NCBI GenBank assembly: GCA_017544835.1 | Contig: JAFYDI010000023.1 | Span: 32,206 to 96,205 of the forward strand | Source: Lachnospiraceae bacterium | GTDB taxonomy: Bacteria; Bacillota; Clostridia; Lachnospirales; Lachnospiraceae | Direction: 5' to 3' | Length of the DNA: 64,000 nucleotides | Part shown: piece after piece, positions 1-64,000 of the stretch | Layout of the letters: each line of letters begins with the position of its first letter | Position numbering within the stretch: the stretch's first letter is position 1 | Made by a program: the position numbers and the translations under genes | The notes under the pieces: model-generated | The model's database searches: none | Told to the model about the DNA's origin: nothing | What the model saw: the letters and a program-made list of their open reading frames with translations, nothing else

Positions 1-192
1 AAGTCCTCGGAGCTTTTTCTTTTTCAAACCCCCTTTTATGGCGAATTAAAGATGGTAACTTAGCAAAAGAAACATTTATTCACACTCCCCAAACGGTTAC
101 CATTACAGATGAAGCGGGCTTGGTTGACATCTTTGGAATTTTTACCTACAATGCAATTTGGCTTAGAAAATATAAAGGGAGTTAGGGGACTA

Positions 193-1914
193 ATGAAAAA
201 GAAAGACAGAATCATTTGGATACTCATTTTTGCCGCGCTTTTATTAGTGGGCGCAGGACTATTGATATCCGACAGGCAGGCGTATTCAAACGCGTTTACG
301 GGTAACTTCACTAACATCAGTGATGTACTTAAAGAGAATCCTGAGGGAGATATTCCGAAGGGTTATTACAAATTGTCAGTGGATGCTTCTTTTGAATGCT
401 TTGCCACGAAGACCAGCGACGGAAACGTTACAGAAGCTTATTACGCAATATGGCTTGACGACAATTCGGTTGCGGCAATAGCCGTTGGTAAGAAGCAGCA
501 GGATGAGCTTGATAAGATAACGGATCGCACATGGGCATATATAAACGGCGAGGCCGATTCCTATACAGATACACCTTTTGAGGGTATTGTAAAGGTCGGT
601 GAATTTGAAGGCGACCTTCACATAATGTATACTCAGGACCTTGCGGATATAGGTATTACATCGGATGAATTTCTTATCAGAAATGTTTTATTTGACTATA
701 CCGAAGGCCGTACATTAAAGCATGACTTCTTCATGTTTTTAATCTTTGCTATCATCGGACTTGTGGGACTTGTGGTACTTTTAATAGGCGCCGGGAAAGA
801 AGCACAGGCAGAGAGAAACACTTTCCCTATTGAAAAGCAGGATTTAAAAGTGGTTTCCGCATCGCAGGCAACTCACAGAATTACCAATGCGGATATCAAG
901 AAGTGCTTAAGCAAGTTAAGAATGAAGGCAATATTGTGGATTGCCGGTACCGCGGCACTTATCATCATTCCCGCTTGCATGTACGCATATACCGCTTACA
1001 ACAATAAGACGGTTGAGGATAAGAAGGCCACATATAATCTGGACGAGGGCGATTATCCTGCTACGGCCAAAGAAAATGAGACCGCAACAATCACCATAGA
1101 TTCCGCCCCTTCACTTGTCTGCAGCGAGGATGGAAGTAGCTTTTATCTTATTTATTCAGACCTGGTTTACGTAGGCATACTTGATAAAGCAAGCTACGAC
1201 AAAGCGGTTAAAGATATCGCGGAGACTGGCAAGGCAACGCTTTACGGATACCTTGAGATTCCTACAGATACAGCCAAGAAGAGTATTATTAAGTATTCAG
1301 GCAGCACCGGAAGCGAAAACGATTATGACGATATGTTCGGTAAGTTCGCTCTTAATGTAGAAGCCGGTTACGCGGGAGTAGGTGTTCCGCTTGAAAAGAT
1401 TAAGACCTTCTATATTGCGGCAGGAATATTTATTATATGCGGTGTGATTTTCGGCTGGTCGGCTTACAAGAAATATCGTTACATGGTTAACGGTTTAAGA
1501 GCCTTTAGCGATTCAGAATATGCTCAGATAGAGCGCGAGATGGCTTCGTCTACCACCGTACGTTTCCCTCAGAACCTGTTTATGACGGAGAATTATCTTG
1601 TAATGCTTGATACTTTCTCAGCTTACAAAGATACTACCAACGCGGAAGATACCACGCTGATTATAAGATACAAGGACATCACCTGGATGTATCCTTCCAA
1701 TCAGACTATGTATGGCCAGACTACAAATATGGGTATAACAGTATGCGGACCCAAGTTCGGAAGAAGCGTAATCTTAGGCCAGCCCGCCAACAACAAGGGC
1801 GAGAACAATGTCGTATCGGCTTATGACTTGCTTTCCGAAAAGTGTCCGAACGCGCTCAAAGGATACACGGAAGAGAATAAGGCCAAAGCACAGCAGTTTA
1901 TTTCAAATATGTAA
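193..1914 (+). CDS. hypothetical membrane protein (several TM helices)
   Basis: Track ORF 109..1914. Internal Met at 193 (MKKKDRIIWILIFAALLLVG...) is preceded by GGGAG RBS. Hydrophobic segments at the N-terminus, around residue 200 and around residue 400. No recognisable motif. Confidence 0.55.
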   Translation: MKKKDRIIWILIFAALLLVGAGLLISDRQAYSNAFTGNFTNISDVLKENPEGDIPKGYYKLSVDASFECFATKTSDGNVTEAYYAIWLDDNSVAAIAVGKKQQDELDKITDRTWAYINGEADSYTDTPFEGIVKVGEFEGDLHIMYTQDLADIGITSDEFLIRNVLFDYTEGRTLKHDFFMFLIFAIIGLVGLVVLLIGAGKEAQAERNTFPIEKQDLKVVSASQATHRITNADIKKCLSKLRMKAILWIAGTAALIIIPACMYAYTAYNNKTVEDKKATYNLDEGDYPATAKENETATITIDSAPSLVCSEDGSSFYLIYSDLVYVGILDKASYDKAVKDIAETGKATLYGYLEIPTDTAKKSIIKYSGSTGSENDYDDMFGKFALNVEAGYAGVGVPLEKIKTFYIAAGIFIICGVIFGWSAYKKYRYMVNGLRAFSDSEYAQIEREMASSTTVRFPQNLFMTENYLVMLDTFSAYKDTTNAEDTTLIIRYKDITWMYPSNQTMYGQTTNMGITVCGPKFGRSVILGQPANNKGENNVVSAYDLLSEKCPNALKGYTEENKAKAQQFISNM

Positions 1915-1990
1915 ACACTTGGGGTCGGTGCGATGCATCGGCCCTCTTTATATGCTATAATGTATCTACTAAATATTTAAGGGGTTATTT

Positions 1991-3226
1991 ATGCGAGAAC
2001 CGTCATACATGATTGTCATACCGGAGAAGCAGGACGATATTCACGATCCGGGGGTATTTCTTAGTAATCTTGAGAAATCTGACTTTATCACACTTACCGA
2101 TACCAATATGGACGAGGGACGCGGCCTTATTATCGACTTAAGTGTCGAGGACCGCACTTATAAGTTATGCGTTTATCCTACCATGGTGCAGATTCCTAAC
2201 TATGTACGCTCAATTCATTCTTTTTCGAGGAAAGAGTCGGAGAAGCTTGATGCGGCGGAATCGGGCCTTGCGGTGACTATGGACTTTTCTGGTGATACCG
2301 CCAGATGTTTCCATGACCAGTTAAGAATCATCGATGCCATGTTTCCCGAAATTCTCGCGGTGCTTGACTGCCCTTCGGAGAAGATTTTATCAGGCAAATG
2401 GGTAGCGCTTGCGGCAGGTTCCAAGACGCTTCCTTCGCCGAGATATCTATTTACCGTGCAGGCAGTTTCGGACGAATCGGGAGAGGTATGGCTTCATTCC
2501 CACGGACTTAAGCGTGCGGGGATGTATGAGCTTGAAATCCTCGGTTCCGATGAAGACAATTACAATACACACTATCAGATTATAGAGACCTTTGCGTATC
2601 GAATGTTAGAAAGCGGCGGCAGCATATTCCCGGGCGACCCTGTGTATCTTGGGCAGGCTGCGGGACATTACCTTGTTGGTACGGCTGTTGACTGGAAGGA
2701 AGCGCTTCAGTACTACCCGAATATTAAAGTCGGTACCGAGGAAGACAGAGAAGACGGCGTCCACGATGATGACACCTGTGTAATCATGATGTATCGTAAC
2801 ACTGATGATGCCGAGAAGCGTAATTACACGCAGGTTCAGGCATTTAATCCGCTTCTTAAGCAAAATCCCGTATTCTTACTTTCCAATCAGGAGACGGAGA
2901 GGATGAAGAGCCTTGCCATAGAGAGATTTTCTTTTGCCGAGAAAGGCTTTAAGAACAAGGACAATGTAGTAATCGTCAAGATTGGTATTATTACCGACAA
3001 GGAACATTGGGACGGTGATACTCCGCAGAGAGAGCATTTATGGTTCGACCTTAAAGAGGTAAGAGAGGACGGAATAGTAGCCGAGCTTACCAACGAGCCT
3101 TACTACATTTCGGGGCTTAAGAAAGGTGATACCGCTTTGTACCCTTACGAAGACATAACAGACTGGATTATATACACTCCCGAGGGACGTATTACTCCCG
3201 ACGACGTATATTTATATCATGAATAA
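1991..3226 (+). CDS. hypothetical cytoplasmic protein (C-terminal region resembles YegJ/DUF2314-type domain)
   Basis: 411-aa ORF with AGGGG RBS-like sequence upstream. C-terminal 'WFDLKEV...AELTNEPYYISGLKKGD...EDITDWIIY' resembles the DUF2314 family from memory. No catalytic motif identified. Confidence 0.45.
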   Translation: MREPSYMIVIPEKQDDIHDPGVFLSNLEKSDFITLTDTNMDEGRGLIIDLSVEDRTYKLCVYPTMVQIPNYVRSIHSFSRKESEKLDAAESGLAVTMDFSGDTARCFHDQLRIIDAMFPEILAVLDCPSEKILSGKWVALAAGSKTLPSPRYLFTVQAVSDESGEVWLHSHGLKRAGMYELEILGSDEDNYNTHYQIIETFAYRMLESGGSIFPGDPVYLGQAAGHYLVGTAVDWKEALQYYPNIKVGTEEDREDGVHDDDTCVIMMYRNTDDAEKRNYTQVQAFNPLLKQNPVFLLSNQETERMKSLAIERFSFAEKGFKNKDNVVIVKIGIITDKEHWDGDTPQREHLWFDLKEVREDGIVAELTNEPYYISGLKKGDTALYPYEDITDWIIYTPEGRITPDDVYLYHE

Positions 3227-3272
3227 GACTGAAATTTAGCGCACCCCGGCAACTGCGGAGTGCGCTTTATCT

Positions 3273-4001
3273 TTATAATTCGTATTTCGATTTCTTTTTA
3301 TTGATTTCGTTCATGTACGCGGCAGTTATCATACCGGAAGGAAGCGCGATTACCGCTACGCCTACAAGAGCGGATACCATGGTGATTAAGCGGCCCAAAT
3401 CGGTCTTTGGATATATGTCGCCGTAACCAATGGTGGTGATGGAAATCGTAGCCCAGTACAGTGCATCGAAGAAGGTTTCAAACAGCGTGGGCTCAAGCTG
3501 GAAGATTAACATCGCCGACACGAATATATATATAGTGATGAGTACCAGTACCGCCAGAAGCTGCTTCTTAACTTTTCTGAGCACATTGGCGATTATAACA
3601 GTGGTCTTAGAGTAGCGTACAAGTTTCGCTATTCGGAATACCCTGAAAAGTTTAAGGAGCTTAATAAGCGACGAAACCGGTAAGAACAGCGACACAATCG
3701 GGACTATCGACAGAAGATCGAGTATCGCAAGAGGGGTAAAAATATAAGCGATATAAGCTTTTATGCTCTTATAGCCCATCTTATAGTCTGCGGTATATAC
3801 TCGGGCGCAATAGTCTATTACGAATATTATAACCGTAAGTATCTCAATGAGCGTTGTATATGTATTTTCGCTTTTAAGCATCAGAGGAACCATTCCGACG
3901 AGTACGGCGGTACCCATAAGCACGTCGTAGGCTTTACTGGAGGCGTCTCCGGTACTTGAAGCTTCTATTACTTCGTAGATTCTTCTTTTGAAATCATACA
4001 T
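3273..4001 (-). CDS. voltage-gated K+ channel-family ion transport protein
   Basis: Selectivity-filter signature TTIGYGD. S4-like helix with basic residue every third position (FRVFRIAKLVRYSK). Six hydrophobic helices. RBS AAAGGA upstream. Confidence 0.8.
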   Translation of the reverse strand: MYDFKRRIYEVIEASSTGDASSKAYDVLMGTAVLVGMVPLMLKSENTYTTLIEILTVIIFVIDYCARVYTADYKMGYKSIKAYIAYIFTPLAILDLLSIVPIVSLFLPVSSLIKLLKLFRVFRIAKLVRYSKTTVIIANVLRKVKKQLLAVLVLITIYIFVSAMLIFQLEPTLFETFFDALYWATISITTIGYGDIYPKTDLGRLITMVSALVGVAVIALPSGMITAAYMNEINKKKSKYEL

Positions 4002-4031
4002 AAGGTCTTATCCTTTCCATAATCCGCAAGC

Positions 4032-4193
4032 TTATCTTGCCATTCCCGTGACAAAAGCAACCACTCCCACAATAATCAGGGCAATTGTGTAAATTCTGCA
4101 TAACGCAACAAAAATTCGAGAGTGAATCTCCTTTTTGTTAATATATGTGCCATCGTCTGTAATCAGCATATTTTTTTTCTTTTTTTCAGTCAT
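4032..4193 (-). CDS. small (53 aa) single-pass membrane protein, unannotated sORF upstream of K+ channel gene
   Basis: Own reverse-complement translation: MTEKKKKNMLITDDGTYINKKEIHSRIFVALCRIYTIALIIVGVVAFVTGMAR*. ATAGGAGAG RBS 6 nt upstream. Stop lies about 30 nt before the channel-gene start. Below the 60-aa cutoff of the ORF track. Confidence 0.35.
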   Translation of the reverse strand: MTEKKKKNMLITDDGTYINKKEIHSRIFVALCRIYTIALIIVGVVAFVTGMAR

Positions 4194-4291
4194 GATAAAC
4201 TCTCCTATAACCCTATTATAGTGGGAATCCGTTTAGGATAATTAAAATGTGTAAGATGTAAGTTTTTGCTAAATTATTTGTTATCAGTCTT

Positions 4292-5911
4292 TTGCTATAC
4301 TTTACATTGAACAGATGTGCACAATTGCGAGGCAGCATGGCAGACAGAAAATCGATTTTGCTATCGGAAGAACAATTAAACTTTATAAAAAGAGCGTCCG
4401 CCGGCAAGAATATGCTGGTTGATGCCCCCGAGGGCTATGGTAAGACAACTGCGCTTATCGAGCTTTGCGAAAGGCTTCCGAACAGAAAAAGAATCCTTTT
4501 CTTTGCCTCGGACCGAGTCGCCAAGAACGATGTGGAAGAAGTGCTTAAAAAGCGCAACGTCACTGTAGCGTATTTCCATGGGTTCGCTTTCAAGGAACTT
4601 AGGAAAATCGGTGTCTACGGTGAGCCGGAAGAACTTATAAATCTTTTTAATAAGGTTAATCCGGACGTTTCGGAATATGATCTTTTAATCGCGGATGAAT
4701 TTCAGTTTATAGATGCCGGGAGTTCGCAGATGCTTAAGAATATTAAGTATCACTGCGACAATCTGCAGATAATTCTCGCAGGCAATACCGCGAACAGATT
4801 CTATGACAAAAAGCAGTTTGACGCCAAAATCTTTGCTGACGAGCTTTTGGGTGAGCATGAAGAAATGCGTTTTGCCAACTGCTATGAAGTGTCTGAGTAT
4901 TCGTCGGATGGTGGCGACAGATTGAGTGAAGCGGGAGCAGACGGAGAGGATTATGCTTCTTCGGAAGATCTTGCTGAAACCGTACCCGCTTCGGTTAAGA
5001 AAGAACCGGTGAAACGTTTAGGCGACGGCATCAAAATAGCGGTAGTCGATGCGGAACTTAACAAGAACAATGAGGTTATGTCCGTAGGCGCGGTGGTTGC
5101 CGATTCAGAAACTTTTGAAATAAGCGACGAGCGATACTTTATCATAACTCCCGAGAATTTAGAGGGAGGAATGTTTTTAAAAGAACTAAGAACAGGGGAC
5201 TGCATAAATGCGCCGGCTGTTTCAAGAGAGGAAGCGCTTCAGAGGATAGCTTTCTTTTTACGGGACAATAATGTTAAGGCGATTTATGCCTATAATGCGG
5301 CGTTTGACAGGGGAATGCTTCCGGAACTGGCGGAATTTACCTGGTACGATATTATGAAGCTTGCCGCATACAAAAAGTACAATCCGGCAATCGGTCAGGC
5401 AGAGGCCTGTGACAAGAACGGAAGACTTAAGAAGGATTTCGGCGTCGGATCCATGATAAGGCGCATGACGGGCGATGTAAGCTTCACGGAGACCCACAAT
5501 GCACTGTATGACGCAAGAGATGAGCTCAAGGTCATGGAGCTTCTTGACAGACCCGTATCCGACTATGAATTTGCACGGGTAGAGGGTGACTTATCAAGCC
5601 GAGACGATTTTTTGTTCCAAATCGAAGGGACCAACGATGTGGTGCTTGAAGATGACGCTATTTCTGCCACGGATGCGGAGATAATCTTAGGAATCAACAA
5701 GAATAACATATATAAGCTTGTAAGAAAGGGCTTAATATTCGGATATAAAAGGGATAACCGATACGTCTTAAGCAAGCGTTCGGTGGAAGAATACCTTGAA
5801 AAACTCGAAGCGGCGGAAGCCAAGAAGTACAAGAAAGCCCTTCTTGGCATTCTTACAACGCTTTTGGGGTTCTTAATATATCTGTGGCACCTTGCGGCCA
5901 ATTTTTATTAA
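4292..5911 (+). CDS. fusion protein: UvrD-like SF1 ATPase N-terminal (1A) domain + DnaQ-like DEDDh 3'-5' exonuclease + excisionase-family HTH + C-terminal hydrophobic helix
   Basis: SF1 motif I (LSEEQLNFIKRASAGKNMLVDAPEGYGKTTALIE), motif Ia region, motif II DEFQ (LLIADEFQFID) and a degenerate motif III. Exo I (IAVVDAELN), Exo II (YAYNAAFDRGML) and Exo III (HNALYDARDEL). Excisionase-type HTH (ILGINKNNIYKLVRKGLIFGYKRDNRYVLSKRSVEEYL). Terminal ALLGILTTLLGFLIYLW helix. Probable true start is the internal ATG at about 4337 (MADRKS) with a GAGG RBS. Confidence 0.7.
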   Translation: MLYFTLNRCAQLRGSMADRKSILLSEEQLNFIKRASAGKNMLVDAPEGYGKTTALIELCERLPNRKRILFFASDRVAKNDVEEVLKKRNVTVAYFHGFAFKELRKIGVYGEPEELINLFNKVNPDVSEYDLLIADEFQFIDAGSSQMLKNIKYHCDNLQIILAGNTANRFYDKKQFDAKIFADELLGEHEEMRFANCYEVSEYSSDGGDRLSEAGADGEDYASSEDLAETVPASVKKEPVKRLGDGIKIAVVDAELNKNNEVMSVGAVVADSETFEISDERYFIITPENLEGGMFLKELRTGDCINAPAVSREEALQRIAFFLRDNNVKAIYAYNAAFDRGMLPELAEFTWYDIMKLAAYKKYNPAIGQAEACDKNGRLKKDFGVGSMIRRMTGDVSFTETHNALYDARDELKVMELLDRPVSDYEFARVEGDLSSRDDFLFQIEGTNDVVLEDDAISATDAEIILGINKNNIYKLVRKGLIFGYKRDNRYVLSKRSVEEYLEKLEAAEAKKYKKALLGILTTLLGFLIYLWHLAANFY

Positions 5912-6088
5912 AAGGAGATACGTTCTCACATAGCGGCAACTCCTTATCACGAGGAAAAGCGTCTTACGGTTTCCATGGGTGTCACGGTTATAGGGAACAA
6001 AGAAGAATTTGCCGCAGCAATGAAGCGAACGGACGAGAACCTGTATTATGCCAAGACCACCGGCAAGAACAAAGTAGTGGCCAAGTAA
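5912..6088 (+). pseudogene. 3' remnant of a diguanylate cyclase (GGDEF) gene, C-terminal ~55 codons only
   Basis: In the same frame, immediately after the TAA of the preceding CDS: KEIRSHIAATPYHEEKRLTVSMGVTVIGNKEEFAAAMKRTDENLYYAKTTGKNKVVAK*. Canonical GGDEF-domain C-terminus pattern (SxGV...ADxxLYxAKxxGKNxV). No start codon and no GGDEF motif. Confidence 0.6.
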
Positions 6089-6124
6089 GTGTTAGAAAAA
6101 ATAATAGCAAGCAAAGGAAACTAT

Positions 6125-6153
6125 TTGACAAAAATCCGTTTCTTTTGTACAAT
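6125..6153 (+). promoter_or_regulatory. consensus sigma-A promoter (TTGACA-17-TACAAT) driving a ~150-nt leader and two small membrane protein genes
   Basis: TTGACAaaaatccgtttcttttgTACAAT. Downstream leader carries an imperfect CACTGC/GCAGTG hairpin followed by a T-run before RBS AGGAGG. Confidence 0.6.
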
Positions 6154-6306
6154 TTTTATTGTAAAGACTTGGCACGAAGCCGAGCGTAAGCACCGAAGTG
6201 CAGGTTTTATTTTTCGAGGAATGTGTACTTGGAGGCACACTGCTTTTTCAAGAAAAGCGCAGTGCGTCTTTTATTATGCAAATTTAAGCCTTAGGAGGAA
6301 GAAATT

Positions 6307-6717
6307 ATGGCATGTTTTTTGGTATCCGCAGCAGAAGCTGTAGTCACCACAGTTGTGACACACGTAGTTGAGAAGAAGGAAAAGGCTGAGGTAGCTAAGG
6401 TTTCCGTAGATCACAAGGAAGTACCCACCGAGGTTAAGGTTCCTTTTTCAAGAAAGTTAAAATGGCTTAACAATATGTTATGGGGAGGTTCCGCACTTCT
6501 TGCATTTGAGCATGTATGGCACGGCGAAGTGGTTCCGTGGTTCCCTTTCCTTACAGCGGCAGGTAATCCCGAGGATGCTGCAGAGATGCTTCATGAGATG
6601 TCAACTGTAGGCGTATCCATGGCTGTTCTTGTAACACTTGTATGGACAGGTATGCTTGTAGTTTCATCGGTTATTGAGAAGCGCGCTGCTAAGCTTCCCG
6701 AAACAGAGAATGCATAA
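6307..6717 (+). CDS. small membrane protein, paralog A
   Basis: 136 aa with RBS AGGAGGAAG. Shares a W-G-[GA]-S-x-L-x(2,3)-F-[EI] core with the next ORF (LWGGSALLAFEHV versus YWGASLMWFIDAIFEY). Function unknown. Confidence 0.55.
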   Translation: MACFLVSAAEAVVTTVVTHVVEKKEKAEVAKVSVDHKEVPTEVKVPFSRKLKWLNNMLWGGSALLAFEHVWHGEVVPWFPFLTAAGNPEDAAEMLHEMSTVGVSMAVLVTLVWTGMLVVSSVIEKRAAKLPETENA

Positions 6718-6731
6718 GGGGGAACATAAAC

Positions 6732-7046
6732 ATGACATTGCTTACAACGGTTTTCGCAGCTATTATCGTTACAATTATCTGGTATAAGAGCCCTAACAGA
6801 AGCGAAATGAAGCTTGGTACTTTAAGCCTTATGTACTGGGGTGCATCACTTATGTGGTTCATCGATGCTATCTTTGAGTACGCTGAGCTTAAAGAAGAAT
6901 ACTTCACACCCGCACCCGCTGATATGCTCAACGACTTTTTCTTAGGTCTTTCCGTTGTGGCACTCGGCCTTATCATCTGGCTTGTAATCGTGCTTATCAA
7001 AGACCCCAAGGGTGTTCTTAAGACAGCACTTGTTAAGAGAAACTAG
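6732..7046 (+). CDS. small membrane protein, paralog B
   Basis: 104 aa with RBS GGGGGAAC and two or three TM helices. Paralogous to the preceding ORF. Confidence 0.55.
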   Translation: MTLLTTVFAAIIVTIIWYKSPNRSEMKLGTLSLMYWGASLMWFIDAIFEYAELKEEYFTPAPADMLNDFFLGLSVVALGLIIWLVIVLIKDPKGVLKTALVKRN

Positions 7047-7090
7047 ATAAAAATTATGAGCGGTTCTGCTTACAGGGCAGGGCCGCTTTC

Positions 7091-7849
7091 TTGCTTATGG
7101 AGAATACAATGGACAAAGCATCTGTTGAAAGTCAGCTTGGCACAGCGGCGCTTAATGTTACGGATACGGAAGAAATAATGAAGCTTCGTGACCGGTGCGA
7201 CTTAAAGAGCCGCACCGAACTTGCGAATGCTTTATTTGCACAGTTTAGATACAAGGAAGCTGCGGATATTTTAAGCGAAGCAGCAAGTGTTGGTGAAGTC
7301 GATAAGGATTTGTACCTTAAAATCGGCGGAGCATACCTTACCGCAAGAGAATTCGATAAGTCTATGGAGGCACATAAGAAGTACCTTGAGCTTGGCGGCT
7401 CTGTGAAGACTGCGGCTTACCCCATGGGTATCTGGTATTTCATGAACAAAGAATATGAGACGGCTGCAGATTCTTTTGCAAAATGTGTTCCCTGCGACGA
7501 CGAAATGATGATTTGTGTGGTATACTGGCACTGTCTTTCAATGTTAAGAGCAGGCGGAGAGCTTGAATTTCTTAAGTATTACCGGCCGGATATGGAAGTG
7601 GGACATCATACCGCTTACAGACTGGTGGTAAGAGTGCTTGCAGGCGAGATTACGCAGGATGCCGCCACGGAGGAACTCAAGGCCGAGAAAGATGTGTTAA
7701 ACTACTGTATAGCGGGCTACGGCTTATATTGCATTAAGAAAGCCGAGGGTGAGCCTGTGGAGGAACTGCTTGACAGCATCCTTGACAAAAAAGATTTGTG
7801 GCCATGCATAGCATACCTTACGGCATGGAACGACAGGAATGGGTTATGA
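7091..7849 (+). CDS. hypothetical cytoplasmic protein (helical/TPR-like)
   Basis: 252-aa ORF with no diagnostic motif. Its stop overlaps the start of the GNAT gene. Confidence 0.45.
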   Translation: MLMENTMDKASVESQLGTAALNVTDTEEIMKLRDRCDLKSRTELANALFAQFRYKEAADILSEAASVGEVDKDLYLKIGGAYLTAREFDKSMEAHKKYLELGGSVKTAAYPMGIWYFMNKEYETAADSFAKCVPCDDEMMICVVYWHCLSMLRAGGELEFLKYYRPDMEVGHHTAYRLVVRVLAGEITQDAATEELKAEKDVLNYCIAGYGLYCIKKAEGEPVEELLDSILDKKDLWPCIAYLTAWNDRNGL

Positions 7850-8328
7850 GAATAATTGAACTTGCGAAAGATTCGGACAAGGCAGAAATTCTTGCGCTTT
7901 ACAAGATTCAACTGGGGCGCGAATACTGTCCTTGGAACGAATATTATCCGGGAGAAGAGGAAATAGACTACGATTTGTCACGTGACGCACTTTTGGTAAT
8001 GCGAGAGGACGATAAGATTATCGCTGCGATATCCCTTGACAAGGACGAGGCGGTTGAAGCACTTCCCTACTGGACAGAGGCGCTTAGACCCGGTGGAGAG
8101 TTATCAAGACTTGCGGTGCTCCCCGAATACCAGAACCAAGGGATTGCCAGGGAAATGCTTAATGCAGGGATGGAGCTTCTGCGCTCAAGAGGATTTAAAA
8201 GCGTACACTTTCTGGTGAACAGACTTAATGTCAAAGCTCTTAAGAGTTATGACAAATTAAACTTTAATACAGTCGGCGAATGCGAGATTTTCAATCAACC
8301 AATGTTTGCCTATGAGAAACCGCTTTAA
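7846..8328 (+). CDS. GNAT family N-acetyltransferase
   Basis: Motif A LSRLAVLPEYQNQGIAREML. ATGA overlap with the upstream stop. Track ORF 7798..8328, internal start at 7846. Confidence 0.8.
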   Translation: MRIIELAKDSDKAEILALYKIQLGREYCPWNEYYPGEEEIDYDLSRDALLVMREDDKIIAAISLDKDEAVEALPYWTEALRPGGELSRLAVLPEYQNQGIAREMLNAGMELLRSRGFKSVHFLVNRLNVKALKSYDKLNFNTVGECEIFNQPMFAYEKPL

Positions 8329-8343
8329 AAGGCGGTTTTTTTA
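8318..8343 (+). terminator. intrinsic terminator after GNAT gene
   Basis: AACCGC-tttaaaag-GCGGTT stem followed by T7 run. Confidence 0.6.
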
Positions 8344-8548
8344 ATGGGTAAATAATGAGAATATACTATGTTCTTAAGAATATTGCGAGGGCAGATCTTT
8401 TACAATATCTTTCGGGCGTATTTGAAAAATTAGGCAAATAAGCAGGTTTCTTTTGCTACTATCCGTTAATTGACAGCCGCTAATATGATATTTGGAAACA
8501 AGTACTCATATGACGGCTGTTTTCATATGAACGAATACAGAGGTTGCG

Positions 8549-9988
8549 ATGAAGGACGGAAAAAAGGTAAGAAATCCTTTGACAAGGACAATAATCATAG
8601 GCGGCATTATCATGGCTGCTATTTTTGGATTGGCAGTGTCAGGGCTTTCGTATAAGATTTTTGAAAGACGAATGATGAGCCTTTATACGAAGCACATTAC
8701 AGACATTATGAATCTTACGCTTGCCAATATTGATACGGACGATTTGCGATATTGTATTGAGACAAGGGAACCTACCGACAAGTTCAAAGAACTGACTGCT
8801 TATGTGGATCAGGTAAGAATCAATTACGGGTTGTCGACCATAACGATAGTGTATCCCGAGAAAGTCGGGGATAAAGTTGAGATTATGCAGGTTGTTTCCG
8901 GTCTTTACCCGGAAGAACGATACGGAGATTCCAGAAAGGACATTCCGCTTCCGCTCTTAGGCGACTACATTACGGATTTCCTTCCTCCGGGATTCGGTGA
9001 CCAGGTATATGATGAATTTCTGAACCGTTACGACATTAAGTACTCCAAGGAAAAGAATGCATTTGGCAATGACTATTATGCCGCTTACACCATAAGAGAT
9101 GCAAACGGTTCTCCTATTGCGATTCTTACGACAAGTGCATCTCTTGACGAGATAGATGCCACGATGCGAGAGTATATGACTGTTATTGGTATTAGCATTC
9201 TTACTTTGGCAGCAGTTTTTGTAATAATTATGGTGGAATGGCTCAAGCGAAGAGTAATCAAACCTTTAAAACAGATAGGAACCGTGGCCGATGACTTCGA
9301 AAGAAAGAGCCGTGATTCCAAGGACCCCGAAGCCCTTATTATGGAGAATAAATCGCTTCATAAAGGCGACGAGCTTGAAGCGCTTGCAAATACCCTGGCA
9401 GCCATGTCACTGCATGTTAAGGCATATGTTGAGGAACTTCTTAAATCTGCATTGCAGATGGAAAGCATGCGTGATGAGGTAACTCGCGCCAATAACCTTG
9501 CAATGCGTGACTCCCTTACCGGCGTTAAGAGTAAGGCGGCTTACGACCAGCAGCGTCAGCGCTTAAACCTTGACATTCAGGCAGGCGAAGCGGAATTTGC
9601 CATCGCCATGATAGATATTAACTACCTTAAGCGTATCAACGATAATTACGGTCATGAAAAAGGAAACATCTACATAAAGAAGATGTGTACCATGATATGT
9701 GACGTATTCAATCACAGCCCGGTATTCCGTGTAGGCGGCGACGAATTCGTGGTAGTGCTTATTCACAGAGACTATGAGAACCGTGATGCCCTTATTAAAG
9801 AATTGAAAGATAAGATGACGGAACTGTCCGAGAAAATGGAGCTTGAGGAGTGGTTAAGACCTTCGGCCGCAATAGGACTTGGCGTATACGAGCAAAAGAA
9901 AGACACCGACTGCGACCAGGTATTTAAGCGCGCAGACGATGCCATGTATGAGAACAAGACCCAAATGAAGGCCTGTCGTAAAGTTTAG
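8549..9988 (+). CDS. membrane-anchored sensor diguanylate cyclase (GGDEF)
   Basis: N-terminal TM, extracytoplasmic sensor region and second TM. C-terminal GGDEF domain with RDSLTGV, intact RVGGDEFVVVL and DxxMYxxK end. Confidence 0.85.
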   Translation: MKDGKKVRNPLTRTIIIGGIIMAAIFGLAVSGLSYKIFERRMMSLYTKHITDIMNLTLANIDTDDLRYCIETREPTDKFKELTAYVDQVRINYGLSTITIVYPEKVGDKVEIMQVVSGLYPEERYGDSRKDIPLPLLGDYITDFLPPGFGDQVYDEFLNRYDIKYSKEKNAFGNDYYAAYTIRDANGSPIAILTTSASLDEIDATMREYMTVIGISILTLAAVFVIIMVEWLKRRVIKPLKQIGTVADDFERKSRDSKDPEALIMENKSLHKGDELEALANTLAAMSLHVKAYVEELLKSALQMESMRDEVTRANNLAMRDSLTGVKSKAAYDQQRQRLNLDIQAGEAEFAIAMIDINYLKRINDNYGHEKGNIYIKKMCTMICDVFNHSPVFRVGGDEFVVVLIHRDYENRDALIKELKDKMTELSEKMELEEWLRPSAAIGLGVYEQKKDTDCDQVFKRADDAMYENKTQMKACRKV

Positions 9989-10383
9989 TTAATTAAATCC
10001 GTGAGTTTCTTGTTATAAAAGAAATCGTGAATCAGTTTGTCAAATTCTTCCCACATGGGGAGGGTTTGGCAAACTTTTTTTCTGGTGCAGGCATAGCCTT
10101 TGTCGGCAAGACAGGCAACGGGAGAGAGAGAACCTTCCATAAGCTCGATAATCTCACCCACAGTATAGTCGTGCGGGGCTCTTGTAAGCTTATAGCCACC
10201 ACCCTTACCGCTGGTACCCGCGATAAGACCGCCTGTAACCATATCCTTAACTATAATCTCAAGATACTTCTTAGAAATCTCCTGCCTTTCTGCGATATCC
10301 TTAAGCGGAATATACTTATCGGAATCGTTCTCGGCTAAGTCCAACATAACTCTTAATGCGTAACGTCCTCTTGTAGAAATCAT
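9985..10383 (-). CDS. Rrf2 family transcriptional regulator (IscR/CymR-like, 3-Cys cluster ligands)
   Basis: MISTRGRYALRVMLDLA... wHTH. C-x6-C-x5-C (VACLADKGYACTRKKVC). Divergent from the metY-cysK operon. Confidence 0.85.
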   Translation of the reverse strand: MISTRGRYALRVMLDLAENDSDKYIPLKDIAERQEISKKYLEIIVKDMVTGGLIAGTSGKGGGYKLTRAPHDYTVGEIIELMEGSLSPVACLADKGYACTRKKVCQTLPMWEEFDKLIHDFFYNKKLTDLIN

Positions 10384-10407
10384 GGTAAATACCTCCCAAA
10401 TTCATTA

Positions 10408-10482
10408 TATACCTATTACTCCTAAGGATAAATAGGTAAAAATAAAAATATTTTTCCAATTAACCTATTGACATGGTAGGTA
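10408..10482. promoter_or_regulatory. candidate Rrf2 operator(s): inverted repeats of ACCTATT in the divergent intergenic region
   Basis: TACCTATT-13 nt-AATAGGTA (about 10410..10438). Third half-site aACCTATTgacatggTAGGTa overlaps the -35 of the downstream promoter. Confidence 0.4.
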
Positions 10483-10496
10483 AATGATGTTAACAT
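10468..10496 (+). promoter_or_regulatory. sigma-A-like promoter of the leader/metY-cysK transcript
   Basis: TTGACA-17 nt-TAACAT. Confidence 0.45.
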
Positions 10497-10538
10497 GACC
10501 TTGTTCAAAAGAACAAATAAAACAAGGAGAAAGCCGAT

Positions 10539-10649
10539 ATGAAACACTCAGAAGCTACAGTTAAATACATCGTCATGTGTTGTTGTCGAATGTTTAACTC
10601 CCGGGTATATAGTATGGCCGGAGCTTTGACGTGTCGATGTATACGCTGA
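10539..10649 (+). CDS. candidate Cys-rich leader peptide (36 aa) for transcription attenuation
   Basis: AAGGAGA RBS 9 nt before ATG. MKHSEATVKYIVMCCCRMFNSRVYSMAGALTCRCIR*. Three consecutive TGT codons flanked by ATG codons. Shorter than the track cutoff. Confidence 0.45.
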   Translation: MKHSEATVKYIVMCCCRMFNSRVYSMAGALTCRCIR

Positions 10650-10684
10650 TGCTTTGTAGAGATAAATCTATCTTAAGGTCATTT

Positions 10685-10720
10685 GCCCGGGAGCTTTGAA
10701 TCAGCTTACCGGGATTTTTA
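10685..10720 (+). terminator. leader terminator/attenuator hairpin (CCCGGGAGCT...AGCTtaCCGGGA + U-run) ~55 nt upstream of metY
   Basis: tgCCCGGGAGCTttgaatcAGCTtaCCGGGAtttttatt. An upstream near-duplicate segment GGCCGGAGCTTTGA (about 10616) and CCCGGG (about 10600) offer alternative pairings. Confidence 0.45.
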
Positions 10721-10772
10721 TTACCCAAAATCCCTCACACAAAAAAACACAAGAAAACAGGAGATTACTATC

Positions 10773-12053
10773 ATGAGCGATTACAGATTTGAAACATTAC
10801 AGTTACACGTAGGACAGGAAGAACCCGACCCCGCAACAGACGCAAGAGCGGTTCCGATTTACCAGACAACTTCATACGTATTCCACAACAGCAAGCATGC
10901 GGCAGATCGTTTCGGTCTTGCAGACGCAGGTAACATTTACGGAAGACTTACCAATTCCACCCAGGATGTTTTAGAAAAGAGAATAGCGGCACTTGAAGGC
11001 GGCAGCGCAGCACTTGCACTTGCATCCGGAGCAGCAGCTATTACATATACAATCGAAGCACTTGCAGCTAACGGCGGTCACATCGTAGCTCAGAAGACAA
11101 TCTACGGCGGGTCTTACAACCTTCTTGCACATACTCTTCCCCAGTATGGCATAACCACTACATTTGTCGATGCACACAATCTTGCAGAGGTTGAAGCCGC
11201 AATCAAGGACAACACCAGAGCCATCTACCTTGAGACTCTCGGAAATCCCAACAGCGACATTCCGGACATTGACGCTATTTCAGAAATAGCTCACAAGCAC
11301 GGACTTCCCGTAGTAGTAGACAACACCTTCGGAACACCTTATCTTATTCGTCCTTTCGAGCACGGAGCAGATATCGTAGTTCACTCAGCTACCAAATTTA
11401 TCGGCGGCCACGGCACCACACTCGGCGGTATCATCATCGAGAGCGGTAAGTTTAACTGGAAGGAGAGCGGTAACTATCCCCAGATTGCGGCTCCAAACCC
11501 CAGCTACCACGGTGTTTCTTTCTACGATGTAGTAGGTCCCGCTGCTTTCGTAACTTATATCAGAGCTATTCTCTTAAGAGATACGGGTGCTACAATTTCA
11601 CCTTTCAACGCTTTCCTTCTTTTGCAGGGCGTTGAGACACTTTCTTTAAGACTCGACAGACACGCGGAGAACACCAAAAAGGTCGTTGAGTTCTTAAAGA
11701 ACCACCCGAAGGTAGAGAAGGTTAACCATCCTTCGCTTGAAGATCACCCCGACCATGCACTTTACAAGAAGTATTTCCCTAATGGCGGTGCTTCAATCTT
11801 TACCTTCGACATTAAGGGCGGCAAGGAAGAAGCCTGGAAGTTTATCGACAACTTAAAGATTTTCTCACTTCTTGCCAATGTAGCGGATGTTAAGAGCCTT
11901 GTAATCCACCCCGCATCCACCACACATTCACAGCTTTCAGAGGCTGAACTTAAGGATCAGGGCATCAATCAGAACACCATCAGACTTTCAATCGGTACAG
12001 AGCATATCGATGATATCATTGCCGATTTGGAAAAAGGCTTTTCAGCCATTTAG
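10773..12053 (+). CDS. metY: O-acetylhomoserine (thiol)-lyase / sulfhydrylase (PLP, Cys/Met metabolism family)
   Basis: MSDYRFETLQLHVGQE.PDPATDARAVPIYQTTSYVF... Catalytic-lysine-region motif HSATKFIGGHG. AGGAG RBS. The track ORF begins at an upstream TTG; the ATG is at 10773. Confidence 0.85.
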   Translation: MSDYRFETLQLHVGQEEPDPATDARAVPIYQTTSYVFHNSKHAADRFGLADAGNIYGRLTNSTQDVLEKRIAALEGGSAALALASGAAAITYTIEALAANGGHIVAQKTIYGGSYNLLAHTLPQYGITTTFVDAHNLAEVEAAIKDNTRAIYLETLGNPNSDIPDIDAISEIAHKHGLPVVVDNTFGTPYLIRPFEHGADIVVHSATKFIGGHGTTLGGIIIESGKFNWKESGNYPQIAAPNPSYHGVSFYDVVGPAAFVTYIRAILLRDTGATISPFNAFLLLQGVETLSLRLDRHAENTKKVVEFLKNHPKVEKVNHPSLEDHPDHALYKKYFPNGGASIFTFDIKGGKEEAWKFIDNLKIFSLLANVADVKSLVIHPASTTHSQLSEAELKDQGINQNTIRLSIGTEHIDDIIADLEKGFSAI

Positions 12054-12111
12054 GAATTGAAAAAATGCGTAAAAGGGATAGAATTAAAGCTAAAGAAAGA
12101 AGGAGAACACT

Positions 12112-13044
12112 ATGGCAAAGATTTACAAAGGAACACTCGACCTCATCGGAAAGACACCCCTCGTGGAGGTTACAAACATTGAAAAAGAACTTGGACTTAA
12201 TGCAACTGTACTGGTTAAGCTCGAATATTTAAATCCCGCAGGAAGCGTTAAGGACAGAATTGCCAAGGCTATGATTGAAGATGCCGAGAAATCGGGAGCA
12301 CTTAAGCCCGGATCAGTAATCATCGAGCCCACTTCCGGTAACACCGGTATCGGTCTTGCATCCATAGCAGCAGCGAAGGGTTACAGAATCATTCTCACAA
12401 TGCCCGAGACCATGAGCGTTGAGAGACGTAATATATTAAAGGCATACGGCGCTGAAATCGTACTTACCGAAGGCGCTAAGGGCATGAAGGGTGCCATTGC
12501 CAAGGCTGAAGAACTTAAGGCTGAAATTCCCGGAGGCTTTATCCCCGGACAGTTTGTTAACCCTGCTAACCCCAAGATTCACAGAGAGACTACCGGTCCC
12601 GAAATCTGGGAAGATACAGACGGTAAGGTTGATATCTTTATCGCAGGTGTAGGTACAGGCGGTACCGTTACAGGTACAGGCGAGTATCTTAAGAGCAAGA
12701 ATCCGGGTGTCAAGGTTGTAGCTTTAGAGCCCAAGGATTCACCTGTATTGTCAGAGGGTCACGCAGGCGCTCATAAGATTCAGGGTATCGGCGCAGGCTT
12801 CGTTCCGGATGTACTTAACACTAAGGTTTATGACGAAGTATTTACAGCGGCCAATGAAGATGCTTTTGCAACTGCTAAGCTTCTTGCCAAGAAGGAAGGC
12901 ATCCTTGTAGGCATCTCCTCAGGCGCAGCACTTTTCGGCGCTATCGAGCTTGCAAAGCGTCCCGAGAACAAGGGTAAGACCATTGTAGCCCTTCTTCCCG
13001 ACAGCGGCGACAGATACTACTCAACACCTTTATTTACAGAGTAA
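12112..13044 (+). CDS. cysK: cysteine synthase A (O-acetylserine sulfhydrylase)
   Basis: [27 protein letters not shown] and GIGAGF motifs. 310 aa. Confidence 0.9.
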
Positions 13045-13062
13045 TACGACTAATGCATTCAG

Positions 13063-13094
13063 GGTTCCGGCCATTTGCTGACCGGAACCTTTTT
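13063..13094 (+). terminator. intrinsic terminator after cysK
   Basis: GGTTCCGG-11 nt loop-CCGGAACC followed by TTTTT. Confidence 0.65.
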
Positions 13095-13113
13095 GACTAC
13101 AAGGAGAATGGGT

Positions 13114-13944
13114 ATGAAACGTGTACTTACAATTCAGGATATTTCCTGCCTCGGAAAGTGCTCTCTTACTATAGCGCTTCCTGTACTTTCGGCAATGGGA
13201 GTGGAAACCGTAATACTGCCTACGGCGGTTTTGTCTACACACACCATGTTTAAAAACTTCACGGTTAAGGATTTATCAGACCAGATTACACCTATCGTTA
13301 ATCACTGGAAGAGTGAGAAGGTGGATTTTGATGCAATTTACACGGGGTATCTCGGAACAATCGAAGAGATTGAACTTATGAAAGGTATATTCAAGGACTT
13401 TAAGAAAGACGGTTCTTTTGTCTTCGTGGATCCCGTAATGGCCGATAACGGCAAGCTTTATGCGGCATTTAACGAAGAGTATGTTAAGAAAAACTCAGAG
13501 CTTTGTGCCGGAGCGGATGTAATAGTTCCCAACATCACCGAGGCTGCTTTCATGACAGGTACCGAGTATCGTGAGGAATACGGAGAGGACTACATTAAGC
13601 TGCTTTTGTCCCGACTTAACGACCTTGGCGCCAAGGTAAGCGTGCTTACGGGTGTATCCCTTGAGAAAGGCAAGACCGGCGTATACGGATATGACAGCAC
13701 GGCCAAAGAATACTTCACATATCAAAACGACCGTGTGGACGCTTCTTACCATGGCACCGGCGACTTGTTCTCAAGTACTGCAGTGGGTGCTTTGTTACGC
13801 GGTAAGAGCTTATATGAAGCCTTCAAGATTGCGGCCGATTACACGGCTCTTACCATCGGGGAAACCCTTAAAAATCCCAAAAAGCCCTGGTACGGAGTGG
13901 ACTTTGAAACCACAATACCTTCTCTTGTGAAGGCAATACAATAA
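13114..13944 (+). CDS. pdxK: pyridoxal/pyridoxamine kinase (PdxK/PdxY family)
   Basis: MKRVLTIQDISCLGKCSLTIALPVLSAMGVETVILPTAVLSTHT... ribokinase-like fold. AGGAG RBS. Track ORF 13075..13944. Confidence 0.8.
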   Translation: MKRVLTIQDISCLGKCSLTIALPVLSAMGVETVILPTAVLSTHTMFKNFTVKDLSDQITPIVNHWKSEKVDFDAIYTGYLGTIEEIELMKGIFKDFKKDGSFVFVDPVMADNGKLYAAFNEEYVKKNSELCAGADVIVPNITEAAFMTGTEYREEYGEDYIKLLLSRLNDLGAKVSVLTGVSLEKGKTGVYGYDSTAKEYFTYQNDRVDASYHGTGDLFSSTAVGALLRGKSLYEAFKIAADYTALTIGETLKNPKKPWYGVDFETTIPSLVKAIQ

Positions 13945-13953
13945 TATGGATTT

Positions 13954-13985
13954 AAAACGGCTTAAGTCTGACTTGAGCCGTTTTT
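13954..13985. terminator. bidirectional terminator between pdxK (+) and AraC-family gene (-)
   Basis: AAAACGGCTTAAGTC/GACTTGAGCCGTTTT long palindrome with A-run and T-run flanks. Confidence 0.55.
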
Positions 13986-14951
13986 CTTTCGATAATCGGC
14001 AGGAGATACCTGATATTTTTCTTTAAAAATCCGGTAGAAATAACTACTGTTATTGTACCCCAGCTTTTCCATTATTCTGTCTACGGAAAGCGAAGAATTG
14101 TTAAGCAGATATACAGCCTGCCTGAGCCGCTGTTGCTTTAACAGCTCTTTAAAATTGCTTCCCGTGTATTTCTTTAAGAGACGGCTTACATAGTATTCGG
14201 GAAGCTTAAGGTCACCCGATATTTCATTAAGTGACGCCGTACTGTAATTGGTCTCAATGAGTCTAAGTATCTTAAGAACAAGATTCTTCTCATAATCATT
14301 GGCATCTATATCGACAGTCTCACAAAACACCGAAAGGTTCATAAGCAAAAGCCCCATGGTTACAGCGTTTATGTTGTGGGTGCCGGGCTTTTTATTAATA
14401 AGCGTTACAAGCATATTTTCGACAAGATTGCTAATCGGCAGAATATCATGAGCCTTAAAGTACAGATAATTGACCGATGACATTTCACCTGTCAGCGCTG
14501 CGATTAAGAAATGCCGTACCACACTGTTTTGCTCAATCATGGAAAGAGAGCGGTCAAAGAATTCCGGAAGAATTATAAAGTTAACCGCCAGATCTTTTTC
14601 CGATGCGGGCAGAATTTCATGAGTCGCATGCTGATTCATAAAAAGAATGTCTCCAGCGGTAAGAGTAATCCTGTCCCGCCCGTTAATGATATGAGTCGTA
14701 GCCCCCTGACACATGTACACCATTTCAACATAATTGTGGCTATGGCACGGAAAGTGCGCAAAACGTGTATGCGGGCGAATCTCGATTAACTGTCCTTTCT
14801 GCAACAGTTTCTTATTGTCCACTACAAAATCGATAGACGACGTGTAATCTGAACGATTGATGTCGGCATGCTCTTTAAGTATTCTTTTTTCTTCATCCGT
14901 TATGGTGCTTAAGTATTCTGTTATTGCTTCTGTCATGACATTATCCTGCAA
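13962..14951 (-). CDS. AraC family transcriptional regulator (cupin sensor + HTH), likely rhamnose regulator
   Basis: C-terminal AraC HTH (YTGSNFKELLKQQRLRQAVYLLNNSSLSVDRIMEKLGYNNSSYFYRIFKEKYQVSPADYR). Divergent from rhaBAD. Confidence 0.8.
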   Translation of the reverse strand: MQDNVMTEAITEYLSTITDEEKRILKEHADINRSDYTSSIDFVVDNKKLLQKGQLIEIRPHTRFAHFPCHSHNYVEMVYMCQGATTHIINGRDRITLTAGDILFMNQHATHEILPASEKDLAVNFIILPEFFDRSLSMIEQNSVVRHFLIAALTGEMSSVNYLYFKAHDILPISNLVENMLVTLINKKPGTHNINAVTMGLLLMNLSVFCETVDIDANDYEKNLVLKILRLIETNYSTASLNEISGDLKLPEYYVSRLLKKYTGSNFKELLKQQRLRQAVYLLNNSSLSVDRIMEKLGYNNSSYFYRIFKEKYQVSPADYRKKNGSSQT

Positions 14952-15077
14952 GAAAAGTCCCTACTATTTACAAATAAAGACCTAAAAAGTATGTGTTTTC
15001 TTCTTTATCATAATCGTAAAGACAGGAAAAATCCACTATGTACACATAAAATGCATTTATGCAAGAAAGGATTGAGG

Positions 15078-16496
15078 ATGGCTGATTATTATCTTGCGGT
15101 CGATATAGGGGCATCAAGCGGAAGACACATGATTATGAGTCTTGAGAGAGGATATCTTAAGCTTAGGGAAATATACCGTTTCAAGAATGAAGCGGTGAAA
15201 AAGAACGGGCATCTTGTATGGGACACGCAGAAACTATTTTCGGAAATCCTTGCAGGTATGCGTAAATGCGCCGAAGAAGGTCTGGTGCCGATAAGTATGG
15301 CTATTGATACCTGGGCCGTGGATTACGTATTGCTTGACAAGGACGACAATCCCATCGGGGAAACATACGCCTACAGGGACTTAAGAACCAAAGGCATGGA
15401 CGAAGAAGTATACAGATTCGTGTCCAAAGAGGAACTTTACAATAAAACAGGCATTCAAAAGCAGATATTCAACACAATCTATCAGCTTATCGCGGATAAG
15501 GTCAGAGAACCCTCAAGACTTAAGATGGCATCGACTTTTCTGATGCTGCCTGACTATTTTAACTTCCTTTTAACCGGCATTAAAAAATCCGAGTACACCA
15601 ATGCCACATCTACCGGCCTGGTAAATTCCGAAACTTCTGCGTGGGACGGAGAAATCATCGATAGAACCGGCATTCCGAAAGACATTTTTTTGCCGCTTAA
15701 TATGCCCGGAACCTCCGTGGGAAGGCTTACGAAAGAAGTTGAGGGAAAGGTCGGCTTTAACTGCCAAGTGATTATGTGTGCAAGCCACGATACCGCTTCG
15801 GCCGTAATGGCTGTGCCGGCAAAAGAAGAAAAATCGGTTTACATAAGTTCAGGAACCTGGTCACTCATGGGCACGGAAACGCAGAGAGCAATTATAAACG
15901 ACTTAAGCCGTGAATACAATTTCACCAATGAAGGCGGCTATAACAAGCGTTTCAGATTTCTAAAAAACATAATGGGCCTATGGATGATTCAATCGGTGAA
16001 AAAAGAACTGACGGAAGATATTTCATATGCGGAATTTGCGGAGCTGGCGGAAGAATACGGTGACATAGAAACGAGGGTTGATGTTAATTCGCAGGTCTTT
16101 TTTGCGCCTGAGAGCATGACGGCAGCCATAAAGCAGTATTGCATCAACAGTGGTCAGCAGGTTCCTTTAAAGACGGGACAGCTTGCGGCAGTAATATACA
16201 AAAGCCTTGCGGAGTATTACGTTAAGACTTTCAAAGAGATAGAGAAGATTACGGGTACACCCCACGATGCGCTATACATAGTGGGTGGCGGCTCCAATGT
16301 GGATTTTTTAAACCGCGAAATAGTTATGCTCCTCCACAAACCCGTATACGCAGGACCGGCGGAAGCTACGGCTATAGGTAACATATTGGCGCAGATGATT
16401 AAGGCCGGCAGATTTAAAGATTTATCGGAGGCAAGGGAGTGCGTACATCGTTCTTTTGCCGTTAAAAAATACGATTACAAAGGAGACAGCATATGA
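15078..16496 (+). CDS. rhaB: rhamnulokinase (FGGY kinase)
   Basis: MADYYLAVDIGASSGRH... FGGY N-terminal motif. Followed by rhaA and rhaD. Track ORF 14991..16496. Confidence 0.8.
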   Translation: MADYYLAVDIGASSGRHMIMSLERGYLKLREIYRFKNEAVKKNGHLVWDTQKLFSEILAGMRKCAEEGLVPISMAIDTWAVDYVLLDKDDNPIGETYAYRDLRTKGMDEEVYRFVSKEELYNKTGIQKQIFNTIYQLIADKVREPSRLKMASTFLMLPDYFNFLLTGIKKSEYTNATSTGLVNSETSAWDGEIIDRTGIPKDIFLPLNMPGTSVGRLTKEVEGKVGFNCQVIMCASHDTASAVMAVPAKEEKSVYISSGTWSLMGTETQRAIINDLSREYNFTNEGGYNKRFRFLKNIMGLWMIQSVKKELTEDISYAEFAELAEEYGDIETRVDVNSQVFFAPESMTAAIKQYCINSGQQVPLKTGQLAAVIYKSLAEYYVKTFKEIEKITGTPHDALYIVGGGSNVDFLNREIVMLLHKPVYAGPAEATAIGNILAQMIKAGRFKDLSEARECVHRSFAVKKYDYKGDSI

Positions 16497-17752
16497 CAGT
16501 AAAAGAAAGATACGAAGAATCAAAGAAACTCTTTGCCGCGATGGGAGTCGATGCGTACAAGGCCATAGAGCGTCTTTCAAAGGTGCCGATATCGGTTCAT
16601 TGCTGGCAGGGAGACGATGTCAAAGGCTTTGACCGGGAGGGACCCTTGACCGGAGGCATACAGACTACGGGAAATTACCCGGGCAAGGCCGGAACACCGA
16701 TTGAACTTATGGCGGACATGGATAAAGCGATGTCTCTTTGCCCCGGGAAAAAGAAGATTAATCTTCATGCAAGTTACGCGATCTTTGAAAACGGCGAGCA
16801 CGTCGACAGAGACAAGCTTGAGCCTAAGCACTTTAAGGTGTGGGTGGATTATGCCGTAAAGAGGCATCTCGGGATTGATTTTAACCCCACTTTCTTTTCC
16901 CATCCTATGTGCAAAGACGGGCTTACACTCACAAGCCCCGACGAAGAAGTGCGTAAATTCTGGATAAATCACGGGAAGGCATGCATAAGAATTGCAGAAT
17001 ACTTTGCGCGTGAAACCGGTGTGCCCTGCGTTATGAATATCTGGATAGGAGACGGATATAAGGATGTGCCTGCAGACAGACTGGGACCCCGTATAAGGTA
17101 CAAAGAATCAATCGAAGAGATACTTAAACAGCCCTATGACAAGGCGCTTGTTAAGGTGACGGTTGAGTCTAAGGTATTCGGAATAGGTGTGGAATCTTAT
17201 ACTGCGGGAAGCGGGGAGTTCGCGCTTTCTTTTGCGGCGTTTCATGAGGGATGCCTTCCGCTTATGGACAACGGACACTATCATCCGACGGAGGTGGTGT
17301 CGGATAAGATTCCGGCACTTCTTACGTTTTTTGACGAAATCGCACTCCACATTACAAGAGGTGTCAGATGGGACTCAGACCACGTAGTGATACTCGATGA
17401 TGAGACTAAGGAGATTGCCAAAGAAATAGTGCGCTGTAACGCGCTTGAAAGGGTTCATATTGCGCTTGACTTCTTTGACGCAAGCATCAACAGGGTGGCA
17501 GCCTGGGCCGTAGGAATGAGAAGTGTTGAAAAGGCTCTTCTCATGGCACTTCTTACTCCTTACGAACGGCTTAAAAAACTTCAGGACGAGAATCGCATGA
17601 CGGAACTTATGATAAGCCTTGAGACTGTTAAAATGCTTCCTTTCGGCGATATATGGGACGAATACTGTGAGATTAACGGAGCAGTCAAAGACGCTGATTT
17701 GTACGGAGCAATCGACAAATACGAGAAGGATGTATTAATGAAAAGAGGATAG
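16493..17752 (+). CDS. rhaA: L-rhamnose isomerase
   Basis: 419 aa, MTVKERYEESKKLFAAMGVDAYKAIERLSKVPISVHCWQGDDV... Confidence 0.85.
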   Translation: MTVKERYEESKKLFAAMGVDAYKAIERLSKVPISVHCWQGDDVKGFDREGPLTGGIQTTGNYPGKAGTPIELMADMDKAMSLCPGKKKINLHASYAIFENGEHVDRDKLEPKHFKVWVDYAVKRHLGIDFNPTFFSHPMCKDGLTLTSPDEEVRKFWINHGKACIRIAEYFARETGVPCVMNIWIGDGYKDVPADRLGPRIRYKESIEEILKQPYDKALVKVTVESKVFGIGVESYTAGSGEFALSFAAFHEGCLPLMDNGHYHPTEVVSDKIPALLTFFDEIALHITRGVRWDSDHVVILDDETKEIAKEIVRCNALERVHIALDFFDASINRVAAWAVGMRSVEKALLMALLTPYERLKKLQDENRMTELMISLETVKMLPFGDIWDEYCEINGAVKDADLYGAIDKYEKDVLMKRG

Positions 17753-17754
17753 AC

Positions 17755-18573
17755 ATGAAAGTTACGGATGCAGAATTTGTAAAAGCGTTTTGCAAAATGT
17801 GTAAAAACGGTAATGCCTTTGGGTGGCATGAAAGAAACGGCGGCAATTTATCTTACCGTATAAGGGAAGATGAAGTTGAACACATAAAGGCACAGCTGCA
17901 TGAGTCGGATGTGTGGAAAGAAATCGGCGTAAGCGTACCGAGACTTGCAGGCGAATACTTTCTGGTGACGGGCTCGGGCAAGTTTTTTGCCAATGTTTCG
18001 GATAATCCGGAAGAAAATGCAGGGATTATTAAAATCGATGAAAAGGGCGAAAAATATAGCGTAGTATGGGGCTTTTTAAACGGAGCCCGCCCCACAAGCG
18101 AACTGCCGACTCACTTAATGAATCATGAAGTAAAGAAAATATATACGGATGGCCGTTACAGGGTGATATATCACGCGCATCCCGCCAATCTTATAGCACT
18201 CACATTTGTGCTTCCGCTTGAGGATAAAGTGTTTACAAGGGAGTTATGGGAGACTATGACGGAGTGCCCCGTTATTTTTCCGAAAGGCGTCGGAGTAGTT
18301 AAGTGGATGGTTCCGGGAGGAAGAGAAATAGCGCTTGCTACGGTTGAAAAGATGAAAGAATACGATGTTACCGTCTGGGCTCACCACGGACTTTTTGCGG
18401 CGGGAGAGGATTTTGACATGACTTTCGGCCTTATGCATACGGTAGAAAAAGCATCCGAAGTGCTTGTAAAGATTATGTCCATGACGGGAAAAAGAAGGCA
18501 GAGCATCACATCCGATGATTTTAAGAGCCTCGGTGATGCTTTCGGAGTCGTAATTCCCGAAAAATTTTTATAA
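17755..18573 (+). CDS. rhaD: rhamnulose-1-phosphate aldolase (class II aldolase/adducin family)
   Basis: 272 aa. Class II aldolase His-rich region (YHAHPANLIALT...WAHHGLFAAGEDFD). Confidence 0.8.
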   Translation: MKVTDAEFVKAFCKMCKNGNAFGWHERNGGNLSYRIREDEVEHIKAQLHESDVWKEIGVSVPRLAGEYFLVTGSGKFFANVSDNPEENAGIIKIDEKGEKYSVVWGFLNGARPTSELPTHLMNHEVKKIYTDGRYRVIYHAHPANLIALTFVLPLEDKVFTRELWETMTECPVIFPKGVGVVKWMVPGGREIALATVEKMKEYDVTVWAHHGLFAAGEDFDMTFGLMHTVEKASEVLVKIMSMTGKRRQSITSDDFKSLGDAFGVVIPEKFL

Positions 18574-18675
18574 TAATTTAATGTGAAGAAGAATCTTGCG
18601 ATATGCTATAATCGGATTGTATAAAAGCCAATTTGTGTCCTTAGGGCAGATTATGGCATATCTTAAGAGGTTCCC

Positions 18676-20286
18676 ATGGAGAGAAAAATTTTAAAGAACA
18701 AATTGTATCTGTACCTAACCGAGTTCTTTGCAGGAATGGCGGTTATGGCAGCAGAACTTGGTGCGAGCAGACTGCTGGCGCCATATTTTAGTTCATCACA
18801 GATTGTGTGGACGATTATCATCGGTACCATCATGATAGCGATGGCTCTCGGTAATCTCTACGGAGGAAGAAAGGCCGATAAGGACCCCAATCCCGACAAG
18901 CTTTACGGACGAATTATAATTGCGGCTGTGTGGCTTGCACTGATACCGGTGCTTGGTAAGTACATTATTATCGGCTTATCCGGGTTAATAGTTGTGGCAG
19001 TTAACTCAAATTTCCTGGTAATTGCAGGTTTTGCGGCATGTATGGTGATATTCGTGTTCCCTTTATTCTTACTGGGAACGGTTACACCGTCGCTTGTTAA
19101 ATTTACGATGGACAGTCTTGATGACAGCGCAAGTATCGTAGGAAGGCTCAACGCTTCCAACACTATAGGAAGCATTATCGGTACATTCGTACCTACGTTT
19201 ATAACCATCCCTGCAGTGGGAACGTCTGTTACTTTCCTGATTTTTGCAGGTATTCTTTTGATTCTTTCCATAGTTTATTTTGTGAGTATAAAGGCAAATT
19301 TTTTAAAGGCCAAAAAGGTACCCGTTAGTATCGTCATATTCGTCCTTTGCTGCTTTTTTGGCCATAATTCAAGCTTTGCTTTCTGGCAGAGCGACCTAAC
19401 TTATGAGGGCGAATCGGTATACAATTATTTGCAGGTGTACGAGGATAGCAGAGAGGTTATTCTTTCTACAAACGTGCTCTTCGGTGTGCAGTCGGTATAT
19501 CTTAAGGATAAGGGTCTTACCGGCATGTATTATGATTATGCCATGGCGGCACCGTTTATGACGGGCGTGCATGAGAAGGATACGCTTAAGATGCTTATTC
19601 TCGGTAACGGCTCGGGTACTTACGCCACGCAGTGTAAGAGGTATTTTGACAATACGGATATTATCGGAGTTGAGATAGACGATAAGATTACGGAATTATC
19701 CAAAAAGTATTTTAATCTTCCCAAAGATGTTGAAGTTATCACTTACGACGGTCGTGCATTTCTTAATGCCGACGCAGGCAAGTACGATGTGATCATGGTG
19801 GACGCTTACCAGGACATAACCATTCCTTTTCAGATGTCTTCCACAGAGTTTTTCACATTGGTTAAAGAACACTTGACCGATGACGGCGTTATGGTCGTTA
19901 ACATGAACATGCGAGGCTCGGGAGAGGGCAGCATCAACGAGTACTTATGCGATACCATAGCAAGCGTATTCGGCAAGGTTTATAAGGTTGATGTGGCATA
20001 TTCGGGCAATACCGAAGTGTTCGCATCGGATAGAGAAAACCTGCTTGACGTGATGGCTTCAAATATGCGTCTTGAAGAGAATGTCGAGCTGCTTAATATG
20101 ATTTCAAGGGTAGCTGCCACCATGGAAGCATACGGAGGCGGCGATCTCATTATGACCGATGACAAGGCGCCTGTGGAACTTCTCGGCATGAAGGTAATAG
20201 ATGAGATGATTCAGGATGAAGTGGCTTACTATAAGCGTGTTTTCAAGGAAAAAGGCTTTAAAGGTATAGCGGAAATTCTTGAGTAA
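18676..20286 (+). CDS. fused polytopic membrane domain / spermidine-synthase-like aminopropyltransferase
   Basis: About 7 N-terminal TM helices. C-terminal SpeE-like fold (LILGNGSGTYATQ...IGVEIDDKITELSKKYF...VIMVDAYQD). Confidence 0.7.
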   Translation: MERKILKNKLYLYLTEFFAGMAVMAAELGASRLLAPYFSSSQIVWTIIIGTIMIAMALGNLYGGRKADKDPNPDKLYGRIIIAAVWLALIPVLGKYIIIGLSGLIVVAVNSNFLVIAGFAACMVIFVFPLFLLGTVTPSLVKFTMDSLDDSASIVGRLNASNTIGSIIGTFVPTFITIPAVGTSVTFLIFAGILLILSIVYFVSIKANFLKAKKVPVSIVIFVLCCFFGHNSSFAFWQSDLTYEGESVYNYLQVYEDSREVILSTNVLFGVQSVYLKDKGLTGMYYDYAMAAPFMTGVHEKDTLKMLILGNGSGTYATQCKRYFDNTDIIGVEIDDKITELSKKYFNLPKDVEVITYDGRAFLNADAGKYDVIMVDAYQDITIPFQMSSTEFFTLVKEHLTDDGVMVVNMNMRGSGEGSINEYLCDTIASVFGKVYKVDVAYSGNTEVFASDRENLLDVMASNMRLEENVELLNMISRVAATMEAYGGGDLIMTDDKAPVELLGMKVIDEMIQDEVAYYKRVFKEKGFKGIAEILE

Positions 20287-20297
20287 GGAGAGTAAGA

Positions 20298-20840
20298 ATG
20301 ATTTATTTGATAGGCGGAAGTTCGCATGTGGGTAAGACTTTCTTTTCCCAGAAGCTGATGGAAGATATAAAGGTTCCCTATGTATCGCTTGACCATATTA
20401 AGATGATGTTTATAAGAAGCGGTCTTACGAAACTTACGGTAGAAGACGACTACGAGATGCGGTATTTTCTGTGGCCGTATGTGGCAGAGTATATTAAGAC
20501 CTGCATAGAGAATGAGCAAAGTCTGATAGTGGAAGGCTGTTATATTCCGGAAAATTACAGGGATGCTTTTACCGAAGAATACCTTAAGGACATTAAGTGC
20601 GTGTATATAGTGATGAGCGAAGAGTATATCAGAAACCACGTGGATGATTTGATTGACAAGGCTTCTGTAATCGAAAAGCGCATTGACGACGAGGTTGATG
20701 CAGAGCGCCTTATTATGTGCAGCAAGGAATTTAAAGAACTCGGTAATGCACATAATATACCCGTGCTGAAAATTGACAAGGCCTACGACGAAGCTTTGAT
20801 TTTAAAAGAGTTAAAAGAAAAACTGGAAGTGTCAATTTAA
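20298..20840 (+). CDS. P-loop NTPase/kinase-like protein
   Basis: Walker A IGGSSHVGKT at the N-terminus. 180 aa. Family uncertain. Confidence 0.5.
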   Translation: MIYLIGGSSHVGKTFFSQKLMEDIKVPYVSLDHIKMMFIRSGLTKLTVEDDYEMRYFLWPYVAEYIKTCIENEQSLIVEGCYIPENYRDAFTEEYLKDIKCVYIVMSEEYIRNHVDDLIDKASVIEKRIDDEVDAERLIMCSKEFKELGNAHNIPVLKIDKAYDEALILKELKEKLEVSI

Positions 20841-20962
20841 TACATTTTTATGCGCCTTAACATGTTTTTAATGAGGGCGAACTATGATATATTTAATCTA
20901 AGAACGGACATGTCCGCAGGCGGGGTTACACCTGTTAATCCAATCGGACGTGACAAATAATA

Positions 20963-22093
20963 ATGAACGCAGATAAACTTACAAAGTATCTTGATTCTTT
21001 GCTTCCTACCTACGGAATTCCTTCCGTAGACTGTATCGTATACAAGAATCACAAGGAAATCTATCGTCACATGGCAGGTACCTCGGATGAAGCGAGAACA
21101 GTACCCGTTGCGGCGGATCAGAAGTATTTAATGTTCTCCATGACTAAAGTAATGACCATGACTGCAGTTATGCAGCTTGTGGAACAGGGTAAGATAAGTC
21201 TTGAGGATGAGGTGGGTAAGTTCCTTCCCGCTTATAAGAATCTTAAGGTTGAGACAGAAAGCGGCGTTAAGGATGCCTCACAGCCTCTTAAGATTAAGTA
21301 TCTTGTATCAATGCAGTCGGGACTTGACTATGACCTTGAGCGTCCCGGTATCAAGCGTGTGCTTGCCGAGAAAGGCATGAAAGCGACTACAAGAGAGTTG
21401 GTTGATGCTTTTGCGGAGAGTCCGCTTAAGTTCGAGCCCGGTTCAAGATTCTTATACAGCTTAAGCCATGATGTGGCAGCAGCCATTGTAGAAGTGGTAT
21501 CGGGTATCAGCTTCGGCGAATACTTAAAGGAAAATGTATGGGAGCCTTTGGGCATTAAGAATACTTTCTTTGCGCGTCCCATGAACGATGATGTTGAAGG
21601 TCTTGCCAAGCAGAATATGTTCTATGACATTAAGGATATTCGCCCCATGGAGCAGAGCTGTTGCTATCAGCTTTCGGAGAGTTACGAAAGCGGTGGTGCG
21701 GGACTTATAAGCTGTACGGAAGACTATGCGCGTCTTGCGGATGCTCTTGCCTGCGGTGGCGTGGGAGCTACGGGTAATCGCATATTAAAGCCCGAGACTG
21801 TTGAGATTATCAAGCAGAATCTTCTCGGAGAAGCTTCCCTTAAGGATTTAAGAGAGAGCATGGGTCGTGTGGGCTACGGTTACGGCGTAGGTATGCAGGT
21901 GTTTATGGAGCCTTCGGCAGTAGGCAGCAGTGCTCCCGCCGGAATCTTTGGCTGGGACGGAGCAGCGGGCAGTGCGGTTCAGATGGATACGGCATCCGCG
22001 ACTTCTTTTGTCTTTATCATGCATGTAAGAAATATGGGGCTTGTGTACTCAGATGTGCACCCTCAGCTTAGAGATATTATATTTACGGAATAG
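20963..22093 (+). CDS. serine hydrolase, beta-lactamase/PBP-like family
   Basis: S-x-x-K active-site motif (FSMTKVMT). 376 aa. Confidence 0.75.
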   Translation: MNADKLTKYLDSLLPTYGIPSVDCIVYKNHKEIYRHMAGTSDEARTVPVAADQKYLMFSMTKVMTMTAVMQLVEQGKISLEDEVGKFLPAYKNLKVETESGVKDASQPLKIKYLVSMQSGLDYDLERPGIKRVLAEKGMKATTRELVDAFAESPLKFEPGSRFLYSLSHDVAAAIVEVVSGISFGEYLKENVWEPLGIKNTFFARPMNDDVEGLAKQNMFYDIKDIRPMEQSCCYQLSESYESGGAGLISCTEDYARLADALACGGVGATGNRILKPETVEIIKQNLLGEASLKDLRESMGRVGYGYGVGMQVFMEPSAVGSSAPAGIFGWDGAAGSAVQMDTASATSFVFIMHVRNMGLVYSDVHPQLRDIIFTE

Positions 22094-22099
22094 TGGGAG

Positions 22100-22855
22100 A
22101 TGGGTATGTATAAGTTTAATGTTGAAAAGGCAGTAAACGGTGCCGTCAGATGGATACAGGAGTGGTTCGAAGAGAATGGCAAGGGCTGCAATGCAGTGCT
22201 AGGTATATCGGGCGGCAAGGATTCTTCCGTAACCGCAGCACTTTTGGTTAAGGCTCTCGGTAAGGACCACGTAATCGGAGTAATGATGCCTAAGGGTGAG
22301 CAGGCCGACATCAATATGTCCAAGCTTTTAATCAGCCACTTAGGTATTAAATCTTACGAGATTAATATCTTAGGTGCTGTGGAAGGTTTGGAGAAAGAAC
22401 TCAAAGCGCAAGAGTTTACCTACACCGACCAGGCGCGCATTAATCTGGCACCTCGTATCCGTATGTCTACGGTGTATGCGGTAAGTCAGTGTAATAACGG
22501 TCGCGTGGCCAACACCTGTAATCTTTCGGAAGACTGGGTAGGATATTCCACAAGATACGGTGATTCGGTAGGTGATTTCAGCCCGCTTTCTTTCTTCACC
22601 GTTCATGAGGTTAAGGAGATGGGCAGATACTTGGGACTTCCGGCAGAGCTTGTGGACAAGGCGCCTTCGGACGGCCTCTGCGGTAAGACCGATGAGGATA
22701 ATCTCGGATTCACTTACGAAGTTCTGGACAGATATATAAGAGAAGGCGTGTGCGACGATCCTGCGACCAAGGAACGTATCGACACTCTTCATAAGAGAAA
22801 TTTATTTAAACTTAGTTTTATGCCTGTATATGAGCCTGAAGATTGTTTTGAGTAA
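22100..22855 (+). CDS. nadE: NH3-dependent NAD+ synthetase
   Basis: PP-loop SGGKDSS (LGISGGKDSSVTAALL). 251 aa. Confidence 0.85.
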   Translation: MGMYKFNVEKAVNGAVRWIQEWFEENGKGCNAVLGISGGKDSSVTAALLVKALGKDHVIGVMMPKGEQADINMSKLLISHLGIKSYEINILGAVEGLEKELKAQEFTYTDQARINLAPRIRMSTVYAVSQCNNGRVANTCNLSEDWVGYSTRYGDSVGDFSPLSFFTVHEVKEMGRYLGLPAELVDKAPSDGLCGKTDEDNLGFTYEVLDRYIREGVCDDPATKERIDTLHKRNLFKLSFMPVYEPEDCFE

Positions 22856-22866
22856 AGGGGAGAATA

Positions 22867-24291
22867 ATGCTTCGTGCGCTTCACGGTAAGTTAAAAGAAT
22901 CTCTTATATCGGTGGTTCCGGTGGTGGTGATAGTGTTGATATTATGCGCTACACCGTTACTGAATTTATCGAGCGGAGAGCTTGTAACTTTTCTTATTTG
23001 CTCGGTTTTCTTAATTATCGGAATAGGGTTGTTTAATCTGGGAGCCGACATTTCCATGTCGCCTATGGGCAGTTACATGGGTACCGGTCTTACCAAGTCG
23101 CGCAATTTAAAATTGCTTTTATCGGTTACATTTCTGATGGGACTGCTTATTACCGTGGCGGAACCGGACTTATCGGTTCTTGCCTCGCAGGTTAAGGATG
23201 TATTTAACGAGACACGTCTCATCATTACCGTTGGTGTGGGAGTAGGATTGTTCCTGCTCATGGCGGTCTTAAAGATTATCTTTAATAAGAGCTTATCAAT
23301 GCTCTTAATGCTTTTCTATATGCTTCTTTTTGCCCTTGCTGCGCTTATGATAGAAGGCAGTAAGAGTAACTTTATTCCACTGTGCTTTGATTCGGGTGGC
23401 GTTACTACGGGCCCTATTACGGTGCCCTTTATAATGGCGCTGGGACTTGGTATTGCGTCTACCATAGGCGGTCACGATGCCGAGGAGAATTCCTTCGGTC
23501 TTGTGGCTTTATGCTCTGTGGGACCTATAGTGGCTGTTATGATTCTTGCAGTCGGCGCAAGCGGCAATATTACGTATGTGCTTCCCGATTATTCGCTGGA
23601 GGCGGCACTTCATGAAGGCGTAATAGGATTGCTTCTTGAAAAGGCTCTTGAGTGTATTAAGGCGCTGGGACTTATTATCGCTTTCTTTGCGGTCATACAG
23701 CATTTCGTGCTTAAACTTCCCAAAGACAGAATTATGCATATTATCGTGGGAATAGTGTATACATTCATAGGCCACGTTATATTCTTAAGTGCCGTAACTG
23801 CGGGCTTTATGCCTATCGGTTATAAGATTGGTGAGGAACTTGCGGAAGGAAATGACGGCTTCCTTATCGGATTTTCTTTTGTCATAGGTGCGGTTACGGT
23901 TCTTGCGGAACCGGCGGTTCATGTACTTAACAAGCAGGTTGAAGAGGTTACGGGCGGTACCGTTACCAAGCGCTCCATGATGGTGGCACTTGCCATAGGT
24001 GTGGGAACGTCTATAGGACTTTCGGTTATAAGAACCATTTTCGGATTTTCGATTCTTTATTATCTGATTCCCGGATATTTTATTTCACTGGCACTTTCGA
24101 TATTTGTGCCCAAGTTATATACCGCGATTGCTTTTGATTCGGGCGGTGTGGCAAGCGGACCGTTAACATCGGGCTTTATTCTGCCTCTTATCATAGGCGT
24201 ATGTGCGGCGCTAAGGGGAGAAGGCAGCGTATTATCGTATGCTTTCGGAATTGTTGCGATGGTGGCCATGACGCCTCTTATTACCATTTAG
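22867..24291 (+). CDS. tandem-DUF1538 polytopic membrane protein
   Basis: Two homologous halves, each with a GAD...P.G and AEP motif (TVAEPDL / VLAEPAV). About 12 TM helices. Confidence 0.6.
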   Translation: MLRALHGKLKESLISVVPVVVIVLILCATPLLNLSSGELVTFLICSVFLIIGIGLFNLGADISMSPMGSYMGTGLTKSRNLKLLLSVTFLMGLLITVAEPDLSVLASQVKDVFNETRLIITVGVGVGLFLLMAVLKIIFNKSLSMLLMLFYMLLFALAALMIEGSKSNFIPLCFDSGGVTTGPITVPFIMALGLGIASTIGGHDAEENSFGLVALCSVGPIVAVMILAVGASGNITYVLPDYSLEAALHEGVIGLLLEKALECIKALGLIIAFFAVIQHFVLKLPKDRIMHIIVGIVYTFIGHVIFLSAVTAGFMPIGYKIGEELAEGNDGFLIGFSFVIGAVTVLAEPAVHVLNKQVEEVTGGTVTKRSMMVALAIGVGTSIGLSVIRTIFGFSILYYLIPGYFISLALSIFVPKLYTAIAFDSGGVASGPLTSGFILPLIIGVCAALRGEGSVLSYAFGIVAMVAMTPLITI

Positions 24292-24401
24292 GCGCTTGGC
24301 TTTAAGGCAATAGCGGCAAGAGCGGTACGCGAGAGAATTGTTATGAAGCGTATCCTTGACGCGGACGATGAACAGATTATTTACTTTGATAATGTTTAAA
24401 G

Positions 24402-24911
24402 GTGTTTGGTATGGATACTGAGAAGACCGGTAACAAGAAAGAGAAAGCAAAACCTACAATTAAGCCAAAGAGTAAGCAAAAGCCCGAGCCCAAGCCTAAG
24501 TTTAAAGAAAAGGCCGCTCAGGATAAGAAGCCTAACGCGACGCCGAAGCCTAAGGATAAAAATGTTTCGACCAACAGGCTTATGCTTCTTGTCACCATAG
24601 TTAACAGAAGAAAAGCAGAATACTACGCAGACCTTATACAGGATATGGGCGCGAATCTTTCTTTTGTCGCGATGGGAGAGGGTACGGCCAATGCCAAGAT
24701 GCTTGATATGCTGGGACTTACTGACAATTTGAGAGTCGCAATTTTCAGTGTGGTCAAGGAAAGTGCCCAGACGAAGATACTAAGGACACTTGACGATAAG
24801 TTTACATCCATAAGGGATGGTAAGGGAATTGCTTTTACGGTGCCGTTTTCAAGCGTTATAGGCGCATCGGTGTTTAATTTCCTTAGTGACAACAGAATGA
24901 CTTTCAAATAG
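24402..24911 (+). CDS. P-II-like (GlnB-fold) protein with Lys/Pro-rich N-terminal extension
   Basis: The N-terminal 60 aa are low-complexity and K/P-rich. The C-terminal roughly 100 aa resemble the P-II fold (MLLVTIVNRRKAEYYADLIQDMG...). Start may be later. Confidence 0.5.
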   Translation: MFGMDTEKTGNKKEKAKPTIKPKSKQKPEPKPKFKEKAAQDKKPNATPKPKDKNVSTNRLMLLVTIVNRRKAEYYADLIQDMGANLSFVAMGEGTANAKMLDMLGLTDNLRVAIFSVVKESAQTKILRTLDDKFTSIRDGKGIAFTVPFSSVIGASVFNFLSDNRMTFK

Positions 24912-24940
24912 GCGCGGGGCGTCTTTAGGGAGATAAGCTT

Positions 24941-25276
24941 ATGAGCGATGTTAAATACGAAATGGTATGTTGCATAGTGAACGCAGGATTTTCAGATCTT
25001 GTGATGGAAGCCGCAAGAGCCGAGGGAGCAAGCGGCGGTACGGTTCTTCATGCAAGAGGAACAGCCAATAAAGAGGCCGAGGCAATATTTCAGATTACGA
25101 TTCAGCCGGATAAGGATATAGTGATGTTAATCGTCCCTGTTAAGATTAAAGATAATGTATTGCATGCGATTTACCAGCATGCGGGTCTTGATACCAATGG
25201 GCAGGGTATTGCTTTTTCGCTTCCCGTATCCAAAACAGCAGGAATTGGCAGAAAACCTAAGGAAAAGAAGGATTAA
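24941..25276 (+). CDS. nitrogen-regulatory-protein P-II family-like protein
   Basis: 111 aa. YEMVCCIVNAGFSDLVMEAARAEGASGGTVLHARG fits the P-II beta-alpha-beta fold. Confidence 0.55.
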   Translation: MSDVKYEMVCCIVNAGFSDLVMEAARAEGASGGTVLHARGTANKEAEAIFQITIQPDKDIVMLIVPVKIKDNVLHAIYQHAGLDTNGQGIAFSLPVSKTAGIGRKPKEKKD

Positions 25277-25353
25277 ATTCAGTCTTTTCGTTAATCGTAT
25301 GATAATGAAAAGTCCATATAATACCGATAGAATCAACAGATAAGAGGAATTAT

Positions 25354-27615
25354 ATGGAGCATATTATGCTGGACGTCGGATTGTATATATCCGCCGCTTT
25401 ATGCCTTGTTTTTATAGTACAAAGCTTTAAAAAGAGAACTCTGCTTGGTAATAGTTTAGGCAGAGTTCTTATAATGATGCTTATAGGTGTTGTGGCTTAC
25501 TATGTCAATTACCACAGCACCAATGAATATATAATGTATTTCGCCGAGAGCACCTGTCATGCATCTTATGACTGGATGCTGCTTTTCATGACTTCTTTTG
25601 TATGGGAGCTTACGGGTCACACCAAGCACACCTTTTTAAAGAACTTCTATATTGTGCTTGTAAGCATCGACTCGGCGGCTATTCTTACCAATCCCATCAA
25701 TCATTTTATCTTCTCGTATCATATCAGACAGGGAATATTTAATACCGTAGCCCTTGTGGATCCCAAGGCATTTTTCTGGATGCATCTGCTTGTGGGATGT
25801 TCCATGATCGGAATCATAATATTTATGCTGGTACGAGGCATACTTACGACTTCACGATATTACAGAGTCAGATACGAAATCGTCGGAGGGCTTTGCCTTC
25901 TTACGATGCTCTTTATCCTGGTATTCATATATGACGATCGCACCGTGATAGATTTATCCAAGCTTTTCATGGGTGTTGCGGCTTTGTTTTTAAACGTAGC
26001 TTCTTTTGACTTCCAGCCTTTAAGACTTATGAGAAATCTTCAGAACTATGTGGATGAGAACATGTCCGATGCTACGATAATCTATGACAATAAGGGACAC
26101 ATTTTAAAAATCAATGCCAAAGCCAAAAGCCTTATTGCGGAGAACGTAAGACAGAGCAGGGATTCACTTCTTGCTTACCTCGAGCTTGAAGACGAGGAAA
26201 ACAGAACCATCAAGATTATCAACGACTGTACCTACGAGGTAGTGTACAAACCCAAGTATGATGACAGGAACTTCTATGTGGGTTCCACGTTTATATTCTA
26301 TGACGTAACCGAGAATATGAAGCGCCTTGAAAGAGAGCATAAGGTGGCAACAATCGATTCTCTTACGGGTTGCTATAACCGTGCGGGCTTCATGGAGCAT
26401 GCCGATAAGTTTATCGAAGACAAGGAAATCACCGGCGGATACGTCGTTATGGTAAGCGGTATCAGAGACTTTAAGGGCATTAACGGTTTGTACGGCACCA
26501 GAGCCGGCGACAGAGTGTTAAAAGAAATCGCACGAAGATTTGCGGATTATTCCTTCAGCGTACCGATGCTTTACGGAAGAACTGCGGAAGGTAAGTTTAC
26601 AAGCATTCTTCCTCTTGATTACCTTGATAAGATAGTTAATGAATTAAGCCATGTGCAGATTCCCATAGAGGACGAGATGTCCGTCAACGTAAATATGTGT
26701 CACGGCTTTGTGGTAATGTCCGATATGACAAAGTCTGTAGAGTACTATTACGAGATAGCGCTTCTTGCTTTGGCCGAATGTAAAAAGAACGTGTCCAACA
26801 TCGTCCTTGAGTATTCCGACGCCATGGCCATGGAGCAAAGACGTACCCAGACTCTTATTGCGGAAATGCACGAGGCGGTTGAAAAGGGTGAGTTCTACAT
26901 CGAACTTCAGCCGCAGGTCGACCTTAAGACCAACAGCGTATCGGGCGCCGAAGCCTTGGTAAGATGGAACCATCCGACACTTGGCAAGATAGCACCTACA
27001 GAGTTCATTCCCCTTTTTGAGGAAAACGGCTTTATTTCCAACATTGATAAATTCGTGTGGGAGAAAACGGCTGAGACGCTTAAGATGCTTTCCGATGAAG
27101 GCGCATATGACGGTTCGATATCCGTTAACGTATCGCGCGTTGACGTTACCGCCATGAATGTGGCCGAAGAATTTGAAAGGATAGTCCAAAAATACGGTAT
27201 TGAGCCCGAGAGGCTTCACATAGAGATAACCGAGAGTGCCTGCGAAGGTAACAAAGAAGCTCTTATCAGTATGATGAATTCATTAAGAGATAAAGGCTTT
27301 GTGGTGGAAATCGATGATTTCGGAAGCGGCTATTCATCCTTGAATGCTTTGATGGAACTTCCCTTTGACGTAGTTAAGCTTGACATGGACTTCATGCGTG
27401 ACAAAGAAGCCGACTTTAAGGGCGGAGTTATCGTGAATGCGATGGCAGGTATGATTCATGACCTTGATGCAAGAATTGTCGTTGAGGGCGTTGAGAACGT
27501 AGATAACGTCAAGAAAGCGCTTGGTATCGATGGTGACGCCGCGCAGGGCTATCATTATTCAAGACCCATACCGGTGGAAGAATTTGTAAGGTTTGTAAAG
27601 CAATATAAAAAATAA
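25354..27615 (+). CDS. membrane sensor with degenerate GGDEF and intact EAL (c-di-GMP phosphodiesterase)
   Basis: About 7 TM helices at the N-terminus. GGDEF-like domain with RTAEGKF in place of GGDEF. EAL motifs GAEALVRW, EIDDFGSGYSSL and EGVE are present. Confidence 0.8.
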   Translation: MEHIMLDVGLYISAALCLVFIVQSFKKRTLLGNSLGRVLIMMLIGVVAYYVNYHSTNEYIMYFAESTCHASYDWMLLFMTSFVWELTGHTKHTFLKNFYIVLVSIDSAAILTNPINHFIFSYHIRQGIFNTVALVDPKAFFWMHLLVGCSMIGIIIFMLVRGILTTSRYYRVRYEIVGGLCLLTMLFILVFIYDDRTVIDLSKLFMGVAALFLNVASFDFQPLRLMRNLQNYVDENMSDATIIYDNKGHILKINAKAKSLIAENVRQSRDSLLAYLELEDEENRTIKIINDCTYEVVYKPKYDDRNFYVGSTFIFYDVTENMKRLEREHKVATIDSLTGCYNRAGFMEHADKFIEDKEITGGYVVMVSGIRDFKGINGLYGTRAGDRVLKEIARRFADYSFSVPMLYGRTAEGKFTSILPLDYLDKIVNELSHVQIPIEDEMSVNVNMCHGFVVMSDMTKSVEYYYEIALLALAECKKNVSNIVLEYSDAMAMEQRRTQTLIAEMHEAVEKGEFYIELQPQVDLKTNSVSGAEALVRWNHPTLGKIAPTEFIPLFEENGFISNIDKFVWEKTAETLKMLSDEGAYDGSISVNVSRVDVTAMNVAEEFERIVQKYGIEPERLHIEITESACEGNKEALISMMNSLRDKGFVVEIDDFGSGYSSLNALMELPFDVVKLDMDFMRDKEADFKGGVIVNAMAGMIHDLDARIVVEGVENVDNVKKALGIDGDAAQGYHYSRPIPVEEFVRFVKQYKK

Positions 27616-27636
27616 TGAGTTAAGGGCGTTTGTCAT

Positions 27637-29349
27637 GTGATAAACGCCTTTTCTTTTGCACTTTTTTTGTTTATAATAATTTTTATGAAGAAGAGTGGAA
27701 AAAGGGTTGGGAAAACTACATTCATTATTGTCTCACTTGTGGCAATATCCATGGTGATTCAAAGGATAAGCTGGTCAGGGAAGCTCTTAGACGGTATTAT
27801 GAGTGTCCTCGCCTTCTCCATCATGCTCGGTACGCTTGCGTACTGGGGCATTTCCATTCGTATTCGTGTCGTTGATAAGGTTATAAGAGACAGTCTTTTA
27901 AATATCGATATTCTGCTGGTACTCTGGCTGTATATCCGCATTATCAAATATGATGTCATTCATATTCCGGTAGTTGTCAGGTATTTCTGGTATCTTTATT
28001 ACATTCCCCAGATTTTCAGTATATATTATGCTTTTGTGATTGTGGATCACATGCGTAATGAGAACAAGGTTAAGCACAGACGTCGTTGTATTGTGGCACT
28101 TGCCATTTCGCATCTTTTGTCGGCGCTTGTGCTTACCAATGAGTTTCATCACAAGGTGTTTGACGTTAATCCCGTTACGGGTGCCGATACGCACGAGATA
28201 GGATATTTCGTGGTGGCGGGATGGATAGTATTCGGTTCATTCTTTGCTGTCCTTCTTTTGCCGGGACTCGGTAAGGTCAAGAACCATTTTAGGAAGCTGT
28301 TGTTGCCGCTTGCGTGCGTTACGCTGACCTTGATTTATTGCATATTGTATTTGCTTCCGATTCCTTTTAACGTTAACGATTATCTTGATTTTACCACTGC
28401 CTTTTGTCTTGGAACCGTGGGAACCTGGGAGGCTTTGATTTTCATGGGCATTATTCCCACCAACAGGGACTATGAGTGGTGCTTTAATCATTCTACGGTA
28501 AGAGCCCAGATTGTGGATGTTAAGGGCAATATTCATTATCGCTCGTATGATGCAAGACCCGTGGTTAAGTCGGAATTTGAAGTGTTGAGAAAGACAAGAT
28601 TATATAAGGCCGACCGTGACACGGAGCTTGTTATGGCGCCTATTCGAGGCGGTTTTGTGGTGACGGAGCGTGATGTAAGAGAGATTAACCGTCTTATGAC
28701 GAGGCTTTTTGAGACGCAGAGCTATATCCGCGATGTTACGGATTCCCTGCGCGCAAGCATTGAAATCGAGAAGAGGCAGAAGAACGCGGCCGAGAAGAAC
28801 CGCCTTTACGACCTTACTTTTTCAAGAGTCGAAGAGAAGGTTACGCTTCTTGAAAAAATGGTGGAAGAAGCGGCGGAGCTTTCGGGAGAAGCTTTCTTTA
28901 AGCAGTTATTCTTAATAGACGTAATAGGCGTATTTATAAAGCGTAAGAGCAATCTTATCATTCTTACGCAGACGGGACTTTCCGATTATTCGGGAGAGTT
29001 AAAGCTCTGCTTTAAGGAGACGTTTGACAATTTGAAGGAAGGCGGCGTGGACGGAAGCTTTTTATTCAACGGAGCGGAAGATATGTCCAATACCGCGGCA
29101 TTACTTATATACGAGACGTTAGAAACCGTTGTGGAATCGACGTTATCGGGTGCTACGCTTGTTAATGCGATACTTACCAATTACGGAGGCGACTATTCGC
29201 TTACCGTAAGCGTTGAGAATGAATTAATGGAGCAGAACTTTACCATCGATGAGTCTTTCTTCCCGCGCGCAGTAGTGGTTAATGTGGAGAAGGGCGAAGG
29301 CGATGTGACGGTTTCGGCCCTCATTCACGGAAGGGAGGGGTGGTCATGA
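27637..29349 (+). CDS. polytopic membrane sensor-like protein with degenerate histidine-kinase-like C-terminal domain
   Basis: About 7 TM helices. C-terminal region has HATPase-like character but no conserved phospho-accepting His. Low confidence on family. Confidence 0.4.
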   Translation: MINAFSFALFLFIIIFMKKSGKRVGKTTFIIVSLVAISMVIQRISWSGKLLDGIMSVLAFSIMLGTLAYWGISIRIRVVDKVIRDSLLNIDILLVLWLYIRIIKYDVIHIPVVVRYFWYLYYIPQIFSIYYAFVIVDHMRNENKVKHRRRCIVALAISHLLSALVLTNEFHHKVFDVNPVTGADTHEIGYFVVAGWIVFGSFFAVLLLPGLGKVKNHFRKLLLPLACVTLTLIYCILYLLPIPFNVNDYLDFTTAFCLGTVGTWEALIFMGIIPTNRDYEWCFNHSTVRAQIVDVKGNIHYRSYDARPVVKSEFEVLRKTRLYKADRDTELVMAPIRGGFVVTERDVREINRLMTRLFETQSYIRDVTDSLRASIEIEKRQKNAAEKNRLYDLTFSRVEEKVTLLEKMVEEAAELSGEAFFKQLFLIDVIGVFIKRKSNLIILTQTGLSDYSGELKLCFKETFDNLKEGGVDGSFLFNGAEDMSNTAALLIYETLETVVESTLSGATLVNAILTNYGGDYSLTVSVENELMEQNFTIDESFFPRAVVVNVEKGEGDVTVSALIHGREGWS

Positions 29350-30614
29350 AGCACGAGATAATTATGGCTACCGCTTACTTTACGGTGCTTATGCTGTCTG
29401 CGGCATCTGCCGTAAGATGGCTCAGAATGAGACATTTATTCCCTATGTTCTTTGCGCCCATATTTGTGTGCTTTACGCTATATGAGCTGGTAATCTGCTA
29501 TCAGGTTAAGTTTGGAACCTTTGACAACCTCGACAGGTATACACAGGCCTGGTACAATCTGCCGATTTGGGTCCATGAAGCCATTCTTTTGCTTGAGGAT
29601 ATATTCTGCCTCATTCTGGTGCAAAGAGAGCGGTATGTAAGGCGACATTCGATTAATGTTAACTCGGTTGCGGATGCGCTTAATAACGTGGACTGCGGTC
29701 TTATGTATTCGGAGTGGGACGGTACCATCGTGCTTATCAATCATAAGATGTGGCAGCTTGCGCGAATCTTTTCGGATGCACAGTATTACAATGCGCTTGA
29801 TTTCTGGCGTATGATTATTTCTTTTGACGAAAGCGCAGATGCTAAGAGAATTGACTTTACCTCCTGGCCGGCGTTCCTTCTTAAGGACAATACAGTGTGG
29901 AGCTTTGAACGCTCGATTCTGTCTGATGCGGACAAGCGATACCTTGAGATAGTGGCTCGTGATGTTACGGATCTTTACAATAAACGAGTAAAGGTGGAAG
30001 AGGAGATTAAGGAGCTTTCAAGCGTTCAGGGAAGACTGCAGGAAGTACTAAAGAATATCTCGACCACCGGTAACGATGAGGAGCTTCTTGCCTACAAGGT
30101 ACATATTCATGACAGGCTCGGTAATGCGATACTTCGTACGAGACAGATTTTAAGAGGTAACGTTCAGAACTTTGAAGAGCCGGCAAGAGAAAGTATTCTC
30201 GGACTTTGGACCAATACCATTAAGGCCTTTAAGAATAACCGTCTTGAGGTAGAACAGAACAAAGAAGGAAGTCTTGCCGCACTTTACAGTCAGGCGGAGA
30301 CGCTTGGTATTGAGCTTTTCATGTTCGGAGACTTCCCCGTATACAATGAGGTGGCCATAAGAGCCGTCAGAGAGGCCATGTACAACTCTATAAGACACGC
30401 ATATGCCAATAGCCTTACGGTTGAAAGCTACAAGGAAGACGGGGGCTACAGAGTGCATATTTACGATGACGGTAAGGCACAGTCCGATGCGGTTGTCGAG
30501 GGCGGCGGTCTTAAGTCTATAAGAAGAGGGGTTGAAGAGCAGGGCGGAAGCATGAGAGTTGCGGTGCCCGAAGGCGTAGAGTTATTTATCTTTTTTAAGG
30601 AGGAAGCGAAATGA
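29340..30614 (+). CDS. sensor histidine kinase, NarL/DesK (HisKA_3) type
   Basis: H-box HDRLGNAILRTRQIL. N-box AIRAVREAMYNSIRHAYAN. G-boxes. N-terminal TM helices. Overlaps the upstream gene by 10 nt. Confidence 0.8.
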   Translation: MVMKHEIIMATAYFTVLMLSAASAVRWLRMRHLFPMFFAPIFVCFTLYELVICYQVKFGTFDNLDRYTQAWYNLPIWVHEAILLLEDIFCLILVQRERYVRRHSINVNSVADALNNVDCGLMYSEWDGTIVLINHKMWQLARIFSDAQYYNALDFWRMIISFDESADAKRIDFTSWPAFLLKDNTVWSFERSILSDADKRYLEIVARDVTDLYNKRVKVEEEIKELSSVQGRLQEVLKNISTTGNDEELLAYKVHIHDRLGNAILRTRQILRGNVQNFEEPARESILGLWTNTIKAFKNNRLEVEQNKEGSLAALYSQAETLGIELFMFGDFPVYNEVAIRAVREAMYNSIRHAYANSLTVESYKEDGGYRVHIYDDGKAQSDAVVEGGGLKSIRRGVEEQGGSMRVAVPEGVELFIFFKEEAK

Positions 30615-31234
30615 CAAGAGTGTTGATAGTGGATGACTCTGTTACGGTCAGAACGCTTTTTGAAACGATTATTGAGGGTAGCGAGCAGTATTCTTTGGCA
30701 GGGACCCTTGAGAATGCCAAGGCGGCGCTTCCTTTCTGCATGAGAAGCCCGGTAGACTTGATTCTTATGGATGTATATACCAAGGATCGCGAGAACGGTC
30801 TTGAGGCGGCGCGCGAGATTAAGAAGGAATTCCCGGACATTAAGATAATAATTTCCACAAGTCTTCCGGAGGAATCGTTCCTGGAAAAAGCAAAAGCTGC
30901 AGGCTGTGAGAGCTTCTGGTACAAGGAAGTCGGTGAGTTAGGCTTACTTGATATTATGAATCGTACCATGAGAGGTGAGAGTGTATATCCGGACACTACG
31001 CCGACGGTTTCCGTGGGACTTGCCAAGAGCGTAGAGTTTACACCTATGGAGATGAAGGTACTAAGAGAACTTTGTAACGGTAAGCTTAACAAAGACATAG
31101 CCAAGGAGCTTTGCATGAGTGAGAATACCGTTAAGTTTCACATTAACAATATGCTACAGAAAGCAGGTTATTCCAACAGATACCAGCTGGCAATTGACGC
31201 AGTTGAGCAAAAACTTATCGTTCCCGGTTTTTAA
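30611..31234 (+). CDS. response regulator, REC + LuxR/NarL HTH
   Basis: VLIVDDS...LILMDVYT REC motifs. C-terminal LuxR HTH (KELCMSENTVKFHINNMLQKAG). Confidence 0.85.
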   Translation: MTRVLIVDDSVTVRTLFETIIEGSEQYSLAGTLENAKAALPFCMRSPVDLILMDVYTKDRENGLEAAREIKKEFPDIKIIISTSLPEESFLEKAKAAGCESFWYKEVGELGLLDIMNRTMRGESVYPDTTPTVSVGLAKSVEFTPMEMKVLRELCNGKLNKDIAKELCMSENTVKFHINNMLQKAGYSNRYQLAIDAVEQKLIVPGF

Positions 31235-31278
31235 TTTAAGACTACTCGTTTGGGTGGTAAAAATTTTAGAAATATTTG

Positions 31279-31308
31279 TTAGACTATTGGGAGTGAAAAG
31301 GGTATAAT
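31279..31308 (+). promoter_or_regulatory. promoter TTAGAC-18-TATAAT upstream of SPFH/zinc-ribbon module
   Basis: Read from the sequence: ttagacTATTGGGAGTGAAAAGGGtataat. Confidence 0.45.
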
Positions 31309-31399
31309 TATATTTGGCGGCGGGTGTTAAACACCTCGAGCCTAAGTGTAAGAATCATATGGGCGATAAGCCTTTGTGATATTGAAAGGAGATATTTAT

Positions 31400-32602
31400 A
31401 TGGGATTGATCAGAGCTATTGCCGGAGCAGCCGGCGGTGTTCTTGCAGATCAGTGGAAAGAGTTCTTTTACTGTGAAGCAATGGACAAAAATGTAATGGT
31501 AACAAAGGGTGTAAAGCGTACCAAAGGTAACAACCACGGTGATGACAACATCATTTCAAACGGTTCGGGAATCGCTGTTGCAGACGGTCAGTGTATGATT
31601 ATCGTCGAGCAGGGTAAGATTGTAGAAGTTTGTGCCGAACCCGGCGAATTCACTTATGATACATCAACAGAGCCTTCAATCTTTGCAGGTAAGCTCGGTG
31701 AGAGCATTATCGCTACATTCAAGCAGATCGGTAAGAGATTTACCTACGGCGGAGATACAGGCAAGGATCAGAGAGTATATTATTTCAACACCAAGGAACT
31801 TATTGACAACAAGTTCGGAACCCCCAATCCTGTTCCCTTCAGAGTTGTTGACAATAAGATTGGTCTTGATATCGACGTAGCATTAAGATGCTCGGGTGTA
31901 TACTCATACAAGATTGCGGATCCCCTTCTTTTCTACACCAACGTATGCGGTAACGTATCACACGATTACAGAAGAGAAGAGCTTGATAACACTCTTAAGA
32001 CAGAGTTTATCGCAGCATTGCAGCCCGCTCTTGCAACACTTTCAGCTATGGGCCTTCGTCCCAACGAGATTATCGCTCACAACACAGACCTTGCGGAAGC
32101 TATGAAGAAGCAGCTTTCCGATAAGTGGAGCGAGTTAAGAGGACTTAGCGTTGTAAGCGTAGCTCTCGGTTCCGTAACTCTCCCCGATGAAGATGCGGAA
32201 ATCATCAAGACAGCTCAGAAGAACGCTATCAACATGAATCCCAACATGGCAGCCGCAACACTTGTATCTGCTCAGGCAGACGCTATGAAGGATGCAGCTA
32301 AGAATCCTAACGGCGCAATGAACGGATTTGTAGGTTATGGTATGGCTCAGCAGGCAGGCGGCATTAATGCGGGCAGTCTCTTTGCAATGGGTGGTGGACA
32401 GGCTCCCGCTCAGGGCGGCTGGACTTGCCAGTGCGGAACTGTTAACCAGGGTAACTTCTGTACCAACTGCGGTACCAAGAAGCCTGACGGAGCTCCCACA
32501 TATAAGTGCAACAAGTGCGGATGGGTTCCTTCAGATCCTCACAACCCTCCGAAGTTCTGCCCTCAGTGCGGCGATCCTTTTGATGACGCTGACAAGCAGT
32601 AA
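31400..32602 (+). CDS. SPFH-domain protein with C-terminal zinc ribbons (B. subtilis YdjI-like)
   Basis: MGLIRAIAGAAGGVLADQWKEFF... plus the SPFH core. C-terminal CQCG...CTNCG...CNKCG...CPQCG zinc-ribbon pairs. AGGAG RBS. Track ORF 31376..32602. Confidence 0.6.
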   Translation: MGLIRAIAGAAGGVLADQWKEFFYCEAMDKNVMVTKGVKRTKGNNHGDDNIISNGSGIAVADGQCMIIVEQGKIVEVCAEPGEFTYDTSTEPSIFAGKLGESIIATFKQIGKRFTYGGDTGKDQRVYYFNTKELIDNKFGTPNPVPFRVVDNKIGLDIDVALRCSGVYSYKIADPLLFYTNVCGNVSHDYRREELDNTLKTEFIAALQPALATLSAMGLRPNEIIAHNTDLAEAMKKQLSDKWSELRGLSVVSVALGSVTLPDEDAEIIKTAQKNAINMNPNMAAATLVSAQADAMKDAAKNPNGAMNGFVGYGMAQQAGGINAGSLFAMGGGQAPAQGGWTCQCGTVNQGNFCTNCGTKKPDGAPTYKCNKCGWVPSDPHNPPKFCPQCGDPFDDADKQ

Positions 32603-32677
32603 TTAAGTAGATTATCGGGGTGGTTATTCCACCCCGTTTTCTTTTACAACCAAATGTATAAATAAGGGGGAATATAA

Positions 32678-33766
32678 ATGTCTGATTTGCAGGAGTATAA
32701 GTGTCCGTGTTGTGGCGGCGCTATAGAGTTCAATTCTGACATTCAGAAGATGAAGTGTCCTTTCTGCGAGACCGAATTCGAGATGGATGCTTTGAAATCT
32801 TACGACGAAGCCTTAAAGAGTGAAGGCACCGACGATTTTACGTGGGAAACATCCGCAGGTTCTGAATGGAACGCAGGCGAGACTGATGGTATGAAACACT
32901 ATCAGTGTAAGTCCTGTGGCGGCGAGATTATAGGCGACGCCAATATGGCAGCTACCGAGTGCCCGTACTGCGGCAATCCCATAACAATCATGAATCAGTT
33001 TGCGGGCGGTTTAAAGCCTGACTACGTTATTCCTTTTAAGCTTAACAAAGAAGCTGCAGTGGAGAAGTTCAGAAAGCATTTAAAAGGCAAGAAACTTCTT
33101 CCGAGAACCTTTACCGCAGGCAACCATCTTGAGTCCATTAAGGGCATTTACGTACCTTACTGGCTCTTTGATACAGATGTTGATGCCAACATCAGATACA
33201 AGGCCACCAAGAAGTCTAAATGGGAAGACTCCAAGTACAGATACGAGCGCACCGACTATTTCAGCGTAGTTCGTACCGGTAAGGTAGGCTTTGATAAAGT
33301 TCCCGTTGATGGTTCCACAAAGATGGACGATGCTTTGATGGAATCCTTGGAGCCTTATAAGTTCAAGGAAGCCGTGCCTTTCCAGACTGCATACCTTGCA
33401 GGCTATATGGCAGACAAGTACGATGTGGATGCGGAAACTTCCGTTTCCAGAGCCAATGAACGTGTTAAGGTGGCAACGGAGCGTGCTTTCAAGGAGACTG
33501 TTGAGGGATATGATTCCGTAGATACAGAGAACAGCGCCATTCAGCTTAAGAACGGTGTTGCCAAGTATGCTTTGTACCCTGTTTGGATTCTTAATACGGT
33601 TTGGAACGACCAGAAGTTTGTTTTTGCCATGAATGGTCAGACCGGTAAGTTTGTAGGTAACCTTCCCTGCGACAAGGGACTTATGTGGAAGAACTTCTTC
33701 ATGACAACAGGTATCACATTTGTGATTGCCTTTGGCGTAATGACGTTGTTTGGATTATTAAAGTAG
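32678..33766 (+). CDS. zinc-ribbon protein with C-terminal TM anchor (YdjG-like)
   Basis: Two N-terminal CxxC...CxxC ribbons (CPCCGG...CPFCE; CKSCGG...CPYCGN). C-terminal TM (FMTTGITFVIAFGVMTLFGLL). Confidence 0.55.
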   Translation: MSDLQEYKCPCCGGAIEFNSDIQKMKCPFCETEFEMDALKSYDEALKSEGTDDFTWETSAGSEWNAGETDGMKHYQCKSCGGEIIGDANMAATECPYCGNPITIMNQFAGGLKPDYVIPFKLNKEAAVEKFRKHLKGKKLLPRTFTAGNHLESIKGIYVPYWLFDTDVDANIRYKATKKSKWEDSKYRYERTDYFSVVRTGKVGFDKVPVDGSTKMDDALMESLEPYKFKEAVPFQTAYLAGYMADKYDVDAETSVSRANERVKVATERAFKETVEGYDSVDTENSAIQLKNGVAKYALYPVWILNTVWNDQKFVFAMNGQTGKFVGNLPCDKGLMWKNFFMTTGITFVIAFGVMTLFGLLK

Positions 33767-33772
33767 GGGGGC

Positions 33773-34054
33773 ATGAGTATGAACTTGTTTTTTATTGTGG
33801 CAGAAGCTACTACCGAAGTGGTTAAGCAAGGACCCAACTTCAAGACCATATGCATAGTGTCCTTAATTATTGCTCTTGTGGTTGGACTCTTAAGAATGCT
33901 TAGCCTTAAGGGACAATTGACATCCGTTCACAAGAACGAATCGGCGGTTGACTACACCAGAGACAACAGCTTTAAGTTAGAGACGAAGAGAGACTTATTC
34001 CTTTATTCAAAGGTTGATAAAAAGGAGAAGCCTCAATCCGAAGCAAATAAATAG
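33773..34054 (+). CDS. small membrane protein (93 aa)
   Basis: One TM helix (ICIVSLIIALVVGLLRML). Co-oriented and tightly spaced with the two preceding genes. Confidence 0.45.
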   Translation: MSMNLFFIVAEATTEVVKQGPNFKTICIVSLIIALVVGLLRMLSLKGQLTSVHKNESAVDYTRDNSFKLETKRDLFLYSKVDKKEKPQSEANK

Positions 34055-34071
34055 TTTTGGCCAAAGAAAAA

Positions 34072-34091
34072 GCCCGCAAGCAATTGCGGGC
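34072..34091. terminator. bidirectional terminator (perfect 8-bp stem, GCAA tetraloop)
   Basis: AAAAA-GCCCGCAA-gcaa-TTGCGGGC-TTT. Serves aspS (-) and the small membrane protein gene (+). Confidence 0.7.
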
Positions 34092-34107
34092 TTTACTATG
34101 CATTAAA

Positions 34108-35469
34108 TTAAGGTGTAAGGTGTGAGGGTCCTCTGAATAAGAACATTGCTTCCTTGATGGGAAGACCAAGCATAAGCATTGTAAGACGGTCGATACCAAG
34201 ACCGAATCCGCCGTGAGGAGGACAACCGTACTTAAAGAACTCAAGGTAGAACTTAACGTCCTCGCCAAGACCCTTTTCATCGGCCTGAGCCTTTAAGATT
34301 TCGTATCTGTGTTCACGCTGAGCACCTGTGGTAATCTCTACGCCGCGCCAGATAAGGTCGTAACCCTGGGGAACGCCATGTTCGTCGCGCATGTGGTAGA
34401 AAGCACGCTTCTCGGCGCTGTAATCGGTGATAAATAAGAACTCGTGACCGTAGTGCTTCTTAACCCACTGATAGGAAAGACGCTCTGCATCGGTGGTAAG
34501 ATCGCCTTTCTCGGATTCAGGAACGGTGTAACCGTATTCTTTCTCAAGTGCATCGTAAAGGTCAGCAAGCTTAACACGAGGGAAAGGAGTGGTGGGAACG
34601 ATAATCTCTGCATCGAATTCTTCGGTAGAGAAGAGTTCCTTAATCTTGTCGCCGTATTTATCTTTAACTTTCTGAAGAGCGTAAGTGATGAGGTTCTCCT
34701 CCATGGTCATTACGTCTTCAAAAGAATTGATATAGCTAAACTCAATATCGAAGCAGGTAAACTCGGTAGCGTGCTTGCTGGTGAAAGATTTCTCGGCACG
34801 GAACACGGGACCTACTTCAAAGTACTTCTCAAAGCCTGCGGCCATAGCCATCTGCTTGTAGAACTGAGGGCTCTGTGCAAGGTAAGCGTTGGGAAGATTG
34901 TAGCTGGGGAAGTAATCAAGTCTGAACACATCGGCACCTGACTCGGAAGCTGCAGCTATAAGCTTGGGAGTGTGAACCTCGATAAAGTCTCTGTCGAGTG
35001 CAAACTCTCTTAATGCAGCGGTAAGAGCGGTCTGAGCCTTAAACATGAGCTGATTCTTCTCGGTACGAAGGTCAATCCATCTGTATTCGATACGCTGGTC
35101 GATGGAAGAGCGCTCAACAGCAGCTTTCTTCTTGGTAGCGGGGATGAACTCGCGCGCGATGGGAAGAGCGGCTGCGATAGATTCAATTTCAATAGCGGAA
35201 GGAATAATCTCTACACCGTTAAGCTTAACGAAATCGCTTAACTGAACCTTACCGGTAACACGAACTACAGAGTCGGGAGTGATGGTGCTAAGCATTTCTT
35301 CCCAGTCGGGATGAAGCTCCTTCTCGATGGTAACCTGTACTCTGCCGGTGATATCCTTAAGTACCATGAAGGCCATAGCCTTACCGTCACGGTAATTGTC
35401 TACGAAACCTGCAAGGGAAACTTCGCGGTCAGCGTAGTCTTTAACGTTTTCAATATAAATTCTGTCCAT
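34108..35469 (-). CDS. aspS: aspartate--tRNA ligase, archaeal/eukaryal type (class IIb; possibly non-discriminating)
   Basis: 453 aa. Motif 2 FRAEKSFTSKHATEFTCFDIE. C-terminus GGFGLGIDRLTMLMLGLPIKEAMFLFRGPSHLTP, the ...RLTP end typical of type-2 AspRS rather than AsnRS. Confidence 0.7.
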   Translation of the reverse strand: MDRIYIENVKDYADREVSLAGFVDNYRDGKAMAFMVLKDITGRVQVTIEKELHPDWEEMLSTITPDSVVRVTGKVQLSDFVKLNGVEIIPSAIEIESIAAALPIAREFIPATKKKAAVERSSIDQRIEYRWIDLRTEKNQLMFKAQTALTAALREFALDRDFIEVHTPKLIAAASESGADVFRLDYFPSYNLPNAYLAQSPQFYKQMAMAAGFEKYFEVGPVFRAEKSFTSKHATEFTCFDIEFSYINSFEDVMTMEENLITYALQKVKDKYGDKIKELFSTEEFDAEIIVPTTPFPRVKLADLYDALEKEYGYTVPESEKGDLTTDAERLSYQWVKKHYGHEFLFITDYSAEKRAFYHMRDEHGVPQGYDLIWRGVEITTGAQREHRYEILKAQADEKGLGEDVKFYLEFFKYGCPPHGGFGLGIDRLTMLMLGLPIKEAMFLFRGPSHLTP

Positions 35470-35544
35470 TTAAACACCTCTTGTGATGCAAATTATCTTT
35501 AATAGTTTAGTACCGAGACTATGAAAAGTCAATAAATCGGTAAA

Positions 35545-35576
35545 AGAAAACGGCCCGACTCAAAGCGAATCGGGCT
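35545..35576 (-). terminator. terminator after cytidylate-kinase-like gene (minus strand)
   Basis: GGCCCGA...TCGGGC stem. The T-run on the minus strand appears as the aaaagaaaa run on the plus strand. Confidence 0.45.
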
Positions 35577-35581
35577 CGACT

Positions 35582-36201
35582 TTATTTCTTGAGTCTAACA
35601 TTCATATAAGCGATGATTTCCTCTACACACTTGTCAAATCCAAGCTTAGATGAATCAAGGCACAAATCGTAGTTGCGGGCGTCGGTCCACTCGCGACTGG
35701 TGTGGGTGCGATAGTATTCGGCACGTTCCTTGTCTACGTGTGCGATGTAGCGCTCGAGCTCGGCGGGGTCAAAAGCATGCTTCTTGGCAGCCTGTTCCAT
35801 GAGGAAGTCCTTGGGAGCGTGTACGAAGACGGAGATTACGTCGTCGCGGTCCTTAAGGATGTAGTCGGCTGCACGGCCTATAATGATACAGGACTCCTTG
35901 TCAGCAAGGTCTCTGATAATCTTGGCCTGGTAGTTAAAGAGGTTCTCCTCGGAATTAAAATTCTTGTGAGAGGGCGGAAGAACTTCGCCGCCGTAGTTCT
36001 TTTTCTTAAAACGGTTAAAGAAGCTCTTGCTTCTTTCGTCCGCGCCGGCAAAAGGTCTAAGTTGATACCGCTTTCCTCGCTGGCCTTAATAATTAAGTCT
36101 TTGTCATAATATTCAACGCCAAGCTTCTCAGCAAGCATCTGGCCTACGGTACGACCGCCGGAACCGTACTGGCGGGCGATAGTGATTACGAATTTGTCCA
36201 T
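35582..36201 (-). pseudogene. cytidylate-kinase-like family protein gene split by a frameshift
   Basis: Track ORFs 35878..36201 (MDKFVITIARQYGSGGRTVGQMLAEKLGVEYYDKDL..., P-loop) and 35582..35800 (C-terminal part) are in different frames. The frame switch maps to a short A/T homopolymer near 36050. The interrupted reading frame continues without a stop. Confidence 0.6.
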
Positions 36202-36213
36202 TGTAACTCTCCT

Positions 36214-36924
36214 TTATTCCCCAAGATAAGCTTTTTTGACTTCTTCGTTGTTAAGTAAGCTCTTGGCATCACCGCTTAAGGCAATCTTGCCGGTCTCTAA
36301 GACGTATGCTCTGTCGGCGATGGAAAGGGCTTTCTTGGCATTTTGTTCTACGAGTAAAACTGTGGTGCCGCGTTCACTTTCTGCTTTTATTATATCAAAG
36401 ATTTCATTAACGAAAATAGGGGAGAGACCCATAGAGGGCTCATCCATAAGAATGATTGAAGGGTGGCTCATTAAAGCGCGACCCATTGCAAGCATCTGCT
36501 GTTCGCCGCCGGAAAGTGTGCCTGCGGGCTGATTCTTACGCTCGGCAAGACGGGGGAAGCGGGAGTAGACCATCTCTAAGGTCTCGGCAACTTCCCTTTT
36601 GTCTGTGCGGGTGTAGGCGCCCATCTTTAAATTATCAAGGACAGATAAAGACTGGAACACGCGACGACCTTCGGGAACGTGAGCCATTCCCATGGATACA
36701 ATCTTGTGGCCCGGAGTCTTGGTGATGTCTGTGCCTTCAAATACGATAGAGCCTTCTGAAGGAGCGATAAGACCGCTTACAGTATGAAGAATAGTGGTCT
36801 TGCCGGCACCGTTGGCACCGATTAAAGCGATTACCTCACCTTTGTTGACGGTAAAATCGATGCCCTTTATTGCCTCTATCATTCCGTATTTAACATGTAA
36901 ATTGGATACTTCTAACATTGCCAT
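36214..36924 (-). CDS. livF: branched-chain amino acid ABC transporter ATP-binding protein
   Basis: Walker A GANGAGKTT, LSGGEQQ signature, 236 aa. Confidence 0.85.
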   Translation of the reverse strand: MAMLEVSNLHVKYGMIEAIKGIDFTVNKGEVIALIGANGAGKTTILHTVSGLIAPSEGSIVFEGTDITKTPGHKIVSMGMAHVPEGRRVFQSLSVLDNLKMGAYTRTDKREVAETLEMVYSRFPRLAERKNQPAGTLSGGEQQMLAMGRALMSHPSIILMDEPSMGLSPIFVNEIFDIIKAESERGTTVLLVEQNAKKALSIADRAYVLETGKIALSGDAKSLLNNEEVKKAYLGE

Positions 36925-36929
36925 GACGA

Positions 36930-37700
36930 TTATTCTCCTAAGTATGCTGTAATAACTTCGGGGTTCTTAAGCACTTCGCTTGTAGAGCCTTCCGCAAGGA
37001 CGCGACCGAAGTTAAGAACGGTTAAGCGCTCGCAGATACCTGCCACAAGCTTCATGTCATGTTCTATCAAAAGAATGGTCAGATTGAACTTATCCCTAAT
37101 AAATGTAATGGTTGACATAAGTTCCTGAGTCTCCTGAGGATTCATGCCGGCAGCGGGCTCGTCAAGGAGCAAAAGCTTAGGCTCTGTCGCAAGGGCTCTG
37201 GCAATTTCAAGCTTACGCTGCTTACCGTAAGGAAGCTGTGAAGCCTTAAGATGTGCACTTTCCGCAAGCCCGAATACTTCAAGAAGCTCCATGGCACGCT
37301 TATCCATCTGCTTCTCAACTTTCCTGTAAGAAGGAAGTCTTAATACCGCTGAAAGAGTAGAGTAGGAGTACAGATTGTGAAGTCCTACCTTAACGTTATC
37401 AAGAACGGTTAAGTCCTTAAAAAGTCTGATGTTCTGGAAGGTACGGGCGATACCCGCCTTGTTAATCTCAATGGTCTTAAGACCGGTGATATTCTTGCCA
37501 TCCAGTCTGATAATGCCTTCATTAGGCTTATAAACGCCTGTAAGAAGGTTAAAAGCAGTCGTCTTGCCGGCACCGTTGGGACCGATAAGACCGTAAAGTT
37601 CGCCCTTCTTAATAGAGAGGTTTAAATCATCAACGGCACGAAGACCGCCGAAGGATATTGATAAATGATTAACTTCAAGGAGTGTATTGATTAAAGCCAT
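36930..37700 (-). CDS. livG: branched-chain amino acid ABC transporter ATP-binding protein
   Basis: GPNGAGKTT, 256 aa with a LivG-type C-terminal extension. Confidence 0.85.
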   Translation of the reverse strand: MALINTLLEVNHLSISFGGLRAVDDLNLSIKKGELYGLIGPNGAGKTTAFNLLTGVYKPNEGIIRLDGKNITGLKTIEINKAGIARTFQNIRLFKDLTVLDNVKVGLHNLYSYSTLSAVLRLPSYRKVEKQMDKRAMELLEVFGLAESAHLKASQLPYGKQRKLEIARALATEPKLLLLDEPAAGMNPQETQELMSTITFIRDKFNLTILLIEHDMKLVAGICERLTVLNFGRVLAEGSTSEVLKNPEVITAYLGE

Positions 37701-37703
37701 AAC

Positions 37704-38774
37704 TTACACCTCCTTCTCTGCCGATTTCTTTTTAAAGAAAGGCAGCTTGGCTACCATGCGCTCTCTGAAAGCACGAGCGGAAGGCGCCCAGTTAAATAAC
37801 ATCATTGCAATAAGCACGATTGCGTATATAAGCATACGGTACGTGGAAAGGCCTCTTAAAAGCTCGGGTAAGAGAGTTAAGATAATCGCGGAGATTACAG
37901 ATCCTCTGATGGAGCCTATGCCGCCGAGTACCACAAATACCAGTATCATGATGGACATGTTGTAACCAAAGTTCTTGGTGGTGGCCATAAGTGAATTTAA
38001 GTTGTGAGAGTAAAGCACTCCGGCAACACCCGCAAGAGCGGCGGATAAGCTGAACGCAAGGAGCTTGTACTTGGTAACGTTAATGCCTACAGACTCGGCT
38101 GCGATAACGTTATCACGAATAGCCATAACTGCACGACCCTCGCGGCTCTTTATAAAGTTAAGAATGATTACAAGCGTAATCATAATAAGTATGAAGCCTG
38201 CGGTAAAAGTAGAATCCTTGGGGGTTCCCGTAATACCCTGAGCTCCGTTTATAAGCATCTGACCGTCTTCTTCAAGTCCGAGGGACACGGAATCCTTGAT
38301 GGAGAAGTGTAAGCCCTTTGAGTCACGGCCGATGTAGAGTACATTAATGATATTCTTGATAATCTCGCCAAAAGCAAGCGTTACAATCGCAAGGTAGTCG
38401 CCTTTAAGCCTTAAAACGGGCATGCCGATTAAGAAACCGAAGAGTCCTGCGAAAAAGAAACCGATAAGGATTGCAAACACGAACCGAAGCCAACCGGGAT
38501 TGATGACGCCGACTGTAATCTTTGAAAAGAAAGCGCTTGTGAAAGCTCCGATACACATAAAGCCCGCATGACCAAGGCTTAACTCGCCCAAGATACCTAC
38601 GGTTAAGTTAAGGGATACCGCAAGGATAATGTAAGCGCAAAGCGGTACGAGAAGACCTTTAAAGAGGCTTGAAAGCGCACCTGCTTTAAGCAGTATTTCT
38701 ATTACGATATAGGCACCTGTTACGATACCGAGAGTTATGAGAGTGTCTTTGTTTTTCTTAAATAATTCTTTCAT
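37704..38774 (-). CDS. livM: branched-chain amino acid ABC transporter permease
   Basis: 356 aa polytopic, LivM-like. Confidence 0.8.
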   Translation of the reverse strand: MKELFKKNKDTLITLGIVTGAYIVIEILLKAGALSSLFKGLLVPLCAYIILAVSLNLTVGILGELSLGHAGFMCIGAFTSAFFSKITVGVINPGWLRFVFAILIGFFFAGLFGFLIGMPVLRLKGDYLAIVTLAFGEIIKNIINVLYIGRDSKGLHFSIKDSVSLGLEEDGQMLINGAQGITGTPKDSTFTAGFILIMITLVIILNFIKSREGRAVMAIRDNVIAAESVGINVTKYKLLAFSLSAALAGVAGVLYSHNLNSLMATTKNFGYNMSIMILVFVVLGGIGSIRGSVISAIILTLLPELLRGLSTYRMLIYAIVLIAMMLFNWAPSARAFRERMVAKLPFFKKKSAEKEV

Positions 38775-38785
38775 GTCACACCCCC

Positions 38786-39673
38786 TTAAACCTTTTCCTG
38801 AAGCTTCTTGCCAAGAAGTCCGGTGGGCTTAACAACAAGTACGATGATAAGCACGCAGAACACGATGGCATCGGAAAGCTGTGAGGAAATATATGCCTTT
38901 GAAAGATTCTCGATGATACCTAAAATGATTCCGCCTATGAAAGCTCCGGGAATGGAACCGATGCCGCCGAATACCGCAGCCACAAACGCCTTGATACCTG
39001 GCATGGAGCCGGTGTAAGGAGTAAGTGAAGGATATGCGGAGCAGAGGAGCACACCTGCGATTGCTGCAAGTGCAGAACCGATGGCGAAGGTAAGAGAAAT
39101 TGTTTTATTAACATTAATACCCATAAGCTGAGCCGCACCTTTATCCTCGGAAACCGCGAGCATGGCGCGTCCGGCCTTTGTCTTGTTAACAAAAAGGGTA
39201 AGAACAATCATGATTATGATGCATGCGATAATGGTGACAATGGACTCACCCGTAACGGTGAGGCTGTCGCCGATTTTAACCGCATCAAGAGGCACAACCG
39301 ATGAAAAAGCCTTGGTGTTGGCACCAAAGATAAGTAAAGCCACATTCTGCAAGAAGTAGCTGACACCGATTGCGGTAATAAGAACCGTAAGAGAAGAGGT
39401 CGCCTGGCGAAGAGGCCTGTAGGCAATCGCTTCGATGGTAACACCGAGGATGGTGCATACCAGCACTGAAATAAGAATTCCGAGCCACACGGGAAGATTA
39501 AGCATGCTTACCACGCAGAATACAACGTAGCTGCCTATCATTATTACGTCGCCGTGGGCAAAATTAAGCATTTTGGCAATTCCGTATACCATGGTGTAGC
39601 CGAGGGCTATGATGGCATATACGGCGCCGAGGCTTATGCCGTTAATCAAATACGATAAAAAAGCCATATCCAC
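38786..39673 (-). CDS. livH: branched-chain amino acid ABC transporter permease
   Basis: 295 aa polytopic, LivH-like. Confidence 0.8.
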   Translation of the reverse strand: MDMAFLSYLINGISLGAVYAIIALGYTMVYGIAKMLNFAHGDVIMIGSYVVFCVVSMLNLPVWLGILISVLVCTILGVTIEAIAYRPLRQATSSLTVLITAIGVSYFLQNVALLIFGANTKAFSSVVPLDAVKIGDSLTVTGESIVTIIACIIIMIVLTLFVNKTKAGRAMLAVSEDKGAAQLMGINVNKTISLTFAIGSALAAIAGVLLCSAYPSLTPYTGSMPGIKAFVAAVFGGIGSIPGAFIGGIILGIIENLSKAYISSQLSDAIVFCVLIIVLVVKPTGLLGKKLQEKV

Positions 39674-39755
39674 TCATCCTTCTTCTTTGTAAAATAACAA
39701 CCACAAAAATAATTTTAGTACATGAAGTCTTGTTAATCAAGACAACAGAAGATTT

Positions 39756-39787
39756 CTAAAAAGAGGGCGCATGATAAGTGCGCCCTC
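39756..39787 (-). terminator. intra-operon attenuating terminator between livK and livH
   Basis: GAGGGCGCA-tgataag-TGCGCCCTC 9-bp stem with a T-run on the minus strand. Confidence 0.5.
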
Positions 39788-39814
39788 CATTGGGATAACT
39801 AAGTTAAAAAGAAA

Positions 39815-40972
39815 CTAGTTCTGAATCAAAGCGTATTCGCCGTTCTTGATTTCCATAGCTTTGGGAGCTTTGTTAACGGCGCCTTCTTCGTCCCATGTCA
39901 TTGAAAGACCGGTAAGACCGTCAACGGAAATCTTGCCCATCTGAACCTTCATGGCTTCGCAGAGGTCTGATACGCTCATATCGGGAGTAGCGTTAGCTGC
40001 TTCGATTGCTGCCTTGATGATGTAGATTGCATCGTAAGCATCAGCTGCGAACTGGTTGGGAATCTCGCCGTATGCTTCCTGATACTTTTTAACGAATGAC
40101 TGAGTCTTTTCATCGGTAGCATCTGCAGCGAAAGGAGTAAGAAGCATAACGCCTTCTGCAAGGCTCTTATCGAAGTTATCTACGCCTAAGATACCATCAA
40201 GTCCGTCACAACCAAAGAACTTAAATCCATAGCCTGCTGAAGCGGACTGAGTAAGGATCAAAGATGCTTCGGAATAGTAGATGGGAAGGAATACAAGCTC
40301 TGCGCCGTTTTCCTTGGCCTTCTGAAGCTGTACGGAGAAGTCACTCTTGCTGTCGGAAGTGAAAGCTTCGGCACTTACGATTTCGAAAGGCTGATTGGCT
40401 GCTTCTTTGGCAAACTTTTCATAGATACCGTTTGAGTAAGGGTCGGAGCTGTTGTAAATAACCGCTACCTTGGAAGCAAGCTTGTTGCTGCCGATGTACT
40501 GAGCGGATGCAATACCCTGGTTGGGGTCGTTAAAGCATACCTGGAAAGCGTTGGGGGTTGCGATACAGTCCTTAGCCGAACCTGAAGGGGTAAGCTGGAA
40601 CATGTTATCTGCGGAAGATTCTGCGGAAACCGCGATGGAGCATCCGCTTGTGGTGGAACCTACAAGAATCTGCATTCCCCAGTCCTTAAGGGCGTTGTAA
40701 GCGTTGACTGATTTCTCGTTGTCAAGCTCATCGTCCTGTGAATTGTATTCAATTTTGAAACCGTTGATACCGCCGGCTTCGTTGATTTCCTTAATAGCAA
40801 TGTCGGCACCGTTCTTAACTGCAAGACCGTAAATGGCTGCATCACCTGTGAAGGGTCCGATTGCGCCGATTTTGAAGGCGCCCGATTTGGCCTGGCTGCC
40901 GCAACCTGCAAGCATGGAAACTGCCATTACCGCAGAAAGGACAACACCTGTAAGTTTTCCTAACTTTCTCAT
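39815..40972 (-). CDS. livK: branched-chain amino acid ABC transporter substrate-binding lipoprotein
   Basis: Lipobox LAGCGS. Type I periplasmic binding fold. 385 aa. Confidence 0.85.
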   Translation of the reverse strand: MRKLGKLTGVVLSAVMAVSMLAGCGSQAKSGAFKIGAIGPFTGDAAIYGLAVKNGADIAIKEINEAGGINGFKIEYNSQDDELDNEKSVNAYNALKDWGMQILVGSTTSGCSIAVSAESSADNMFQLTPSGSAKDCIATPNAFQVCFNDPNQGIASAQYIGSNKLASKVAVIYNSSDPYSNGIYEKFAKEAANQPFEIVSAEAFTSDSKSDFSVQLQKAKENGAELVFLPIYYSEASLILTQSASAGYGFKFFGCDGLDGILGVDNFDKSLAEGVMLLTPFAADATDEKTQSFVKKYQEAYGEIPNQFAADAYDAIYIIKAAIEAANATPDMSVSDLCEAMKVQMGKISVDGLTGLSMTWDEEGAVNKAPKAMEIKNGEYALIQN

Positions 40973-41030
40973 AATTTTTTCCTCCTAAACTGCTGCTGTA
41001 AAGAAAACACGTGCTTCTTTATTGGTCGAT

Positions 41031-41059
41031 ATGATAATACAAACAAAATGCTTTGTCAA
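41031..41059 (-). promoter_or_regulatory. liv operon promoter TTGACA-17-TATCAT (minus strand)
   Basis: Reverse complement: TTGACAaagcattttgtttgtatTATCAT. Confidence 0.5.
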
Positions 41060-41161
41060 TGCAATTCGCTAAATTGTGAAAATTTTTCTTCTTTAAAGTG
41101 GGAAAATCACCCGCAAATGTGGTATAATACGGCCAAAGAAAGTTTTAGGGGTGCACTTATT

Positions 41162-41860
41162 ATGAATCTTTGGGACGGCGGACAGTCGATTCTTTTTATG
41201 AGAGTTCTTTTTTTGATTGTTACTCTTTTATATCTTACGGATTTATTCTTTATGGTTCCCAAATACACAAGGTGCAAGTACGACCATACTCCGCGTAAGC
41301 AGAAACTTATGTGGAAAGGTGCCTGCATCGGTGTGCCGGTTGTGGCGATAATTGTGGGGACCGTATTTAACGCGCCCAAAGGTCTTGAGATAGGAGACTT
41401 TCTTTTGATAGCGGGAATGTGCGTGTGCGCGGTCGGCGACATAGTACTGGAGATTAAGTTTATTCGCGGAGGATTTCTGTTCTTCGCGGGACATCTTCTT
41501 TACATTGCGGCACTTGCATCGATGACGAAGTATTATAATCCGGTTGCTCTTATTATATATGTAGTTCTTGCTGCGGCAGGGTGGATTCTTACCAATAAGC
41601 ATTTAAGTAAGAAGTACAGAATCCTGCTTGTGGGGTATAATCTTACAATCAGTGCTTCTTTTGCACTGGGAGTCAATCTGCTGATGGGAGGGGACTCTGC
41701 GTTTTTAATTCTCGGCGCGGGTGTAATGCTTCTTCCGATTTCTGACTGGCTTATGGCCCGTAACAAGGTATTCGGAAGCACTTATGCATGGTCGCTTCTT
41801 GCGCTTGTTACGTATTTCGGAGGCCAGATTCTTATCTCCGCATATCCTTATTTAAAGTAA
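41162..41860 (+). CDS. YhhN-family (lysoplasmalogenase-like) membrane protein
   Basis: Polytopic, 232 aa from the internal Met. An extended -10 element tgTGgTATAAT lies upstream. Confidence 0.45.
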   Translation: MNLWDGGQSILFMRVLFLIVTLLYLTDLFFMVPKYTRCKYDHTPRKQKLMWKGACIGVPVVAIIVGTVFNAPKGLEIGDFLLIAGMCVCAVGDIVLEIKFIRGGFLFFAGHLLYIAALASMTKYYNPVALIIYVVLAAAGWILTNKHLSKKYRILLVGYNLTISASFALGVNLLMGGDSAFLILGAGVMLLPISDWLMARNKVFGSTYAWSLLALVTYFGGQILISAYPYLK

Positions 41861-41941
41861 TTTGTAAGCGTACTTGACTAAAGATAGGCACAATGCTAAA
41901 ATACCAAATTAGTAGTTTAAATCGCTAAAGCGTTTTAAGAG

Positions 41942-43693
41942 TTGAAAGGATGGGTTAAGTTGGAAAAGAAGATTATGCTTGGAAACGCCGCTATTGCGCG
42001 CGGTGCTTATGAAGCAGGTGTTAAGGTGTCTGCGGCATATCCCGGAACTCCCAGTACCGAGATAAGCGAGAACCTTGTTAATTATAAGGAGATTTACTGT
42101 GAGTGGAGCCCCAATGAGAAGGTTGCATGCGAAGTGGCAATCGGAGCTTCCATGGCGGGCGTACGTTCCATGTGTTCCATGAAGCACGTAGGACTTAATG
42201 TTGCAAGCGATCCGCTTTATTCAGTTTCTTATATCGGTGTCAACGGCGGTATGGTACTTGTGGTTGCCGACGACCCCGGTCTTTACTCTTCACAGAACGA
42301 ACAGGATACAAGAATGATTGGTCGAGCCTCAATGGTGCCCGTTATCGAGCCTTCGGATTCTCAGGAAGCCAAGGATTATATTAAGTATGCTTTTGAACTT
42401 TCCGAGAAGTACGATACGCCCGTTATTATGCGTACCACCACCCGCCTCGGACATTCTCAGGGACTTGTTACATTGGAAGAGCGTCAGGAGATTCCGGACA
42501 AGCCCTATGAAAAGAACATTCAGAAGAATGTCATGATGCCCGGCATGGCCAAGAAACGCCACGTATTCGTAGAGGAACGCCTTAAGAAGATGGCTGAGGA
42601 CGGCGCATCGATGCCCATCAACCGCATCGAATGGGGCGATAAGAAGATAGGCTTTATCACAAGCGGTATCGCATATCAGTATGTTAAGGAAGTATGTCCC
42701 GACGCATCGGTGCTTAAGCTCGGACTTCTTAATCCTTTACCTAAGACAATGATTGCCGATTTTGCCAAGGAAATCGAGACATTATATATATTCGAAGAAC
42801 TTGAGCCTGTAATCGAAGAGCAGGTTCGCGCAATGGGCATTAAGTGCATCGGCAAGGAAGCCTTCACCATTCAGGGTGAGTACAGCGCCAATATGCTTAG
42901 AAAGGTACTTAAGGGCTCTGAGCCTGAGACCAAGGCAGCCGAAGTTCCCGCACGTCCTCCGATTTTATGTCCCGGATGCCCTCACAGAAGCGTATATACA
43001 GCTCTTAAGAACTTAAAGATTCATGCCGCAGGCGACATCGGATGCTACACACTCGGCGCGGTTGCACCTCTTAATGTAGTAGATACAGCAGTCTGCATGG
43101 GTTCCTCCATTTCCACACTTCACGGTATGGAGAAGGCCAAGGGTAAGGACTATGTTAAGAACTGGGTAGCTGTTATCGGCGATTCCACTTTCCTTCATAC
43201 AGGTGTTAACTCCCTTATGAATATGGTCTACAACAAGGCAACCGGTACGGTTATGATACTTGATAACTCCACCACCGGTATGACAGGTCATCAGGACCAC
43301 GCCGCTACAGGTAAGACCCTTATGGGCGAGCCTACCTACGCTATTGATATTTACAATTTGTGCAAGTCCATGGGAATCGAGCATGTTGTCGAGGTTTCTT
43401 CTTTTGACCAGGTAGCTCTTACAAAGGCTATCAAGGAAGAAACGGCTCGTGACGAGGTTTCCGTTATCATATGCCAGGCACCCTGTGCACTCCTTAAGGG
43501 ACAGAAGTTCCCCAACGTGTGCAAGCCTTTGCCTGAGAAATGTAAGAAGTGCGGAGCCTGCTTAAAGCCCGGCTGTCCCGCTCTTACGAAGAATGCAGAC
43601 GGCACCGTTTCAATCGATGTGACCATGTGCAACGGCTGCGGACTGTGCAAGCAGATGTGTAAGTTTGACGCTATTGAGTGCGTAGAGAGATAG
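41942..43693 (+). CDS. iorA: indolepyruvate:ferredoxin oxidoreductase alpha subunit
   Basis: LGNAAIARGAYEAGVKVSAAYPGTPSTEI. TPP-binding region. C-terminal 4Fe-4S CxxCxxC motifs. Start may instead be the ATG near 41975. Confidence 0.85.
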   Translation: MKGWVKLEKKIMLGNAAIARGAYEAGVKVSAAYPGTPSTEISENLVNYKEIYCEWSPNEKVACEVAIGASMAGVRSMCSMKHVGLNVASDPLYSVSYIGVNGGMVLVVADDPGLYSSQNEQDTRMIGRASMVPVIEPSDSQEAKDYIKYAFELSEKYDTPVIMRTTTRLGHSQGLVTLEERQEIPDKPYEKNIQKNVMMPGMAKKRHVFVEERLKKMAEDGASMPINRIEWGDKKIGFITSGIAYQYVKEVCPDASVLKLGLLNPLPKTMIADFAKEIETLYIFEELEPVIEEQVRAMGIKCIGKEAFTIQGEYSANMLRKVLKGSEPETKAAEVPARPPILCPGCPHRSVYTALKNLKIHAAGDIGCYTLGAVAPLNVVDTAVCMGSSISTLHGMEKAKGKDYVKNWVAVIGDSTFLHTGVNSLMNMVYNKATGTVMILDNSTTGMTGHQDHAATGKTLMGEPTYAIDIYNLCKSMGIEHVVEVSSFDQVALTKAIKEETARDEVSVIICQAPCALLKGQKFPNVCKPLPEKCKKCGACLKPGCPALTKNADGTVSIDVTMCNGCGLCKQMCKFDAIECVER

Positions 43694-43704
43694 AGGTACA
43701 TTTA

Positions 43705-44274
43705 ATGGAAACCAAGAATATTATGATTGTCGGCGTGGGCGGACAGGGAACCCTTCTTACCAGCCGAATCTTAGGCGGAATAATGTTAAGCGCAGGCTAT
43801 GACGTTAAGCTTTCCGAAGTTCACGGAATGGCTCAGCGTGGCGGTTCTGTAGTAACTTACGTGCGTTACGGCGACAAGGTTGCGGAGCCTATAGTTGAAG
43901 AAGGCTGCGCAGACGTGCTCATTGCTTTTGAGCGTCTCGAGGCTTTAAGATATGCACACTTTCTTAAAAAGAACGGCGTACTCATCGTTAATGACCAGCG
44001 TATAGATCCCATGCCCGTCGTTACAGGTGCTGCCGAGTATCCCGAGAACATTATTGAAAATCTTTCCAAAGATTATAAGGTATATTCCATCGATGCTCAG
44101 TCGGAAGCACTTAAGATGGGTAATGCCAAGGTATTTAACATAATCGTGCTCGGCCTTGCTGCCAAGCACATGGATTTTTCCAAGGAACAGTGGCTTAAGG
44201 TAATTGAAGAAACCGTTCCCCCGAAGACCATAGAGATTAATAAAGCCGCTTTCATCAAGGGATTCGAGTTTTGA
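43705..44274 (+). CDS. iorB: indolepyruvate oxidoreductase beta subunit
   Basis: METKNIMIVGVGGQGT... 190 aa. AGAGG RBS. Track ORF 43678..44274. Confidence 0.85.
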   Translation: METKNIMIVGVGGQGTLLTSRILGGIMLSAGYDVKLSEVHGMAQRGGSVVTYVRYGDKVAEPIVEEGCADVLIAFERLEALRYAHFLKKNGVLIVNDQRIDPMPVVTGAAEYPENIIENLSKDYKVYSIDAQSEALKMGNAKVFNIIVLGLAAKHMDFSKEQWLKVIEETVPPKTIEINKAAFIKGFEF

Positions 44275-44357
44275 GTCCCAAACGGGGAGTGGGAGACCAC
44301 CGTTTGGGGCAATAAGAGTTTATCCCGGAACTTATTGATGAAAGTGAGGATAAAATT

Positions 44358-45659
44358 ATGGCTATTTGGAATGAAGCCAAAGAATGCATGAGCCGCGATC
44401 AGATGTGCGTGCTCCAGGGTGAAAGACTTAAGAAACAGGTTAAATATGTATACCACAACGTAGAATATTATCGTAAGAAGATGCAGAATGTAGGCTTGGA
44501 GCCCGGCGATATCAACGGACTTGAAGACTTAACAAAGCTTCCTTTTACCACCAAGGACGATTTAAGAGATACTTATCCTTTCGGACTTTTCGCAGCTCCC
44601 CAGTCCGAAATCGTGCGTATTCACGCTTCAAGCGGTACCACAGGTAAGGCTACGGTTGTAGGATATACGAGACGTGATATCGATATCTGGGCTGAGTGTG
44701 TTGCCAGAGCCCTTACCCAGTGCGGAATCGGCAAGAACGATATCGTGCAGGTAGCTTACGGCTACGGACTTTTCACCGGCGGTCTCGGTGCTCACTATGG
44801 TGTTGAGAATGTAGGTGCTACCGTAGTTCCCATGTCCACAGGAAATACCAAGAAGCTTATCACAATGATGAATGACTTTGGTGCAACGGGTATCATGTGT
44901 ACTCCTTCGTACCTTTTACATATCGCGGAGACTTTATACGAAACAGGCGAGATTAACAATATCAAGCTTAAAGCCGCTGTCTGCGGTGCCGAGCCCTGGA
45001 CAGAGAAGATGCGCCAGCAGATAGAAGAGAAGCTTCATCTTAACTGCTTCGACATTTACGGCCTTTCCGAAATTATGGGTCCCGGTGTTGCTTGCGACTG
45101 TATCGAGCATAAGGGCTTACATGTTCAGGAAGACCACTTCCTTCCCGAAATCGTGGCAAGAGGAACCTTAGAGCCCGTTCCCGACGGTGAGCTTGGTGAA
45201 CTTGTATTTACCACCCTTACCAAGGAAGGCATCCCGCTTATCAGATACCGTACCAAGGACTTAACGTCCATTGACAGAACTCCCTGCGCATGCGGCCGTA
45301 CCACTGCAAGAATCGCCCGCTTCAAGGGTCGTTCCGATGATATGCTGGTATTAAGAGGCGTTAACGTATTCCCTTCACAGATTGAAGCAGCCCTTCTTGA
45401 AATGGACGGAATCTTACCTCATTACATGATAGTAGTGGACAGAGTCAATAATCTTGATACAATAGAAGTACAGGTAGAAGTAGAAGAACGCTTCTTCTCC
45501 GACGAAATCAGAGAACTTGAGAAGCTTACCAAGCGCATCGAAGGCGTTATCAAGACCGCCATCGGCCTTGCGGTTAAGGTTAAGCTTGTCGAGCCCAAGA
45601 CTCTTGCAAGAGCTGAAGGTAAGAGCGTTCACGTAGTAGACAAGAGAGTATTTGATTAA
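44358..45659 (+). CDS. paaK: phenylacetate--CoA ligase family (PaaK/F390 synthetase-like)
   Basis: 433 aa, adenylate-forming enzyme. Positioned with iorAB. Confidence 0.8.
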   Translation: MAIWNEAKECMSRDQMCVLQGERLKKQVKYVYHNVEYYRKKMQNVGLEPGDINGLEDLTKLPFTTKDDLRDTYPFGLFAAPQSEIVRIHASSGTTGKATVVGYTRRDIDIWAECVARALTQCGIGKNDIVQVAYGYGLFTGGLGAHYGVENVGATVVPMSTGNTKKLITMMNDFGATGIMCTPSYLLHIAETLYETGEINNIKLKAAVCGAEPWTEKMRQQIEEKLHLNCFDIYGLSEIMGPGVACDCIEHKGLHVQEDHFLPEIVARGTLEPVPDGELGELVFTTLTKEGIPLIRYRTKDLTSIDRTPCACGRTTARIARFKGRSDDMLVLRGVNVFPSQIEAALLEMDGILPHYMIVVDRVNNLDTIEVQVEVEERFFSDEIRELEKLTKRIEGVIKTAIGLAVKVKLVEPKTLARAEGKSVHVVDKRVFD

Positions 45660-45679
45660 TTCATTACGGGAGGTTACTT

Positions 45680-46108
45680 ATGTTTATTAAGCAGGTTTCT
45701 GTATTTCTTGAAAACAGTGCCGGAAGACTTCAGTCCGCACTCAAGGTTTTAAAGAATGAAAACATCAATATCGTATCCCTTAGTCTTGCAGATACCAACG
45801 ACTACGGAATGCTTCGCATGATTGTATCCGATGCCGCAAGAGCCAAGGACGCTTTAAAGGCATCAGGTCTTTCAGCACACCTTACCGACGTACTTGCTAT
45901 CAAGCTTCCGCATACCGTGGGCTCGCTTGAGCATGTTCTTTCGGAAGTTGCGGATGCCGGTATCAACGTTGAATATATGTATGCTCTCTCCACTAAAGAC
46001 GAGAACGCCTGCATAGTAATTAAGCCGGAAGATGCCGAAGCTTGCGCCAAGGCACTTGAAGGTAAGAAGTTTAACTTTGTTACGAGCGAAGAGGTTGAAA
46101 ACTTCTGA
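45680..46108 (+). CDS. ACT domain protein
   Basis: Two ACT-like repeats (MFIKQVSVFLENSAGRL...). Common partner of iorAB-paaK. Confidence 0.7.
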   Translation: MFIKQVSVFLENSAGRLQSALKVLKNENINIVSLSLADTNDYGMLRMIVSDAARAKDALKASGLSAHLTDVLAIKLPHTVGSLEHVLSEVADAGINVEYMYALSTKDENACIVIKPEDAEACAKALEGKKFNFVTSEEVENF

Positions 46109-46135
46109 TTCGGTGAATTTAATAAGACCAACAAG

Positions 46136-46170
46136 AAAGCTGTGTCGCAGTAATTGTGACACAGCTTTTA
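46136..46170. terminator. terminator after iorAB-paaK-ACT operon (also faces the minus-strand gene)
   Basis: AAAGCTGTGTC-loop-GACACAGCTTT followed by T residues. Confidence 0.55.
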
Positions 46171-46182
46171 TAATGCATATAA

Positions 46183-46761
46183 TTAGTTTCCGGCCTGAGC
46201 AAACAGCGCTTCGATCTCTTCCTGACTGAGTATCGCATCACCGCCGTGCATGTCCTTATTGACACTGGCAAGAACGTCGTTGACATCAACTTCCTGCGAC
46301 GCTGCGGGAGGCGGTGCCGCCTCGGCAGGAGCGGGAGCCTGCGCGCCGACTTCACTTGCAAGCTTGTCGAAATCGACTGTACTTCTGTTTGAAATATCAA
46401 CGTTATTCTGCGAAAGAAAATCATTGTAATCGTTGGAAGAAATATTCGTACGAGCTTCCTGGTCGTTATGCCAGAAAGTTCCGCGTTCATCGGCCGACGG
46501 AGTCGAGTCTGCCTGACCGCCTCCGTCGCCCTGAGCCTGATTCATAAGCTCATACATCCACGCGCAATATTCTTCATATGTTATATGCCCGAAGCGATAC
46601 TTTTCCTCGTAAGTCATATTGGTCTGGTACCACTTGATTACCGGGTTACGAGGCACATTGGGCGGAATCTCCGCCTTGGCGTAAAGTTCCATTATCGGGC
46701 TGTATACAAATATTTTCTTTTCCTTTTTTCCATCATTTTCCGAAGAATTATTTTCACCCAT
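46183..46761 (-). CDS. hypothetical acidic protein
   Basis: 192 aa with a Pro/Ala-rich middle. No known motif. Confidence 0.4.
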   Translation of the reverse strand: MGENNSSENDGKKEKKIFVYSPIMELYAKAEIPPNVPRNPVIKWYQTNMTYEEKYRFGHITYEEYCAWMYELMNQAQGDGGGQADSTPSADERGTFWHNDQEARTNISSNDYNDFLSQNNVDISNRSTVDFDKLASEVGAQAPAPAEAAPPPAASQEVDVNDVLASVNKDMHGGDAILSQEEIEALFAQAGN

Positions 46762-46953
46762 ATTTCTATTGTACGAAAAAAAATTAATGAAACGTTACAA
46801 GCGTTATTTTTGATAATTTTTGCAAAAAGACAAATTCAGTGCCGACAAGGCTTTCAGTTAAAAGAAGGCGTCTATGGTTAATTATTCTGTAATTTTCGTA
46901 TATTTTCGTGGTAACACCCAATTTATAAACTCATCGCACACAATACAAATGCG

Positions 46954-46987
46954 CACAGTGGAGTATGTTCCACTGTGTTTTATTTTT
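46954..46987 (+). terminator. strong plus-strand intrinsic terminator with no upstream plus-strand CDS (orphan; possible leader/sRNA 3' end)
   Basis: CACAGTGGA-gtatgt-TCCACTGTG 9-bp stem followed by TTTTATTTTT. About 65 nt upstream of the SH3b gene start. Confidence 0.55.
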
Positions 46988-47051
46988 CATAGAGATAGGT
47001 ACAAAAGAAAGGCAGGTGGGGTAAATAGACCATAAAAAAGGAGCATAAAAT

Positions 47052-47973
47052 ATGAATTTTGGAGGATATTTCGTCGCATTGACGATGGCTGCCCTTATAA
47101 GCACGGCACCCGTTAAGACGGAAGACGTTAACTGGCGCAACTTGGACAACGTTGCCATCGAGGAGTTTGAAGCAAGAACCGGTTATATTACAGGAAGCGT
47201 TAACTTACGAAGCTTACCTGATATCTCCGGAGAAAGTATGAGAGTTTTGAAAAAGGGAACCACCGTTACCGTAATAGCTGTTTCAACCGGCAACCCCTAT
47301 AACTCAAATACGTACTACATTACCGAGGACGGCGGATTTATTCATTCGGTATATAACATTTACGGCACCTGCGACAGGTTCTGACAATAATCAGGCATTT
47401 GTTGCTACTCCGGCCAATCCCGGCGTACAGCTTGCGGTTAACAATATTTTGCAGAACCCCGAACTTCCCAACGGTTGTGAAATCACCAGCCTTTCGATAG
47501 TGCTTAACTACAAAGGCTATGCCGTAGACAAATGCGACATGTCCGATAATTATCTCCCCAAATGGCCCGACCTTTCGGGAGATCCTGAGAATTATTATTT
47601 AAGAGAGCCCAGAAGCAATGGTTTTTATTGCTTTGCCACTTGTCTTTGTACCACAATTGATAACTATAATGCAGCCAACGGAACTTCCATTCAGTACAAG
47701 AATCTTACGGGACTTAGTGCCACAGATCTATATGCTGAAATAGATGCGGGCAATCCTATAGTCGTATGGGGAACGCTTAAGTGGAAGACGCCGAGAGCAT
47801 ATTCAAACGGCCTTTACAGAAATCTGCACTGCATGGTATTGGCCGGATATACAGACACTACAGTAACAATAATAGACACGATTTATGGAGACAAATTGAA
47901 AACTATCAGTCGCTCGACATTTGAAACCGTCTGGACACAGATGGGCAGCCGCGCAATGACTGTTACACAATAA
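47052..47973 (+). pseudogene. secreted SH3b-domain / C39-like (BtrH/YvpB-type) cysteine peptidase gene interrupted by a frameshift
   Basis: Track ORFs 47052..47384 (signal peptide plus SH3b: GSVNLRSLPDISGESMRVLKKGTTVTVIAV) and 47449..47973 (NPELPNGCEITSLSIVLNYKGY... peptidase). They lie in different frames. The second frame is open back to about 47278. It lacks any ATG or RBS before the tracker's TTG. Confidence 0.55.
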
Positions 47974-47987
47974 TATATATGAAAACA

Positions 47988-48030
47988 GAGGCTTTGCAGG
48001 GATTCACCTCCTGCAAGGCCTTTTCTTTTG
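47988..48030 (+). terminator. terminator after peptidase gene
   Basis: AGGCtTTGCAGG-loop-CCTGCAAGGCCT followed by TTTTCTTTT. Confidence 0.5.
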
Positions 48031-48039
48031 CAGAGGGTA

Positions 48040-48077
48040 TTGACAAAAGAAATTAATGTGATATCATAATGATATCA
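48040..48077 (+). promoter_or_regulatory. promoter (TTGACA) with tandem palindromic TGATATCA-taa-TGATATCA operator-like element over the -10 region
   Basis: Read from the sequence directly upstream of the ABC-2 transporter genes. Confidence 0.4.
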
Positions 48078-48112
48078 ATTAACAACAAGAAGTCTATTTT
48101 CGGAGGCTTAAA

Positions 48113-48829
48113 ATGAGTGTACTTACTATTGAGAACTACACAAAGATTTACAGCGACGACAAGAAGGCCGCAGACAATGTTTCTTTGACCGTCGAAAGCG
48201 GTGATATATACGGATTTATCGGTCACAACGGAGCCGGTAAGAGTACTACCATAAGAGCTATTGTGGGTGTGCTTGACTTCACCGACGGAGAGATCTTTAT
48301 AGACGGTCATTCGGTTAAGAAAGAACCCATGGAATGTAAGAAGGTTACTGCTTACATCCCCGATAACCCGGACCTTTACGAGAACCTTACGGGTATTCAG
48401 TATTTAAACTTCGTGGCAGACGTATTCGACATCGATGCGGCTACCAGAGAAGCGCGTATTAAGGATTACGGCGACAGACTTGAGATTACGGAAGCGCTCG
48501 GCGACCCGATTTCTTCATATTCACACGGTATGAAGCAGAAAGTTGCGATTCTTTCCGCACTTATTCACGAGCCCAAGCTTATGGTAATGGACGAGCCTTT
48601 CGTAGGACTCGACCCCAAGGCCGCATTTATGCTTAAAGAAATCATGCATGAGATGTGCGCGCGCGGCTCGGCAGTTTTCTTTTCCACACATGTTCTTGAA
48701 GTGGCAGAGAAGCTTTGCAACAAAGTAGCCATTATTAAGAAGGGAAAGATTATTGCACAGGGAACCATGGAAGAGCTTACCGGCGGCAAGTCTCTTGAGG
48801 AAGTATTCCTGGAGGGTGTCAATGAATAA
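48113..48829 (+). CDS. ABC transporter ATP-binding protein (ABC-2 type)
   Basis: GHNGAGKST, Walker B LMVMDEPFVGLD, 238 aa. Confidence 0.85.
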   Translation: MSVLTIENYTKIYSDDKKAADNVSLTVESGDIYGFIGHNGAGKSTTIRAIVGVLDFTDGEIFIDGHSVKKEPMECKKVTAYIPDNPDLYENLTGIQYLNFVADVFDIDAATREARIKDYGDRLEITEALGDPISSYSHGMKQKVAILSALIHEPKLMVMDEPFVGLDPKAAFMLKEIMHEMCARGSAVFFSTHVLEVAEKLCNKVAIIKKGKIIAQGTMEELTGGKSLEEVFLEGVNE

Positions 48830-50423
48830 TAAAAATGTTCTTTTGCTAAAGACCCTTCTTAGGTCCACAAGCAGTTTTAACGTATTAAAAACGTCGAAGG
48901 ACAGTAAGAAAAAGGGTAAGATAATCGGAACTTTTATAGCATATATATTGTTGTACCTGATGCTTCTTGCGTACAGCGTACTCATGGCAATGGGCTACGG
49001 ACGCGCGGGACTTACCGAAGCGATGCCGATGTTACTTACCATGATACTTACGGCACTGGCTTTTCTGTTTACGCTTCTTAAAAGTAACAGTTACCTATAC
49101 GGCTTTAAGGAATACGATATGCTGATGGCAATGCCTTTTTCGGAGAAAGCGGTAGTCGGAAGCAAGTTCTTATATATGTACATTAAGAGCCTGCCCTGGT
49201 ATCTCACAATTTCGATAGCAATGTTAATCGGCTACGCAATGTACGCTAAGCCTATGATAGCGGTATATCCTTTATGGATAGTGTTATCGCTTTTCATTCC
49301 CGTAATTCCCATGCTTGTCGCAAGTTTACTTAGCTATATAGTAGTTAAAATCAGCGCGGCATTTAAGTATTGGAAGGCAGTACAGGCAGTACTTCTTTTT
49401 GCGGTAATAATTCTTAGTTTCTTCTCAAGGTTCTTTATAGAGAAGATAATAAAAGATGACAGCATTGATGAGGTTCTTACAAGCACGGCTTCTTTTACCG
49501 AAGGCTTTGAGAAGATTTACCTTCCTGCCAAGTGGTTCAGAGAAGGCGCAACGGAACTTAAGATTTCGGGCATCTTCCTGCTGGTAGGCGTATCGATATT
49601 GCTGTTTGAACTTATATTTATACTCGTGGCACGCTCCTACAAGAGACTCAACAGCGCCATGAAGACAAGCGTTGCAAGACACGCTTACAAGCTTACGAAG
49701 CAAAAGAAAAAGAGCGTCGCAAGGACCATGGCCTTTAAGGAAATAAAGCGCTTCACAGGATCAATTCCCTACCTTACCAACGCAGGCGCAGGCTACGTAA
49801 TGGCGATCGGTGTAGGTATAGCAGCTTTGTTTGTGGGACTTGATAAGATAATCGGAACCGTAACCTCGGGCGCGCCTGTGTCAGGCGATATGGTTAAAGT
49901 GGCAATTCCTTTTATTGCATACTTCTTAACCGGTATGGTGGCGCTTACCTGCGCATCTCCTTCTTTGGAGGGCAAGAACTACTGGATTATTAAGTCGTTA
50001 CCTATGTCTTATAAGGACATATACTATGGCAAGATTCTTGCGAACCTTTACATATCGATTCCGGCGCAGCTTATCGCAACGATAGGAATGTGCATCGGCG
50101 GCAAGTGCGGCGTGGCAGAGACTATAGGCTACATTATCCTCGGCATCACGCTCTGCGTATTCTCGGCAACCTTCGGATGCGAGTGTGGCATCAGATTTAT
50201 GAAGCTTGACTGGGAGAACGACGTTGAAGTGGTTAAGCAGGGAACGGCCGTTGTGGTATATATGTTCCCCAACATGATACTTACGATAGCTATGCTTATC
50301 GGAAGTGTGATTTTATCTATGATTATAGGTAAGGCACTTGTAATTGTTGCGGCGATACTGATTTATTGTTTACTTACCGCAGTATGTATGATGAGAGTTA
50401 TGGCTTTGGCCAAGAGAAGATAA
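48822..50423 (+). CDS. ABC-2 type transporter permease (large polytopic)
   Basis: ATGAATAA overlap with the ATPase gene. About 12 TM helices. Track ORF 48753..50423. Confidence 0.65.
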   Translation: MNNKNVLLLKTLLRSTSSFNVLKTSKDSKKKGKIIGTFIAYILLYLMLLAYSVLMAMGYGRAGLTEAMPMLLTMILTALAFLFTLLKSNSYLYGFKEYDMLMAMPFSEKAVVGSKFLYMYIKSLPWYLTISIAMLIGYAMYAKPMIAVYPLWIVLSLFIPVIPMLVASLLSYIVVKISAAFKYWKAVQAVLLFAVIILSFFSRFFIEKIIKDDSIDEVLTSTASFTEGFEKIYLPAKWFREGATELKISGIFLLVGVSILLFELIFILVARSYKRLNSAMKTSVARHAYKLTKQKKKSVARTMAFKEIKRFTGSIPYLTNAGAGYVMAIGVGIAALFVGLDKIIGTVTSGAPVSGDMVKVAIPFIAYFLTGMVALTCASPSLEGKNYWIIKSLPMSYKDIYYGKILANLYISIPAQLIATIGMCIGGKCGVAETIGYIILGITLCVFSATFGCECGIRFMKLDWENDVEVVKQGTAVVVYMFPNMILTIAMLIGSVILSMIIGKALVIVAAILIYCLLTAVCMMRVMALAKRR

Positions 50424-50426
50424 ATT

Positions 50427-51452
50427 ATGGAGGTTAATTCTATGGAAGAGAAAATTTTAAATATTAAAAAGAATGGAATGGGCGCTTTGTTACTTATTCT
50501 TTTGTCGGAAGTTCTTGCGATAGTCGGCATTGTATATGCTGCGATGAATCTTGAAAAGCCCGGCAGAATGAGCGCACTTTATGTGGCAATTTTAGTAGTA
50601 AGTATCCTCTGGCTGGTACTCAGTACCATTTTGTACGGCGGACTTAAGGTGTTAAAGCCTCAGGAGGCAATTGTGCTTACACTTTTCGGTAAGTACTACG
50701 GAACTTTAAAGGGTGACGGATTCTATTTTGTGAATCCTTTTGTTACAGCCATCAACCCCGCTGCCAATACCAGACTTAATCAGAGCGGAGACGTTAAGGC
50801 CGGTCTTCCCGCCAATGCTTCGGGCTTTGAAATGCCTTCGAAGAAGCTTTCGATGAAGATTATGACCCTTAACAACACAAGACAGAAGATTAACGATTGC
50901 CTCGGTAACCCTATCGAAATCGGTATTGCGGTTACATGGAGAATCGTTGATACCGCCAAGGCTGTATTTAACGTAGAGAACTACAAAGAGTTTCTTTCGC
51001 TGCAGTGTGACGCCGCTCTTCGTAATATCGTAAGAATTTATCCTTATGATGTAGCCAAGAACGTAGATACCACCGGCGACGGTCAGGCCGATGAAGGATC
51101 GCTCAGAGGCTCAAGCGAAATCGTGGCAGACAGAATCAAGAAAGAAATTCAGGAACGCGTTAATCTTGCGGGCATCGAGATTGTAGAGTCAAGAATTACC
51201 TACCTTGCATATGCTCCCGAAATTGCGGCAGCAATGCTTCAGCGCCAGCAGGCATCCGCCATCATCGACGCAAGAAAGATGATTGTGGACGGCGCCGTAG
51301 GAATGGTGGAACTTGCACTCGAAAGACTTAACGAAAATCATGTGGTAGACCTGGATGAAGAAAGGAAAGCCGCAATGGTTTCTAACCTTTTGGTAGTATT
51401 ATGTGGCAATCATGACGCTCAACCTGTTGTAAACTCAGGAAGCTTATATTAA
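50427..51452 (+). CDS. SPFH/band-7 (stomatin/prohibitin-like) membrane protein
   Basis: N-terminal TM helices then SPFH core (EAIVLTLFGKYYGTLKGDGFYFVNPF...). Confidence 0.7.
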   Translation: MEVNSMEEKILNIKKNGMGALLLILLSEVLAIVGIVYAAMNLEKPGRMSALYVAILVVSILWLVLSTILYGGLKVLKPQEAIVLTLFGKYYGTLKGDGFYFVNPFVTAINPAANTRLNQSGDVKAGLPANASGFEMPSKKLSMKIMTLNNTRQKINDCLGNPIEIGIAVTWRIVDTAKAVFNVENYKEFLSLQCDAALRNIVRIYPYDVAKNVDTTGDGQADEGSLRGSSEIVADRIKKEIQERVNLAGIEIVESRITYLAYAPEIAAAMLQRQQASAIIDARKMIVDGAVGMVELALERLNENHVVDLDEERKAAMVSNLLVVLCGNHDAQPVVNSGSLY

Positions 51453-51473
51453 AATGTCAGAAAGTGGTGTAAA

Positions 51474-51671
51474 ATGGCAGAAAAAAAACAGGTGCCATTA
51501 AGGCTCAACGAAAAACTTTATAACGCACTTGCGGATTGGGCGGAGGATGACTTTCGGTCCGTTAACGGGCAGATAGAATACCTCTTAACCGAATGCGTCA
51601 AGCAGCGTAAGAAGAATGGTAAATACGTTGGGGAAGATATCGATGCACCATTAGACATTGATATAAGCTGA
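51474..51671 (+). CDS. ribbon-helix-helix (Arc/CopG-like) DNA-binding protein
   Basis: 65 aa. KQVPLRLNEKLYNALADWAEDDFRSVNGQIEYLL fits the beta-strand plus two-helix RHH pattern. Confidence 0.5.
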   Translation: MAEKKQVPLRLNEKLYNALADWAEDDFRSVNGQIEYLLTECVKQRKKNGKYVGEDIDAPLDIDIS

Positions 51672-51685
51672 CGGAGGGTTTAGGT

Positions 51686-52174
51686 ATGGAAAATCGCATG
51701 TATTTTAGGACTTCGCATAAGATTGCAGAAATAATAGCGTATGCGGTAACGGTAGTAAGTGTTATTCTCGCAATAGTTTTTGCAGCTACGTCGGAAGGTG
51801 AGATAGCAACTCACTTTAACCTGGCGGGACAGGCCGATAAGTACGGTTCGCCGTGGTCTGCCATTGTTCTTCCGATAGTTATGCTTTTAAGTAATTTGAT
51901 GATGCTTGCTATTTTCCGATTTGTGCCCATAAGTTCATGGAATATGCCCGCCAAGGTGACCGATTCAAACAGACCTTATGTGTATAACGATATTATCTGG
52001 GTTGTACTGATAACGATGCTTATGATGGCTTTTATATCGCTTCTAAGCGTGATAGGCATGTTCTTTTTCCGCGAACATTATGGAGTAATGATTATAGGCA
52101 TAACAGTGGTCGGAATGATCATAATGACTGTGTTTATAATAAAAAGTGTAATTGATTCAAAGAGGTATGCTTAG
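51686..52174 (+). CDS. SdpI/YhfL-like (DUF1648) membrane protein
   Basis: 162 aa, 4 TM helices. N-terminal pattern typical of the DUF1648 family, recalled from memory. Confidence 0.45.
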   Translation: MENRMYFRTSHKIAEIIAYAVTVVSVILAIVFAATSEGEIATHFNLAGQADKYGSPWSAIVLPIVMLLSNLMMLAIFRFVPISSWNMPAKVTDSNRPYVYNDIIWVVLITMLMMAFISLLSVIGMFFFREHYGVMIIGITVVGMIIMTVFIIKSVIDSKRYA

Positions 52175-52186
52175 AGAGGTAAATGT

Positions 52187-53023
52187 ATGGAAGAACTGTA
52201 TAATCAGCTTCAAACGGTAACTGTACCGACCGCAACGATAGTATGTATCATGATATCGGCTTTGCTTTCCGTAGCGATTCCGGTATTGCTTGCCTTATAT
52301 TTTAAAAAGAAATACGACTGTAACCTTAAATGCTTCCTTGTGGGAGCGCTTGTATGGATAATATTTGCAAGGGTTCTTGAAGGCCTTCTGCATAGCATTA
52401 TTCTTAAAAGCCCTCTTGGAGCAACAATTAACGGAAATGTGTGGATTTATGCTTTGTACGGCGGCATTATGGCGGGGCTCTTTGAGGAAATCGGACGCTT
52501 TGTCGGTATGACAATCTTTCTTAAGGATTGCATGGACAATGACAGAAACAGTCTTATGTACGGAGCCGGTCACGGCGGAATCGAAGCCGTAATTCTTCTG
52601 GGATTTACCATGGTTTCAAACCTGATGCTAAGCTTCCAGATTAACAACAGAGCATTGGCTCCCACATACGAAGTTGTTAAGAATCTTCCCGAAGAACAGG
52701 GCATGCAGGTACTTGGCAGTTTATTAGAGCTTGTAAATGCAGAACCCTACGTTTTATTGGTGGGTCTTATCGAGAGAATTCCCGCAATTGCATTTCACAT
52801 CGCATTAAGCGTACTTGTATGGAAAGCGGTCAAAGAAAGCAAGGTTATTTACCTGATTCTTGCTATCCTTTTCCACTTTATCATGGATGCTTTGACAATT
52901 ATTGTTGCAAGCCGATTTAGCAACATATTTATGGTAGAAGGCTTCATATATGCAATGTCAGCCGTAGTTATCTGCGTGATAGTGCTTTTAACCAAGAGGA
53001 AAAAGGAAGTAACAACAATATAA
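52187..53023 (+). CDS. YhfC/CPBP-type putative intramembrane metalloprotease
   Basis: Polytopic. EExxR motif (GLFEEIGRF) and downstream His-containing helices (GAGHGGIEA). Confidence 0.5.
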   Translation: MEELYNQLQTVTVPTATIVCIMISALLSVAIPVLLALYFKKKYDCNLKCFLVGALVWIIFARVLEGLLHSIILKSPLGATINGNVWIYALYGGIMAGLFEEIGRFVGMTIFLKDCMDNDRNSLMYGAGHGGIEAVILLGFTMVSNLMLSFQINNRALAPTYEVVKNLPEEQGMQVLGSLLELVNAEPYVLLVGLIERIPAIAFHIALSVLVWKAVKESKVIYLILAILFHFIMDALTIIVASRFSNIFMVEGFIYAMSAVVICVIVLLTKRKKEVTTI

Positions 53024-53186
53024 ACATTGGGAGGCCCGGGGTTAAAAGCCCCGGGTTCTTTAAAAATAAACAGAAAATAAACTTTCAAAAACTTTACTAA
53101 ATTAAAGCCTCAAAGCCTTGCGCAACCGTATAAAAAGAAATATCGTAATAAGAAAGATTGATTACAACACATTTTGGAGAGAGACA

Positions 53187-54734
53187 ATGAACTTTTTTAA
53201 GAAGCACAAAAAAGGATTGATTATCCTTACCGTAATCGTCCTTGTAATCGGAGGAATAGTCGTTTGGTTTAAGTCGGCGGTGAAAAAGGGCATGGACATG
53301 ATTAATGCAGCCATGGCCAATGAAATCGTTACTGCCGAGAAGCGCGACATAGTGAGTGTCGTATCCGCGACAGGTAAGATTACCAGTATTGATTCAAGAA
53401 GCATTACATCCACCGCAACCGGCGCTAAGGTGCTTGAGGTTAAGGTACTTGAAGGCGACGAGGTCAAAGAAGGCGACGTTATAGCAATTCTTGATTCGTC
53501 AAGTTACGAAGAGAATCTTGCCAATCTCGAAGAGTCGCTTAACAATTCCAAGAAATCAAATAACTTAAGCATTTCTTCCGCAAAGCGTCAGCTTGACGAA
53601 ACGGTTGCAAGCACCAACGCATCCAACGACAAGTACAATACGCAGGTAGCGGATCTTGAGAAGAAGCTTGAGGATTACAAGAATTTAAAAGAACAGTCAT
53701 TAAATCTTTACAAGCAGGCGGTTATAGACAGAACTGCGGCGCAGACGGCTTATGAACAGGCGCTCAGGGCTATAACAAGTCCCGCAGCACCGAGTACTTC
53801 GGGAAACGATCCATCAGCCAACGACCCTGCTCAGTCGCAGCAACTTCCTGATGTATCAGCTCTTTTGCAGACATACAATGCAGCTCAGGCCAACGAAGCT
53901 ACGCGCCTTAGCAATTACAACACCATTCTTGCTCAGTACGAAGCCACCGAAACTTCTCTTAACAACATGAAAGAAACCCGTGACGAGATGAAGCGTAACA
54001 GTGACGCAAGCGTAGCGGCAAGACAGGATGCGCTTTCAAGTGCCAGAATCCAGTCTAACTCAGCTACCACCAACGTTGAGTCTCAGATTGACACGGTTAA
54101 AGACCAGATAGAAAGCTGTACGGTTACCGCGCCTATCGACGGTGTGATAACTTCCGTAAGCGTTACGGAAGGCGCTCAGTACGCGGGCACCCCCATAGCG
54201 GTTATTGAAGATACAAGCTCTTATGAAATTACCGCCGAAATCGATGAATACGATATCGGAGCGGTTAAGAAAGGCCAGAAGGTAGTTATAAAGACCAACG
54301 GTACCGGCGATGCAGAACTTGAAGGCGTAGTAAAGTCCGTGGCTCCCAGAGCATCCATGGGCGCAAGCGGAGTAACCTACAAGGTAGTTATTTCCGTACT
54401 GACCAAGAACGACCTTTTAAAGCTTGATATGACCGCCAAGTTAAGCATCGTGCTTGAAGAAGCCAAGAACACTCTTACGGTTCCCTACGATGCGGTTGAG
54501 ACCGACGATGACGGAAGAGAATACGTTAACGTGGTAGACGGTAAGGATGAGAACAACCTTCCCACCACTCACAAAGTTTACGTTACTACCGGCATCAGCA
54601 GTGCTTATTACATAGAAATTCTTTCGGGAGATTTAAAAGAAGGCGACGAAGTAACCGTCGAACGTGAGAATACGGGTGCTTTTGACTTTAATACAATCTT
54701 TGGCGTAAACGGTAACGAGACCGGCGGAATGTAG
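53187..54734 (+). CDS. HlyD/MacA-type periplasmic adaptor (membrane fusion) protein
   Basis: N-terminal TM anchor, long coiled-coil, beta-barrel/lipoyl-like motifs. GGAGAGAG RBS. Track ORF 53118..54734. Confidence 0.75.
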   Translation: MNFFKKHKKGLIILTVIVLVIGGIVVWFKSAVKKGMDMINAAMANEIVTAEKRDIVSVVSATGKITSIDSRSITSTATGAKVLEVKVLEGDEVKEGDVIAILDSSSYEENLANLEESLNNSKKSNNLSISSAKRQLDETVASTNASNDKYNTQVADLEKKLEDYKNLKEQSLNLYKQAVIDRTAAQTAYEQALRAITSPAAPSTSGNDPSANDPAQSQQLPDVSALLQTYNAAQANEATRLSNYNTILAQYEATETSLNNMKETRDEMKRNSDASVAARQDALSSARIQSNSATTNVESQIDTVKDQIESCTVTAPIDGVITSVSVTEGAQYAGTPIAVIEDTSSYEITAEIDEYDIGAVKKGQKVVIKTNGTGDAELEGVVKSVAPRASMGASGVTYKVVISVLTKNDLLKLDMTAKLSIVLEEAKNTLTVPYDAVETDDDGREYVNVVDGKDENNLPTTHKVYVTTGISSAYYIEILSGDLKEGDEVTVERENTGAFDFNTIFGVNGNETGGM

Positions 54735-54742
54735 GAGCGACG

Positions 54743-55489
54743 ATGGAAGAGAGAAAGAAAATCATTGACATGAAAGGCATCGTCAAGAAATTCTTTATCG
54801 GTACTCCCAATGAACTTGCCGCTCTGGGCGGTGTGGACATAACGGTCTACGAAGGAGAATTCGTGGCAATCGTGGGAGCATCGGGCTCGGGTAAATCGAC
54901 CCTTATGAATATTATAGGGTCCCTCGACCGTCCCACGGAAGGCACCTATTTCCTCGATGGAATAAACGTTACCGAAAGCAAAGACGATGAACTTTCAAAG
55001 ATTAGAAACAGAAAAGTAGGTTTTGTTTTTCAGACCTACAATCTTATAGCCAAGACCAACGCACTTAAGAACGTTGAAATGCCCATGTTATATGCGGGCA
55101 TGGGTCGCAGCAATCGCGCCGCAAGAGCCGCAGAACTCCTTGACATAGTCGGTATGGGAGAACGTATGAAGCACCTCCCCGAGGAACTCTCCGGCGGACA
55201 GAAGCAGCGTGTTGCAATCGCAAGAGCCATGGCCAATGATCCCGCGATTATCCTTGCGGATGAGCCTACCGGTGCCCTTGATTCACAGACGGGCCGCCTG
55301 GTAATGGACATATTCCACAAGCTTCACAAGGAGCAGGGTAAGACTATAGTTCTTATCACACACTCCCCCGAACTTGCCGAGGAATGTGAGCGCATCATAA
55401 CCCTCAAAGACGGCCTCGTGGTGGGAGAGAGGCAGGGAAGCGGAGCACCTTCTTTGGCTGACAGCAAAGAGGAGGTGAGCGCGTCATGA
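54743..55489 (+). CDS. MacB/LolD-family ABC transporter ATP-binding protein
   Basis: [34 protein letters not shown]. Confidence 0.85.
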
Positions 55490-56778
55490 CAATGTTCTTT
55501 GAAAATGTAAGACTTGCTTTTACCAGTCTTCTTGCCAATAAGATGCGTGCGCTTCTTACGATGCTTGGCATAATTATCGGTATTTCCTCGGTTATAGCCA
55601 TTATGACCGTGGGTAATTCCCTTACAATTCAGGTTACGGACTCTATGTCCACCATGGGAGCCAACAACATAAATGTATTCCTTCAGGCCAAAGAAACCGA
55701 GACCGAGAAGACCGAAGAGGGTTATGTCTTCGAAAGCGCCGGAAGCGGTCAGGTGATGGTACAGGACAGCGACTTAATCTCCGATGAGATGATTAAGACG
55801 CTTTGCGAGACTTATCCCGAGGATATATACGCTATAGCAGCTTCCAAATCCGTAGGCTCGGGACAGATACTTGACGGTAAGAAATATGCGAACGTCTCTC
55901 TAAGCGGCGTCAGCATGGGGCAATTCGTGGCTGACAACGTTAAGCTTGAGGCCGGCAGATTTTTCTACGAGTCGGAGATGGATAAGGGTCTTATGTTGGG
56001 CCTTATATCCGACAAAGCGGTTAATAACCTTTATGCAGGCGATACAGAAGCAGCGCTTGGCGACACGGTTAACGTGTATATAGGCGATAAGTTCTACCAG
56101 GTGACCATCGTGGGCGTATACAAGTACGAAAGAAACGCCATGATGTTCTCGCTTACTTCCGATAAGGATTTAAGCACCAACATGTACATACCTCTAAGAG
56201 CGTCCAAGGAGCTTACCCACAGCGACGGATACGCAAGCTTCACTATCGTAACTGCATCCGGAGTTGATTCCGATAAGTTCGCGCAGAAGGTGGAGAGCTT
56301 CTTTGCATCATATTACCGTACCAACAGAAACTTTGAAGTGTCGGCCTTCAGCCTTGCATCGGTTGTAGAGACTATGTCTACCATGATGGGCTCGATTACC
56401 AAGGCTATTGCAATCGTGGCAGGCATTGCGCTTTTGGTAGGCGGTATAGGCGTTATGAATATAATGCTTGTATCAATTACCGAGAGAACCCGTGAGATAG
56501 GTACCAGAAAGGCTCTCGGCGCTCCCAACAGCTCCATCCGCATGCAGTTTATCGTGGAAGCCGTGGTAATCTGTATAGTCGGCGGTATCATCGGTATTAT
56601 CATAGGCGTTACGGCAGGCATACTTCTTGCAAACGCTCTCGGAACGCCGGCGGTACCTTCGGTATTCAGTATTATACTCAGTCTTTCTTTCTCCATGGCA
56701 ATCGGTGTATTCTTCGGATACTACCCCGCCAACAAAGCGGCCAAGATGGATCCTATCGAAGCTTTAAGATACGAATAG
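55486..56778 (+). CDS. FtsX-like (MacB-type) ABC transporter permease
   Basis: N-terminal TM, large extracytoplasmic domain, C-terminal 3-TM FtsX module. ATGA overlap. Confidence 0.8.
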   Translation: MTMFFENVRLAFTSLLANKMRALLTMLGIIIGISSVIAIMTVGNSLTIQVTDSMSTMGANNINVFLQAKETETEKTEEGYVFESAGSGQVMVQDSDLISDEMIKTLCETYPEDIYAIAASKSVGSGQILDGKKYANVSLSGVSMGQFVADNVKLEAGRFFYESEMDKGLMLGLISDKAVNNLYAGDTEAALGDTVNVYIGDKFYQVTIVGVYKYERNAMMFSLTSDKDLSTNMYIPLRASKELTHSDGYASFTIVTASGVDSDKFAQKVESFFASYYRTNRNFEVSAFSLASVVETMSTMMGSITKAIAIVAGIALLVGGIGVMNIMLVSITERTREIGTRKALGAPNSSIRMQFIVEAVVICIVGGIIGIIIGVTAGILLANALGTPAVPSVFSIILSLSFSMAIGVFFGYYPANKAAKMDPIEALRYE

Positions 56779-56852
56779 AGCCGGATAAACCCTTGCGGTT
56801 TATTCGTAGGCGACCGATAATAAAGCGCTGAAACGCTTTATTATATACCAAT

Positions 56853-56884
56853 AAAAAAGTCCGTGAATTTCACGGACTTTTCTT
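56853..56884. terminator. bidirectional terminator between FtsX-permease (+) and yitT-like (-)
   Basis: AAAAAA-GTCCGTGAA-t-TTCACGGAC-TTTT. Confidence 0.65.
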
Positions 56885-56897
56885 ATGTCTGCAGTTT

Positions 56898-57758
56898 CTA
56901 GTTAAATCCCCGGAAGCCTTTACCGATTATCTCGCTGCTGTTTGTAATCATGATAAAAGAATTCGGGTGGTTGTGTCTTATGTAATTACGAAGCATTACA
57001 GCCTGGCTGCGCTTCATAACGGAGAGCACCACGGTTTTCTCTGTATGAGCGTAAGCGCCTTCGGCCTTTAAGACGGTTGCGCTTTTCTTAAGCGTTTTGG
57101 TAATGTACTTACAAATCGGTTCGGGGTCATCGCAGATAATCGTAAAGTACTTGCACAGGTTGATATTTTCTATTACCTGGTCGATTACAAGGGACTTGGC
57201 CATAAGTCCGGTGAATGCGAAGAGACCGGTGGTAATGTCGAATACAAAGCAAGCGCAAATCGTAATACTTAAATCTACGAAGAAGAGCGCGGTACCGATG
57301 TTGAAATTCGTATACTTTCTTACAATCATTGCAACGATATCCGTTCCGCCGCCGCTTGCGCCACGGTTAAAGAAAATGGCTGCGCCGACCGAAGGAAGAA
57401 TTATTGCAAAGATGAGCTCAAGCATCGGCTGATTTGTAAGCGGTCCGCTCATGGGAAATACATGCTCCATAAGCTCAAGCAATAATGAGTTAAGCATGCT
57501 TACATAAACGGTCTTAACGCCGAAGCTTTTACCTAAGAATATAAATCCGAGCACGAGCAAACCCACATTTATAATAAGGTTGTAGGTGGCGGGAGACAGG
57601 CTGCCGATTCGGGCAAGTATCATCGCTATACCTGTAACTCCGCCGAATGTAAAGTTGTTCGGAAACTTAAATACATATACGCCGATATCAAGAATAATCG
57701 TGCCGACAGTCAGCCAGATGTAATCCATAATCTCGACGTTTCTTTCACTTTTTGTCAT
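56898..57758 (-). CDS. YitT family (DUF161/DUF2179) membrane protein
   Basis: 286 aa with a polytopic N-terminus and a C-terminal soluble domain. Confidence 0.6.
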   Translation of the reverse strand: MTKSERNVEIMDYIWLTVGTIILDIGVYVFKFPNNFTFGGVTGIAMILARIGSLSPATYNLIINVGLLVLGFIFLGKSFGVKTVYVSMLNSLLLELMEHVFPMSGPLTNQPMLELIFAIILPSVGAAIFFNRGASGGGTDIVAMIVRKYTNFNIGTALFFVDLSITICACFVFDITTGLFAFTGLMAKSLVIDQVIENINLCKYFTIICDDPEPICKYITKTLKKSATVLKAEGAYAHTEKTVVLSVMKRSQAVMLRNYIRHNHPNSFIMITNSSEIIGKGFRGFN

Positions 57759-57955
57759 AGGAAATACCCTCTTAGTCTAAACTCCACAGAAGATATTACC
57801 ATATTTGAATTAAAAATAAAGGCTTTTTTGGCCGACAGTGTTGACAACTTTAAAGCGAACGTTTATTATACTAATGTGCTTTAAAGCGGTAAAGCGTAAC
57901 GCTTTTAATCACTAAAGTTTACATAACAACATAATGTTATGGGGAGGAATACATA

Positions 57956-59494
57956 ATGATCAGTAAGATTATAATGCTCGTGATTTTCTTTGCCGTAATG
58001 ATAGGCGTGGGCGTTTACACACGTAAGACAGCCACTGATGTCAACGGCTTCGTACTCGGAGGCAGAAGCGTAGGTCCCTGGCTTACGGCCTTTGCTTATG
58101 GAACTTCTTATTTTTCCGCGGTTGTATTCGTAGGATATGCCGGACAGTTCGGTTACAAATACGGTCTTTCTTCCACATGGATCGGTATCGGTAACGCACT
58201 CATCGGTTCACTTCTTGCATGGGTTATCTTGGGTCGTCGTACCAGAGTTATGAGTAAGCATCTTAACTCGGCCACAATGCCCGATTTCCTCGGAAAGCGT
58301 TATCATTCCAAGGCCATCAGAGTCGTGGCTGCGCTTATTTCCTTTATTTTCCTGATTCCTTATACCGCATCGGTTTACAACGGATTATCAAGACTCTTCG
58401 GAATGGCATTTAACGTTCCTTACAGTGTATGTGTTATCGTTATGGCGGTTCTTACAGGCGTATATGTTATCCTCGGCGGTTACATGGCTACCGCGGTTAA
58501 CGACTTTATACAGGGTATTATCATGTTATTCGGTATCGTTGCCGTAGTTGTTGCTGTTATTAACGGAAACGGCGGATTCTTTGAAGCGTACAGGAACCTT
58601 TCACAGATTCCCTGCGAGAATGCGGTTGTGGACGGACTTAACGGTGCTTATGTATCCTTCTTCGGACCCGACCCCGTTAACCTCCTTGGCGTTGTAATCC
58701 TTACATCTCTCGGAACCTGGGGACTTCCTCAGATGGTTCAGAAGTTCTACGCCATCAAGGATGAAAAGGCTATCAGACGCGGCACTATCATTTCCACATT
58801 CTTTGCCGTAATCGTTGCCGGCGGATGTTACTTCCTCGGCGGTTTCGGTCGCCTTGCCGATGTATCTGCCATCACCAACGCTGACGGCGGAGTGGTATAC
58901 GATGCCATCATCCCTACAATGTTAAGCAAGCTTCCCGATTTACTTATCGGTATCGTGGTAGTGCTTGTGCTTTCCGCATCAATGTCCACACTTTCAAGCC
59001 TTGTGCTTACTTCAAGCTCAACACTTACACTTGACTTAATCAAAGACAATTTTGTTAAGAAGATGGATGAGAAGAGACAGCTTCTTATCATGCGTATCTT
59101 TATAGTAGTATTCATAGTTATTTCGGTTATCATAGCAATGGATCCTCCCACATTCATTGCACAGCTCATGGGTATCTCATGGGGTGCTCTTGCAGGCGCG
59201 TTCTTGGCTCCCCTCCTTTACGGCTTGTACTGGAAGGGTGTCACAAGAGCGGGTGTATGGGCCGGCTTTATCAGCGCCGTAGGCTTTACAATCGCCAACA
59301 TGTACGGCAAATGGACTTCCCCCATCAATGCAGGCGCCATCGCCATGATTGCAGGCCTTGTAGTGGTACCGCTTGTATCCTTGATTACTCCTAAGCTTGA
59401 TAAAGGCGAGATTGATTTCTCCTTTACCTGCTATGAGAAAAAGAAAGTCGTGGAAGAAAAGATTGCACTTCCCGAAGACGTGGTTCAGGACTGA
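57956..59494 (+). CDS. sodium:solute symporter (SSS family)
   Basis: 512 aa, about 13 TM helices. Typical SSS N-terminal pattern (GGRSVGPWLTAFAYGTSYFSAVVFVGYAG). Confidence 0.8.
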   Translation: MISKIIMLVIFFAVMIGVGVYTRKTATDVNGFVLGGRSVGPWLTAFAYGTSYFSAVVFVGYAGQFGYKYGLSSTWIGIGNALIGSLLAWVILGRRTRVMSKHLNSATMPDFLGKRYHSKAIRVVAALISFIFLIPYTASVYNGLSRLFGMAFNVPYSVCVIVMAVLTGVYVILGGYMATAVNDFIQGIIMLFGIVAVVVAVINGNGGFFEAYRNLSQIPCENAVVDGLNGAYVSFFGPDPVNLLGVVILTSLGTWGLPQMVQKFYAIKDEKAIRRGTIISTFFAVIVAGGCYFLGGFGRLADVSAITNADGGVVYDAIIPTMLSKLPDLLIGIVVVLVLSASMSTLSSLVLTSSSTLTLDLIKDNFVKKMDEKRQLLIMRIFIVVFIVISVIIAMDPPTFIAQLMGISWGALAGAFLAPLLYGLYWKGVTRAGVWAGFISAVGFTIANMYGKWTSPINAGAIAMIAGLVVVPLVSLITPKLDKGEIDFSFTCYEKKKVVEEKIALPEDVVQD

Positions 59495-59514
59495 TAATTA
59501 TATGACTCGATTAC

Positions 59515-59546
59515 GGACTGCCGTTACTATGCGGCAGTCCTTTTTT
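59515..59546 (+). terminator. intrinsic terminator after symporter gene
   Basis: GGACTGCCG-ttactatg-CGGCAGTCC followed by TTTTTT. Confidence 0.7.
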
Positions 59547-59662
59547 GTGCTATAATGCTTAAGTGTGTGAGCCTGTCATATTAAGAAATATTTAAGACTA
59601 TTTGAAAGACGTAAGAAGATATTTTGGGATAATATGATAAAAAAGCGGGTAGTGCGCTTTGA

Positions 59663-61096
59663 ATGAGGCTTAAGGCACAAGGAGAATGCGAATTGATTAA
59701 AGAAAATCAACGTATATTCAATAGATTGTTAGTGCTCATCGACATGGTTATTATTTTCTTTTCCATGCCGACCGCATATGTGGCTAAGTTTAAGATACTT
59801 TCACCCACCGCAACGGGTCGACTTCCCATCGGAAGCTATATAAGGCTTATGGCGATGGTGGTACCGGTCTATATCATCATATATTTCATGTGTTCCGTGT
59901 ACGATCCGAAGAGAACTTCTCGTATCAAGCATGAGTGTTACACAATATTTAAGGCTAACGTTTTCGGCATAGGTGCTTTGATTATAGGCATTTACGTTAT
60001 AATCAAGGATATCGACTATGCCCGTTCGGTATTGGGACTTTTCTTCTTTATCAATGTATTTGCCACCATGGCTTTCCGCGTGGTACTCAGAAAGACTTTA
60101 AGATACGCAAGAAAGCACGGTTACAACCAGAAGCACATTCTGCTTGTGGGATATTCGGAAGCTGCGAAGGCTTTTATTGACAGACTTGTAGGAAATCCTC
60201 AGTGGGGATTTAAGATTTACGGAATACTTGACGACCATCATGAGGTGGGCTTTGAGTATCACGGTGTTAAGGTTATAGGAACCTTAAGTCAGCTCACATC
60301 GGTTCTTCAGGACAATGACCTTGAGGAAGTGGCCATTACACTTTCCCTTGAAGACTACGATTTCCTCGAAAGAACGGTTAAGGAGTGCGAGAAGCAGGGC
60401 GTTCATACCCAGTTTGTGCCCGATTACAACAAGTTTATTCCCAGTCGCGCATATACGGAGGATTTGTTCGGACTTCCTCTTATCAACATAAGATATGTAC
60501 CTCTTGCCAACAGCGGTTATGCGGCAGTTAAGCGCGCTGCGGACTTTGTAGGTGCTTTAATCGGTATTATTATTGCATCGCCCTTTATGCTGGTGCTTGC
60601 GATACTTGTTAAGCTTTCAAGTCCCGGACCGATTATATTTAAGCAGGAACGAGTAGGTTTACATAACAAGCCTTTTAATATGTATAAGTTCCGTTCCATG
60701 CGCATGCAGGACGATTCGGAAGAGAAGAAGGGCTGGACGGTTAAGGACGACCCCAGAGTTACCAAGGTCGGCAAGTTCTTACGTCGCACAAGCCTTGACG
60801 AACTTCCTCAGCTTTTTAATATACTTGTCGGCGATATGAGTATCATAGGCCCCCGCCCCGAGAGACCTCAGTTTGTTGAGAAGTTCCAGGAAGAGATACC
60901 GAGGTACATGATTAAGCATCAGGTTCGTCCCGGTCTTACAGGTTGGGCACAGGTTAACGGTTTAAGAGGCGATACATCCATTGAGGAGCGTATCAATCAC
61001 GATATTTATTACATTGAGAACTGGACTGTGGGACTTGATGTCAAGATATTCTTTATGACGTTCTTTACAGGCTTTATTAACAAAAATGCTTATTAA
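59663..61096 (+). CDS. undecaprenyl-phosphate sugar phosphotransferase (polyprenyl glycosylphosphotransferase, WbaP/EpsE-type priming enzyme)
   Basis: N-terminal 4-5 TM helices. C-terminal bacterial sugar transferase domain (PGLTGWAQVNG...). Confidence 0.85.
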   Translation: MRLKAQGECELIKENQRIFNRLLVLIDMVIIFFSMPTAYVAKFKILSPTATGRLPIGSYIRLMAMVVPVYIIIYFMCSVYDPKRTSRIKHECYTIFKANVFGIGALIIGIYVIIKDIDYARSVLGLFFFINVFATMAFRVVLRKTLRYARKHGYNQKHILLVGYSEAAKAFIDRLVGNPQWGFKIYGILDDHHEVGFEYHGVKVIGTLSQLTSVLQDNDLEEVAITLSLEDYDFLERTVKECEKQGVHTQFVPDYNKFIPSRAYTEDLFGLPLINIRYVPLANSGYAAVKRAADFVGALIGIIIASPFMLVLAILVKLSSPGPIIFKQERVGLHNKPFNMYKFRSMRMQDDSEEKKGWTVKDDPRVTKVGKFLRRTSLDELPQLFNILVGDMSIIGPRPERPQFVEKFQEEIPRYMIKHQVRPGLTGWAQVNGLRGDTSIEERINHDIYYIENWTVGLDVKIFFMTFFTGFINKNAY

Positions 61097-61108
61097 AGGA
61101 TTCTTTTT

Positions 61109-62035
61109 ATGACAGTTGATGTTGTAATTCCGCTGTATCGACCCGGTGCGGAATTTGTAACACTTATAAAGTTGCTTAAGGCACAGACGATTCCCGTGAA
61201 GCGTATTATTCTTATGAATACGGAAGAGGCGCTGTATAACGCTTTTGCCTCGAAGTATTCTTTTGACGCAAGGGACTTTGGTGCGGAGGTGTACCATGTT
61301 TCGGCGCGGGAGTTTGACCATGCCGGCACCAGACATGCGGCTATGCTTAAGTGTGATGCCGATGTTGTGGTGATGATGACTCAGGATGCTATTCCCAAGG
61401 ATGAGAATCTTCTTGAGAAACTTACGGCGCATCTTTCAGACGGTGTTGCGGTAGCTTATGCAAGACAGCTTCCCAAGGGTAATGCGGGTGCGCTTGAGGC
61501 GATTACCAGAGACTTTAATTATCCCGCCACGTCACAGGTCAGGGATGAATCAGATATAGAGAAGATGGGCATAAAGGCTTTCTTTTGCTCGGATGTGTGT
61601 GCCGCCTACAGGCGCGATTTGTATGAAGCCGTAGGTGGTTTTTGTGTGCCCGCAATTTTCAATGAAGATATGATTTATGCATATCATGCGCTTAAGACAG
61701 GCTACAAGGTGGCTTACGCGGCCGATGCGGAGGTGTATCACTCGCATCATTACTCGAATATGCAGCAGTTGCATCGCAATTTTGACCTTGGTGTATCGCA
61801 GGCCGACCACCCCGAAATTTTTGGGGCGATTAAGAGTGAATCTGAGGGAAAGCGACTTGTAAAAAATGCGTTTAAGCGGTTTAATAGATTAAGAAGACCA
61901 TGGCTTATGATACCCTTCTCGGTGCAGTGTGCGTTTAAGTTACTGGGGTATAAGCTTGGCAAGAAATATAAGAAACTGCCGAGGTGGCTTGTGCTTAAGC
62001 TTACCGGCAGTAAGTATTACTGGGATAAACATTAA
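61109..62035 (+). CDS. family 2 glycosyltransferase
   Basis: VVIPLYRPG... N-terminal GT-A pattern with a DxD-like region. 308 aa. Confidence 0.7.
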   Translation: MTVDVVIPLYRPGAEFVTLIKLLKAQTIPVKRIILMNTEEALYNAFASKYSFDARDFGAEVYHVSAREFDHAGTRHAAMLKCDADVVVMMTQDAIPKDENLLEKLTAHLSDGVAVAYARQLPKGNAGALEAITRDFNYPATSQVRDESDIEKMGIKAFFCSDVCAAYRRDLYEAVGGFCVPAIFNEDMIYAYHALKTGYKVAYAADAEVYHSHHYSNMQQLHRNFDLGVSQADHPEIFGAIKSESEGKRLVKNAFKRFNRLRRPWLMIPFSVQCAFKLLGYKLGKKYKKLPRWLVLKLTGSKYYWDKH

Positions 62036-62739
62036 TGTCTAAAAAAGTTTACGAGGGACAGCTTGACTTCCTGGGACTTTTAAATGAATATAAAGATTCA
62101 CAAGGCGCGACCGTAAGGGTGAGGGAACCCGGCAATTCGCGTCTTAAACCCGTGGATAAAAGCACTTCGAAGTTTAAGGTTTCGGAGGCGGAACCGGAGC
62201 AGCTTAAAATTGATTTTGAGCCGGTCGGTAAGCCTGAGCCTGTAAAGGTGGAAGAGGTTAAAACTGAACCTGTGAAGGGACCGGAGCCTGAGAAGAAGCC
62301 TGAACCCGTCAAGGAAGAGGTTAAGCCGGTGCCCGTGAAAAAACAGGAATCCGTTAAGGAAGAGCCCAAGCCGGTAGTGCAGAAGCCGGTTAAGGAGGCA
62401 CCTAAGCCGATTGAGCCGGAACCTGTTAAAGAAGAGCCCAAGGCAGCCGCTCCCGAGCCCGTTAAGCCTGTCGAGCCTAAGCCGGGGAAAAAGGCCGATG
62501 CGGATTCCAAGGAGATTTTGTTTAAGCAATGCAAGAAATGCTGGTGCTTTGACTGTAAGCACAATTCAAGGGGAGAAGGAGTGCCGCGTGACATATGCGG
62601 AACATCGATGCCTTGTCCCGCGTGCGAAAGCTGCATTTCCGAGGATCAGGCAACAATCTGTGAAATCGGCAATGCCAAGGAAGGCTGTAAGTTAAGAGCA
62701 CAGGAAGAGGGTATCCTCATCGAGGAAGAACCTGTCTAA
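62035..62739 (+). CDS. repeat protein: PEPVK/EPK-type Pro-Glu-Lys tandem repeats + C-terminal Cys-rich (8-10 Cys) domain
   Basis: Translation contains KPEPVKVEEVKTEPVKGPEPEKKPEPVKEE... repeats. C-terminus CKKCWCFDCKHN...CGTSMPCPACESC...CEIGNAKEGC. ATGTCT start overlaps the GT2 stop. Confidence 0.55.
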   Translation: MSKKVYEGQLDFLGLLNEYKDSQGATVRVREPGNSRLKPVDKSTSKFKVSEAEPEQLKIDFEPVGKPEPVKVEEVKTEPVKGPEPEKKPEPVKEEVKPVPVKKQESVKEEPKPVVQKPVKEAPKPIEPEPVKEEPKAAAPEPVKPVEPKPGKKADADSKEILFKQCKKCWCFDCKHNSRGEGVPRDICGTSMPCPACESCISEDQATICEIGNAKEGCKLRAQEEGILIEEEPV

Positions 62740-62763
62740 ATTGAGATACAGAGGAGTATAGAT

Positions 62764-64000
62764 ATGCAAATAGTACTTGTGGGATGCGGTAACGTCGGTG
62801 CGGACATTGCCAAGTCACTTAGCCGTGAAGGCCATAATATAACCGTAATCGACGTCAATGAAAGGCTTGTTAAGGATTTGTCCGACGAGCTCGATCTTAT
62901 GGGCTATGCCGGTAACGGTACCACTATAGAAGTGCTTGAGGATGCGGGCGTTAAGAATGCGGATCTGCTTATTGCGGCCACCGATTCCGACGAGCGTAAT
63001 CTTTTATGCTGCTTTATTGCCAAGAAAGCCGGAACGGCCTACACCATCGCCCGTGTACGTAACCCCGAATACAAGAAAGAAATAGAATTTATCAAGGAAG
63101 ACTTAGGTCTTTCACTCGTAGTTAACCCCGAACTTGCGGCTGCGGAAGAGATAGCAAGACTGCTTAAATTCCCTACGGCCTTAGAGATAGATACTTTTGC
63201 CAAGGGTCGTGTAGAGCTTCTTAAATTCGAAGTGACCAAGGAAAGCCCTCTTTGCGGCATGCAGCTTAAGTTCGTGCCCAAGAAACTTGATTCGAGCGTC
63301 CTTATCTGCACCGTAGAGCGCGACAACGAAATTTTTATCCCCAACGGTGACTTTACCGTGTGGGAGGGAGACAAGCTTTCCGTTATTGCCTCCGGTAAGA
63401 AAGCAATGCAGTTTTTCAAGGCTGCCAAGATGAATTTAAGCCGCGTACATAACGCTATGATTGTAGGCGGCGGTATGATATGCGTTTATCTTGCCAATAT
63501 CCTTTTATCAAGCGGTGTTGAGGTTAAGATTATAGAGAAGGATAAGCGCATCTGTGAAGCCCTCGCCGAGAGACTTCCCGAGGCCATCATCATTAACGGT
63601 GACGGCGCCGACAAGACCCTGATGGAAGAGGAAGGCATCCTTAACACTGAAGCCTTCGTATCCCTTACCAATCATGACGAAGAAAACGTTATGATGTCTG
63701 TTTACGTAAAGAAGGTTAACCCCAAGGCCAAGCTTATTACAAAGGTTCACAGAAACGTATACGATGACATCATAAGCGATTTGAATATCGGAAGTATCAT
63801 TAACCCCAAGCTTCTTGCAGCGGAGAACGTAGTTAAGTATGTAAGAGCCATGTCTAACACCATGGATTCAAACATTGAGACTCTTTACACCCTTAATGCC
63901 GGCAAGGCCGAAGCTTTGGAATTTACGGTCAAAGAAGCATCGGGACTTGTAGATGTTCCCCTTATGGACCTTAAGCTTAAGAAGAACGTAATGATAGCCT
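62764..64000 (+). CDS. trkA: Trk potassium uptake protein TrkA (NAD-binding), 3' end beyond window
   Basis: MQIVLVGCGNVGADIAKSL... Rossmann GxGxxG, plus a second KTN domain (MIVGGGMICVYLANIL). AGAGGAG RBS. No stop codon within the window. Confidence 0.8.
   Translation, partial: MQIVLVGCGNVGADIAKSLSREGHNITVIDVNERLVKDLSDELDLMGYAGNGTTIEVLEDAGVKNADLLIAATDSDERNLLCCFIAKKAGTAYTIARVRNPEYKKEIEFIKEDLGLSLVVNPELAAAEEIARLLKFPTALEIDTFAKGRVELLKFEVTKESPLCGMQLKFVPKKLDSSVLICTVERDNEIFIPNGDFTVWEGDKLSVIASGKKAMQFFKAAKMNLSRVHNAMIVGGGMICVYLANILLSSGVEVKIIEKDKRICEALAERLPEAIIINGDGADKTLMEEEGILNTEAFVSLTNHDEENVMMSVYVKKVNPKAKLITKVHRNVYDDIISDLNIGSIINPKLLAAENVVKYVRAMSNTMDSNIETLYTLNAGKAEALEFTVKEASGLVDVPLMDLKLKKNVMIA

Follow-up and report, generated by a model that had tools for sequence, protein, structure and literature searches.

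The gene at 4337..5911 (+) of the window, by which the whole 64,000-nucleotide stretch of Lachnospiraceae DNA analysed here is meant, encodes a 524-amino-acid protein which, as judged by alignment with its full-length relatives, is an internal-deletion derivative of a larger helicase-nuclease fusion. From the N- to the C-terminus, this short form comprises a UvrD/Rep-type SF1A 1A domain, an acidic disordered linker, a DEDDh exonuclease, an HTH_17 domain and a putative C-terminal transmembrane helix. The explanation favoured here, with somewhat better than even confidence, is that it represents a reduced, motor-less descendant of a helicase-nuclease, which would be tethered to the membrane and trim DNA as a 3'-5' exonuclease while retaining a relic domain for binding nucleotide or ssDNA. 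The domain architecture that had been proposed from the sequence alone is real, since all its parts were found using Pfam, motif positions and alignment with full-length relatives. However, its proposed origin as a fusion had to be reversed: the half-helicase was not joined to the exonuclease, but was left beside it by an internal deletion from a larger, pre-existing fusion.

An ORF is present at 4292..5911 (+), and TTG 4292, initially taken as the start of the gene, is merely the first possible start. The true start is almost certainly ATG 4337, because this codon is preceded by a GAGG Shine-Dalgarno sequence at 4329-4332, the N-termini of all orthologues read MA(D/E)(R/K)KS, and a database protein of 524 aa (P0001) is 100% identical to the window protein; the stop codon is TAA at 5909-5911. 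Motif positions are given in the 524-aa numbering (ATG 4337) and Pfam coordinates in the 539-aa numbering (TTG 4292). The gene's own promoter escaped the promoter scan, and a possible extended -10 element, TGcTATACT at 4293-4301, was picked by eye. No terminator was found by the terminator scan, and the Rfam search over 1-12 kb of the window gave no match.

The long-form relatives, of about 800-1000 aa (for example P0009 with 813 aa and P0019 with 1021 aa), are publicly annotated as 'AAA family ATPase' or 'helix-turn-helix domain-containing protein' and consist of an SF1 helicase, a RecB/Cas4-like PD-(D/E)XK (PDDEXK_3) nuclease and a DEDDh exonuclease, with HTH_17 and a membrane tail in some of them, such as P0019, L013, L015 and L081. 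The window protein aligns with these long forms in two separate segments, with 42% identity over aa 10-188 (E 1e-41) at the 1A end and 45% identity over aa 234-416 (E 2e-48) at the DEDDh end, and the middle ~440 aa of the long forms, which hold helicase motifs V and VI and the PDDEXK_3 domain, are absent from it. It shares with the family a homologous 1A and DEDDh in the same order in one polypeptide, and lacks the 2A and PDDEXK_3 domains between them. The order of 1A, DEDDh, HTH_17 and C-terminal membrane helix is the same in short forms and in long forms that have all four, and in a 1A+EXO tree that includes the long forms, the short forms group as one clade. Where the long forms have the ~440 aa of 2A and PD-(D/E)XK nuclease stands an acidic, low-complexity, disordered linker of 44 aa (aa 188-231; 4898..5029, +), which coincides with the alignment gap and is modelled with a pLDDT of 23-25. 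This linker evolves fast, unlike the folded domains, with 9-30% identity among orthologues and only 1/44 columns invariant. According to the favoured explanation, one ancient in-frame deletion would have excised 2A and the PD-(D/E)XK nuclease precisely along the boundaries between domains, and its product would have been inherited vertically at one chromosomal site within a small clade of rumen Lachnospiraceae.

The relic SF1A helicase 1A domain (aa 8-187; 4358..4897, +) retains the Q-motif, Walker A and Walker B, and is recognized in Pfam as a P-loop helicase domain 1 (DEAD 3.7e-9 and AAA_19 2.1e-8, aa 27-169 in the 539-aa numbering). Its similarity to SF1 holds under profile, sequence and fold comparison, as had been anticipated; in the PDB sequence search, the single sequence returned marginal VirB11 P-loop matches only, and the profile reached FBH1. 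Consistent with a RecA-like 1A of the SF1A UvrD/Rep/PcrA type, motifs I (Walker A GYGKTT, aa 33-38; 4433-4450, +), Ia and II (Walker B DEFQ, aa 120-123; 4694-4705, +) are present. Motif III is degenerate, with GDMEQKIY of the long forms changed to GNTANRFY (aa 149-156; 4781-4804, +), and in motif IV CFRLS is changed to CYEVS (4880-4894, +), with the Arg replaced. The protein lacks the rest of an SF1A enzyme, namely an intact motif III and a second RecA-like domain, 2A, which would contribute motifs IV, V and VI along with the arginine fingers. The predicted absence of 2A is seen directly upon aligning the window protein to full-length relatives, and no 2A-like ORF able to complement in trans lies anywhere in the 64-kb window. 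With ~440 aa absent as compared to the long forms and motifs III and IV degenerate, the window protein is not a helicase. Without motifs V and VI or arginine fingers, and with motifs III and IV degenerate, the orphan 1A would not carry out ATP-driven translocation, and it may have been retained to bind nucleotide and/or ssDNA and thereby position or gate the exonuclease, in the manner of the inactive helicase domains of S. aureus DinG and AddB. In some orthologues the ATPase site is eroded, with Walker B reading DG in P0005 and AE in P0018 and Walker A reading GKR in P0018, which points to the half-helicase as a retained non-motor module. Two AlphaFold models (pTM 0.42 and 0.48, the latter for aa 1-416) give each domain confidently, with a pLDDT of about 90, and no confident arrangement of 1A and exonuclease, so that the gating or positioning contact is without structural support.

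The predicted DEDDh 3'-5' exonuclease domain (aa 232-415; 5030..5581, +) contains all three motifs reported to be intact, which were located as Exo I DAE (aa 238-240; 5048-5056, +), Exo II YNAAFD (aa 319-324; 5291-5308, +) and Exo III HNALYDA (aa 387-393; 5495-5515, +), and which conform to the DxE, NxxxD and Hx4D pattern of the DEDDh superfamily on an RNase H-like fold. That this is not a housekeeping DnaQ is in agreement with the NCBIfam search, in which no family attains its cut-off, the best DnaQ/ExoX match being exodeoxyribonuclease X with 12.7 bits vs 202.

The exonuclease is followed by an excisionase-type HTH_17 (PF12728) DNA-binding domain (aa 450-489; 5684..5803, +; aa 465-504 in the 539-aa numbering), whose 30.8 bits exceed the Pfam gathering cut-off of 27, in accordance with the expected excisionase-type HTH. 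The same domain reaches 37-55 bits in orthologues and a homologous HTH is present in the long forms P0019, P0038 and P0040; with the TIGR01764 excisionase model, the window protein scores below the cut-off. The terminal hydrophobic helix of the original prediction corresponds to aa 501-521 (5837..5899, +), with a Kyte-Doolittle hydropathy of 1.9 and a helix in the model. As this segment is preceded by KKYKK and followed by only three residues, a tail anchor with cytoplasmic catalytic domains is predicted, membrane insertion being a prediction solely from hydropathy. In the mechanism favoured here, the C-terminal helix would tether the protein to the membrane with the rest in the cytoplasm, HTH_17 would hold duplex DNA and the intact DEDDh site would trim 3' ends distributively rather than processively. 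The most likely substrate, as suggested by this set of domains, is DNA 3' ends near the membrane, and the protein might serve to process ends locally or to maintain a residual surveillance of incoming DNA.

Short forms are very rare, being found in 2/185,579 species genomes and as two full-length cluster representatives among 1.84 billion. The checks of synteny and GC content that had been proposed revealed that in rumen Lachnospiraceae the short forms share a single syntenic position on the chromosome, conserved among orthologues that are only 45-70% identical, and that the GC content of the main gene does not differ from its flanks. On the upstream side, an Ion_trans channel gene (3273-4001, -; Pfam) and a 53-aa membrane ORF (4032-4193, -; from translation) are divergently oriented, and this pair (3273..4193, -) is syntenic in four more distinct short-form loci, L001/L011, L002, L010 and L089, but replaced in L090, so that neither is an obligate partner. 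The ion channel was considered as a functional partner and rejected, as an HTH_3 gene takes its place in L090.

This setting bears on the alternative of a stand-alone anti-phage or anti-plasmid effector, in which a membrane-tethered nuclease destroys foreign DNA at entry, and which is on balance unlikely. In its support, some long-form genes are immediately preceded by a type I hsdMSR operon, others have Fic, Mrr_cat and T1RH-like genes around them, and the neighbours at 14 further long-form loci include GmrSD_N, EcoRI-type R-M, LmuB, AbiEi/Eii, HEC-06, PDC-S01 and integrases. The window protein itself weakly matches the PADLOC Cas-associated DEDDh (3.4e-10) and GajB models, and SNIPE provides the precedent of a membrane-bound nuclease cutting injected phage DNA (10.1101/2025.11.03.685801). 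However, the long-form neighbours are heterogeneous and include housekeeping genes, no complete PADLOC system is matched, and the long forms themselves yield only local GajB-like and DEDDh matches there. The GajB match is likewise local and N-terminal (aa 26-124 of the 587-position model), which does not amount to Gabija membership, and the gene has no GajA-like (ATPase-TOPRIM) neighbour. A search of the phage collection with a long form gave no match, and the plasmid search gave two actinobacterial helicase-nuclease relatives only, both without the exonuclease. Long forms occur in variable contexts, some of them defence-type, whereas the window protein has a fixed syntenic place of non-defence character, with no tRNA genes in the window and no integrase family among the Pfam-annotated genes of the syntenic neighbourhood; moreover, the motor and the endonuclease that a processive degradation machine would need are gone. 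Thus, of the suggested surveillance, defence or mobile-element origin, the part that stands is an accessory helicase-nuclease ancestry, indicated by sequence relationships, with some members beside R-M or defence genes, and the part that does not is the placement of the short form itself in a defence island, prophage or integrative element (ICE). It is also conceivable, if rather unlikely, that the long-form family constitutes an undescribed single-gene system destroying incoming linear DNA at the membrane, of which the window protein would be a domesticated derivative with an ATPase-dead 1A as a nucleotide/ssDNA sensor switching the exonuclease.

A distinctly unlikely alternative is a non-catalytic, membrane-tethered DNA-binding or scaffold protein, whose enzyme-derived domains would be binding surfaces and which may act with a downstream diguanylate cyclase. 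It draws on P0018, the most divergent orthologue, in which Thr of Walker A, Asp of Walker B and His of Exo III (replaced by Asn) are gone from an otherwise intact, syntenic ORF, so that catalysis may not be the conserved function. In comparison with P0018, HTH and tail are the best conserved parts (55-56% vs 41% for 1A), and the LWHLAA motif of the tail is invariant in 6/6 aligned short forms. Furthermore, an intact gene for a 342-aa membrane GGDEF protein lies 29-84 nt downstream in 5/7 distinct orthologous loci. Against this reading, no short form departs from the four acidic residues of DEDD and 5/6 retain the His, and with 40% of its columns invariant the exonuclease is better conserved overall than any other domain. 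The GGDEF gene is lost in the window and in YSD2013, a cultured Lachnospiraceae bacterium carrying the short form, with the main gene retained; in the window, a remnant consisting of the last 58 codons and the stop (5912..6088, +), identified by translation against L002, L089 and L090 and by DNA alignment, immediately adjoins the main gene's stop codon. No GGDEF adjacency was found at long-form and stand-alone loci, and 59 stand-alone DEDDh genes have no conserved neighbours beyond antisense-ORF artefacts and generic paralogous families. The GGDEF link is therefore treated as local synteny and is not family-wide. Of the earlier statements on the surroundings, the ion-channel gene and the truncated GGDEF gene as neighbours were confirmed, by Pfam and by comparison with L002, L089 and L090, respectively, and the absence of operon partners holds for this genome but not for the five loci with an intact GGDEF gene.

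The same GGDEF neighbour would be explained if the protein were an exoribonuclease or diribonucleotidase of c-di-GMP turnover, degrading pGpG as Orn does, which is very improbable. The best Pfam model for the exonuclease is indeed the Rv2179c-like 3'-5' exoribonuclease (PF16473), with 24.0 bits (3.6e-5; aa 252-416 in the 539-aa numbering), below the 27-bit gathering threshold, and the sequence relation to it is at the superfamily level only; fold matches include ERI1 (3'hExo), of the RNA exonucleases, besides Exonuclease X, and a GGDEF gene is located downstream in most orthologous loci. However, of 79 species loci, 12 have a DEDDh of the same clade fused to the helicase-nuclease and 5 have the two in a split operon; further fusions join this clade to a FEN-type 5'-3' exonuclease and to HHH_5, and this recurrent fusion or adjacency favours DNA rather than RNA as the substrate. 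The attached HTH_17 DNA-binding domain and the restriction of the GGDEF link to one syntenic locus likewise argue against a role in pGpG degradation.

Finally, a decaying remnant, i.e. a pseudogene with an ORF kept by chance, as might be suspected from the loss of two domains, the degenerate helicase motifs III and IV and an adjacent GGDEF gene that in the window is itself a deletion remnant, is strongly disfavoured, since the ORF is intact in seven distinct sequences of 45-100% identity, dN/dS values of 0.06-0.10 for the N-terminal domain and about 0.05 for the exonuclease, approximate because dS is saturated, indicate purifying selection on all folded domains with a freely drifting linker, and the per-domain models are confident.

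Among known systems, S. aureus DinG combines a DEDDh exonuclease with a domain of helicase descent that has no unwinding activity and whose nucleotide-binding cleft controls the nuclease activity (PMC3270479). The window protein resembles it in having a DEDDh 3'-5' exonuclease and a non-unwinding helicase-derived domain in one polypeptide, and differs in that DinG is an SF2 (XPD-like) protein with both RecA-like domains, ATP hydrolysis, an N-terminal exonuclease and neither HTH nor membrane anchor; a regulatory role of the 1A domain here is one that we only infer. In AddB, an inactivated helicase domain keeps only Walker A, has DG in motif II and reads ssDNA (PMC3321194). AddB and RecC possess the full four-subdomain helicase fold in complex with an active motor subunit (PMC3321194), whereas here 2A is deleted and no partner motor is present in the window. 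UvrD-Cas4-like helicase-nuclease fusions from defence settings (PMC5704561) resemble the long-form ancestors, at the superfamily level of comparison, in their UvrD-like helicase, RecB/Cas4-type nuclease and partial R-M association, but their nucleases are of the PF12705 type and they are devoid of DEDDh, HTH and membrane helix; they carry a complete helicase and nuclease, and the window protein has neither. Exonuclease X, ERI1/3'hExo, Rv2179c, Cas2-associated DEDDh and DnaQ share the Exo I, II and III motifs and the fold, a similarity at the superfamily level only, and the window protein is without polymerase or CRISPR context. With SNIPE (10.1101/2025.11.03.685801), the shared concept is a nuclease at the inner membrane face where foreign DNA enters, which is an analogy only, the domains being unrelated as far as compared.

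The parent family, uncharacterized and absent as such from PADLOC v2, combines a motor with two nucleases of opposite polarity and sometimes a membrane tether, and is worth testing for anti-phage or anti-plasmid activity; in genome annotation, the uninformative labels of its members, quoted above, could be replaced. The short form itself is a rare, tidy enzyme reduction in a few rumen bacteria and not a new kind of system. It offers a natural experiment in enzyme reduction, in which a domain-precise deletion took half a helicase motor and a nuclease, and the orphan 1A has long been under purifying selection while catalytic residues eroded in some lineages. Thus, it extends the theme of helicase domains used as non-motor modules, known from AddB, RecC and S. 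aureus DinG, to the more extreme case of a single RecA-like lobe.

The open reading frame at 4292..5911 (+) described by the original prediction is present in the window, with its start placed differently, TTG 4292 being merely the earliest possible one. ATG 4337 is favoured and residues are numbered from it, since GAGG stands upstream at 4329-4332, orthologue N-termini all read MA(D/E)(R/K)KS and a database protein with 100% identity has 524 aa. The structural description proved right on all points, the missing second RecA-like domain (2A) included. Pfam recovers a P-loop helicase-type domain (DEAD 3.7e-9, AAA_19 2.1e-8), a DEDDh exonuclease slightly below threshold (Rv2179c-like, 24 bits, cut-off 27) and HTH_17 (30.8 bits, cut-off 27). 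The first carries Walker A GYGKTT (33-38), Walker B DEFQ (120-123) and a degenerate motif III GNTANRFY (149-156), the second Exo I DAE (238-240), Exo II YNAAFD (319-324) and Exo III HNALYDA (387-393), and a single strongly hydrophobic segment (501-521) comes after KKYKK, with three residues beyond it. With AlphaFold each domain folds confidently (pLDDT about 90), the linker 184-231 is disordered, and the domain-to-domain arrangement is modelled without confidence (pTM 0.42 and 0.48).

The origin of this architecture was revealed by a word-indexed search with the window protein as query, which returned five short proteins sharing its architecture (57-100% identity) and a dozen proteins of ~800-900 aa matching it at both ends. 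Query residues 10-188 align with residues 9-187 of the long form P0009 (813 aa) at 42% identity (E 1e-41) and residues 234-416 with 632-813 at 45% identity (E 2e-48), and the 440 intervening P0009 residues have no counterpart; the same holds for P0015. The long-form middle region contains helicase motif V (TTYDSSKGLER), motif VI (VAASRGK, aligning with FBH1 motif VI) and a PDDEXK_3 nuclease with RecB/Cas4-like D..ELK and QxxxY signatures, and its place is taken in short forms by a low-complexity, acidic segment of 44 residues. The deletion's left boundary falls at motif IV, i.e. the 1A/2A border of SF1 helicases, which reads CFRLS in long forms versus CYEVS, lacking the arginine, in the window protein. 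Neither HTH nor membrane tail was added in the short form, since the long form P0019 (1021 aa) and loci L013, L015 and L081 encode the full series of helicase, nuclease, DEDDh, HTH_17 and hydrophobic tail, arranged in the same order. When the 1A and exonuclease domains were concatenated for a neighbour-joining tree, the seven distinct short forms fell into one clade, indicating a single deletion event. The short form thus descends by deletion from a single origin with vertical inheritance, and its derivation from the long-form family by internal deletion is, for the evolutionary part, close to certain.

When 1.84 billion cluster representatives were searched exhaustively with HMMER, 529 relatives were recovered at E <= 1e-3, of which only P0002 (69%) and P0018 (45%) are full-length short forms; at one genome per species, the short form occurs in 2 of 185,579 species, Lachnospiraceae bacterium YSD2013 and a buffalo-reticulum MAG. 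For the exonuclease clade, 79 species loci were recovered; they divide into 59 in which a DEDDh gene (about 185 aa) stands alone, among which no conserved neighbour was found, 12 with a fused long form, two of them truncated at contig ends, five with a helicase-nuclease gene directly followed by a separate DEDDh gene, two short forms and one DEDDh plus HTH. The helicase-nuclease part alone lies on two actinobacterial plasmids, and none was found in the phage collection. Its relative P0017 (652 aa), with an N-terminal DUF5710 and no exonuclease, indicates that the parent family varies further in its modules. An Acetobacterium MAG (L039) holds two stand-alone DEDDh copies (9995-10552 and 13794-14351) less than 4 kb apart. 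The helicase-nuclease plus DEDDh operon and the stand-alone DEDDh gene are also found in gut or termite-associated archaeal MAGs (L029, Methanobacteriota; L016, Candidatus Methanoplasma), which suggests Clostridia-methanogen horizontal transfer or bin contamination. In the long-form fragment P0040, residues 364-406 between DEDDh and HTH form a PcrA/UvrD Tudor domain, the RNA-polymerase-binding module of PcrA and UvrD, a hint that some family members might contact RNA polymerase.

Lacking 2A and the arginine fingers, and with the whole 64-kb window free of 2A-like ORFs, the window protein cannot translocate as a helicase and at most binds nucleotide. Everything required for a motor is lost, and the DEDD residues are intact, all four acidic positions being invariant among six short forms. 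We moderately favour a composite model in which the tail would hold the protein in the membrane with its domains cytoplasmic, HTH_17 would bind duplex DNA, the exonuclease would trim 3' ends distributively and the 1A relic would bind nucleotide and/or ssDNA, positioning or gating the exonuclease. Precedents for the latter role are S. aureus DinG, where the ATP cleft of an inactive helicase domain governs a fused DEDDh exonuclease (PMC3270479), and AddB, whose dead SF1 domain, with Walker A alone retained, reads ssDNA (PMC3321194).

That the protein is instead a still-active defence effector is unlikely, though it is the foremost rival. Long-form genomic places are varied: one long form directly follows a type I hsdM-hsdS-hsdR operon, another lies among DUF4132, UvrD plus zinc-ribbon helicase, Fic and Mrr_cat genes, and another is beside sugar-metabolism genes. 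The neighbours of 14 additional loci, taken together, include GmrSD_N, an EcoRI-type R-M pair, LmuB, AbiEi/Eii, HEC-06, PDC-S01 and integrases, as well as housekeeping enzymes. The mobile or defence context originally proposed was not borne out at the short-form locus, as no integrase, phage or defence genes were seen in syntenic short-form neighbourhoods; no tRNA genes occur in the window, and the GC content of the gene resembles its flanks. Its position is shared by YSD2013 (L001), two MAGs (L002, L010) and metagenomic contig L089, with DUF4026, an Ion_trans channel and a roughly 50-aa membrane ORF upstream on the opposite strand and, farther downstream, two small membrane proteins, a TPR-like protein, a GNAT acetyltransferase, a 479-aa GGDEF protein, Rrf2 and a Cys/Met-metabolism enzyme. 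Wider synteny is kept at L090, an HTH_3 gene replacing the channel.

A non-catalytic, membrane-tethered DNA-binding protein, a rather improbable reading, is prompted mainly by P0018 (L090 10001-11590), the most divergent short-form orthologue at 45% identity, which is intact, syntenic and present on three contigs. P0018 has GKR in Walker A, AE in Walker B and Asn for the Exo III histidine kept by the other five of six short forms, so its lineage may have lost activity at both catalytic centres. Elsewhere, P0005 has DG instead of DE in Walker B, and the motif III Asp and Gln are gone in most short forms; the tail motif LWHLAA is invariant (6/6).

An RNA or pGpG exonuclease linked to c-di-GMP is quite improbable. 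Five of seven distinct loci do have a 342-aa membrane diguanylate cyclase gene (RWGGEEF) 29-84 nt downstream, and it is intact at L002, L010, L089 and L090; in the window the truncated GGDEF gene noted earlier indeed adjoins, only its last 58 codons and stop remaining at 5912-6088 (+), in frame and immediately behind the main gene's TAA, and in YSD2013 it is wholly lost. The adjacency is treated as local synteny, since the pairing is absent from all long-form and stand-alone loci, and fusions of the exonuclease clade to a FEN-type 5'-3' exonuclease and to an HHH_5 domain indicate DNA substrates. Repeated deletions have shaped this neighbourhood. Relative to L001 and L002, an SBP_bac_8 and MCP pair is absent at 1914-1991, between the DUF6709 and DUF4026 genes, and three minus-strand genes (HTH_5/DUF2087, 115 aa, 337 aa) are absent after the main gene, at 6088-6306. 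At 6125-6153 (+) lies a promoter-like site close to the sigma-70 consensus (TTGACA, 17 nt, TACAAT; 11/12), followed by two small plus-strand genes conserved in all syntenic loci (6307-6717, 136 aa; 6732-7046, 104 aa), whose products have no significant Pfam match, the one weak sub-threshold hit (E 0.088) being on the 136-aa protein.

A functionless remnant is scarcely credible, as the short form is under purifying selection: against the L001 and L002 orthologues, dN/dS is 0.06-0.10 for 1A and about 0.05 for the exonuclease (rough figures, dS being saturated) with linker identity merely 31-46%, and in the six-member alignment 28% of 1A, 40% of exonuclease, 33% of HTH, 36% of tail and 2% of linker columns are invariant, so the half-helicase is maintained, not decaying.

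Among known systems, helicase identity was rejected, the second RecA-like domain, a defining feature, being absent when tested for. DnaQ and Exonuclease X identities were likewise rejected, as no NCBIfam family comes close to its cut-off, which upholds the view that this is not a housekeeping DnaQ. Overall, the interpretation given in the original prediction finds partial support. A Cas-associated DEDDh model of PADLOC matches at 3.4e-10; its GajB model matches the N-terminal 100 residues alone, and GajB identity was rejected. Rv2179c family membership fails at the Pfam threshold. Nothing is overturned and no long-standing question opened; the protein neatly illustrates domain loss with an orphan helicase lobe retained, and it leads to a parent family meriting tests. 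As analogies only, one may cite UvrD-Cas4-like fusions from defence contexts (PMC5704561) and the SNIPE membrane nuclease (10.1101/2025.11.03.685801). The window protein is a DEDDh superfamily member with a bona fide HTH_17, a truncated offshoot of an unnamed long-form helicase-nuclease-exonuclease group and hence an uncharacterised helicase-nuclease reduced, in one lineage, to a motor-less form.

Follow-up and report, generated by a model that had tools for sequence, protein, structure and literature searches.

The leader between the promoter and the metY-cysK operon in this Lachnospiraceae genome is, on the balance of our evidence, probably a ribosome-mediated (leader-peptide) transcription attenuator that reports sulfur amino acid shortage. 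In our model, a ribosome slowed at Cys and Met codons of a short upstream open reading frame (uORF) probably decides whether RNA polymerase reads through into the sulfur amino acid genes. The features on which this reading rests, all within the 64,000-nucleotide stretch of DNA that was analysed (hereafter the window), are as follows.

9985 to 10383, reverse strand: gene for an Rrf2-family transcriptional regulator, divergent from metY (NCBIfam TIGR00738 match)
10410 to 10438, no strand assigned: candidate operator palindrome TACCTATTACTCCT/AGGATAAATAGGTA, between the Rrf2 gene and the promoter
10462 to 10484, no strand assigned: candidate operator palindrome AACCTATTGACATGGTAGGTAAA, overlapping the -35 box
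10468 to 10496, forward strand: predicted sigma-70-type promoter (TTGACA 10468-10473, 17 nt, (TG)TTAACAT, -10 TAACAT 10491-10496)
10524 to 10530, forward strand: SD of the leader ORF, AAGGAGA, read from the sequence
10539 to 10649, forward strand: leader ORF of 36 codons, MKHSEATVKYIVMCCCRMFNSRVYSMAGALTCRCIR followed by a stop (ATG 10539; stop TGA 10647-10649)
10575 to 10592, forward strand: regulatory codon cluster ATG TGT TGT TGT CGA ATG (M13-C-C-C-R-M18), the proposed ribosome stall site
10585 to 10630, forward strand: candidate protector ('1:2') hairpin (GUCGAA 10585-10590 with UUUGAC 10625-10630), enclosing a local hairpin
10598 to 10607, forward strand: antiterminator P1, 5' strand CUCCCGGGUA, within the uORF at codons 20-23 (RNAalifold consensus helix)
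10614 to 10619, forward strand: antiterminator P2, 5' strand AUGGCC (covariation; minimum-free-energy fold)
10635 to 10649, forward strand: second CGA-TGT (Arg-Cys) pair near the leader stop, read from the sequence
10677 to 10682, forward strand: antiterminator P2, 3' strand GGUCAU (covariation; minimum-free-energy fold)
10684 to 10693, forward strand: antiterminator P1, 3' strand UGCCCGGGAG, overlapping the terminator 5' arm
10686 to 10719, forward strand: intrinsic terminator (CCCGGGAGCU 10686-10695, loop, AGCUUACCGGG 10703-10713, A, UUUUU 10715-10719)
10773 to 12053, forward strand: metY, O-acetylhomoserine/O-acetylserine sulfhydrylase, the first regulated gene (TIGR01326, 636 bits, above cut-off)
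12112 to 13044, forward strand: cysK, cysteine synthase A, the second gene of the operon (TIGR01139 equivalog, 457 bits)

An earlier, sequence-only reading of this DNA had described a TTGACA-17-TAACAT promoter, a ribosome-binding site and a 36-codon ORF with three TGT codons at positions 14-16, flanked by Met codons and followed by two late Cys codons, and all of these elements lie where it had placed them. The promoter matches 10 of 12 consensus positions in a consensus scan and carries a TG extension. At the other end of the leader, the metY start has an SD at 10760-10764 and an ATG at 10773, and its protein is 99% identical to the counterpart from Lachnospiraceae bacterium YSD2013. Between the promoter and this first structural gene lies a short ORF with its own ribosome-binding site (SD, ATG, 36 codons), and the ORF carries a cluster of codons for amino acids of the pathway of the regulated genes, M-C-C-C-R-M at codons 13-18. 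The cluster is laid out as an ATG at 10575-10577, three TGT codons at 10578-10586 (codons 14-16) and CGA-ATG at 10587-10592, and we refer to its last codon, the ATG of Met18 at 10590-10592, as the pivot. Cys32 and Cys34 are close to the stop, and the uORFs of many relatives end in CGA TGT TGA. In total, Cys accounts for 5 of the 36 codons of the uORF against 1.27% of the codons in the window's 29 long ORFs. This excess, together with the recurrence of uORF, antiterminator and terminator in dozens of independent genomes, argues that the leader elements are beyond chance.

Downstream of the codon cluster, the four CCGG-cored segments listed by the earlier reading are all found in place, namely CCCGGG at 10600-10605, GGCCGGAGCTTTGA at 10616-10629, CCCGGGAGCTTTGA at 10686-10699 and AGCTTACCGGGA at 10703-10714. 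Its hairpin with UUUUU ahead of metY is also there, so that an intrinsic terminator (hairpin 10686-10713 plus U5) precedes the first gene. RNAfold detects this hairpin and gives the pairing of 10686-10695 with 10703-10713 an energy of -13.4 kcal/mol; it is absent from a simple consensus terminator scan, probably because a bulge interrupts the stem. In the relatives examined an equivalent hairpin and U-run follow 3' of CCGGGAG, the T-run being in part a selection criterion, and the near-identical strain L001 has a different terminator 3' arm with the CCCGGG pairing retained. The suggestion of trp-like attenuation therefore stands in outline, as a conserved Cys-codon leader ORF before a terminator that competes with an alternative helix, but not in its pairing details. 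In that scheme a stalled ribosome covered segment 1, whereas segment 1 (10598-10607) is the antiterminator 5' strand, which must stay free and pairs with 10684-10693. The scheme also paired segment 2 with segment 3, but these two (10616-10629 and 10686-10699) are direct repeats, and comparison supports segment 1 with segment 3. Family-wide, segment 2 forms P2/P3 and the 3' side of the protector hairpin.

The RNAalifold consensus of the leaders is the antiterminator. In P1, 99% of cells are paired and the three inner pairs covary, while the seven core pairs are invariant and carry no covariation signal. In P2, which is present in the minimum-free-energy fold of 10597-10716, five of six pairs show changes on both sides among 32 leaders. 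Helices P1, P2 and P3 taken together have 86% of cells paired against 29-49% when the register is slid, and they include twelve pairs with double changes, a level of covariation reached by none of 500 shuffles. A comparison of cognate with non-cognate antiterminator duplexes gives a permutation p of 1e-4. CCGGGAG is invariant across all leaders, and the other long invariant strings are CGAATG and CTCCCGG. A maintained antiterminator (P1 and P2) thus shares a strand with the terminator, and the check proposed earlier, whether alternative pairings could disrupt the terminator, comes out in favour of the switch, the terminator 5' arm being common to the covarying antiterminator. In the modelled folds the two structures are mutually exclusive, sharing the terminator 5' arm. 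The local hairpin inside the candidate protector stem is predicted to sequester the antiterminator 5' arms. In folds of the nascent 60 nt, 26 of 33 leaders, that of the window included, show pairing between the pivot and the P3-5' region, and a fixed-column count finds 76% of cells paired against 25-51% in slid registers. The protector helices show no covariation despite this good in-register pairing, and we treat them as candidates only. Pairing of the pivot with the conserved CGAUGUUGA towards the end of the uORF was also considered, but by eye it offers just about five weak pairs and was rejected.

The same arrangement is found in many other genomes. About 40 distinct related leaders share the SD-led uORF with its ATG, the Met/Cys codon cluster, the covarying antiterminator and the terminator, with an invariant ATG-N5-CTCCCGG spacing; both the short ORF and its Cys run, whose conservation had been proposed as a check, are kept in orthologous leaders. 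The set comprises 40 distinct type-A or hybrid leaders, and the 33 type-A leaders were used for codon-position counts. In a metagenome pattern scan only matches with a downstream CCGGGAG and a U-run were kept; many matches on soil and marine contigs were without these and were set aside as chance. All 40 leaders have an in-frame SD and start codon, the SD lying 5-12 nt before an ATG or GTG, and the pivot Met falls at codon 14-20 in 39 of them. At 52 of 81 loci the 450 nt preceding metY contain CGAATG, and in 15 of 15 independently located cases it lies exactly 11 nt before CYCCCGG. Counted from the pivot Met, Cys occupies position -2 in 30 and position -3 in 24 of the 33 type-A leaders, and Met occupies position -4 in 21 and position -5 in 14. 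Type-A peptides contain 10.3% Cys and 9.0% internal Met; the long ORFs of the window have 1.27% and 3.3%, so that the codons are enriched roughly 8-fold and 3-fold. Over a 32-codon span the uORF frame is free of stops in 30 of 33 leaders, whereas the two remaining frames are open in 13 and 9. The homologous peptides appear as 27 unnamed protein clusters with the consensus MCCRM-x-NSRA-xx-MAGAF. Leaders of this type precede metY, another Cys/Met PLP (pyridoxal phosphate) enzyme, MetQ/NlpA lipoproteins, SBP_bac_3 binding proteins, ABC permeases and amino-acid ABC transporter genes, in sequences assigned to Lachnospiraceae, Oscillospiraceae, Negativicutes, Anaerovibrio, Treponema, Fibrobacter, Collinsella and others.

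A covariance model (R1, 171 positions) built from 31 leaders of other organisms, with the window excluded, matches the window at 10566-10729 on the forward strand over its full length (1-171 of 171) with 98.2 bits and E = 7.4e-22. This is the sole significant R1 match, and no second copy of the leader or of the operator was found in the 64 kb. Rfam gave no matches over the whole 64 kb at the gathering threshold and only chance-level matches to unrelated families (E >= 0.1) over 10380-10800 at E <= 10. S-box, T-box and known amino-acid leader families were therefore rejected, and a match to a known riboswitch family, which the earlier reading had named as an outcome that would speak against it, was not seen in Rfam. 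Pfam and NCBIfam scans of the leader peptides yielded no match, and no known arrest-peptide family was matched. We found no published description of this leader family in open-access papers or bioRxiv, although one may exist elsewhere.

Folding calculations are consistent with a switch set by ribosome position. The RNA from 10597 to 10716 is predicted to be bistable, with -35.3 kcal/mol for the antiterminator and -35.2 kcal/mol for the terminator. The P1 5' strand stays just clear of a ribosome that has reached a Cys codon or the next ATG with its A site, and it is masked by one that has advanced three codons more. If the masked footprint is that of a ribosome whose A site contains a Cys codon or the pivot AUG, the antiterminator forms in 30 of 33 leaders, and when the footprint is moved three codons downstream the terminator forms in 30 of 33; these are equilibrium model calculations on the RNA downstream of the ribosome only. 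Masked folds of the whole leader kept the terminator and were set aside, because RNA 5' of the ribosome could pair across the footprint. For the window's leader, equilibrium folds give the terminator for free RNA and for a ribosome at the stop codon, and the antiterminator for a stalled ribosome. Across the family, however, the antiterminator persists in 21 of 33 free leaders and in 18 of 33 'ribosome at stop' states, so that termination in the replete state would have to be kinetic.

From these results we infer translation of the leader ORF, stalling within it, tRNA charging as the signal and induction upon starvation, and the sequence of events may be pictured as follows. Transcription would begin at the Rrf2-guarded promoter, and a ribosome would load at the strong SD and translate the 36-codon leader. 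If charged tRNA-Cys, and probably elongator tRNA-Met too, is scarce, the ribosome would stall in AUG-UGU-UGU-UGU-CGA-AUG (10575-10592) and melt the protector hairpin (10585-10590 with 10625-10630), its footprint ending just short of CUCCCGGGUA (10598-10607) and AUGGCC (10614-10619). The freed strands would then pair with GGUCAU/UGCCCGGGAG (10677-10693), and this long antiterminator would consume the terminator 5' arm and let RNA polymerase enter metY-cysK. If the tRNAs are charged, the ribosome would traverse the next 19 codons, which comprise the antiterminator 5' half and the apex, and prevent closure of the antiterminator; the terminator hairpin (10686-10713 plus U-run) would then form and transcription would end. 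The rare CGA before the pivot AUG, and again before the near-stop Cys codon, may delay the decoding of the codon that follows and thereby make the response sharper.

The signal is probably not cysteine alone. The earlier reading took Cys and Met as the regulatory codons, and both are indeed enriched, but a plain Cys attenuator is an incomplete account, as Cys-poor relatives carry a conserved peptide. The Met enrichment, the Met- as well as Cys-related targets and these relatives together point to a wider signal, and the layout suggests that a single codon cluster senses two amino acids. The near-invariant CGA-AUG, the fixed start-to-pivot distance and the Cys-less relatives are left unexplained by a plain hungry-codon model, and three or four regulatory codons are few compared with most classical attenuators.

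These features bear on another reading, which we judge unlikely, that sensing is done by the nascent peptide in complex with the ribosome, and not simply through tRNA starvation, and that the family is a new regulatory arrest-peptide class. The peptide in the exit tunnel would arrest the ribosome at the R(CGA)-M pivot, and the arrest would be tuned by incoming Cys-tRNA, Met-tRNA or release factor, or by a small sulfur metabolite (for example cysteine, methionine, SAM or O-acetylserine/O-acetylhomoserine), with a terminator/antiterminator, as in the window, or RBS control as interchangeable downstream platforms. The window's MCCCRM would then be a derived form with Cys codons in place of the peptide motif. 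This reading draws on a sister form, type B, in which a strongly conserved peptide, FxxL[LV]RxNFRxG[RV]M, replaces the Cys run (an example is MKFYFEKLVRENFRNGRMRACCLFC) and the P1-P3 helices are lacking. The motif M-x3-F-[EG]-x-L-[LV]-R-x-N-F-R-x-G-[RV]-M, in which residue 18 is the pivot Met, is found in eighty unnamed protein clusters, and the codons for L, R, N and G vary synonymously, which indicates that selection acts on the peptide. Five hybrids (L042, L099, L100, L127 and L151) join a type-B N-terminus to the same antiterminator and the same ATG-N5 spacing, which makes types A and B one family, and it is type B and the hybrids that show the RNA-independent conserved peptide expected for arrest at a fixed stall codon. 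In two of the hybrids, L099 and L127, the Cys codons lie 3' of the pivot within the antiterminator arm, so that a stall there would partly mask the arm. The uORFs of L035 and L058 end in Arg-Met-stop and have no Cys codon, and L024 also lacks one. About 33 of 39 uORFs use CGA for the pivot Arg and none uses it at the other conserved Arg positions, CGA making up 5.3% of Arg codons in this genome, and the distance from start to pivot is tightly constrained across the family. Against arrest, in the window's subtype conservation is confined to C-R-M and structure-encoded residues and does not extend to the part of the peptide N-terminal to MCC, and residue conservation downstream coincides exactly with the RNA helices. 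CGAAUG can moreover pair with the protector strand GCGUUCG, so that its invariance in type A could be explained at the level of the RNA. There is also no match to a known arrest-peptide family, no ligand suggests itself, and a biosynthetic operon needs arrest that rises on shortage, for which a hungry A-site codon is simpler. We would put forward only tentatively, and with more doubt than belief, that the R(CGA)-M pivot (around codons 17-18) and FxxL[LV]RxNFRxG[RV]M define a new, widespread sulfur arrest-peptide class with the window's MCCCRM as a member. Such a class may act as a riboswitch-aptamer-like sensor on platforms that include terminator/antiterminator switches, RBS control and RM-stop termination.

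It is considerably less probable still that an RNA-only switch, a riboswitch or a protein- or tRNA-binding leader, acts on the terminator while the ORF is incidental or serves ribosome loading only. The long invariant strings, the multi-helix covarying fold of P1, P2 and P3 and the overlap of peptide conservation 3' of the pivot with the helices are what one would expect of it. The lack of any Rfam match even at E <= 10 speaks against it, as do the strong SD and start in the pivot frame in every member with the frame staying open, the Cys and Met codon enrichment, and the conservation of amino acids through synonymous changes in type B without the P1-P3 helices. The apical region also varies in length and sequence, leaving no obvious ligand pocket. 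The divergent Rrf2 regulator, for its part, is probably a second, transcriptional control layer on the metY promoter. Its product scores 118 bits against the Rrf2 superfamily model TIGR00738, above the cut-off, and falls below the CymR and IscR equivalog cut-offs (NCBIfam). The palindrome at 10462..10484 that overlaps the -35 box is a single copy within the 64-kb window, with 0 expected by chance, and the inverted repeat at 10410..10438 has 14-nt arms that are 86% complementary and shares the TAGGTA/TACCTA half-site with it. The motif ACCTAT-N5-12-TAGG recurs upstream of metY at about 29 of 65 distinct loci and in metQ upstream regions too, and an Rrf2 gene adjoins the same leader type in several other genomes. 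From these observations one could argue that control is essentially transcriptional, by a CymR-like repressor on the palindromic operator. The leader hairpin would then terminate partially and constitutively or act on RNA stability, and the Cys codons would sense nothing; this we hold to be the least probable account of all. The leader is found with other upstream elements (in L081, a LysR gene and a GATAA..TTATC motif) and in varied contexts, which marks it as an independent module, and conservation of ORF, spacing and antiterminator far exceeds the needs of a passive terminator; transcriptional and leader layers can, besides, coexist.

The proposed attenuator resembles the classical ones (trpL, hisL, leuL, thrL, pheL and ilvL) in its SD-led short uORF with a cluster of end-product codons and in its protector 1:2, antiterminator 2:3, terminator 3:4 and U-run, the position of the ribosome picking the helix. 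To our knowledge, none of these classical leaders senses Cys or Met, whereas the leader in the window would read Cys and probably Met, and it has no sequence or model match to them (Rfam Trp_leader, His_leader and others). The uORFs of its family also differ in extending for about 19-28 codons beyond the regulatory codons, across the whole antiterminator 5' half, and in their invariant CGA-AUG pivot at a fixed 5 nt from the helix and a constrained distance from the start. Leader-peptide attenuators are rare in Firmicutes and the other anaerobes that carry this family (PMC2965389), and candidate Cys leader peptides have been described in Actinobacteria (PMC1262725). Attenuation by Cys-codon uORFs has been shown experimentally in mycobacteria, where the polycysteine sORF attenuators of the 'Cys ribulon' (Canestrari et al.) are leaderless and terminator-free and unmask a downstream RBS (bioRxiv 10.1101/834739). 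These sORFs likewise place consecutive Cys codons before cysteine-metabolism operons at several loci per genome, and stalling under Cys limitation raises downstream expression, the direction that we propose here. In contrast to this leaderless type with its Cys tract near the stop, the window's leader has a strong SD, its main Cys tract at codons 14-16 of 36, a Rho-independent terminator, a covarying antiterminator, Met codons and an R-M pivot, and its sequence is unrelated. Another predicted ribosome-mediated attenuator, the uORFC-8-2 motif upstream of alphaproteobacterial cysS in Rhodobacterales (Brewer et al. 2021; PMC8632094), likewise has two tandem Cys codons at about positions 14-15 and a U-run terminator. 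It belongs to a different phylum, its gene encodes a tRNA synthetase and its Cys codons lie inside the first stem, and there is no Rfam match here. Type-B leaders and hybrids share with TnaC, SpeFL and plant CGS1/MTO1 a conserved peptide of about 14 residues that ends at a fixed codon, followed by a sense or a stop codon, upstream of a metabolic gene, and CGS1 controls a Cys/Met-family PLP enzyme. They show no sequence similarity to these arrest peptides and no Pfam/NCBIfam match, and the window's own peptide is without the conserved N-terminal motif.

Control of the sulfur amino-acid genes in Firmicutes is generally attributed to S-box riboswitches, T-boxes and CymR, and attenuation by leader peptides is considered rare except in Proteobacteria and Actinobacteria. 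The leader family has the same targets (metY, cysK and met/cys transporters) as the S-box (SAM-I), the Cys/Met T-boxes and CymR; it shares with S-box and T-box the output, a choice between terminator and antiterminator, and a CymR-like Rrf2 regulator with a candidate operator is present at the window's locus as well. It differs in that no S-box or T-box signature was found and that the proposed sensor is a translated ORF rather than a ligand- or tRNA-binding RNA. Beside these known systems, our results point to a new Cys/Met leader-peptide device, common in rumen and gut anaerobes, that would serve both synthesis (metY-cysK) and uptake (metQ, ABC transporters). About 100 clusters of 'hypothetical' mini-proteins can now be annotated and, with the covariance model, searched for, and the conserved peptide variant together with the rare CGA beside the sensing codons makes the family a testable candidate for an arrest peptide or a 'sensitised codon'.

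Every sequence element listed in the sequence-only reading, which proposed a trp-style cysteine attenuator, is present in the leader between the promoter and metY, and so are its four CCGG-cored segments. The main features are as follows.

10468-10496: sigma-70-like promoter, TTGACA-17-TAACAT with a TG extension
10524-10530: Shine-Dalgarno sequence (SD) of the leader ORF (uORF), AAGGAGA
10539-10649: uORF of 36 codons, encoding MKHSEATVKYIVMCCCRMFNSRVYSMAGALTCRCIR*
10578-10586: three TGT codons, flanked by ATG at 10575 and CGA-ATG at 10587-10592
10686-10695/10703-10713: terminator hairpin (-13.4 kcal/mol), then UUUUU at 10715-10719

About 45 nt separate the U-run from the metY SD. The A-rich run-ins to the uORF and metY ribosome binding sites (10506-10530 and 10740-10764) form a direct repeat, D1, with 76% identity over 25 nt. 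The gene downstream of the leader matches the metY model TIGR01326 at 636 bits and is followed by cysK (TIGR01139), while the divergent gene upstream (9985-10383) encodes an Rrf2-family regulator. A pyridoxamine kinase gene (13075-13944) begins 30 nt 3' of cysK and may belong to the same operon, because the MetY and CysK enzymes both require PLP. The window MetY is 99% identical to that of Lachnospiraceae bacterium YSD2013, and the window is from this strain or a very close relative. In the near-identical YSD2013 locus (L001, 2691-3000, against window 10562-10772) the uORF and antiterminator are the same; its terminator 3' arm (CCCUCGGGC) differs from that of the window, a natural replacement preserving the pairing to CCCGGG, and about 100 additional nt lie ahead of metY.

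Eighty metY loci were fetched from species-representative genomes, making 81 with the window. In 52 of the 81, CGAATG lies no more than 450 nt 5' of metY, and always within a short Cys/Met-rich ORF with an SD. In type A, the window's kind, about 12-16 variable residues precede (M)MCC-R-M-x-N-S-R-A-x-x-M-A-G-A-F...(R-C)*, and the RNA reads ATG-N5-CTCCCGG, then GCCATTTGCCCGGGAG, a loop, CCGGG and a U-run. A metagenome pattern scan contributed about 22 further leaders to a total of 40 distinct ones, all 40 with an SD and an in-frame ATG or GTG; the pivot Met, which closes the M-C-C-C-R-M cluster (codon 18, 10590-10592 in the window), is preceded by 13-19 codons with a single exception of 8. The short ORF and its Cys run are thus kept across type A relatives, as the original proposal expected of orthologous leaders. 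A type A peptide profile searched against a collection of 5.8 billion proteins returned 27 clusters, all unnamed and without Pfam domains. A covariance model seeded with 31 leaders, the window and its sister strain left out, matches window 10566-10729 with 98.2 bits (E ~7e-22), finds no other real match over the window, and places the leader immediately 5' of metY in 20 of 67 loci, 4 of them non-seed. MetY proteins of 77-93% identity, often with a related uORF, also come from metagenome-assembled genome bins assigned to Treponema, Fibrobacter/Hallerella, Collinsella, Anaerovibrio, Bacteroidales and Aeromonadales (loci L003, L004, L015, L027, L036, L039, L040, L045, L058, L060 and L064-L080); this spread would mean horizontal transfer of metY together with its leader between gut and rumen bacteria, or else contamination of some of these bins.

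The comparative structure departs from the one first proposed. The RNAalifold consensus is a 10-bp helix, P1, of CUCCCGGGCA with UGCCCGGGAG (window 10598-10607 with 10684-10693), rather than segment 2 pairing with segment 3 while a stalled ribosome covers segment 1. In a 32-sequence alignment 99% of P1 cells are paired, with covariation in the three inner pairs; P2 (window 10614-10619/10677-10682) has 73% paired and both-side changes in 5 of 6 pairs, and P3 77% and 4 of 6. Overall, 86% of P1-P3 cells are paired versus 29-49% in slid registers, the observed covariation was reached by none of 500 shuffles, and 5' and 3' flanks pair better with their own partner than with another leader's (permutation p = 1e-4). 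Since the P1 3' strand is also the terminator 5' arm, antiterminator and terminator are mutually exclusive. A competing upstream hairpin, the protector, pairs the pivot CGAAUG(C) with GCGUUCG of the P3-5' region around a local CCCGG:CYGGG hairpin. Folding the nascent 60-nt segment gives this protector in the minimum free energy structure of 26 of 33 leaders, among them the window, where 10585-10590 pairs with 10625-10630. Its in-register pairing is 76-83% versus 17-65% when slid; because its 5' sides are invariant it displays no covariation, and we therefore count it as a candidate only. The uORF SD is commonly lengthened to GGAGGCG(C) (L007, L029, L053, L120, L155 and L004), complementary to a conserved GCGCCUC that serves as the P3 3' arm in type A leaders and, in Treponema type B, the sister form described below, is found directly 3' of the pivot; this pairing could be an SD-sequestering helix restricting ribosome loading. 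The window SD (AAGGAGAAAGCC) has no extension of this kind.

With a ribosome stationary on the Cys/Met cluster, the RNA 3' of it (10597-10716) has an antiterminator fold of -35.3 kcal/mol and a best terminator-containing fold of -35.2 kcal/mol, so that the leader would be a balanced switch set by the order in which strands become available. Equilibrium folds with the ribosome footprint masked gave the following distribution.

Predicted folds of 33 leaders by ribosome position
A site on a Cys codon or the pivot AUG: antiterminator 30, terminator 3, neither 0
A site three codons past the pivot: antiterminator 0, terminator 30, neither 3
Free RNA: antiterminator 21, terminator 11, neither 1
Ribosome at the stop codon: antiterminator 18, terminator 14, neither 1

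The window itself folds as terminator when free, antiterminator when stalled and terminator with the ribosome at the stop. These folds suggest that the pivot ATG would be the last stall codon leaving P1 intact, a limit that fits the 5-nt spacing from ATG to CTCCCGG, invariant in 15 of 15 motif pairs that were located independently. A ribosome stalled at the cluster would let the downstream RNA fold as antiterminator. As equilibrium folding of free and at-stop RNAs often favours the antiterminator, termination under replete conditions would have to be kinetic; the 19-28 post-pivot codons would hold a moving ribosome on the antiterminator 5' half while the 3' half and terminator are made. The trp-style principle stands, but the conserved P1 and the masked folds show the pairing and footprint first proposed to be wrong in detail.

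The proposal that cysteine is the sensed signal is supported in part. Counting the pivot Met as 0, Cys occupies -2 in 30 of 33 leaders and -3 in 24, but Met dominates -4 (21 of 33) and -5 (14 of 33) and forms the pivot, which does not support Cys alone. Cys makes up 10.3% and internal Met 9.0% of type A peptides; the corresponding shares for the long ORFs of the window are 1.27% and 3.3%. The genes 3' of the leader comprise metY-cysK, another Cys/Met PLP enzyme, SBP_bac_3 binding proteins, ABC permeases and MetQ/NlpA lipoproteins, one within a metNIQ cluster. From this codon dominance and these targets, we read the leader as a probable sensor of both sulfur amino acids.

A plain hungry-codon model leaves the rare CGA codon, type B and hybrid leaders unexplained. 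CGA encodes the Arg preceding the pivot in about 33 of 39 uORFs that were located without using this codon; it makes up just 5.3% of Arg codons here, and other conserved Arg positions of sister peptides use CGT, CGG, CGC or AGA, never CGA. A second CGA directly precedes the stop-adjacent Cys codon in the window (10635-10640) and in many relatives ('...CGA UGU UGA'). CGA is decoded slowly via I:A wobble, and in yeast decoding of the next codon is impaired; we speculate that CGA sensitises the neighbouring Met or Cys codon. The stop-adjacent Arg-Cys pair (window 10635-10649, '...RC*', CGAUGUUGA), also seen at the uORF ends of L007, L018, L028, L029, L148, L153-L155 and L158, falls within the antiterminator loop and has no obvious role in the attenuation model.

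Type B lacks the antiterminator, and Cys codons ahead of its pivot are few or absent. Cys codons, or an immediate stop, usually come after its strongly conserved peptide, M-x3-F-[EG]-x-L-[LV]-R-x-N-F-R-x-G-[RV]-M, in which the pivot is residue 18. This uORF lies immediately 5' of metY-like genes (L004, L015, L027, L032, L035, L055-L058 and L061-L063), sometimes just 21 nt away. Type B and hybrid peptides fall into 80 unnamed clusters (P0028-P0107). Synonymous codon variation shows that the peptide is under selection, and the type B uORF looks like an arrest peptide. Hybrids (L042, L099, L100, L127 and L151) join a type B N-terminus to a type A antiterminator at identical spacing. Both types therefore belong to a single family, in which different output modules would be attached to a shared proposed stall point; it may represent an arrest-peptide class of a new kind. 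For the window leader, whose N-terminus is unconserved, codon starvation is the simpler reading. In Collinsella (L064-L080) a short uORF, MNCLPRRMPGSCLRPSA*, about 130 nt 5' of metY carries the same AGA-CGA-ATG pivot in a different context, and may represent a third, actinobacterial form of the family.

The promoter may add a second control layer. Its -35 box lies within a palindrome, AACCTATTGACATGGTAGGTAAA (10462-10484), that shares TACCTA/TAGGTA half-sites with another at 10410-10438, both adjoining the divergent Rrf2 gene. About 29 of 65 distinct metY promoters and one metQ promoter carry the motif ACCTATTGACATAGTAGGT, often with an adjacent Rrf2 gene, which makes it a plausible candidate Rrf2 operator. 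A different element, GATAAG-N5-9-TTATC(A/G)C-N2-3-ACGATAAA, precedes metY in leader-less loci (L005, L010, L012, L013 and L026) and lies 5' of the leader beside a LysR-type regulator gene in L081 (3900-3930); it may be another sulfur-regulon operator.

Rfam 15 gave no match over the full 64 kb at the gathering threshold, and a scan of 10380-10800 gave only chance-level matches, so the leader belongs to none of its families; no Pfam or NCBIfam model matched the uORF peptide. We did not find the leader family described in open-access papers and preprints, peptide motif strings included. Cys-codon uORF regulators have been shown experimentally in mycobacteria, where they are leaderless and control the RBS (bioRxiv 10.1101/834739); candidate Cys leader peptides are described in further Actinobacteria (PMC1262725) and a predicted Cys-codon uORF regulator ahead of cysS in Rhodobacterales (PMC8632094), and leader peptides in Firmicutes are reported as exceptional (PMC2965389). 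The window leader would work like trp- and his-type attenuators, and appears to be a known mechanism with a new specificity, in new taxa and with unusual invariant features.
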